Below are positions 1-64,000 of a DNA stretch of 64,000 bases, one piece after another; positions within the stretch are counted from its first letter, which is position 1, and every line of letters begins with the position of its first letter. Position numbers and translations under genes: made by a program. The notes under the pieces are model-generated. The model was not told the origin of the DNA, did no database searches, and saw only the letters and a list, made by a program, of their open reading frames with translations. The DNA comes from Auanema rhodensis (lineage: Eukaryota; Animalia; Nematoda): the NCBI GenBank assembly GCA_964057225.1, contig OZ059894.1, positions 6,138,001 to 6,202,000 on the forward strand, in the 5' to 3' direction.

Positions 1-264
1 ATTTCCATGGGAATTTTAGTTCATATATCAGCAGCATTTTTCCGAGCTAATCAGCGGGTAACTCACTCGAACACAAACATTTATGTATTTTTATTTCTTC
101 AGGGTATTCCAACTGTGAACATGGACTCTGGTGATATTGAGTGGGTAGCAGTACCCAGAGAAGATGACTCATTTGCCGGAAGGTTTAAATAATATTTTTT
201 ACTTCACGAATTGATAATTTGAAGATCTCGCTGTGTTTTCTGTCGTAGAGGAGCCTATTCATGA
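1..264 (+). CDS. 3' end of an unidentified, probably membrane, protein gene (last 3 exons; starts upstream of the window)
   Basis: Two GT-AG introns join ...ISMGILVHISAAFFRANQR|GIPTVNMDSGDIEWVAVPREDDSFAGR|SRCVFCRRGAYS*, with TGA at 262-264. No family recognised. Confidence 0.55.
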
Positions 265-1684
265 GCTATATTATACAGATTCTTTTCATTGTTGCAATAA
301 ATGTTTCGGAAAACTTTTTTACTTTGTTTTGGGTCTAAGGCAAGAATGGTCACAATTCATAGTTTCGATAAATTGCAATCTCTATCATCAGGGTGTGGTC
401 CATATCCATATTTCCAATGCTCCAGGTAAGGAGTTTGTAATAAATTTTAATATATAACCCTTAAAAAATTCTTTCAGAATTACAATACAACAAGATTGTT
501 ATATTATTAATTACTAAAAATTTACACAAAAGTTATAAGGAAAAAAAGAAATTGATTGTCATTACCGTAGTCATAAAAGAAGTAAAGTGACATTTAGTCA
601 GAGTTTTCATATAAATATTTTCATTGATGACTAACTTATTTTTTAAGATATTATGTAACCATTACCTTCAAATCCTCGAAAAAAAAGTTTCCAAATTCTT
701 ATATTCGTAAAGAACATTCAATGAAGTTTGAGTTCATGCATGTACTTCACCTTTTAACATTTGTATTATTCCTTTCTCATATGAGGGAATTAAATGCCAT
801 TGTGGGTATAATTTACAATAAAATTTTAGTTTTAAATAAGAATTCGTATGATCAAATACAAAATATTTTCATCTCAATAAATTATACAAACGTTCTCAGG
901 GATTTCGGTAAAACTTAATGAGCAAAAGATTTAATATTATAATTTGAACTTTAAGGTATAAAACCACTCGTCTGTTTCGTAGAAACATGTTGGAAGCCTG
1001 AACATGTAAGAATATTTCAAATTTTCGTTGAGAATACCAAAGAAGTTCATATATTAATAGATGAGGATCTTGCGTTTGAGTGTGGGGTTCCGAAAAAAAA
1101 ATTATTTTAATGATTAGTATTGAGTATGACTCTTAGTTTTTTCGTTAATCTAACTGTAACAACAAACATTTAAGTGTTGAAAATAAAAATTATTTTTCCA
1201 CCAATTAAATTTATTATCCACTTAAATAAAAACATAATTATCCATATATGTATATAACAATTTATGGAAATTTTTAGATTAAAAATACATATTATTAAAT
1301 TAATATTATAATATTATATCTCAGTTTAAATATATTGGTATTTTAAAATAATAAACGTTTCATCTGACTAAGATTACGTCATATACATCCAACTAATGAA
1401 TTCGTATAATACATAGTACAAATATCTTTGAAAACATGCTTTTAGCACTTCCTCAAGTGATGAAAACAAACATTTCTAACGACTGTTTGATGTGTTTATA
1501 TTTTTATTCGATACAATAAAAATAAATGATTAAAAAGTTACTAATAAACACAAGATGAAGATTACCAATGTATGTATGTATGTATATCGTATTCTGAATA
1601 AGTTTGAAACTGCATGAGTGATCAGTGATCAAAACTTGAATACAAAGAAACCCGTAAAAGAACAATAGACGATAATGGAACATG

Positions 1685-2225
1685 TTAACGTCTTCCAAAA
1701 ACTCCTCCTATACCAGTCATTAGGAGTCCTTCTGCAGCTCCTTTCCAGAACTTCTTTATTGGACCTTCCGATCTTTCCAAACGTGGTCCATAAGAGGGCA
1801 TACCACCATACCCATTCATGGGCATATATGGCTGAATTGGCACATTAACTGCTGCAGGATAGTAAGATGGATACTGCATAACTGGAGATACGCCACAGGA
1901 AATACATCCTTGAGATCCATACATCTATTAGAAATTAGAAATTAATACGTAATAGGATATAAAAGATAATTGTGAGTGTTATCATACAAACCTGAGTATT
2001 AAGATAAGGAGTTTGATCGACTTGTATCGGATAACCTCCAACCAGCCCATACGGCTTCAATATTCTATTTAAATATTGAAGTATTCAATAATGTACCTGT
2101 TGAACGTTGTTCCCGTCTAAACCGGCTGTCAATCCAAAACTAAGTAACTGACCATAACAAGGAAAAATTGATGCAAACATTAGGAACGAAGAAAAAATGT
2201 GAACATTTTTTGAAAGAAAATCCAT
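1685..2225 (-). CDS. Small secreted Gly/Tyr/Pro-rich peptide precursor with an amphipathic, amidatable C-terminus (3 exons)
   Basis: ATG 2225 lies 4 nt after a ttgtttcag acceptor. Signal peptide MDFLSKNVHIFSSFLMFASIFPCYG, then QLLSFG...; two phase-0 introns. The last exon is ORF 1685-1924, ending GPIKKFWKGAAEGLLMTGIGGVFG-RR*. Confidence 0.75.
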
Positions 2226-3370
2226 TATACTGAAACAATATTAATTTCAATAGCTCATCTTTGGTTTTTTTGTTGGAAAAGATAAAAATAAGAACAATAA
2301 TGAAGAAAATATGTGAAGTAGCACAATATAATATTTTGTCCTGGACAATGTAGCATATCGGTCTTCACAGAAATTTTTGAAAGTGGCTGGTAATTTTAAC
2401 GTAACTCGATGATGACCTCGTCTTCGAACACTTGAAAATCGGGACAACTATTATAATGGGGATCCAGACAGTAGAATGTCAAAGTCCTTTTTCATATGTA
2501 CTACTAACAATTGAAACATCCAGCTATTACAGCTGAAATAGCTTCAATCTGAAGTCATCAAGAAATTCAATGACGTTTAACAGGCTAAACCTGCCCGAGA
2601 TGTTATGCTTTTTCCAAAAATCATAAGTTCTTATTTATTTCTTGCTTTCCTTCAAAGGTTAACAGGATTATTTAGAAAGTTTCCATATTATAGATTTGTT
2701 GAATAGAATGAATTTGAAAGGTTACGCCCGTCGATCTAAATCTGATTTTTTTTAATTTGGTGTTGAGATTTAAAAATACATACATATGTACATGTATACA
2801 GAAAAATTATCATACTTTCTTGGAATGTGAGCATAGTAAAAAACTTTGATCAAATAGAATTATATTTTTATTTGAAAAACAATCAAAAATTCATTACATA
2901 TATACATCTCTGTATATTGTTTTATGCCTTTATGGTATAACAATCGTAATATAATAGAAACATATAGTTTTTGAATAATCTCAGAGATTAAACTTCGGAA
3001 TAACTACAATGTAGAAAAGTTGTGACAATTAGTTGTCGATTTCTTTTATATTATATTTTATGGTTTTCTTATATTATCTTTTAGCATAACATACTAATTA
3101 TAAAATTTTCATTGTATTCAACATACTATATTTTCATTTAAAAAGGCTGATTTGAATCATTTTTTTTCTCGAATTATTTAAGTGTTGAGTAGTACAATAG
3201 AATTGAAATGTTTTGTAATAAAAACATAAAATTAAAAATCTTGTCATAGTTCTATATCTTCTATTAATCCGAAATATCTGGTTTGGTTCAGAAGTAAGGG
3301 AATTACTCTCGGTGAATCTGTATTAATCCCAAAAGGTAAAGAATAAAATATTTTCATAATCAAACCAACC

Positions 3371-4076
3371 ATGCTATACAAACTAACGGTTGCCTTCTTT
3401 GTATTCTCTTTCTTTTCGTTAAATCAAGGTTTGTTTTTATACAAACAAATATCATAACATTATCATTTATCGAGGTATCCCATTAAATAACCCGGATGAT
3501 GTAAAACTCTTTGTTAATAAAGTCTTTGATGCAAGTAAAAATCAAAATATAAATCAGTCGTTCACAGGTTTGTTTCTTATCTAACAATTTTCTATTTCTA
3601 TGCTTCCAGTTCATAAAGAGAATAATACAATCATTCTTGATTCTGTGGACATTCCAGATGGTGATAACGTTGATATAGTTAAAGGTTTCTGTTTTAATTA
3701 TTCAAGAGATTTGTTCACAAACATATTCTCGTGTTGTAGTACATGATCAAAGTTCTTTTTTGAAAGGATTTCACTCCTTTATAATTAATATTAATTTTGT
3801 TTCAAACAATAGCAAATGAATAGTCTATTCAATTGACATTTTTCAGTTCTTACGAAGAGAGATAGTACTGATAACAAGGACATCTCAGAAAATAATGATA
3901 GAAAAGCTGAACTATCACTGCATGACGCTAATAATGGCTCCATGAACGTTGTTGTTGGTATATTATATTAAAAAACTTTGTTTTCTTATTAATTAACTAT
4001 TGTAGTTGGAGGAAACAAGCACGTGATTGATAATAATGGAGATGGAATATCCGTATCATCATCTGGAGGATGGTGA
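3371..4076 (+). CDS. Small secreted protein of unknown function
   Basis: Signal peptide MLYKLTVAFFVFSFFSLNQG|IPLNNPDD; consecutive phase-1 introns; ends NGSMNVVVVGGNKHVIDNNGDGISVSSSGGW* (TGA 4074-4076). Exon structure between about 3740 and 3846 is ambiguous. Confidence 0.6.
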
Positions 4077-4247
4077 AAAAAGTTTGATCTCGAAAATGTG
4101 GAATAATAAACTTGAAACTTCAAATTTTTTAATCTTTGTACAACAGTTATACAAGCGTAGTTTACAGATAACAATTTGGAAAACATGGCACAAGAATGAC
4201 TTAGTTTTAAAAACAAAATTGTGTTCCATTGATACAAAAAGATCAAA

Positions 4248-6016
4248 TCATTTATTTTCCGAGAGCCAATTATATGACTTTTGAATTTTATCCACAACTT
4301 GCTGAAAAATAATAAAGTTTCAAGAGAGGCAAAGAAAAATAATAACCTTCCAATATTGGTCAGAATTTTGATCTAAATTTCCAGATGATATTGCAGGAAC
4401 TGATGAGGAACCCCTGCAACAAATATAATGTGATGGGTTTTTTTTTCAATTCTTACCAGGTGGGATCAAACGTTTTGAACATTAAATGCAACCGTTTGAT
4501 GTATTCTGCTTCTGGAATTTTTTTAACAATTGATTGATCGATCTCCGAATTGAGCTGTGATTCATCTTGACCAATTTTATCACGACCGGAACACTAAAAT
4601 TAACACAATAATCTGAATTACGAAAATATCTGATGACCTCTACTTCTGACTCATCGTTAGTCGGACTCAGAAACCACGATTGTGCGTTGGACTGTTGAAT
4701 ATTACGAATTATTTCCTCAAATCCGTAGCGTTTCGCCCTAATAATTGCAATTTAGAATTATAAATAGATCAACAATTACTTAACAGGATTATCCAAACTA
4801 TGTCTTCGTTTTGTAGTTCTAGAGCAAAAACTACTTGTTTGGCTAGCAGAGTCATCAGCAAAGGAAAGTCCGTTCTGAAGTAGCCAATCAGATAAGGGAC
4901 GACTCAACATCTGGAAACAATTGATAACAAAAGTATTATTTAGTTGCATACCTTCGCAAATTCACTGCTAACAATTGAAGTTGAATCAGACGACATTTTT
5001 GCATCACTAACAACATCATATGAGCTTGTTTCTGAGACATCTTCAGGCTGAGCGGCAGTTGTCTTAAAATAATGTTTTAACTATTCTACCAAGCAAACTA
5101 ATTTTACTTTTATAACTTCAAACTCTGCCATCAAAGCTGAAATATCAGCATCTAGAGCGACAGCTCCTGAAGGAATTCGTTTAAGCCAACTTTGAACCTT
5201 TAACAAGTGTAACAAATTAGGAATATACGAGATTGCGAATGCTTACAGTGCTTGCTGGAGCTACATGTCCATTTCGCTCAGAGTTTAACGTTCCAAAACG
5301 AAAAACAGACTTATGAGTCATACCAACATCGTCTTCATAATCTTCCATTTCCCGTGGTAAGCTCTCACCAGACTATAATCTTAGTTTCAGAAAAACAAAT
5401 TTAAATTAACAAATTACAGGTGCAAGTTCATTATGAGAGGAAACAGTCTTCAAACAACCGAATGAAGAGATCGATGAACGAAGTTTCATCAAATCTTTTT
5501 CAAATTCAATTCTTCCAACGTCTTTTGGAATATGCTCGAAATGGTTTAATCTGGAAGGTATGAATGAAATTGTTCTAATGAAGATTTATAATTTTACTTC
5601 ATCAAAATATTTACAGCATTTACAGGTAACCCGTCATTCCTTCTAACTGATTCCAAAACTTGCTGACAAGTTCCTGTAAAGAGCAAATTATGGAATCATA
5701 TAATGATTATGCCAACCAATTCCAGTATGAATTTGTTGTTGCTGCTCTGATAAACTATTTTCTTTTAATGACATTAAAACATCTAGTTGATCTAATAGTT
5801 CTTGTTCGCGAGCACGAATCAAAGACAGTTGTTGAGAAATTGATTGAGAAATTTCTTTTCTGATCTGAATAACCAAATTAGCTACGTCCCTTGAAAACGA
5901 CTTACTGAATCCACATTGGCTCTCAACGAAGCTTTAGAAGACGCTACACATGCAGCAGCATTTTCGAGAGTTATAAGCTTTTGGGAAAGCCCAGCCTCAA
6001 CAGATCGATGGTCCAT
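4248..6016 (-). CDS. NCOA4/ARA70-like protein (candidate ferritinophagy cargo receptor), about 12 exons, roughly 430 aa
   Basis: The spliced N-terminus LRANVDSIRKEISQSISQQLSLIRAREQELLDQLDVLMSLKENSLSEQQQQIHTGIG aligns without gaps to the recalled human NCOA4 coiled coil (IKDNLREVKAQIHSCISRHLECLRSREVWLYEQVDLIYQLKEETLQQQAQQLYSLLG). LRSSISSFGCLKT matches LRQTITTFGSLKT. EFAKMLSRPLSDWLL resembles the ferritin-binding segment. All introns are GT-AG. Confidence 0.8.
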
Positions 6017-6368
6017 AAGGCTACAAGTAGCAATGTATACGATGACACTGATGAAAAATGTATAAAGCAACTAATTCTGGAAAGGAAAACGAAGAACTGA
6101 CCACCGATAACAATTTGAAAATGTTAGATATGAAAATTGATAAACACAAAATGTCCAATTAATAAAAGAAAGCTTGTTAACTTCAAAACCTTTATGTATT
6201 ACACAAAACATAACCCTGTTCCTATTTAAACCAAAAATAGAGAATCACTTAATTATTGATACAATTGACATATTTTCAAAAATCATTGCCAAATATTAGA
6301 CTAAAGACATGTATTACACTCAAGAATAAGCTTATGGAAGCCACTTCCGTGAGAAAGAAGAACAAGTT

Positions 6369-8736
6369 TTATTGTCGATGTAGAACCAGACTAAAAAATA
6401 TTGAAGTAAAAACGGCACTTGAGTTGAACAATTACCTTGAGATGAGAGTGATAAGAGGGTTGGGCATACTAACATCTGGGTGATCTCCAGAGCATCCTCC
6501 CATATCGATGTGGGAAAATTTGATAGGATGGCTGCTGTCAGTTCCGTGCTCATTAAGACGAGAGGCCTAAAAGTTGAACTTTATAACTTCATGATTATAA
6601 AATTGTTTTTACCAGGATAAGGAAAGCACCAGGAGTTTGATGTCCTCGGAGTGTTTGAGCACTGGGTTTGGTGTTTCCTTGTCTTAAATCGGCTTGAGGG
6701 CTTTCAGCTTCATGGAAGGCGAAATCCTATAATGTCCAAATGTATTAATTTTACAAAATGTTAATAATACTTCGGGATGAAGTCTGCTGATTTCGATTGG
6801 TTGTCCATATATATCTCCCACTTCCTGAACCTTTCTGGCCCAACCACTTTGTTTAGCTGGTCCATTATCCATAATAGCAGCATAATATCCATAAGATAGA
6901 ATTTCATGGCCAGTCAAAGTAGCGAGAGTCATAAGATGAGGATTAATAGCAGTTAAAGCTTCTTCTTTGGCTTTAGTAAGGGGGTCAAGCATAGTAATGC
7001 GTCCCTCAGCATCAGTGTTGTAAATGTGAATACGTCTGCCGCTTCTAGATGTAATTACTTCATCGCAAGTGTAAGCACGAGCTCCGATACTGTTGCGAAC
7101 CATACACATGTAACCAACAACCTAGATAACATGATTATTCTAAATCAAGCTGTCGCCACCATACCTTAATATTTTTGGGTTTCAGAATTTCTAAGGCCTT
7201 GAAGAATCCGGCCAAAACAGCACTACCATACTTATCACGGCACATACCAAACATATGCCCTCCAGTCTTAAGATCACATCCTCCTATATTAAAAAATGAT
7301 ACAGGGCAAGTGTATTCCTATGAAATACCGGTATCGAGAGTTACACCCTTTCCTACAAGGTAGATAGTATCCTTAACTTCACCTTCACCATTGTATTCCA
7401 ATCGAATGAGTCTGGCCTTTAAAAATAGTTTTTATCAGGTAGGTAGAAAGATAAGCATACTCTATGTTCGGGGACAGTATTGGCACATCTATTAACTGCA
7501 TGCATCAAAGGATACTCTTTTAAAATTACGTCTTGATTATCTTCAACATCCACTTTAACGTGGCCACCGGCGAATGCAGCCTGAAGCAACAGTTTAAATT
7601 CACAAAAATGTGAGGAAAAAAGTATGAAATCTGACAAAAATTTACCTTGACATATTCAGCAACACGAGGAGGAGCCATTCGTTCAGGTCCTTGCTCGCCG
7701 ATATCACGACAAACCGTCATAGCTGCTTCATATGCACTAATAAGTTCGACTAAGTTGGATGTATTGGAGTGCTAAAACTTTTACTAAATTTTAAGAATAA
7801 GCTCTCGAACTAACACTGAGGAATCCCAATGAATCAAGTCTTTGAGTTTTATCTTCTTCTCTAACATTTAATGGAGTATACGCAGGTAGCAAAGCTCCCA
7901 ATGCGGATACTAATTCAGCTTGTGGAAATCGAGGAGTTGGGATAGTTACAAGAAGAGGCGATCGCATGCCCACAGATAAAGCCCTGGAAAAGTCTGTTTA
8001 ATTTTTCATTTTTCATATTTCAAGAATTTCAATCGTTTCAAATAAGAATATGAATCTTAAATTCAAAGTGAGATCAATATACATGAGGGCTTTCTAATTT
8101 TAGTTTTTTTGAACGATTCAAATTGCTAAGGTATAATCACTTTTATGAATTTCACGAAATTCTTCTGTAATTTCATAAACTATAGTCCCATATTTTTGTA
8201 ATAGATCATTAGTCGATGAATTGAAACAAAAAATATAATTGGAACCCTTTTGTACTTTTCAAGAACAGAGATAGCACTCGATAAGAAAACTAATAGTCAT
8301 AAAAGATTAAAAAAATAATTGTATGAAGGAATACTATCTTACAATTTCATTCCATTTTTTCCAGCAGTTTGGAATCGACGAACATCATCGTAATCTCTGG
8401 AAACATTACCTAGAAATGGATACAAATTAAATCAATATAAAAAGCGTAAAAGAACCAGTTCCAGAAAGCACAATTCTTCCAGAAGGTACAATACTCTTGT
8501 CAACAGCAACAAGTGAGGTAGTATTAACACAACCTTGGTGAATCTAAATTTTAAAATTTTTAAATGAAACGGTTAGAATCCAATACATCGGCAAAATTCT
8601 GCACAACTCCTGCCAAACTTGCTGTGTGCTCAAAATTAAGAAGTTGCTTAGAGCAACTCGTTACTAACACAACTCCATCAAAGGCTGCGTCAGCGATTGA
8701 CGATGCCTTGACTAATCGAGTGGAAAGATAATTCAT
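6369..8736 (-). CDS. lap-2: M17 leucine aminopeptidase, orthologue of C. elegans W07G4.4
   Basis: Motifs VGKGVTLDTGGCDLK, GMCRDKYG, NTDAEGR, ATLTG and SHIDMGG. Canonical GT-AG introns; TAA at 6369-6371. A short N-terminal extension upstream of ATG 8736 is possible. Confidence 0.93.
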
Positions 8737-9596
8737 AGTAACTTGAGACAGTAAGCCTGAAAAAAGTAGTTTAATATCAAAAATATAATCAAGGTAAAAT
8801 CGAAAGAGATAAAGGAAACAAAGAAGTGTGGCATGCATTTGGATGAGCTGCATAATATAATGTTAAGACGCCATCAAGAAGTAGTTTATCAAATGAAGAA
8901 ATTGTAGCCAAATCTCCTGAACAAACAAAAAGAGGATTCACAACGGGTGATGGAGAACTGTAATCGAAGTGACGAAACGGGAAAATGTTTAATGCGCACC
9001 GATAGCATTTGTGTTTGAAGTATTTTAGAAATATAATTCAAAAGATTACTAAAAAAAGCAGGCACTACCCATAAAATAAATATATAAACTTCTTACTACT
9101 CAAAATTTGCAAAAAATATCAAACCTATCGGAGATCCTTCTCTCTCTATATATATATAGATTTATACATGAACATTACATGCATAGAAGGCACGTGATGT
9201 CAAATTGAAAATATAATACGCATTTGCGAGGGGCATTTTATATGTATGCTAAGCCTATTCAATTCTCTTCTACTCTCTCGGCGCCCTAAGGCCTTCCTAA
9301 AACTTAGGAAACTGAATTGAAATCGATAATTCTAAGTATATTATTGTTCAAGTAGAATAGAGAAGATAATAAATTGGTGATTCTGTGTTCAAAAGTCAAC
9401 AGAAAAAGAGTTTATCCTTATTTTAAGAATATTTTCTGGAACAGAAAACTGTGTTTTATTTTCAATTTTTTATATAGTTAAATACGAAACGGAAGTATTA
9501 TATCAATCATTTAACTAAGAAAATTACACAGAAGAGTTTCCTCATTTTTAGTTATTACGATATATTACATGATTGTTTTTAAAATATGCGACAAGA

Positions 9597-9600
<4 letters not shown>

Positions 9601-9662
<62 letters not shown>
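9601..9662. repeat. Compound microsatellite (TA)22(GA)9
   Basis: Directly visible. Confidence 0.97.
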
Positions 9663-10648
9663 AAGAAAGGAAAAGAAGGAAAGAGAAGGATATTCAGTAA
9701 CGATCTTGACAATAAATAATAAAATAAATCAGGAAAATGGCATCTTCAGCGAGTGAGGCAACGTCTTAGGTTAGTGAAAGAAATGTTTTCGAAATATGAA
9801 GGAGGAAAGCAATATTCTACGACTGAAGATCACTAAGCTTCTATTAAATAGAAAGAGCTTTTCAATGCTTCTAAATTCGTCTTAGAAATTGATGCTGATG
9901 CACATTTTAAAAGGAATCATCACTGTCTGATTATAATGGAGAGGAAGCATGGTAAAGGGCAATTAGGAAAGACTGTGCCCGTGTTTTATCGAACTTACAG
10001 AGTAACTTTAGGACTCACTTGATGTGGGAAGAAATCTTGTGAAAACTGAAATTAATTTCAAGATAACAGTGTGTCTTCTAGATAGATAAGGAAATAAAAA
10101 CAATATCGCTTGACGTGTTCCACAGTACAGCTAAGAATTGGAAAGGGGAGTCATGTCACTAATAGCTGCTATGAGCCATATTAGGATTAGTAGCATTAAT
10201 AGATAGAAAACGATAAGAACTTTAGCAGGACTTTGCTACTCGTACTTAATTTTTTTCTTCCTGGAGAACTGATATCATATTACGAGGTTACAAGCAAAGA
10301 CTTGTAGTTCTCTCTTAATTTCCCGATAAGACAACCAAGCGGTAAAAGAACAAACATTCAAACTGTTTCTCAAGAAAAATCATGTAAAACAACATAACAA
10401 GAGAAGCAACGAGAAGGTATGACGTTACCTTCACTTCAACAATAATAACGACGGCCTAAATTAGTTTCAGAGATCATGTTTTACTGATCCATCTATCTAT
10501 CATATCAGATTTAAACGTACATATATCATTTTTAAACAGTCTATCAATCATTTTCAGAAATATTTATTATTATGTCTAGAATAAAGAAGTATATTGAATA
10601 TTAGACATCAATGAATATGGCAAGCAACTGATAAAAGTAATATACATA

Positions 10649-13600
10649 TTAGTTCGAACACTGATCAGTATTTGACACTCGGATATTGTCGATTGCCAGC
10701 CATTTAAACTTTCGCCATTGAATTGCTTTCAAGTAGAACTAAATAGATAAATTATACTAGATTTTAGCAATACTATATCACCTTTTTTGTTGCTTTTGTC
10801 ATCGAAAATGTCTCTCCTGTCTTCCAATATAATCCTTTTTCGAAAGAAGGTACTGTATACGGGCAATAAAATGGAGAGTTGATACAAATCTGCAAGTCAC
10901 ACGTCAAATTTTATCAACGAAATTTGAGCTTGTTCGTCATTTTAATCATATATTCTAGATCAGTGTAGGTGGATGGAATTAGGCGTTAATCAACGTCATC
11001 TGATTAATTTTAAGGTAAAATAATCAACACCAATTAATCTTATCAAACTAATAGAAAGAAGTATAATATATTTCGTGTGTTATTGCATGCAATTGCAAAA
11101 TCAAATGTAATTTTTAAAAATTCTAATCACTACCTGTAGCGTTATATCGTTTGAGCGACGATATATGTCAAGACTAAGCAAAAAATCAGATTCTAAATTT
11201 AGTACAGGTGATTCCAATATATATGTAGTGATAGAATTATCGTTAGTATCTGTTCCAACGTACAGAAAACCTGAAGCATAAATTTGAACAAATGTATAAT
11301 CTATAGAGCTTATAGCTTATACCTCCATTTGAATCATCGTCACTTTTAATTCCAGTGTGAGGATTACCCACTCTGTCGCTTCCTAAACTCCATTCAGAAG
11401 GTCTAAAAACAGCAAACTGTCATGTATTACTAATGGCTTGTGTTTACTTTATGGTGTCATTCCTATAATTTTTATATCCACAGAAGCTCCCGTCAAATGT
11501 GCAATTAACTAATTGGCAAACATTGATTTTTCGAATTCGTAGGTTTTCTGCTTTGCTATTCTCAAATGGAGACATTCCAGGGGGTCCTAAAATATTATTA
11601 CATCACATGTTAAAGGATGAAAAATCAAAACATTTATCAACGAAAAAACCATGCTTAACCAATTAAGTCGATAAGCCTTTAAAGTACCATATACATAAAA
11701 CTATTCGGAATATTCCATGTAGATTACGGGTAGTATAGGGATTACTTATTTTTGCTCAAAAAATTCTTGTAATATCATTGATATCTTGTTATAGATTTTA
11801 TCTTTTGCTGCGGTTTAATTCCAAAAATATTTTAAATTCTACATACCATCAGAAGAACTCGATGGTGTGAGACTCATGATATTCATATCTACTCCAGTCT
11901 TCGGAATATTTCTTTCTGGGGATAGGGCTTCGCGTTCTAAACATTTAGTTATATAGGAGTCTTCGAAATGGTTGAAGTAACCAAAGTTTGCCACTCCGAG
12001 TTCTGGGTTTTCTTCAGGACGTGTTGGAATTCTTGCAAGTACATCTCCGGTATTATCTGCTGCTGATAACTCTTCTTCGAAGAATGACTCCACTACTTCT
12101 TGTGTAGGTAGAAGAGGATTGGTTTTTGATTCATCGGCTGGAGAAACTTCTTTTTTATTGTCACATGCTTCAGATTCATATGTCAAATTGTCAATAACAA
12201 AAACAGTAGGGTTAATCAGATTTGACACAGTTAATTCAATGTCAAAAAGGGTTGAGTTCGGATGTACTACCTGGACAGTAACCATAGAAGAATCATGATA
12301 CAATATAGGCTAAATGGCTAGTTTAAATTAGCAAAATATCATGAAAAACCTTGGTGCATGATCTAACGCTGTAATCCTGAGTACAAACTTGAAGGCGCAG
12401 ATGAGGGTTACCAACGGTCCAAAATTGGAATTTCAAATTTCCATTATCCCTTTGGCATGTTATTGGAGTTGATAATACAATTTCATTCGAGGGTGGTAGG
12501 CTCTGAAGGTTGAGTTAAGTTGATATATATCAAGGTTTTCCTGTTTCTAACATTTCTTTGAACTAAGCTCAGAAAAGAACCCATTGGTCTGTCAGTTGTA
12601 GTTCTTTGTGCCAATCGAGCAAAAGCCGCAGTCAACTCATCAGTCGGGAAACGAGCAACTTGATAAGAACTAGATGGAGATTTAAACCTGAAACAATGTA
12701 ATAGTACAAAAGGAAGAGTAAAAATTAGATACCGGCACGAGGTTCCTTCCTCAAATGAACAGGTTACAGATTTTTCATTTTGTTCAACATTGGGCAAGAA
12801 TTCCATGCAACTTAAAACCTCATGAATAGTTTGCATATCTGTTGTACACGTTGGTGGATAAGGACCTATAAATTATTTTTCTTCATTATTTCATATAAGT
12901 TAATTGATAAATAATTGTATAAATACATTTATTTATATATTTATATTATTAGATAATACCATTAATGGAGAGTTCTTGACCAAGTTGTTGAAGTGCAGCA
13001 TCGTCAACTGGCGCTCTAGGACCAGTCCCCTTAAGTCCTTATTTAAATAATTAATAAATTGAAAACATTAAATTCTCAAAATGGTTTCTGTCTGAGAATA
13101 ATTCAAAATCGATTTTATTCACCTCCGAACTCTGGATTAAAGTTGGAAAATGGAGTTTTTGTACATTGCCTGGTAATGCTGGGGGTGGTGGAACGTAGCC
13201 GGGATACGGCGTGAATTGTTGAGAAGAATCTCCTATAAACATATTAAATAGAAAAACAAGTCGCATCTAAAAAACCTTCAGAAGATTGCATGGATGTAAG
13301 TTCATTGTCGATAGAATTTGCAACAAGAGGTTCTTGCATATTACCGGATGAATGATGAGATGTTACTCCAGATACTATAACACAGTATTACAGAAACAAC
13401 TAAATATATGATAGACGCAGATAAATACCTAAGTCATTAGACGGCAATGTAAGCAACGGAGAAGACAATTTTTGTTGAGGAACTCCGGCTTGGAAAGGCG
13501 GTTGACACCCATTTACTAAAATATGAGAATTTTAGAAAAAACTACTATAACGTTGAAAAGTTTCCAAAACGTATTGCAATGAAATTAGGGAAAAACATTA

Positions 13601-13656
13601 CCTAGTAATAATCCTACACATCCAAGAATTCCGAGTTTAAATGTAAATGATTTCAT
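10649..13656 (-). CDS. Secreted two-MAM-domain protein (paralogue B)
   Basis: Signal peptide MKSFTFKLGILGCVGLLLVNGC and Pro/Ser-rich leader. MAM1: VTCSFEEGTSCRF...FQFWTVG...VFVIDNL. Acidic linker. MAM2: VNCTFDGSFCGY...GFLYVG...ILESP...WLAIDNIRV. TAA at 10649-10651. Confidence 0.8.
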
Positions 13657-14639
13657 TAACGATTCTAATAAAAAACTTTATTTGAAATATACGTCAAACA
13701 ATGAAGTAAAAGGAACCGTAATGAGAGATAATTTGAACTGGAATGTAGATTTAACAATTATTTTTTGTATAAAATTGATAAGAAATCAAAACAAGTATTT
13801 CTCATTGCATGAATGTTTCAAAAATAAAAGTTAGCTGGTAAGCAATAGACAGACGATTGTACTAACTGAAATTAAGACAGCTCAGATTTGAACGTCTGTC
13901 ATATCGGGAGGTCAGCTATGGAAAAGAAAGGAGGTGAAGGAGATAAGGGCCAAGTAAGAATAGGGTCAAACGATTGGCTGGCAACAACTGATCCATGCAA
14001 TCGGGCCACAGGATACATTCAACGGATTACGAAATGAGCCGTGGACGACGCCAGAGGCAAGATGGTAAGAAGAAGGAAAGGTATAAAATCCTCGAAAGAG
14101 AATGGTATATAAAGAGATGAAAAAGGTTTTGGCGATGACTATGAGCCAAACTAATCCTTCTCTTCCCCTCTTCCATGTCAGCTGAATGGTATTGTGTTAC
14201 TGAAAGTGGTTTCGGACAAAAGTGAGCATGGCCGAAGGAAATATAGATGAGGAAATAATAGGAAATGTTTCTTTTTTCTCAGAAAATTCGTCAAATAAAA
14301 CCGTCAATTCGTCTTCAAGGATTATAACATGAGAACTAATTTTTTTCCAGGAGGACGCCTGAGTTTAGTAGAATTTTTAAAACTGTGTATAGTATGCTGG
14401 GTCAAACTACTATACGTGAAGAGAGAAGGGACAAATTAGAAAGATTATCCTGTACTAAACCTAGAGACTCTGACCGCTTTCATCCGTGGTATGGATTACA
14501 TCCTAAACTGTATTTAGGAAGAAGGACGAACAGAGCTAGCTATAGATATCTGGAAGAGAACAATTCTCGGTTGAATATTGTCGAAGAATCCAACATACAT
14601 GTATTTTTGAAGAATTATTCTAGCAACAACTTGCATTGT

Positions 14640-17064
14640 TCATACGCCATTAGCTTCACAAGCGTTTGTACCTGTTTCAGACTCTAATCGTATGTTGTCC
14701 ACGGCTATAAAAAGGTTTTTCCCAATATCTTCAGCAATGAAATACAACTGAAAAAACAAGCTCAAAAAATGTTCCATCTATTTATTCACCTTCTTGATTC
14801 CGGGAGGTAAAAATACTTTTTGATTATAATGCCAAAATTCTTTTGCTTGAACATCTGGTGAATTGTATGGACAATAATCAAACGAATCCAAGCAAACCTG
14901 AGATTATTACACATATTTTTCAAAAAAGTAAAAATTATTCTAACTCGTAACTTCGGCCCTTTTGATCTAATATAGACATCGAAAACGACATATACATTAT
15001 AAGTCAGTGTGAACTTTGGAGATTCCATTACATAAACATCGTCATGATGATTAACACCATCTTCCCCAACATATGCGAATCCGACTGGAATAAAAGATAA
15101 ATTCAAAATTCAAAGAACTAAAAGCTCAATTGAAGACTAAGCCTTAAGCAGAACATCAACACATAGACTAACCTTCTCCAGCATCTTTAAGATTAATCCT
15201 TTGAATACCTGTATGTCTGTTCCCGATTAATTGACTCCCGACAAGCCAAGGACCGCTGAAAAAAAAAGAAGTAAATTGTAATATATATTTTCTTACGTGC
15301 TCCCAATGCCACTTAAGCCATAAAAACATGAATGATGCTCATTGAAGTTACAAGTTAGCGATTCGCAAACTGTCAATTGACCCACATCCGATGATTTCTA
15401 AAGTAATCTTTTTCGGTGTGATGTTATTGCCTAAACTCACTGCCTCCTCATCTCGTTGAATTCCCGAGCTGGTTGTATCTTCCATTATTGCAGTGGGTAG
15501 GGTTGGTTGAATAACAACTTGATCTGGTTCAGAAAAGCTCACAAGACCCTGAGCAGCTGCAGGCGTAACCAACTGCATCTGCTGATAGTAGTAAGGATGA
15601 GGGGAAACTTGTTGAACAGAATTATAAGGAAAGAGTGAATCAAGAAAAAAATTTTCCGATGTTTCATCAGACGATGTAGTTGTTTCAATGTTATCATCGT
15701 ATTGTGTATTGACTTCTATAGGACTATGTGAAGATTCGTCGTCAACCTAAAATTTATTATGTTGTATCGTATATACATAAACAATCATGTAGATATCTAG
15801 AAGAAACCCAAAAAGTACATACAAGTACAACATACCAATTGGCAAATTCGTCCTTCATAGTATATATTATCAATGAGCACTATTGATTCTGATTTGATAT
15901 TCATTACTTCAATTCGGATTTTGAATGGATTCATTGACTGAGGTACAGATATATTTATGGGGTTTGGAGCAGGTCCAATATCCTTCAAAAGAAATTAGAA
16001 AACATAACTATTTCACCAAATATTTACCCTGCAATCCATATTAGTTTCTGCATCGTTTCTTACGACGCAGTAGCGAAGATAGGGCTCATCAGAATTCGTC
16101 CAAAAACTAAGTTAAAGAAAAAAAAATACTAGAAGAGTTCAAGACAAAAGCTTACTCAAATTTAAGAGTTGCTAAATCATACTGACAAGGTATAACTGCT
16201 TCCAATGCAACTTTTTGAGGCGATAGAACAGGCTCACCACCCGCCATTAAGAACGAATCTTCTGTAAAAAATATTTTTGATATTAAATTGAAAGGATAAA
16301 TCGAAAATGCAACCGCTTTCTAAAGAATGCATGTAAAAATGATAATTATAAAGATCAAAATATTAACGTTCATTTATGCTAATAATAATATAATCAAAGA
16401 TTATATATTTAGAAATTAATATAAATTCTATATGTAGAGTATAAAACAAAAAATTCTAGAAAATATTACCAAAAGTAAACTCTCGTGAAGTCGTGCAATC
16501 AAATCTATCTTTCTCAAACGGCATATCATATTTACCTCTCCAAAACCTATTATAAAACTCATGATTAATACAAAGTAAAGAAACCCATGAAAAAAAACCT
16601 TAAAAGATTAGGTTCCGACGCCACATTGTACCAGCTACAGTACTCCTGACTATCATCAAATGAGCAAGTTAGACGACCACCCTCTTCCACTCTCAAAGGA
16701 GGATCATCGCCAAAAATGGATAAAGAAGCTGTTGATCTGAGTTCTAAAACAATCATAGAATTTCATCTGTAGAAGGAAATCATACCAGTGGCAGTAAAAG
16801 GTACATAGTTGACGCCGTGGCAAGATTTAATTGTATTCATAATATTGAATTCGTCATAGTCTTTTACAGTAGGCATAGAAAGATCACGACTCTCCTCAAA
16901 CTCGGCTGTTCTTGCGGCAAAACTTCGAGCCCGGCCCGAGTAGTATGTGGAATGATAACAAGATCTGATAGACACTAAACAAGATTGTAGAATAAAATTT
17001 AACTTTAAGAAATGTTACCTAACGTTATCAGGAAAATGTAAAGAAATAAATTATCAGACGTCAT
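14640..17064 (-). CDS. Secreted two-MAM-domain protein (paralogue A)
   Basis: Signal peptide MTSDNLFLYIFLITLVSIRSC. MAM1: LTCSFDDSQEYCSW...VLIDNIYY. MAM2: LTCNFNEHHSCFY...GFAYVG...VMESP...FIAVDNIRL. TGA at 14640-14642. Confidence 0.82.
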
Positions 17065-17870
17065 AAGCTTGTAGTCAAATTCATCCCATCCAACAAGTAT
17101 AATGAACTCTTGGTAAATCCAAGCAAGTGTAAAGGAGAAAGGTGTAATGTTCCGGAAAGAGTAGAACGAGAGTACAAGCGAAAGTAGTACTATAATTGGA
17201 CGATATAATGAGATGACCCTCCTTCGACCGTTTGCAGCTAATAGAAAATGGGTCACCCATCTGTATTACTCAAGGTTGCTTCTTAGGTTTCGGAGAAGTT
17301 AATGAGCCAAGGCGCTTTCATTTCAAGATGTAGTATGACACAGTTCTTGAGTAAATTATTTCTCGTACGGGCCTCAGTATCTTTTCATCGGGACATGGAT
17401 TTGTTCAGTGCCTCAATTTTCTGGGTTTCAATCTCTGCCCACTATGAACCCGAGTAAACTGAAACTCAAAAAATAGGACTTCCAAACGATTATGGAGTGA
17501 AAACAATAATTCATCATTAATAAACATGTGTTTAATTAGACTAGGTAGGTAAGTTCGGAAGTCTCTCCATAATTAAATTATCTTTGTTTACATAAGTATT
17601 GAAAACCGGAAATTATAATTGTTTCCAATACAAGTAATAAGTGATACATTTTGAACTTTATAAATTAATCAATTTCTTAATTTTTTAATTTTATACTTCG
17701 ACTGATTTTTGATATTGTTGTACGCGATCTTACGTGGCACTAGGCGCGAATGTTCAACTTTATTATTATTTTTTCTATTTCGGGGGTAGTTTGTACCGAT
17801 AAACCTGCTCTTAAAATTATTCAGCTAGGAATTCGAATGGTTTTGTGATATTGGAGCTTCTTCCTCTTAA

Positions 17871-18860
17871 ATGAGTAAGGCTAATAGATGTTTGAATCAA
17901 ATTGAAGAACATTCAAACGGTGACGAGGACAATGAAAATGGGGAAGAACCATTAGGTTTAAAAAAGGAACAAGTACGTTCTTTTTTGTTGCTTTTAATAC
18001 TTGTTCATTAATGTATTCAAGTACGGAATTGAAATTGACTGATACAATATCAGTGCAGGCTTCTCTTACCTTTTATAACAATGACTTCTTAAAAACATTA
18101 CAGCATTATCAAAATCAATACATTTCTTCGGACACTCTTGGAGCTAGCAGTTCGACGTCAACTGGTTCTCTGGACAACCAAAGCAATGAGCCGAATATGA
18201 TGGTTCATAGTTTTTTTGTTTGATTTCATTATTCGTTGTTTCAATATTATGTCGTAGCTATTCCGTTTTTCAGACTCAATCGAAAGACGTCTTCTCCGAA
18301 TTTCTTCCATATGGATCTTTGATAACAACACAATCAACAAACAATAGTTATTTCTATTTAGAAGGGTAATATTTAGTTTGATATTTTTCTTTATGGCTGT
18401 CTATAGTGAGAATGACATTAATGGTAACTTATCCAGCAATAACCAAATGCAAAACCAGACGTCTTCTTCCGATGCTCCATCGTCGTCTCTGACATCACCG
18501 GCCACATCACCTTCGCAGCTACTCTCAGATTATCTTGGAACTAATTCACCTTCGGTTTGTTGCTTTCGTTACATCCTTATTCATTTCTTCTAACTCTTCT
18601 CTTTGACTTGCTCAAAAGAAGTTAAAATTTGGAACGAAATACATATAATAGTTGGAGAGGGGAGAAAGAGGAGAAGAGAAAAGTCGTACATTCTTCGGCT
18701 ATATCGTTGAGCCCTTAAGGCTGCTGAGGTTCCGTCGTCGGGATTTCGCCGTAGAAGTGCTCCCGTGACGAAAAACATGCGTCCAGATCCAGCTATGATC
18801 AAGATGCTCAAGAAAATCAGAGACATTCATGACGAGGGTTCAGCTGATTCCTCCGATTAA
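17871..18860 (+). CDS. Ser/Asn-rich low-complexity protein of unknown function (tentative model)
   Basis: ATG 17871 follows an upstream ttattcag acceptor. In-frame GT-AG joins give MSKANRCLNQIEEHSNGDED...SSSDAPSSSLTSPATSPSQ... The last exon is uncertain (...MLKKIRDIHDEGSADSSD*). No domain recognised. Confidence 0.45.
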
Positions 18861-20270
18861 TTTTGTCACTAATGTGCTAATACCATACTTGAAATTCACA
18901 TAGCTTCTGTTCCTTCCTTTCTATTGTACTTTGATATTTCTAATCATATTTTAATTTCTTCTTGGGTACTTGGAAATTCTTTCTTGTATACACGTATCAG
19001 TTCCATATATAATGTCTTTTATTTCTGTGTTCAGATAATTATTGTGACATATTGGAAACTAAATCCAGAATTGTATATATGTATTATAAAGATTTCACTA
19101 TTTTAGTTTATTTTCATTAAGACAGTTGTCTGTTTTCATGGTTTCCTTATGAAACTTATGAAAGTTCTTTCGAACTTATGGATATAAGCTACTGTTCCGA
19201 TCACTTTGACAGAATTGTGTCCTATAATGAAGTATAGTTGCATGGCCTAAGGGATGGGTGGAGCTATGTGTCCATAATAGGCCGAGCCTCAGGCACAACA
19301 CATCATCTCTGGAGCAGAAGCAGCTGCTTCGTGACAATCAACTTCAGAAGGAAGAACAGCAGTAGGATAAGGATTTGAAAGCTCTCACGTGTTTACTCTC
19401 TATTGATCATATATTCATTATTCTTTAACAAATATTGATACGAGAGTTCCCTTGTACATCAAACAGAACATGAACCTTTCACAAATAAGATTTTTTAAAG
19501 AATCTAGAGTTGGATTAGGATACCTAGTTCTGTAACACACGTTTCTCTCGTCTTTGAATATTTTTCTCCTTCATCTATATTCGACTATTTTTGTTGTTGT
19601 TTGTTATCATAATCTTTTTCACATTTCCTTTTGATTTATTCCAATTTTACAGTTTCCTTTTCGTACCTGCTCGTTTTACTTTCCTTGTGTATTAACTTCA
19701 TTCAACAGGATTTTAATATTTTAACTTTGTATATGTACTGTTATGAAATCAACAAAAAAAAGATTACAAGATGACTAAGTTGGACGAAAAACGAAGACTA
19801 AATGAAAAGATAAGATGTGAAATTGAGTTTTCTGTGTAAGACCAGGGTAATCATGGAAACAATTAATTTTTGTTCAATCTTGGGCGTATCCCTAAACGTT
19901 CAGGAGCATCAGCTTTTCTATTTTCTGTCCTCTCTCAACTCGTTTGCCATTTCCGAATCCGAAGACCGGCTTCTACTACTTTTTTTACATTCCAAAATCT
20001 TTTAAACTTTACTGTGCTGAATCTTTGCAACTACGTCTATGAAATATGCTACCTGAAGTTAATTTCGTCACTCATATTCCTTTGTTTTTTTCTTTCTAAC
20101 AACTCAGTCTACTTAAGTTTTCTTGCAGCTGAAGTCGAAAAACAGCATTTCCTTAGCTGCCTCATATACAAGAAATCTTTAAAATTATATATCCGATAAG
20201 TCTAAAATCTTAACAATTGGATTGTATAAACAATAGGGGCGAACAATTGGAAAATCGCGATCACGTCTAC

Positions 20271-23200
20271 ATGGCGACGACCGAGTGTGTGGCCGTCAAT
20301 CTGATTCTCCAGATGTACGGTGACTGGACCGAATTACTGGAAGTTCGCGTAAGTATTTCCTTTCTCGCATTTTATGCAACTTATTCTGGTGATACTAATC
20401 GCACTAAAGAAGTATTCAGTAACTATTATATGACCTCAAATCCTTGTCTCTCTATTTCCTTCGAAAACAACGCATATTATCCTATGAGTTCTTGTGATCA
20501 TGTGCTTCAGTTCAGTTATACGTCCTTATATACATCTCTATTTCTAGAGGAATGTTGTTCATATACACACAAAGCAATCAAAAAGAAGATAAAAGACGAG
20601 AGAAAAAAAACTTGAAACTTGAAGATTACGTTTTGCTTTTTTCGGATGTGTCAATGAGTTCACAGGGAATGAGATTTTGGATAACTTTATTTATCTGTTC
20701 AACTTGTTACAACAGAGATACGTATATTTAGAAGAAGTTATTTCTTTTTCAGCATTTAAATCATGAAAATAAATTCTTCTTTTTAGAAAAATTATGCGAA
20801 GTTGGAAAGAAAAATTTTTAATATTTAATATTACTTCAAATAAATTCCTAAAAAATTGTGTAATTCACTTGTATTATTGTACATGCATATGTATTATATA
20901 TTATATATAGTTATACATATATGTATGTGATGTATATGTATGTGCATGTGTGTTTACCAAATAAAAATTGGAAGCACCATTCACCCAAAATTTTCTGGAA
21001 TGGAAAGACAAGGCAAGAAATTAGTCAATTACTAACTGAAATTGAATTAATCTTTCTTTTTTGTTCTTAATTTATGCGATATTGCAGATCATCTATTCAT
21101 GTGTTTATACGTTGATTTTCGTTTGTGGAGTTATTGGAAATGGCCTTTTAATAAGCAGTATCATTCTACGTAAAAGACTAACAGTAGCTAATGTCTTTTT
21201 AACAAATTTAGCAGTTTCTGATCTGGTAAGAATATAATTCTTTTTTTTTCTGATACATTTCATTTTCCTTCAAACATTAATGCTTACTACATACATATTA
21301 TGCAACTTGTGCTAGTAAAACAGATTAGAAAAATTCTCGCCTCATGGCTTTAAACCTAGTTTGAGGGTGGATGGGAAAATCGTTAGGTGAAACCTATAAA
21401 CTTGCTTAGAATGATTTCGTCAACTCTTTATCCACTTGTGTCCTAATGTGTTATGGATTTGGCTATGTATTCAGGGGGATTCCCAAGAGGCATCTTATCT
21501 AGTTCCACTCATCCATTTATATATCCATATTTGGTGTTTATCGAAAAGAAAAATATAGAAGAGGGTGAACATGAGAAGCATAACTGCTTCGTCAAATGTT
21601 TGAAAAAATCAGAAAATAGTTTAAATTGTGAAAGAAACAGAATAAATGTAAAAAACAGCCAAAAATAGCCAGAAGCTGCTCCATCTTGAAATTAGCTTTG
21701 ATTGCGTACATAGAGCTTTGCAAATCCATTTCTGCATTATTCAATGATAAATAATATAATATCAAACAAGCTTTACGTATATTAATCCTTTTGCAGATAT
21801 TATGTATAACATCGGTTCCTATTACACCAGCTTTAGCATTTATGAAACGATGGACTTTCGGAATATTGCTATGTAGAGTTGTTCCAGCAAGTCAAGCTCT
21901 TTCTGGTCAGTTTACTTATATTTATTTTAGAATTTACCTGTTCCTCATCTGAAAAATATTATTTTTAGTTTTAATTTCATCTTGGTCTCTTTGCTTTATT
22001 GCTGTAGACAGGTATAGAAGTATTGTAACTCCATTACAAGAGCCATGGAATTTGAAACGAGCACGGGTTGTGCATTTTAGTCATGTAATTCAAGCAATTA
22101 AAATAATTTCAGACGATATTAGCTGCTGTATGGGGTCTAGCGAGTGTGGCCACATATCCGCTTTTTCAAGCACAATCTTTAAAAACTCTGACAATGGGTA
22201 TGGGAGCAGAGAATATAACACTTTGTGGAGAAGTAAATGATGTTTCATATATTACCTAATTGTTTTTTCTCTTTGTTTTAGTTTTGTGGTGAATTTAATT
22301 GGGAGGAATACGAAGGTAGTATGAAAGTTATGTATGGGATCGTGCTACTGCTTTTGCAACTCTTGATACCTTCCATAATCATGTCATTTTGTTATTGGAA
22401 AATTTTGCAAAAGGTATTATTCTGAATATATACATACACATATTGTCTAAACAGCCGATTTTTCTATTTGTCACCTTAATCTGCTTTTAAATTAATTATT
22501 TCACTACAATTAATTAGTGACTTTATATATTTTTTCGCGGATTTCATTGCATAAGATTGATAGAGTGTATTCCTGTAGTTTAGTAGCTTTTCGCTTAGCA
22601 AAAACCAAAAAAGAGAAAGAACAGGGAGATAGGATTAAATTAGTCAACGCATGAAATAGATAGATGAAGTGAAATGAAGAGGAGAAGAGAAAATATTTGT
22701 TAGAGACGTAACGAAGTAAGAGAGAGACATGCTCTAGAGTGCTTTCATATATAAGATATAGGCAGTGAGATGAGCTTTAGATGCTCATCATATGCTCGAC
22801 GAGACGTTGATAATGTTTGGCAGTTTCTGATGCTGTTTCATTGACTTGGATCCTATATGAATCTTTTTAAGTTATACTCCGAAATCTGATCACAAAGGGT
22901 CTGAAGAGAGATGAAAGAGGGTTTACGAAAAAAAGAAAAGCAAACCTTTCGAAGTATTATTCAATATTCTTAAGGATGAAATAAAGAAAAACGAAGATAG
23001 TGAAAAAAAATAGGGAAAGTTATAAATAAAAGTTTAAATAATAAATAAGAATGATTATAATTATTAATCATATTTCATGTAATTGCTTTGCTGTTAATTA
23101 ATTATCCAAAAAAGCTTGAGGAAGTAAGAAAAACACCCAAAGAGAGAAAAATTTATTTTTACAATTACTCAAATATTAAAGGTTCGCGCTGACTGGATTG

Positions 23201-24680
23201 TAGAAGAAGGTAGTATGTTAACTGCTGCTCAACAAGCTCAAACTTCTGTCCGTAAACGCAGAGTAATGTAAGCTTTTAAATATCGTTTCATACAGTTTGC
23301 TATTTATTAAATTTTATTTGTTAATTTAATAGGTATGTGCTAATTTTAATGGTTGTTGTTTTTATGGCTTGTTGGCTTCCTCTTTCAGCTGTAAATCTTA
23401 TAAAGGATTTAGGAATCCCCGTTGTAAGTTTCAGGCTATTGAGCAAAATACAAAAAAAAATTTGAATTCCAAAAGCACAACTTTGAAATCGAATGTGTTA
23501 TTTTATTTTTTTCGATTCTGGAACAAATGTACTTCAAGTTACTAAATGCTCATGTCATAGCGATGACATCGATTTTATGGAATCCTTTATTATATTTTTG
23601 GATGAGCAAGGTATATATATCGAAATTTTTGTCACATATGAATCTTTTTTCATCAAATAAAATTTTTTCAGCGACATCGTCGAGCATTAAAAGACGATAT
23701 GACTTGGCTAACCAATGCTCGCCGACATACAAACGTCGGTGTGCTCTCCAGGTTTGCTCCATCGCCATCCGTTTCTGTGATATATCGTCGAACTCTCGAG
23801 AGACATTTAGGTGTTAATAACTTTCGGTTAGTTCCAAAAAAATATTTTTAGGGTACATGTTTATTCCTATCTTAAGAATACCAGTTTTGATAAATATCTT
23901 CAAGAATGTTTCATATATTTATAAGTGAAGATACTCCTGAGAATTATTCTAAAAATAAGTTCAACTTCCAAACCCATGACTATGTAATCGTTGCAAAACA
24001 CAAATATATCAGAGTTTCGCCAAAAAAAAATTATTATTTTTTGTTTTTCTTGAAAATCGATTTATTTGTACGAATGATTGAAGCATTAAATGCAGATGTT
24101 TTTGTGTCTAATCTGCGATTTAACACATTTTTAACTCATCTCTGTTCAGCAAATCGAAGATTGATTCAATTGCCATTTGCAAATGATTTTTTGTCTACTA
24201 ATTTAGTTTTTCATGCTTCAGGAGCATTAGTGAAAAATTGAATGCTGGGAATATTTGATGTTCTATGATTACTCTTTTTTCTGACGACATGATACAAGAG
24301 TGAAGATTTGAATCTCAAACATTTCCCAGAAACCACAATAAAAAGAAAAACCCTATGATATGAAAACACAACTTTTGAACAATGACAGATCAAAATAAAC
24401 CTATTCAGTAACTTTTCAGTCGTGGAACATTGGCAGATCCAACCTGTATGTCACGAGAACGAGCACCAGACCTTCATTCAAACTGCTTTTTATTGGTCCC
24501 ACTAATGCCTTTATGTCAAAATGTATCTCGAAAAAATAGTCATCTTTCTATTGACCCTGAAAATCATCGGTTTGAACTTGTCTTAATTTTTTTAACATTT
24601 CAATTATATTTAGAAGACTGGTTTTAACACCAAGTCGTCGACCTAGCAGCACGAATACAAATACTACTCGAGACTGGTGA
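20271..24680 (+). CDS. npr-13: Neuropeptide Y-type class A GPCR, most like C. elegans ZC412.1/NPR-13
   Basis: Motifs GN (TM1), NLAVSD, IAVDRYRSIV, CGEFNW, CWLP and WNPLLYFW. The C-tail RHRRALKDDMTWLTNARRHTNVGVLSRF...RRPSSTNTNTTRDW* matches the recalled C. elegans sequence. The family call is firm; the symbol is from memory. Confidence 0.85.
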
Positions 24681-25050
24681 AATCTAAGTATCGACGATAA
24701 AACTTTACTCTCTGATAGTCTCCATTGTTTTTGTTTTTTTTATAGACTTTTCATATCACAATCATAAATAAATGTATTATTTAGTTAATTGTTGAACTAT
24801 CTTCTTCATATGTTCTGAAGTAATTATAGGTTTTCTAAATATCAACTTAGACTTAATACGTAAATTTCACTCAAATGGGATGCACTTTTTTCATGGGGGC
24901 ACCTCCTAGAACCTCGCAAAATAAGAAAACAAGTCTCTTAATCTGAACTAAAAGAATACCATGAGAAGTATTCGGGGAAGAGACCGAAGGACAATAGATG
25001 GCCAACCCAATCATATGACTGTCTTCGACGAATAAGTTGAGTTTTTCAAT

Positions 25051-25182
25051 ACATTCGTCTGACCGGCTGAACATCCAAAATTTGACTTTGATGAACCGGA
25101 ATAATGACGACAATAACCAATGCATCAAATTGATATCATTTCGGTTCCGAAGTGATGACCAGCAGGTCAATTTATTTAAACC
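25051..25182 (-). ncRNA. Candidate Sm-site-containing small RNA (SL/snRNA-like architecture); tentative
   Basis: Begins GGTTTAA; three hairpins; AAATTTTGGA Sm-type site at 25083-25074; weak 3' hairpin. G-U pairs favour the minus strand. No match recognised to U1, U2, U4, U5, SL1 or SL2. Confidence 0.25.
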
Positions 25183-25560
25183 CCACTCATAGATTATATT
25201 TTCAATCTTCCGACTTCTTTTCTTAAGTTTCTCACTTTTCTTAATTTTTCTTTTTCTTCTTCTCATATTATTCTCTAATTTCTATATTTATCCTTCATTG
25301 AAGATTATGCCATATGATTCACATTGATGAATTCAAATATAAGAAAGAGGTTCCTTGGTCTTGAATTGGAGATACAAGATAAACAACATCTTGTTAAGGA
25401 ATTCCTATTCATTCATAGTCATTTGATTTAGAAAAATAAATTAGATTTTATTTGTTTATAGTACATACGTAGATGCTATGTAAAAAATGACAATTTACTC
25501 AATTTCGACAGTATGACCTTGGGCATTATGCGAATTATCACAAAAAATCGAAAAACCTCG

Positions 25561-25569
25561 TATATAAAA
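25561..25569 (+). promoter_or_regulatory. TATA box of the caenacin-like gene
   Basis: GTATATAAAA about 115 nt upstream of ATG 25676, with a probable short 5'UTR intron ending at 25674. Confidence 0.55.
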
Positions 25570-25675
25570 CGAATCACGATAACGTCATTTTGATATTTCT
25601 CCGAACTGACCACTTGCCTTTTTTATTTTTGTTTGTATGCCCTATTATTGGTTTAATAAGTTTCAACTATTCAGA

Positions 25676-26022
25676 ATGCTTCCAATTTTTGCTCTTCTTC
25701 TTTTAACTAGTTCTTTCCTTATCTCTGATACATCCGCTCAATATTATCCATATGGAGGATATGGGGGATACGGAGGATACGGAGGATATGGATACCCAAT
25801 GCATGGCGGTTACGGTGGCTATGGATACCCAATGCATGGAGGATACGGTGGTTATGGGTACCCTATGCATGGTGGATACGGTGGGTATGGTGGATACGGA
25901 TACAGTAAGAAATTGTTCACTGTAACTAACTACTTCCATTTTTAATTCCAGGTCCAGTTTCTGGAGCTCTAAGGGGTGCTGTAGCTGGAGCCATGATGGG
26001 AGCTATGATGGGAAAGAAATAA
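25676..26022 (+). CDS. Caenacin/NLP-29-like Gly/Tyr-rich secreted peptide (99 aa, 2 coding exons)
   Basis: Signal MLPIFALLLLTSSFLISDTSA|QYYPYGGYGG..., three GGYGGYGYPMH repeats, intron 25905-25951, tail SPVSGALRGAVAGAMMGAMMG-KK*. Confidence 0.85.
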
Positions 26023-26605
26023 TTATATAATATTTACATATGTTCTAATAATTCTTTATTGTACAAAAACATGTCATAAGAGCAATAATTGCTACTAGGA
26101 ATTTGTTTCCAATTCAAAACTACGATAATAATACTTTTTATTTGAATTTATATTTAAATTTTTGGAAATAAATGATTCAATAAAGCGTTCTTTCAATAAT
26201 ATTATCTTTGTTTTCTTTCATAAGAAGAAAAAACGCCCACTCAACACAACGAAATTGATCATATATTTGGTCATCAAATAATGAAAATTAGAATATTAAT
26301 ATTGAAGCTTTCATTCGTGCATTTGCGTCTTGGATAGCGGTTGCATTCATAAAGAAATAATTGAAGTTTCTTTATCTAGTTTTGGAAAGAATATTCATCA
26401 TGGAATAAAAAAACATCCCAAATCTAATGTTTACAGTCTAAACATATCTTGAAACTAGAAGAAAGGTTTTATAAATAGAACGCTCACGTCTTGTTGCGTA
26501 TTGTGTTTTTCGAAAAATCTAAATTTGGTTAAGCTTATAGTTATTATATGTTATCTACTAATTTAACAAACATTTTTTGTGCTAAATTTATTAAACAATT
26601 TTTAG

Positions 26606-27997
26606 ATGAATAATTTGGTTGATTACGACGATGAGAGTGATGAAGAATCTCCTAGAAGAATCTCTGTTCAAGGTAACCACATATAATTAACGAAATAAAA
26701 TTGCTCTTCAGTTCCTAAAAATCCTTTATTAAAACCTAGTATATCTCCTAGAGAACGTAGAGATTCCGATTTATATGATGGTAAAGCTTTTTTGTATATA
26801 ATATGTTATGTGTTTCATTTTTCTCAAGACTCTGAAGCCTTTGGCGATTATCGTCGTAAATCAACATCACCACGATCCGAAAGAAGTGATACCTTAGATT
26901 TTGCTGAGCCGCCACCTCCTAAACGACCGAAAGATACTCCATCCCCTACAGAAGAATCTTCTTTAAGTATGGCTAGGGTATTTAGTTTTTGTTTTTTAAA
27001 TATCACCACACTCACTGCTTCAGATATCTTCAACAGCATCTCTGGTCTCTTATGGAGGAGAAGATGGCTTTGATCAAGGTGATGTTGGAAATAAATATTT
27101 AAATCATAATACGAAAAATTTTCAGCAGAAAGAGAAGGTGCTGATATTGATAAGGAGAGAGACAGTCCACCTTCAACAGATATGGTCGAACCTCGTCCAC
27201 CTGAAAGAAAAAGCCAGGTATTCAGTCTAATAGCTATCCATAAAGAAAAAAAACATATAGGATTGCGAAAGTGATGATGAAAACGAAAGAATAATCGACG
27301 AAGCATTAGAGAGTGCCCAACTAGCTTTAAAAGAGGTTTAAATTTCATTTAAAATATTTAATGTTATATGTCTTCAGAGGCAAGGTGGATCAGAGGGAAG
27401 TTTAACACCTGTAAATGACTTAGATAGTCCTAGGACGCCAGATATTGAGGAAAAGGTGCAAGAATTTTTCAAAAGTATTTATAATATAAAAATTAGGATG
27501 ATGATTCAACAATTAACGAAATTCAAATTCCTCCATCTCCAGAAGGAGAATGCGATTCTCATTTAGAAGTAAGTGCCCTGTTCTATCTTTTGTAAACTAT
27601 CAGTTTTTCTATTTTAGCAAAAGATACAATTTTTCTTTGAGAAAAAAGCTCAAGGGATTGATTTGAATCAACAATTACAAAGCAAAAGGGAGTTTCTAAA
27701 TCCTTCATGTTATGAAAGTTTTATAGAAAGGTTCGATCTCGATGAGAAAGGTTTGTTGATGTTTTCTATACATCGCCAAATCATCACTTCTTTCTTAGGC
27801 TCCAATTTCTCTTCCCATATTTTTGATCCTCATGGTTTTCCAGACGATTGCTTCTTTGAAAGATTAAGTAACATCTTTCATATTGTTCTTAAAAATTTTT
27901 TTATTTTTTAGATGAAGACCAACGAAAATTAACCGATGCAAAAGAGAAGGAATCGCAAAAAAAATCTCACCCCTCATCTGTTGCTCGAAACCCATAA
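26606..27997 (+). CDS. SAP30BP: SAP30-binding protein (HCNGP family)
   Basis: Acidic N-terminus MNNLVDYDDESDEE and LVSYG motif. HCNGP domain IPPSPEGECDSHLE...QSKREFLNPSCYESFIERFDLDEKGSNF...FDPHGF. Confidence 0.9.
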
Positions 27998-28191
27998 ATT
28001 ATTTGAATTGCAAATGTTGTTTTATATTATATACTGCTCAAGTTTTTGTGAAAATTTCTGAGGCAGATTTTCTGTGGACTAATTATTATTATTAAATTTG
28101 AATTAACATCATCTATTTTATAAATCAGACAAGGTTTTCCGGGTTTTATTCTGCTTTTATGCTAATTTATAAAAGTATTGTTTTGTTTAGT

Positions 28192-29840
28192 ATGATTCAA
28201 GGAATTGGCTTGTGTTCAAGAGCTGTTTCGAGGTTTTTTTAAAGTTTTTGAATCACTTAACCTCGACTCTCAGATCAGCTGATTCTACTGGCTTACTATC
28301 TGTTCAAAGTTTTAAATATATTGATCAACTTTCAAACTATTTATCCAAAAACTTTATTATTCATGAACCAGGTAAATAATCAAGTATAATTTTCAAAATA
28401 TAGTGTTAGTGGTATAGGAAAATTCTTGATAATACCAAAACCCTATGGTATATCATGTGTTGGAGATAAACAGCCCAATGGTGGTGTATTTACATCAGGA
28501 AAGCATAATGAGAAAGATGAAGATGAGTCTCTTTTAAAGGTTTGAATACTTGATATTATTTTTTATATTTTTGGAATTTCAGAAAAGGTCAGATCGAGAT
28601 GTTACCATAACTGATTGTTTACCTAATCTTCAACATATTTTTCGTGAGCCTAAGCTGCAGTTTTGTGTAGGACTTAAAAGGTTAATTGGCTATTTTTAAA
28701 ATATATTTTGAACAAATCGTTTGATGTAATCTATTAAATATTCAATGTTTCTTTTTAATTATCCGAACATTTAGTGTTAATAACTATTATAGGAATATCT
28801 CTGGTGCGATAGTTCTTCCAGCAAATGACAAAGAATCTGTTAAGCTGAAGAATAGTGTCAAATATTCGTCTCTTAGCAATTCTCAGAATGAGTTTCATTA
28901 TAGATCCTTGTAAGGTTTATTTTATCAAACTTTAAAACAAATTTTTTTTTAGGGCTATCCTATTAGGTAATCCTCCGTCGAATGAATCTAGTATATCGGG
29001 GTATGCTACATTTGTTCCCGTGGGATCGTATAAAGAAGTAATGATCATTCATTTTAATTGATGAATATGATGAACTCTTAGACACATTTTATTACAGTAT
29101 ATTTTTGTGGAGGGAAAAGCTACAAAAAGAGCAAAAGCAGGACATTATGCTGTAGCAGGAACAATGAATTATCGGGTTTTAAGTAGAAAACATGGATGTT
29201 CACTAGTAGAATTTGGAATTAATAAGTGTAAGAATACGGTTATGAGAAGTTATATATCTTAGTTTTCAGTTTCTCGTCACCTACCCAGGTTGATGTTTTC
29301 TCATATGCTTTGTCCTATATTAGGTGATAGAATTTATTCAAATCGCCTAATCAATGTTGATGGCAAGCCAGCTCTCTTGAATCCTTCAAAACGAAATCGA
29401 AAAACTAACCTCGTTTGTTTCTAAAATTGCTTGCAAATCTAATTGTTTTTGAAATCTGCAGTGGTTTCCTACTTCAATTGGGACTCAATTGGGTATTCAA
29501 ACTGGAGAATTACAACGATCGATGCCTTTATACTGTCACGTATATTCTACGGTACTGATAAATTGCAGTGTTTATAAACAATAAGAAACTTTCAAGCTTT
29601 TTCCCCGATATGGATGGTCTCATGGGATGCCCAAAGAACAACAAGACATAACCGACTTAATCGCAGCCATACCTCCACCTGGTAAAACTTTTGAATTTCA
29701 TCTCACAATGCTTGAGCAAATTTCCAGATCATTTCATGGCTATGATAAAAGCTTTAAATATGGAAGGTGATCTTTTAAGATTTTTCCGAGAAAACGATGA
29801 TCCTATATCGTCTGATGTTGGTGGTGATCTAGCTTTTTAA
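28192..29840 (+). CDS. RluA-family pseudouridine synthase-like protein, RPUSD3-like (probably mitochondrial; catalytic Asp absent)
   Basis: Motif I-like PKPYG, motif II region VGLKRNISG, motif III LCPILGDRIY and C-terminal AIPPPDHF. All introns are GT-AG. Confidence 0.8.
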
Positions 29841-30518
29841 AAAATGTTTGTTTATTGTTATTGTTGGTTTGTTCATATTGTATATAATATTTCAGTTTTT
29901 TTCGAATAAAGTTAGGAAACTAATCATAAATAGTCGTTTCAAACTTTACATCTAAGTTCCTTGTCCAATTCATAAGACATATGGTTATTCAGAAAAATTT
30001 ACTGGGCAATATCAGGCTTTTCACCAGATGTTACAAACACATGGACCACCCTGGGTTCTCAGAATTTTAATACATTTGATAGCTTACGTTTGACATTGAT
30101 AGTAAGCAGTTCAAAAAGATGGAAAAGAAATATGGTTTTATTGGTCCTTCAGGATGACTGTAAGTGTTATAATTGAGTCCTTGTTCAATTCTTCATTATC
30201 TATGATTACAAGAAACAATGGTATATTAACTAAGCCTAAGGTTCTAGTAACATGAGAGCTAAAAGTGCCATCAGCATATATCCGATTAAGCAATTATCGG
30301 GGCACGAATCATATCAAACAATAACCTATCAAATGTGAACATGACAGGAAAGAATATCAGACACACCCTCAAGTTACAATACCTTGAAGCAATATTGTGA
30401 GGATCTCCGCCTCTGTCTGGGTCATACAGGAGACTCCACCCATTTCTCTTACTATATATAGAGTTGGTTAAGCTCATTCGCCATGGAGATATCTCGACTA
30501 TTCAATAAATAAGCGAGA

Positions 30519-31464
30519 ATGTCTACTATCTTAGCTATAACCAGCATTGCTGCTTTGCTGATGCTTAGCGTTTTAGCAGAAAAAGGTGATAAATCGTAAC
30601 CTTCCGTTTGTACTCACACTTATCTAATATTTTTTTTATTTATGTATCCATGTGTGAAGCAGTATTTGGCATAAATATTAGATGTTGAACTTATTTTCTT
30701 TAATAAGAATTGAGTTCTTAAACATTCTGATGATCTTTGTTGTCATAGATGCTGTTTAACTAACAAGAATTTAACCATTTCTCTTTATTGTATATTTAAT
30801 AATTGTTTTTATTTAGATTTACATGTTGTTGCTGAAAAATGTTGCGCAACCGAGAACTTGGAATGTTGTATAGATTCCATGCAATTCTTGTATGTTTAGA
30901 TTATTTAGACTGAAAAACTTCATAAAAAAAGAGTGTGTGAGCTAGAGTTTAATAATAATTTTCAGTAAACCATTAACATGTGTGGAAAACTACGAAGAAA
31001 GACTCGAAATGGTTAAATGCATGCAAGAGCAACTCTTTGGCGCTCCAAATCCTCTTGCAGTTGTTGGTGAAGGTAAACGATCTTTAGATCGTACAAATCA
31101 TATAGTTTCTCTAATTCCAGATATCGGATGCTGCTCTGTCTTCGATATCAATGACAATGATCCAGATGCCAACTGTCTCTATCAATGTGAGAATGTCATC
31201 ATGACTCCATCTCTTCATCCCCGTGAGAAAAGCAGAAAGATCCGTAAATGTATGATGAAGAATACAGTATACAAGGTAATATATGAGATTAATGATCGTA
31301 TTCAAAGTAAAATTTGATCCTTTCAGTGTTTCGTCAAATGTCAAGCTATGAGAAGAATTCATCCTGAAAGCACATTTCACATTACTACGAGCTGCAACTT
31401 GACTGACTTCATAAGACCAAACCAATACTACATGAATTTCATGAAGCCTCTTCCCCAACTATAA
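30519..31464 (+). CDS. Secreted cysteine-rich nematode protein (resembles C. elegans ZC412.3 family, from memory)
   Basis: TATA-like TATATAGAG near 30455; signal MSTILAITSIAALLMLSVLA; 5 exons; CC-x5-CC, CCSVF, CLYQC and CFVKC patterns; TAA at 31462-31464. Confidence 0.8.
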
Positions 31465-32474
31465 ATACTGTTCTACGAGCAAAAATCAAATTACATCTAA
31501 TTTTATAACAAAATTATATCTTATCTATATCTATACATAAATATATTTATATATATTTTTTTAAATTTATATTATTTGTTATGAATATTATATTCTTAAC
31601 ATCTTTAATAAATCTAAATTTCAACAAACACAACAAAACGTGTTATTATTGAAACTGTTCTTGAAAAGTTCCTTTTTCTTTTGAAACACTTTATGTGTTC
31701 AATTGCATGTTGAATTTATACTTGTGAAGAGATGACTAATTCCTCCCCGATTCCATATTTGAGTTTCTCAAACTTTCAATATTTGCAAAGCTGAATTCAG
31801 TCATTACTGGAAATGAAAAAAAATAAAAAGAATCGTCTTTACTAGCAGCAGATATATGGCATCATGCTTATAATCTTTCTTCTCGTGTTTTCTCTAGAAG
31901 GTTGGCTAATAGATGTTTATCAACGAAAACCAATTTGAATTTTTTTCCCTGATAAGAAAATCAATGATATTACAGATACTATAGCAGCTTGCTCCATAAT
32001 GTTCGATTATGATTTAAACTTGTTTTTTCAAAATCAAATTCCTCTCTTTCTTTTTATATTCCTGTATTTTTTACTTGTTTTCTTATTGTATTGTCTTATT
32101 CGTTTTCTTCTCTAATGATTTCTGTTTCAACTGTTGAAACTAGTAAAAAATTTTATTTTATTTCGCAATCTTGCATTCAATTTGGTCATATCTCATTCAC
32201 CTTCTCAAATCGTACTGTATTTCACTTCTAGCCTGTAACTACGTATATTATAATAAGAGAAGTGTTGTTTTCCTTAAAACTTAATCTCAATGTAAAGCTT
32301 TCTCGTGATCCATGACAAATTATATCACAACTAGTAACTAATAACAAATTATTTCACATTTCCTTTCCAAAGTTCATTTTATATATTTGTTTCAAAAAAT
32401 ACATTCCATGTTTGACTGAATGATAACAATTGATTATTGATTTACTTCTGTTTTAGTTTGGATAAGTCGATACC

Positions 32475-35400
32475 ATGTCGCAGCGACAGGACGGTATATT
32501 TCATTCATTTATATTAAATAAATATTAGTTATAGTTCAAAATTACATATTTTTATTAATTACATTGTATTATTAAAATTAGATGAAATTGAACTGTGATA
32601 TTCGCTACTAAACCATTGTGCTTTTTCTATCAAATATTTTGTTTCTAAGAAAAAGGTTTGTAAAGTTGATACGATAAAATGACTTTACAAGCGAAAAACA
32701 TAGAATGTACTCCACAATTTCATTAAACAAGTTCAATTGATAAGAGTTATATAACTTTTTGAACAGATTAATAAACCTGTGTAAACATTAAATAACACAT
32801 TTCTAAACAGTTGTATGAACTGAATACTAAATATAACCAGGAAGATCGTTATAAATATAATAAATAAAAACAATATTTTCAGATCATCTTCTGGGCTACC
32901 AGCATGGTCAACCTCATCCTGGTTATCAACAAGGAAATAATGGTTTGTTTAACTTTACTATGTACTCAATCAAGATTTCGTTCTTAACTAGTATTATACA
33001 TTTATTATTCACGTCATCGGATTATCATATATAAAAACTCTCTTTGTAATATAAATGTCGAAAGTCAGTAACTGATTCTTTATTTAAAAGCAAAATGCAA
33101 GTATGAGGGGAATATTTCCCGTAACTTGACATAACTTCATATAGGACAGGCGTAAATCTCGTGCATTAATCCGAGATGCTTCTCAAATAATAAATATTAA
33201 CTATTTTATACTCTGAAATATAATATTTAAATTTATTTTTATTTTTAAAGCGTATGAACATGAAAAAGTGTAATTTTTACTCAGGTTGTTATTATATTTG
33301 TTGATGAAAATACTTTCAATGTGTCATCATCAATTTATTAACTGATATCGTAAAATAAAATTTTAAAAACAAACTCATGTACTACGCTTATATCTTTTGT
33401 ATTTCGTTCCTACATTATTATGGAATATATAGAACCTCTCAGAAAGGTTTAAAGCATTGATTGTTCTGTCACTATGTGTATGTGTCTCTGACTGATGTTG
33501 GCAACCACATCATTTGAAAAGTGTCTGCCTTCTGAAGCCAGTAGCACGTGCCTACTTAACTGAAAAAGCTCTATCCTTAATCTCTTTATCTGATATTACT
33601 TTAAACTTAGTAAAGTTACTAACAGGCGAAACTATTTTCATATTTATTTACTTGCTGCAGTCACATGAATATGTGGTAGACGTTCATTGTTTTTTACGCA
33701 TGTTGTTCTCTTTTCTGAATATCGATTTTGATCGTGACGGAGCTGTAGTTGCTTTCTTTAGATTTGAAAAGAGTTTAGTTTGCTATATCCTAAGTGATGT
33801 CATAATCAACATTGCCACTTATTTTATTTTTAATGACGCATTGTTTCTTCAACATATTAATTCTCAAACGCTGCCTGGTCTATTGATTTGCCGCATGTAG
33901 ACGAAGATCGATTACGAAATTCTGGAAAATTCTCTTTTCTATACTTCTGTCTATATTTTTATGGAAGGAATTATTCAAAAATGTTTCTTTGTGGTTGATT
34001 GCCAATTTTTTCCTTTTCCAATGCTTTTCGGTCGAAGTATTTGCCTAGTAACAAGTTGAGTTATTACGCGCATACTAGCTATTGGAAAAATTTAATAATA
34101 CTTTTTTCCAGTTTATTATGTTATAAATTAGCAATTATATGATAGCACTTGAATTGTTTTTTTATTTTCTGATATTTCTTGTTTCATTTATTGTATCTTA
34201 ATCATTTTGTATTACAGTAATGAGCGGACCTTATCAACAACCTGGATACAATCCTCAGTATCCTCAAAACGCTCCATATGGAGCCAATGGCCCTCCACCA
34301 CCAGGTTGGAATCCTCAACAGCAACGTGAGCACATTTAGTGTCTTACCCTAACTATATTTGTTATGCTTTCAGACTTTGTTCCCCCTCCACACCCAGGCA
34401 TGATGGGTATGAGTAATATTGCGGAAGAAGGAAATGCTGGTGATAAGTATCATTTCAATTTCAGGTATTCTAAAGCTTAATACTATTTAAAAATGATTTT
34501 TCCTAGTGATCGAACGATTCGAGCTGCTTTTGTTCGCAAGGTGTTCGCTCTCGTAACTGTTATGGTTAGTTATATTCCAGGTTTTTGAAGTATGAATTGT
34601 TTTTAGCTTCTTGTTGTAGCTGTGATGACAGCTATTCCTTTCATTAATAAAGACTTCCAAATTACCATTCGGAGAAACATGGGCATGTACTGGGCAGCTT
34701 AGTAAGTTTAAACAGTTTGATAAAAATAAGTTTTTCTTCTTAAGTGGAGTATTCTTCGTTGTATATTTGGCTCTGGTGTGTTGTGAATCCGTTCGACGAT
34801 CTTTCCCAGCTAATATTATTCTTACTACAATCTTTGTAAGTTTATATCCATGTTTCCCGAAGAGAGATTTCCTACCTTTAGACTTTGGCTGTTGGATACA
34901 TGACCATGATTATCACTTCTTTCCATAGAGTTGAAACTGTACTTTTCACTTTAATCATTTGTACAATCTGTTGCGGAGGAATTGTAATCTTTGCTACTCA
35001 GACCAAATATGATCTTACAAAGTAATTTTTTTACAGTTTTTTTCGAACTATGTAAATTTTTTTTTTCAGTATGATGGGCATTATGTTTATTCTCTCCATG
35101 TGTTTGATGGTCTTTGGAATTGTTGCTGCCGTATCTGTAATTTGGTTCAAGGTAAAGCTCAAATTTTAGTACATATAGTTCTTTAAATTTTCAGTCGCCA
35201 TTCATTTATCTAATCTATGCTGCTCTAGCAAGTATTCTTTTCATGTTCTATCTCGCTATCGATATCCAGGTAATATTAGTAACTGTTAGAAGGTTTTATA
35301 TGAATCGATTAAGATGCTCATGGGAGGAAAGAAATATGAAATCTCTCCTGAAGATCACATATTCTCCGCTGTACAAATTTTCCTTGATATTGTTCACATA

Positions 35401-35764
35401 TTTTGGATGTTGCTGTCCCTCTTCGGCTCTAAGTAGGTTCAAATTTCATGTATAATTCAATCTATATTGGAATTACTAACTTGAATCTTCAAATTTCTAT
35501 AAGCTTTTTTTTATATTTCTAAAGATATAGGGCTTACATGCTCTGTCTTTCAGAGATTAAGCTTTGAACACACACTGCTTGTTTAATATGTGTTCGTTGA
35601 CTTAAAATAGTTAACCACGTGAGTTTTAGAGAATAATTTATGCTAGAATAGTTCCACAATGCTTAACCTTCTGTTATGTCTGGCTAACTGTTAATTTTAT
35701 TCATCTCTGTTAATCCACTCTGCTTTTTTAAATATTTAATTATGAATTTTCTTTCAGCAACTAG
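32475..35764 (+). CDS. TMBIM/lifeguard (Bax inhibitor-1 family) membrane protein, xbx-6/tag-120-like
   Basis: P/Y/Q/G-rich N-terminus, FSDRTIRAAFVRKVF, CCESVRRSFPAN, QTKYDLT and YLAIDIQMLMGGKKYEISPEDHIFSAVQIFLDIV. Two upstream exons splice in frame; an internal ATG lies at 34220. The final codons have three possible forms. Confidence 0.9.
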
Positions 35765-36218
35765 ACAATTAAGTCAAGCATTGGACGTGATTTCGTGTTT
35801 AGAAGATCTATCTTCTTCCAAAACTTCTAATAATATATTTGGCTTTGAATTTCGTTTTCTACTCTGTTCGTGATTATTAAAAATTTGTTGTACAAGTTTT
35901 TAATATAAAAAAATATTACTTGTATATTATGATAAATCATTGATTCGACCATAGTATCTGTTGTTTAATTTTTTTAATCTTAGTTGGAATGTTTCTATAA
36001 ATGGATATTATCTTTGTTTATACCGTATGAGCGAAGATAAGAAGAAAATAGTTTGTGACGCCACAGATAATCATATCCTAATCCTTCAGGAGAGATATTC
36101 CATATGTATATGAAATGTTTACTCTTCATTTTAAACATGGCATACGGAAGCTTGCTAAGTTTTTATCGGGTTTCTTGCTTTTCTTTCCCGGGAGAACGAA
36201 ACTAAGTCTTGCTCCGAT

Positions 36219-36859
36219 ATGAGCAGTTCTATGAGTGCTTCTCTACATTCTTCTTCAGTCTTTCTTCGAAAACGAGTGTCATTAAAGCCTTTAGATAACT
36301 TTGAAAATGTAAAGCATTTCATAGCTCTATATGGACTATCAATTTATCAGGATGACTTCTTGGCTGTAAGTGTTTGCTAGATTTTCTAAATAGCCCCAAA
36401 TATATTCCAGGTTACCGCAGAAAGTTTGATAATAAAATCTTACTATTATCCATCAGAAATTGCAATTAAAATTGACTGGAATCGTATATTAAAGGTGAAA
36501 TCTAACTAATTTTTTTGTTCAACTTTATTTCAATTGGAGGTCATCTTGCTAGATCATCCTAGTCAAAACGAATTTCCTGTAGTAAATTGGGGGATAAGTT
36601 TGGATAAATGCTGGTGGGCAAAGGATGATTTCAGGTTATTAATATGATTAAGTTCTATTACAGCTTTTTTTTTAGGAAATCACGTATGCAGTCTAAGAAA
36701 CATCAATATGTTAAAATTCGTTGTGCCGGAATATCATTCGATCGTGGTTTCAGCTGCGAAGATTTAGAAAAATTTAAAGAATCTCTATCAACACTTAAAC
36801 CTCAGATATACGTAGATGATAAAACTATGAATGAAACTTCAACTTTAACGTCATCTTGA
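36219..36859 (+). CDS. Small conserved protein of unknown function (YxD...YYxP...WG...WWAxD...GFSxED pattern)
   Basis: Four exons joined by GT-AG introns; motifs IYQDDFL, SYYYP, NWGISLDKCWWAKD and GFSCEDLEKF; TGA at 36857-36859. Confidence 0.7.
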
Positions 36860-37630
36860 ATATTCATCTATTGAAGTAAAAATAAATTTTAAAAGTAGAT
36901 TATCGTTCGTGGTATACCTGATTAGTAATAAGTCTAATATCCTTGTCTTTTATGCATGAAGCTACCTATTGATTTATTTCAAAGTATATCCTACATATTG
37001 CCAATATAATCTTATTTTATCGTTTGATTCGTAAAAATAAAATACATAGTATGAATATGAAACAAACTGATTTTTGGATAAAATTTATAGAAATCAACTA
37101 TTTATATAATTATTATCTTATTCTACTTAACTATTTTAAAAATTGAATACTTGTGATGATTATCAAACAAATCTATAAATGTTGCTGTCAAAGATTGTAT
37201 ATAAACATATTATTTCATTATTGATTTGATATTTGTTCTGATAATCCGATTTATTTATAGTATTTTGGAACGATTTAACTTTTTAATGAACTTTGTAAAG
37301 TTTTTCTAGCATCCTAATAAATAGTTTTGTTAGCTTATCCATAAGTATATCTTCTATTTGGAAGCATTTTTATAGAACATGCTTTTATTCTCATGACAAT
37401 CAAGCAGATGTTTGCACTGACATGGTTGCTAGGATATGAATTTTCAAAATTCTAACAACAACTAGTTCTTTTCAAGCGTCTGACTCTTCTACCTCAACCA
37501 ATGTTTCTGCCGTATACAGAGTTCTATAAATATTTTCTACTTTTGTGTCTTTGTATTTCGCATAAGTTTCTTTAATGTATTTCAATTTGGTGTTTATAGT
37601 CTTCTTTCAGTTTTTTCTTCGAATAGTTCA

Positions 37631-40494
37631 ATGACTAAAAAAACATTTCTACATGAAAACTATAGAAAATGTTTATATATAATGTTTTCAAAGGCAAATT
37701 ATATCAAATATATAGTTAAAGTAGTGGCTTGCGTTATTATATTTATAATACTTCTATTATCTTTGCTCAATAGGACAACTGATGTTACACTTGAATATAG
37801 ACATTTAAAGGTAATTTGGTTCTTATTTTGAATAGTCAATTTGATTTCCAGACTTTGGGAGAACCAGATTTTTCAAAACCATGCAAAGTTCCAAGGTTAG
37901 ATCCTTGGGATTCCACAATTCTAAAATATTATTCTAAACCTGATCCTTTGATGTATGTTTTCAATATAATATTTCTTTTTGAGCTTATCATTCTAGATGC
38001 AAGCCGGTGCAAGATCCTTTAGCAAATCTAGTAGATGGATATTTGATAGTTAGGCTCATTATGAGTATTCTCTGTAAAGCTTAGATTTACAGTTTAATGA
38101 ATTATATACGAAAGGAAGAACTTGCTATTGGCGGCCTTTTATACATAATCAAGGCTTCTCTGATTTTAATGCTTTTTATGGAGAAGTAAGGAAATTGAAT
38201 TTTACAGAAACTGGCTATACATATAAAGTCGATGATGAATTTATTGAGGTATCTTCTCGTATATCAAATTATGCTATAATTTCTGTTTAAGGTCATTTGT
38301 AAAGCAACTTCTTATTTGGAAACTGAAGTATATCGCATGCATTTCTATCAGATTCCAAAGCAAGTTAAATCCAATATAACCGGAAAGTGTGGCTTTCTCA
38401 ATCATTTGAAGCTTTAATATGTTAACTTAGATGGCAAAAAATTAAAAATTCGAGTATTGACAGACCAGCTGTAGTTATGATAGGTTTAGATTCTATGTCT
38501 AGGAGTAATTTTATAAGACAAGTTAGTGATTCAAGGAGCTTGTTTGAACAATATTCTTTAAAGATGCCCAGAACACATCGGACATTGCAAGCGATGGGAT
38601 TTCATGATATGTTAGGGCATATCAAAATTGGAGACAATACTTATGTCAATTGGATTGCAATACTTACAGGAAAACGAGGAGTTACTTCAAAAGTGTTTGA
38701 ATCATAAAATAATAATTCGATAATCTTCGAAATTTCCAGGAGTTCGATGCAGAACTCGATGAGAACTGGGGGATTTGCTTTGATGATTTTGATCTCGTAT
38801 GGAAAAACTTCAGTGCTAATAGTAAGTGTTCAGATTATAATTAGGTTTTTTCCAACGACGATTTGAGATTATGTAACATTGTTTGCCGAAGATCGACCTG
38901 ATATTGGCACTTTCAACTATTTTGGATATCTTTGTGGTTTTCAGAATAAGCCAACCGATCACTATTTCAGGCAACCAGATTCACAAGCCAGTTTACTTTA
39001 TAAAAAAATTGCAGACCATATTGGTTGGCTTCATACTGGTCTTTTGCATCTTTACGATCAACTCCATATTGTTACGATGCCAGGGCCAAACACAAAATAC
39101 AATTAGATTATTTGAAAGAGTTACTGATTTTTATTTTTATATTTGTTATCTTAAGTTTCTTAAGTTTCATCAAAACGTATCATGGTAAAAGACATTTTGC
39201 TTATTGGTGGATACAAGACATGAATCATGATTATTTGAATTTGATTGGCATGATACATCTTGAAGATTAAAAACTCACAATTCTTATTCCAGGCAAAACT
39301 GATGGCGATTTTAACTCATTTTTTATTGAAAATGAAAAATTTTTTAATGAAACTATTGTAATTGTATTCAGTGATCACGGTCATCGTTATGATTCGATTA
39401 GGGAAACTGTAAGTTAAGTTTTGTTTAATCAGAAGATTTTGATTTTTTGAGGTTGTCGGTCGAATGGAGGCTAGATTGCCATATTTATCAATTCGTGTTC
39501 CGCCAGAAATTAATAAAAAATATCCTCATGTATGGCTTCTGCTCTAGTTTTCTTTTTTCTTCATTTTTATATTTTTAGATATTGAATAGTTTAAAAGTGA
39601 ATTCAGAGAAAATGACAACACAGTTTGATTTACATGAAACTCTTTTGGACATTGCCAATGTAGTTTTCTTAAATATTATTTCATTTATTTTTCATTCTTT
39701 TAAGGGGGATTTTATTAAAATGAAATCAGTTCAAGATAAACCTGTAAGAGCTTACAGTTTATTCAGTGAAACTCCAGAACTGCGAACATGTATAAATGCT
39801 AATGTTAGATCTTTTTTTGAGTTTGATCATTAATCTAGAAGTGTCATTCAGATCCCTGAAGATTATTGTCCATGCTATTCAGAACGAACAATTGATTCGA
39901 GAGAAGCCACTGAACCAGCTAACGTTTTCATGAAGTACTTGAATGAGTTATTAACCACGAGAGACGTTGGTTTATACGACGAAAATGGCAATGGTCGGGA
40001 ATATGATCTGAAAGCGGTAAGTAGTATACGAAAATTATAAAGAAAAGCTATTTAAATTATTTTTTTCAACTCTGGAGATTATAGAATTCTTATGAATGTG
40101 ACAAATTGGTTTTATCATCTATACGACATGCTTCTATTAGACTCCCCCCTCCTCAAGTAGTTGAGGATGTTCAAACTGGAAATTCTTCACCATTAGATGG
40201 TTTATCTATTCAGTTTGTCAACTTTATTTGTTAACGTTTGTCAAAGATATATTATAGATATCGGGTAGTAGTCGAAGCAGCACCACCATCAAATGGTGTT
40301 TTTGAAGGTCTGGTCTCTAAAAATTTACATTCAGGTGTCTGGGTCGCATCAGGAGAAATAGAAAGAAATAATATGTATTCAAACTTTTTAATAAGAAAAT
40401 AATAATAATTTGTTCTAGGTACGGTAATACATCTCACTGTGTTACAGATAGAGTATTAAAGAAAATTTGTCACTGTATCAAGAAAGTTTCCTAA
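37631..40494 (+). CDS. DUF229 family (alkaline phosphatase/sulfatase-like) type II membrane protein, 19 exons
   Basis: N-terminal TM, CKVPRLDPWD, GLDSMSRSNFIRQMPRT, KIGDNT, FAED, PTDHYFRP, FSDHGHRY, GRMEARLP, RTC...IPEDYCPC and KKICHC. Requires two GC-AG introns. Confidence 0.92.
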
Positions 40495-40891
40495 TTATTA
40501 GCAGACAGACTATCAAGAATTTCCATTTAAAACCAACGAGATCAAGTATTATGAATCTATTGTTTTTACATGAAAAATGAGGATGTTGAAGAGTTATTTC
40601 AATATTTTTGTTCAATTGAAACTAACTGAGGTTGTCATATGTGCAACATTACATAAGAGTTGAATAGGTTAGAAATTTATAATAAAATTGTAAATTGTAA
40701 ATTTAAATATAGAATAAAACATATTTTATTATTTGTTTTTCTTATCTATTACATTATAGATTAACAAAATATTTTAATCAAATAAACAATATGAAATTGG
40801 AATGTTTAAAACAATCAAATGCCATGTGATATCTATGAATTTGTAAAATATAAAAGCAAATTGGATAGAGATTGTCTTGAAATTCAAATAA

Positions 40892-61000
<20,109 letters not shown>

Positions 61001-61543
61001 GTATCAACTATAAATGAAAGTTCTAATTTTAATAATTTTATAAGAATTATATATATTATGTTTAAAAAAAAAGTAATTGTAGTTTTGAGTAATAGCTAAT
61101 ACAGTTAAAATAACGAATAGTAGTTAGATGGCTGAGAGCGTATGGGGCAGTTGCCAACAATCGGGATAAATGGTTATTTTCTGATTATATTAATTATATA
61201 CAAATTCTGTTGATTTTATGTAATTTGATCATATCGATATATAAACTACCTGACTAACCCCTGAGGTGACGTCATCATTCACAGGTCAACTGTCTATATC
61301 ATATACAATATCTAGACATTAGTGCAGCACCTGACTTTCATACATCTAGTTAGATAATGACCAGACGTTGAAATACTATGCGATATGGTAATTTTGCTTA
61401 AATTCAAGTAAAAGTATCTGAAAAGTATCTGAACTGCATCAAATATGGAATCTTTTTTATTGTTAATAGATCTTAAAAATATATTTCTATAATCATGAGA
61501 ATGAATGAATATATTCAATTTAATATTAAGTTTAATAGTTTCA

Positions 61544-62630
61544 GATGTAAACTATACATTTATTTATAATAAATTGTAAATTCTTAGTATTTTACATTAT
61601 TTTTTTGTTGTTTTTCCTCAAATGATATATAAAACATTTTTAACGAAGCAGATAACCCTCACTCAATAAACTTGTCTATTTACTTTTGACTCTTTTTTTT
61701 TCTTTGGAAATTACTTCTGAAAGCAGAGAAAGAAAAACTAATAGTTTGTATTTAAAATTCTGTGAAGTTGTGAAGTTGTTAAGCTGATTTATGTTGTTTG
61801 ACTCGGTTCTTCATTGTAGTTTTGGTGGCGCTGACACTCTGTTAGATAAACATTGTTTGCAACAGGAAATAGTATCTGAAACCTAGAAACATGCTCTACT
61901 GGCATACAAAAAAAACTTTAAAAATTCACTTACTAACAAAATTTTTTTTTGTTGGATTTTATCCACATTTTTCTAACTTTAACTGCCACATTTTACTCAT
62001 TGTTAATGACAAGTTGATGACGTGAACTTGAGGCAAGACGATGACAGGTTGTTTATAGATAAAGAAACTTTAGTTGTGAAAACTGTCGGGTAACCGATCA
62101 GATTATTCAGACCGAATAGCGTAAACTTAAAATAAATGATTCAGAAGAGAAAAGTAAACCAGTAGTATAGAAAATGTTCTTTTTACCCATTTTTCGTTTT
62201 TTCAGATTTTCAACCATTTAAAGGCATTTTTGAAAAGTGAGAATATGATTTCAAATTGTTTTCTATTTCTATTTTGGTTTTTTATTTAATTTACAGTCCT
62301 GTGCGATGAAGGGTGCACGTCCCTATGTTAGAGGCCCCAGAAAACCCCTTCAAACTGCAAAAAAAATTATTTTTCATATAGTTCATATAGTTTATATTCA
62401 GTCGAAATATTTGTTAATATAATTAAATCTGATTTCAATATTTTTTTCTAAATTTATAAGGAAAAATAGTTATTCAAAATAGTCAAGAAAGCAAATAAAC
62501 AAGTTTATTGAGTGAGGGTTATCTGCTTCGTTAAAAATGTTTTATATATCATTTGAGGAAAAACAACAAAAAAATAATGTAAAATACTAAGAATTTACAA
62601 TTTAATATAAATAAATGTATAGTTTATATC
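61544..62630. repeat. Long inverted repeat, arms about 150 bp (61544-61691 and 62481-62630), spacer about 790 bp; possible non-autonomous foldback/MULE-like element
   Basis: The arms are reverse complements with 4 substitutions and a 2-nt indel, including a perfect run of about 106 nt. No ORF and no target-site duplication seen. Confidence 0.9.
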
Positions 62631-63898
62631 GTATCCTGTCTTTTAGAAAAATACTTTACCAAACAATACACAAGATACTTCAAGAAGTTGGAATAGTCAC
62701 AAACTTTTTTTAAAGCCAAGTATCTTCTTTGGTAAAGTATTTCTCTTTCTATTTCTCTTTAATTGTAAATTATTATTTTCTGCGATAATAAAATATTTTT
62801 ATTTGATGCTGTAAGCTTAGTAAGTTTAAAAAAGTAATAAAGAAACATCACTTATACTATGCATATTATATTTAAATAATTAAATATTTGAATAATTACC
62901 AGAAAAAAACAGACATATTTTTTCTTGAATTAAGATTTTTATTCTATTTCAAGCAATTCATGTTTAAGCAAACTTTAAGTAACAAAGATTGTGTCAATAT
63001 AGAATTTTGACCATGAGAACGTTTATTCACAGGAAATTCCGTTGGTTGAATACTATAGAAAACCTAATTATTATAATCTTTTATATAAATAGAATAAATA
63101 AATATTAGATCCGATTAACAGGTAGAAAGATCTGACACTATTTTTTAAAATTTACTTCAATTTAAAAAAAATATATTTTAAAGAAGATGGTGAAATATAA
63201 TATTATTTTTATGAATTCAACTATTCAATTAAGAATTATGTTATATATCGTATAACAATAGATATGGATATTTCAAAGTTTGCTTAAAGTTTTTTGCTAA
63301 TCTCAATGAACTTCTTCATTTTTTAAACAATTTTTTTGTATAATTTTGAAATATTTGTCTACTTATTGCTTAAATACTTTTTGGTGATTTAACCGTTTTA
63401 TCTTTCAAATTATTGAGAAGATAAATGCATGAACCCTTCTTCAATCATCAATGTGTGCTTGTGCTGGCTTGTGGTTGGAAGTAATGGTTGGTGTGAAGAG
63501 ACTGTGTTTGTCATGACGGACTGTAATCCTGACGGTTTCTCTTAATGTTCCGTGCATATGCTTCGTCTTCTTCTTCTTCGTCTATCGGTTTCGTAAGAGT
63601 ATGTCCTCTCTATATCTCTTTCACTGATGTTCTTGCTGTCTTTGCTACTCTCAATGTCTCTTTGCACAAAGTGTTGATCCCCACTGTTTCCAAAATGCTT
63701 CATGTTGTCTAAGATGCTTCCTCTGGTCCATTCTTCCGCCCTCTCAACACATACTTATATTTCATTTTTTCTTTCTGTCTTCCAGGTTCTCTTCTGTCTA
63801 TCATCCTGCCATAAGATGATGGCTCGTCGAGAATCTACTACTTGACTCTCCGCCTCTGACTTCTGTAGTACAAACAACGCTACCTCATAGCTACTGAG

Positions 63899-63905
63899 TA
63901 TAAAA
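63899..63905 (+). promoter_or_regulatory. TATA box of the next gene
   Basis: GTATAAAAG about 65 nt upstream of ATG 63964. Confidence 0.6.
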
Positions 63906-63963
63906 GGAGTTAGAGAAATCGGTTCAGCATCGTTCTCGAGGTTCGCTTCTCCAAATACTCAAT

Positions 63964-63971
63964 ATGAAAGC
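63964..63971 (+). CDS. First coding micro-exon of a gene continuing beyond the window
   Basis: ATG AAA GC|gtaagt, a consensus donor downstream of a TATA box; same layout as the nested peptide gene. Confidence 0.55.
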
Positions 63972-64000
63972 GTAAGTTAACGTATTCTAATTCTCACTTA

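What the first reader, a model, noticed from the sequence alone, without database searches (positions are those of the whole stretch)
4248..6016. Nematode NCOA4-like protein retaining the ferritin-binding motif: candidate ferritinophagy receptor
Seen: the spliced protein has an N-terminal coiled-coil region and the segment EFAKMLSRPLSDWLL (4878-4963). That segment is split by an intron, so it is invisible in the ORF track. Established (from memory): human NCOA4 has the ARA70 coiled coil and binds FTH1 via SFQVIKNSPLSEWLI (I489/W497). The two segments align as F-x-x-[I/M]-x3-P-L-S-[D/E]-W-L-[I/L]. Inference: a functional NCOA4-ferritin autophagy system in rhabditid nematodes, where I do not recall a characterised NCOA4; that novelty must be verified.
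Basis: partly seen in the sequence, partly recalled or inferred. Interest (0 to 1): 0.85.

Follow-up and report, generated by a model that had tools for sequence, protein, structure and literature searches.

The report
Nematode NCOA4-like autophagy receptor gene
This is a real, expressed worm gene related to human NCOA4, the protein that delivers the iron store ferritin to lysosomes; it keeps a close copy of NCOA4's ferritin-gripping segment, which matters because worms are said in the literature to have no NCOA4.

Summary
A 12-exon minus-strand gene (4248-6016) encodes a 427-aa protein. Transcript contigs from four runs of one study show all 11 introns, including the 4911-4951 intron that splits EFAK|MLSRPLSDWLL.

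Eight nematode orthologues were found. The Pfam ARA70 (NCOA4) model is the top hit in six of them, and one passes the curated cut-off. Public databases already name two of them NCOA4. So the gene belongs to the NCOA4 family.

The segment SEFAKMLSRPLSDWLL is the best match in the protein to human NCOA4 484-499 (48 of 100,000 shuffles reach it). It keeps the hydrophobic anchors F486, W497 and I499 (I489 becomes M), plus P493, L494 and L498. It is conserved in rhabditid and strongylid orthologues and degenerate in aphelenchid ones.

Ferritin binding is inferred, not shown. No iron-sulfur cysteine cluster is present.

By conserved position next to lap-2, the likely C. elegans counterpart is W07G4.5. 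That protein is a published intestinal autophagy substrate that binds EPG-7 (FIP200-like) and has been described as nematode-specific with no known motifs. I could not fetch its sequence, so this link is untested.

Verdict: a new member of a known kind, and a good testable candidate for the worm ferritinophagy receptor.

The parts
4248..6016 (-). Coding region of the NCOA4-like gene. It has 12 exons: 6016-5906, 5864-5717, 5673-5598, 5550-5418, 5372-5247, 5197-5108, 5062-4952, 4910-4780, 4737-4638, 4593-4457, 4413-4347 and 4301-4248. The protein is 427 aa.
   Evidence: Model built. All 11 introns are seen as joints in transcript contigs of 4 runs. The protein aligns over its full length with orthologues.
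4134..6098 (-). Extent of the mRNA as covered by transcript contigs, including the 5' and 3' untranslated parts.
   Evidence: table 8: contigs reach 4134/4155 on one side and 6078/6098 on the other.
5418..6016 (-). Exons 1-4 (with their introns), residues 1-156: the N-terminal ARA70-I-type coiled-coil domain, which is TRIM-like. It includes IRAREQELLDQLD (5819-5781) and LRSSISSFGCLKTV (5483-5442).
   Evidence: Orthologues match Pfam PF12489 over profile positions 34-128: P0007 26.5 bits (cut-off 23.6), P0008 22.9, P0003 22.2, P0009 20.5, P0004 17.4, P0001 13.0. The window protein aligns to these with blastp E 4e-41 and 6e-38. A family profile gives weak hits to the TRIM3 and TRIM45 coiled coils.
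5165..5197 (-). Conserved island VQSWLKRIPSG (residues 199-209), the first of the tryptophan-leucine short motifs.
   Evidence: Conserved as SV+xWLxKIPSG in P0001, P0005 and P0006.
5111..5125 (-). EFEVI (residues 223-227): a candidate Atg8-family (LGG-1/LGG-2) interaction motif with canonical F-x-x-I core preceded by an acidic residue.
   Evidence: Present in the seven orthologues that cover this region, as EFEVI, EFDVI, DFEVI, EYEFV, SFEII or SFEVI. Function is inferred from the LIR consensus only.
5009..5023 (-). SYDVV (residues 242-246): a second, weaker LIR-like core (Y-x-x-V) in an acidic, serine-rich stretch.
   Evidence: Aligned with SFEVM, SFDPI, SFDII and HFDKI in orthologues. Inference only.
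4952..4966 (-). First half of the ferritin-binding-like segment, SEFAK (residues 261-265), at the end of exon 7.
   Evidence: F263 corresponds to human F486.
4878..4910 (-). Second half of the ferritin-binding-like segment, MLSRPLSDWLL (residues 266-276), at the start of exon 8.
   Evidence: M266, P270, L271, W274, L275 and L276 correspond to human I489, P493, L494, W497, L498 and I499. The human residue roles come from PMC11076521 and PMC4592949.
4668..4721 (-). Conserved island FEEIIRNIQQSNAQSWFL (residues 315-332): an amphipathic helix followed by a tryptophan motif. It is the C-terminal element conserved in most orthologues.
   Evidence: F315 is matched in 7 of the 8 orthologues, that is, in every orthologue that reaches this region. 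AlphaFold2 predicts a helix at the equivalent place in P0001.
4263..4355 (-). C-terminal helix YWKQVVDKIQKSYNWL (residues 408-423), split by the last intron (4346-4302).
   Evidence: The terminal WL is conserved in six of the seven orthologues that reach the C-terminus; truncated P0006 has L at the aligned spot and P0009 stops short. The P0001 model is helical there with block pLDDT up to 76.
6177..8853 (-). Upstream neighbour on the same strand: a leucine aminopeptidase gene (Peptidase_M17, lap-2-like). Its mRNA 3' end lies about 80-140 bases from the 5' end of the NCOA4-like mRNA. The far boundary at 8853 is approximate.
   Evidence: The ORF at 6684-7109 matches PF00883 at E 7e-19. Separate transcript contigs start at 6177/6214. 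The same gene order and strand are seen in Dictyocaulus viviparus locus L001.

Best explanation
Shown: this is an expressed, correctly spliced nematode gene for a 427-aa member of the NCOA4 (ARA70) family. It has an N-terminal TRIM-like coiled-coil domain. The rest is a mostly disordered tail carrying six conserved short islands, several of them serine/acid-x-W-L motifs.

Inferred: the protein works as human NCOA4 does in ferritinophagy.
- The coiled coil dimerises the protein.
- The helix-proline-helix segment SEFAKMLSRPLSDWLL (residues 261-276) docks into the helix A / B-C loop cleft of nematode ferritin. F263, M266, W274 and L276 would act as hydrophobic anchors, and P270 would bridge the lysine that replaces human FTH1 R23.
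- Dimer plus 24-mer cargo then gives multivalent condensates.
- The conserved EFEVI motif (and perhaps SYDVV or the W-L motifs) links these condensates to Atg8-family proteins and to the FIP200/Atg11-like scaffold EPG-7 for delivery to lysosomes and release of iron.

Unlike vertebrate NCOA4, the protein has no ARA70-II domain and no four-cysteine iron-sulfur site. Iron sensing, if any, must therefore work differently.

By position, downstream of lap-2, its C. elegans counterpart is probably W07G4.5. The confidence given is for the ferritin-receptor function; membership of the NCOA4 family alone I put at about 0.9.
For: Gene and splicing.

Family membership:
- PF12489 is the top Pfam family in 6 of 8 orthologues, all at the same position, and one is above the curated cut-off.
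- NCBI and UniRef names call the Aphelenchoides avenae and Bursaphelenchus okinawaensis orthologues NCOA4.
- The nearest ESM Atlas feature matches of P0005 are ARA70/NCOA4 clusters, score 0.94 with 205-206 of 256 shared features.
- The weak TRIM3/TRIM45 and PML_CC hits agree with the published HHpred link between the NCOA4 N-terminus and the TRIM28 coiled coil (PMC9452830).

Motif:
- The human 484-499 sequence was verified in PDB 8wiq_A.
The same aligned place wins in P0001, P0005 and P0006.
- The F-to-P spacing of 7 and the P-to-W spacing of 4 are identical to human.
- Matched positions are the published contact or scan-sensitive residues F486, I489, P493, L494, W497, L498 and I499 (PMC11076521; PMC4592949).
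- AlphaFold2 of P0001 gives helix, break at R-P, helix over this segment. This is the shape described for NCOA4 on FTH1.

Ferritin side: PDB ferritins 7urh and 7usn, which I take to be C. elegans FTN-2 and FTN-1, keep A19, N22, Y30, R80 and S114. They have R23>K, L27>I/V and D90>E.

Context:
- W07G4.5 forms intestinal aggregates, is removed by autophagy, and was the main two-hybrid partner of the FIP200/Atg11-like EPG-7 (PMC3613692; PMC4502811).
- The lap-2 / NCOA4-like gene order is shared by the window and Dictyocaulus.
Against: - No binding, localisation or iron phenotype was or could be tested here.
- The whole window protein could not be scanned against Pfam, because a spliced protein has no reference. 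Single exons gave no ARA70 hit. Two orthologues (P0005, P0006) give no ARA70 hit, and most others are below the curated cut-off.
- A profile of the motif alone did not retrieve the human peptide in PDB. Its best hit was a chance match in an RNA polymerase subunit, E 0.52. So the motif is not significant on its own across a database.
- The family carries several similar W-L motifs, so one of them resembling the human ferritin-binding one is less surprising than the shuffle test suggests.
- The motif is degenerate in Aphelenchoides and absent at that place in Bursaphelenchus.
- Ferritin cleft residues F82, K87 and V111 are changed (V/A, Q, N) in the nematode-type ferritins.
- The C-terminal half of P0001 alone found nothing in the Atlas.
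- The iron-sulfur cysteines of human NCOA4 are missing: there are only 5 scattered Cys.
- Orthology to W07G4.5 rests on gene order and cosmid numbering only.
Confidence: 0.5

Rival explanations
1. It is a true NCOA4-family protein and a selective-autophagy substrate or scaffold, but ferritin is not its cargo. On this reading the W-L motifs, including PLSDWLL, are generic short docking motifs. They could dock the Claw/Atg11 domain of EPG-7 (FIP200-interacting-region type: acidic/serine run plus bulky hydrophobic) or Atg8-family proteins. The likeness to the human ferritin-binding segment would then reflect a shared motif class rather than shared cargo.
For: The family has four to eight W-L motifs per protein with S/D/E before the tryptophan. 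In Aphelenchoides the best match to the human 16-mer falls on a different W-L motif, and in Bursaphelenchus no match stands out. The human SFQVI part is itself an Atg8-family (GATE16) binding motif (bioRxiv 10.1101/2024.06.09.597909). W07G4.5 binds EPG-7 directly in two-hybrid. Three ferritin cleft residues differ in nematode-type ferritins.
Against: The upstream F-x2-hydrophobic-x3-P part, which is what sets the ferritin-binding element apart from the other W-L motifs, is kept at exact spacing in four orthologues. The ferritin residues whose mutation abolishes binding in human are kept or conservatively replaced (A19, N22; R23>K). W07G4.5 is expressed in the intestine, which is also where ftn-1 and ftn-2 are transcribed (abstract of PMC3240588).
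Confidence: 0.35
2. The helix F-A-K-M-L (FLELL in P0001) is a nuclear-receptor box of the FxxLL/FxxLF type. On this reading the protein acts mainly as a nuclear receptor coactivator, the activity for which ARA70 was first named.
For: P0001 has a literal FxxLL there. W07G4.5::GFP is partly nuclear. FxxLF in ARA70 and FxxLL in a Strongyloides DAF-12 coactivator are known receptor-binding variants (PMC7923533).
Against: The window protein has FAKML and the strongylids have FLNTL, which do not fit FxxLL. Conservation extends through P-L-S-x-W-L, which a receptor box does not need. The autophagic turnover of W07G4.5 is not explained by this reading.
Confidence: 0.08
3. The protein is an unrelated nematode coiled-coil protein, for example a TRIM-derived one, whose likeness to NCOA4 is chance. 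The motif match would then be a coincidence in a serine-rich disordered tail.
For: Most ARA70 scores are below Pfam's cut-off and coiled coils attract spurious hits. PML_CC and TRIM coiled coils also score weakly. Foldseek with the model found nothing.
Against: ARA70 is the top family in six orthologues, always over the same profile span including the non-coiled FE-D...R...FG part. One passes the curated cut-off. Independent language-model features give NCOA4 clusters first. NCOA4 itself is known to be TRIM-like. The motif adds a second, independent point of likeness in the right order along the chain.
Confidence: 0.05

Closest known systems
Human NCOA4 (ARA70), the ferritinophagy receptor
   Same: Both have an N-terminal ARA70-I / TRIM-like coiled coil followed by a largely disordered chain with short motifs. 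Both carry a helix-Pro-helix segment with the same spacing and the same anchors (F, I/M, P, L, W, L, I/L) as human residues 486-499. Both have LIR-type motifs near or in that segment. If W07G4.5 is the orthologue, both also form puncta, are turned over by autophagy and depend on a FIP200-type scaffold.
   Different: The worm protein is 427 aa. It has no ARA70-II domain and no C404/C410/C416/C422-type iron-sulfur cysteine cluster, so no evident HERC2/iron switch. S485 and S492 are replaced (E, R). The worm's best LIR candidate (EFEVI) lies about 35 residues upstream of the ferritin-like segment, whereas the human second LIR is the FAECV motif. The FIP200 link may be direct rather than through TAX1BP1. 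Ferritin binding is untested.
C. elegans W07G4.5 (autophagy substrate reporter bpIs239)
   Same: It is the gene next to lap-2 (W07G4.4), as in the window and in Dictyocaulus. Its gene size is similar (about 1.7 kb). It is described as conserved within nematodes and lacking known motifs, which fits a very diverged ARA70 domain that standard searches miss.
   Different: Its sequence could not be fetched with these tools, so orthology is an inference from position. Its published role is as a substrate and EPG-7 partner, and no link to iron or ferritin has been reported in the papers searched.
Database-annotated nematode NCOA4 proteins (Aphelenchoides avenae 'Nuclear receptor coactivator 4'; Bursaphelenchus okinawaensis 'NCOA4 N-terminal domain-containing protein')
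   Same: They are clear orthologues of the window protein over the N-terminal 200-230 residues (blastp E 4e-41 and 6e-38). They share the EFEVI-type motif, the FxxxI...W island and the C-terminal WL.
   Different: Their names come from automatic pipelines. The ferritin-binding-like segment is degenerate (Aphelenchoides) or missing at that place (Bursaphelenchus). They are not next to an aminopeptidase gene.
TRIM-family coiled-coil / COS region (TRIM28, TRIM3, TRIM45, PML)
   Same: A long antiparallel-type dimerising helix. There are weak profile hits (E 0.016-0.03 in PDB; PML_CC E 0.0015-0.02 in Pfam). UniRef calls the Heterorhabditis fragment 'COS domain-containing'.
   Different: There is no RING, B-box or C-terminal substrate domain. 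The similarity is below significance and is already known for NCOA4 itself.

Membership tests
NCOA4 / ARA70 (Pfam PF12489) | N-terminal ARA70-I domain: coiled coil plus the following conserved FE-D...R...FG stretch | tested here: met
   Orthologues score against PF12489 as follows: P0007 26.5 bits (cut-off 23.6, E 7e-6), P0008 22.9, P0003 22.2, P0009 20.5, P0004 17.4, P0001 13.0. PF12489 is always the top family and always spans profile positions 34-128. The window protein aligns with these over residues 5-228 (E 4e-41). Atlas features put NCOA4 clusters first. Caveat: this is met by transitivity, because the spliced window protein itself could not be scanned and single exons gave nothing.
NCOA4 / ARA70 (Pfam PF12489) | ARA70-II domain (human residues 198-332) | tested here: not met
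   No second ARA70 stretch is found in any orthologue. This is expected: the domain is reported to be restricted to vertebrates (PMC3144208), so it does not define the wider family.
NCOA4 as ferritinophagy receptor | FTH1-binding element (human 485-499; anchors F486, I489, W497, I499; P493 bridge; L494 and L498 scan-sensitive) | tested here: met
   At the sequence level, SEFAKMLSRPLSDWLL has F, M, P, L, W, L, L at those positions with identical spacing. It is the best match in the protein (48 of 100,000 shuffles). It is conserved in P0001, P0005 and P0006. It is not conserved in Bursaphelenchus. A motif profile alone is not significant PDB-wide.
NCOA4 as ferritinophagy receptor | Physical binding to ferritin H-type subunits and ferritin delivery to lysosomes | not testable with these tools
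   Only indirect evidence is available. Nematode-type ferritins in PDB (7urh, 7usn) keep A19, N22, Y30, R80 and S114. They have R23>K, L27>I/V and D90>E, but F82>V/A, K87>Q and V111>N. No multimer modelling tool was on hand.
NCOA4 as ferritinophagy receptor | Iron-sulfur cluster cysteines (C404, C410, C416, C422) giving iron-dependent regulation | tested here: not met
   The window protein has 5 cysteines, at residues 23, 89, 144, 294 and 343, with no cluster. The human feature is taken from bioRxiv 10.1101/2024.06.09.597909.
Selective autophagy receptors in general | Atg8-family interaction motif(s) | tested here: inconclusive
   A canonical acidic F-x-x-I core (EFEVI, residues 223-227) is conserved in all seven orthologues that cover this region. 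There is a second weaker core, SYDVV. The consensus has low information content, and binding was not tested.
Selective autophagy receptors in general | Autophagy-dependent turnover and binding to a FIP200/Atg11-type scaffold | not tested
   This is published for C. elegans W07G4.5 (PMC3613692, PMC4502811). Whether W07G4.5 is the orthologue was not testable here. Support is limited to shared gene order with lap-2.

The most novel reading that the evidence does not exclude
The rhabditid NCOA4-like family, including C. elegans W07G4.5 (for a decade a standard 'nematode-specific' autophagy-substrate reporter), is the missing worm ferritinophagy receptor. In that case recognition of ferritin through the F-x2-Φ-x3-P-L-x2-W-L-Φ segment, and condensate-based delivery through a FIP200-type scaffold, would predate the split between nematodes and vertebrates. 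The vertebrate iron-sulfur/HERC2 switch would be a later addition.
Probability: 0.4. Interest if true: 0.8.

Novelty: new member of a known kind. Interest (0 to 1): 0.6.

Why it matters
Ferritin is degraded by autophagy in C. elegans, yet the field states that worms have no NCOA4 (PMC7928448), so the receptor is an open question. This gene family is a concrete candidate, with specific residues to mutate (W274 and M266 in this species).

If the positional orthologue W07G4.5 is confirmed, three things follow. A widely used autophagy reporter gains an identity. Its intestinal puncta may be ferritin condensates. And the genetics of ferritinophagy becomes accessible in a simple animal.

It would also show which parts of NCOA4 are ancient (coiled coil, ferritin-binding segment, Atg8 and scaffold links) and which are vertebrate additions (ARA70-II, iron-sulfur sensing).

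Tried and rejected
1. Pfam on the ten largest single exons gave no ARA70 hit. Exons of 24-49 aa are too short.
2. PDB sequence searches with exon 2, exon 8, two orthologue segments and a 3-sequence motif profile gave no NCOA4 chain. In one search I picked the wrong residue range of P0005. The motif profile's best hit was a chance ILTKEFLATLPLSKWL in an RNA polymerase subunit (E 0.52), a warning against over-reading the motif.
3. The whole spliced protein was never submitted to any search tool.
4. The three word-indexed homologue searches and the one exhaustive search with exon 4 found nine nematode sequences. They found no Caenorhabditis and no non-nematode NCOA4, so no profile-profile test against vertebrate NCOA4 could be run.
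5. A metagenome scan with the family alignment found nothing.
6. An alignment that included the exon pieces (A3) was not used as a query, because most of its columns were gaps.
7. An Atlas search with the C-terminal 273 residues of P0001 gave no usable hit.
8. Foldseek of the AlphaFold2 model against PDB gave nothing below E 5. The model is one helix plus disorder.
9. I looked in the window for a SCYL1-type kinase gene beyond lap-2, since C. elegans W07G4.3 is scyl-1. None was evident in ORFs out to 17 kb, so synteny rests on lap-2 alone.
10. The Aphelenchoides and Bursaphelenchus loci show no lap-2 synteny.
11. Literature: no paper holds both W07G4.5 and NCOA4. The only nematode paper mentioning ARA70 does so in passing. 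No worm ferritinophagy receptor turned up.
12. PDB codes 7urh, 7usn and 8cu8 were not found in any relevant paper. Their assignment to C. elegans FTN-2 and FTN-1 therefore rests on my memory of those sequences.
Full report
THE OBSERVATION

The region 4248-6016 holds a minus-strand gene. Reading the reverse strand in three frames, I assembled 12 exons with GT..AG introns of 41-50 bases.

Public runs were then searched with the stretch. Four runs of one study held 51% of its sampled words, which is what a spliced copy would give. Laying their contigs on 4000-6400 showed single contigs of about 1.4 kb that skip exactly eleven stretches. All eleven have CT..AC ends on the + strand, which is GT..AG on the gene's strand.

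Ten joints matched my model. The eleventh showed that exon 9 ends at 4638, not 4644. The final protein is 427 aa.

EFAK (4963-4952) and MLSRPLSDWLL (4910-4878) are therefore joined in the mRNA. The runs are labelled RNA only as a guess, but intron-free contigs with splice-site ends can hardly be anything else.

WHAT THE PROTEIN IS

Single exons gave nothing in Pfam or PDB. An exhaustive search with exon 4 (44 aa) found a 422-aa relative, P0001. From it, word-indexed searches collected seven more:
- Dictyocaulus viviparus (P0005)
- Strongylus vulgaris (P0006, truncated)
- Heterorhabditis bacteriophora (P0009, fragment)
- Aphelenchoides avenae (P0003)
- a second JGI sequence (P0004)
- Bursaphelenchus okinawaensis and B. 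xylophilus (P0007, P0008)

The window protein aligns with P0001 over its whole length (41% identity, E 1e-104) and with the others at E 1e-38 to 1e-70. This also validates the exon model.

Several lines tie the family to NCOA4:
- Pfam ARA70 (PF12489) is the top-scoring family in six of the eight, always over profile positions 34-128. Scores are 26.5 (above the 23.6 cut-off), 22.9, 22.2, 20.5, 17.4 and 13.0 bits.
- NCBI names the Aphelenchoides protein 'Nuclear receptor coactivator 4'. UniRef names the B. okinawaensis one 'NCOA4 N-terminal domain-containing'.
- Language-model features of P0005 have ARA70/NCOA4 clusters as nearest neighbours, score 0.94 with 205-206 of 256 shared features.
- Weak hits to TRIM3 and TRIM45 coiled coils and to PML_CC fit the published observation that the NCOA4 N-terminal domain resembles the TRIM28 coiled coil and homodimerises (PMC9452830).

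I conclude with about 0.9 confidence that this is an NCOA4-family gene. The earlier survey of NCOA4 orthologues listed cnidarians, echinoderms, hemichordates and vertebrates but no nematode (PMC3144208).

THE FERRITIN-BINDING-LIKE SEGMENT

The human sequence was checked rather than trusted. PDB 8wiq_A, a fusion of the native NCOA4 peptide to ferritin H chain, begins DSFQVIKNSPLSEWLI.

The published roles of the human residues are these:
- The cryo-EM study assigns F486, I489 and W497 to three hydrophobic pockets.
- I499 packs against F82 and R80.
- P493 forms a bridge over R23 between an alpha-helical and a 3-10 segment.
- Hydrogen bonds run from S485, S492 and W497 (PMC11076521).
- Alanine scanning found W497 most important, then I489, S492, L494 and L498 (PMC4592949).

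In the window protein the aligned residues are F, M, P, L, W, L, L at identical spacing, with S485>E and S492>R.

Scoring the human 16-mer without gaps along the protein puts the maximum (36) exactly on residues 261-276. The next best score is 17, and 48 of 100,000 shuffles of the protein reach 36. The same aligned place is the maximum in P0001, P0005 and P0006, with shuffle counts of 187, 477 and 879 per 100,000. These four are related, so they do not count as four independent trials.

AlphaFold2 of P0001 predicts helix 235-242, a break at R-P, then helix 245-252 over this segment, at modest confidence.

Four cautions apply:
- The family carries several S/D/E-x-W-L motifs.
- In Aphelenchoides the best match to the human peptide is another such motif, with the same F-to-W distance. 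In Bursaphelenchus nothing stands out.
- A profile of the motif alone did not find the human peptide in PDB and instead found a chance look-alike.
- The C-terminal half alone found nothing in the Atlas.

The likeness is therefore real and conserved in the rhabditid/strongylid branch. Its meaning depends on the homology context.

THE FERRITIN SIDE

This retrieved PDB chains 7urh/8cu8 at 100% identity and 7usn (FTN-1-like), with human FTH1 aligned below them. The tool does not give the organism.

Against the human residues that line the NCOA4 cleft, the two nematode-type ferritins compare as follows:
- Kept: A19, N22, Y30, R80 and S114.
- Conservative changes: R23>K, L27>I/V, D90>E.
- Changed: F82>V or A, K87>Q, V111>N.

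In human FTH1, A19Y, N22A and R23A abolish binding, while R23L and R23I keep part of it in cells. The cleft is thus partly conserved. That is compatible with binding but not proof of it.

OTHER CONSERVED ISLANDS AND THE LIKELY MECHANISM

Beyond the domain, conservation is confined to short islands:
- VQSWLKRIPSG
- EFEVI, a canonical acidic F-x-x-I core present in all seven orthologues that cover the region
- SYDVV
- the ferritin-like segment
- KRRHS
- FEEIIRNIQQS....W
- a C-terminal helix ending in WL

Human NCOA4 383-522 uses two LIR-like motifs, FAECV and SFQVI, to bind GATE16, and SFQVI overlaps the ferritin contact. Human ferritin-NCOA4 condensates need NCOA4 dimerisation plus FTH1 binding.

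The worm protein has the matching parts: a dimerising coiled coil, a cargo-binding-like segment and Atg8-type motifs. It lacks ARA70-II and the four iron-sulfur cysteines. So I propose the same receptor logic without the vertebrate iron switch.

THE C. ELEGANS CONNECTION

In the window, a Peptidase_M17 gene lies immediately upstream on the same strand. Its transcript contigs begin about 80-140 bases from the 5' end of the NCOA4-like mRNA. Dictyocaulus has the same order and strand. Aphelenchoides and Bursaphelenchus do not.

The C. elegans neighbour W07G4.5 has this published record:
- It was recovered 18 times among 36 two-hybrid clones interacting with EPG-7, a protein similar to FIP200 and Atg11.
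- It forms aggregates in intestinal cytoplasm and nuclei.
- It disappears on starvation or TOR inhibition.
- It was described as nematode-specific with no known motifs (PMC3613692; PMC4502811).

No paper in the library holds both W07G4.5 and NCOA4. A 2021 paper states there is no NCOA4 homology in C. elegans although autophagy degrades its ferritin (PMC7928448).

I could not obtain the W07G4.5 sequence, so this link is an inference from position (my estimate is about 0.8). It is the first thing to check.

NOVELTY AND VERDICT

Family membership is already implied by automatic database names for two plant- or fungus-associated nematodes. The kind is therefore known, and this is a new member.

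Three things are not in the literature I could search. One is the retention of the ferritin-binding-like segment in rhabditid and strongylid nematodes. Another is the matching partial conservation of the ferritin cleft. The third is the probable identity with a long-used autophagy reporter.

The finding is worth following up, and the function remains to be shown. A note from another window of this genome names Auanema sp. JU1783 as a close relative. I did not test that.

Noticed in passing
window 6078-6214: The lap-2-like mRNA ends at about 6177-6214 and the NCOA4-like mRNA begins at 6078-6098, so the two same-strand genes are only about 80-140 bases apart. That is an operon-like spacing. Three of four contigs stop at 6078, right at a tttccag acceptor, which would fit trans-splicing of a leader there.
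   Followed up: partly
window 4000-4160: A separate, lower-depth transcript covers 4000-4160, just beyond the 3' end of the NCOA4-like mRNA. It probably belongs to a small + strand gene whose exons show as ORFs at 3600-3746 and 4027-4284, which would mean convergent 3' ends.
   Followed up: no
window 9548-9719: A microsatellite of (TA)n followed by (GA)n shows up as repetitive ORFs between the aminopeptidase gene and the next gene.
   Followed up: no
window 4797-4811: A conserved basic island KRRHS (KR-x-HS in most orthologues) lies about 25 residues after the ferritin-like segment. Its R-R-x-S form looks like a basophilic kinase site or part of a nuclear localisation signal.
   Followed up: no
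L002:1-993 and L003:3209-5820: The NCOA4-like gene lies about 9 kb from a Beclin/APG6 gene in Aphelenchoides avenae and about 4 kb from an ATG7 gene in Bursaphelenchus okinawaensis. This is probably coincidence.
   Followed up: no
P0005, P0006, P0009 (database proteins): The public gene models look faulty. The Dictyocaulus protein carries a duplicated DDAVMAH... stretch and an odd hydrophobic insertion. The Strongylus and Heterorhabditis entries are truncated and end in unrelated residues. This may be why these entries carry no NCOA4 name.
   Followed up: partly
P0009 and PDB hits 8amr_A, 8sdi_A: UniRef labels the Heterorhabditis fragment 'COS domain-containing protein', and the family profile weakly hits the TRIM3 and TRIM45 coiled coils. 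This suggests the ARA70-I domain is a TRIM coiled coil plus COS-like box that has lost RING and B-box.
   Followed up: partly
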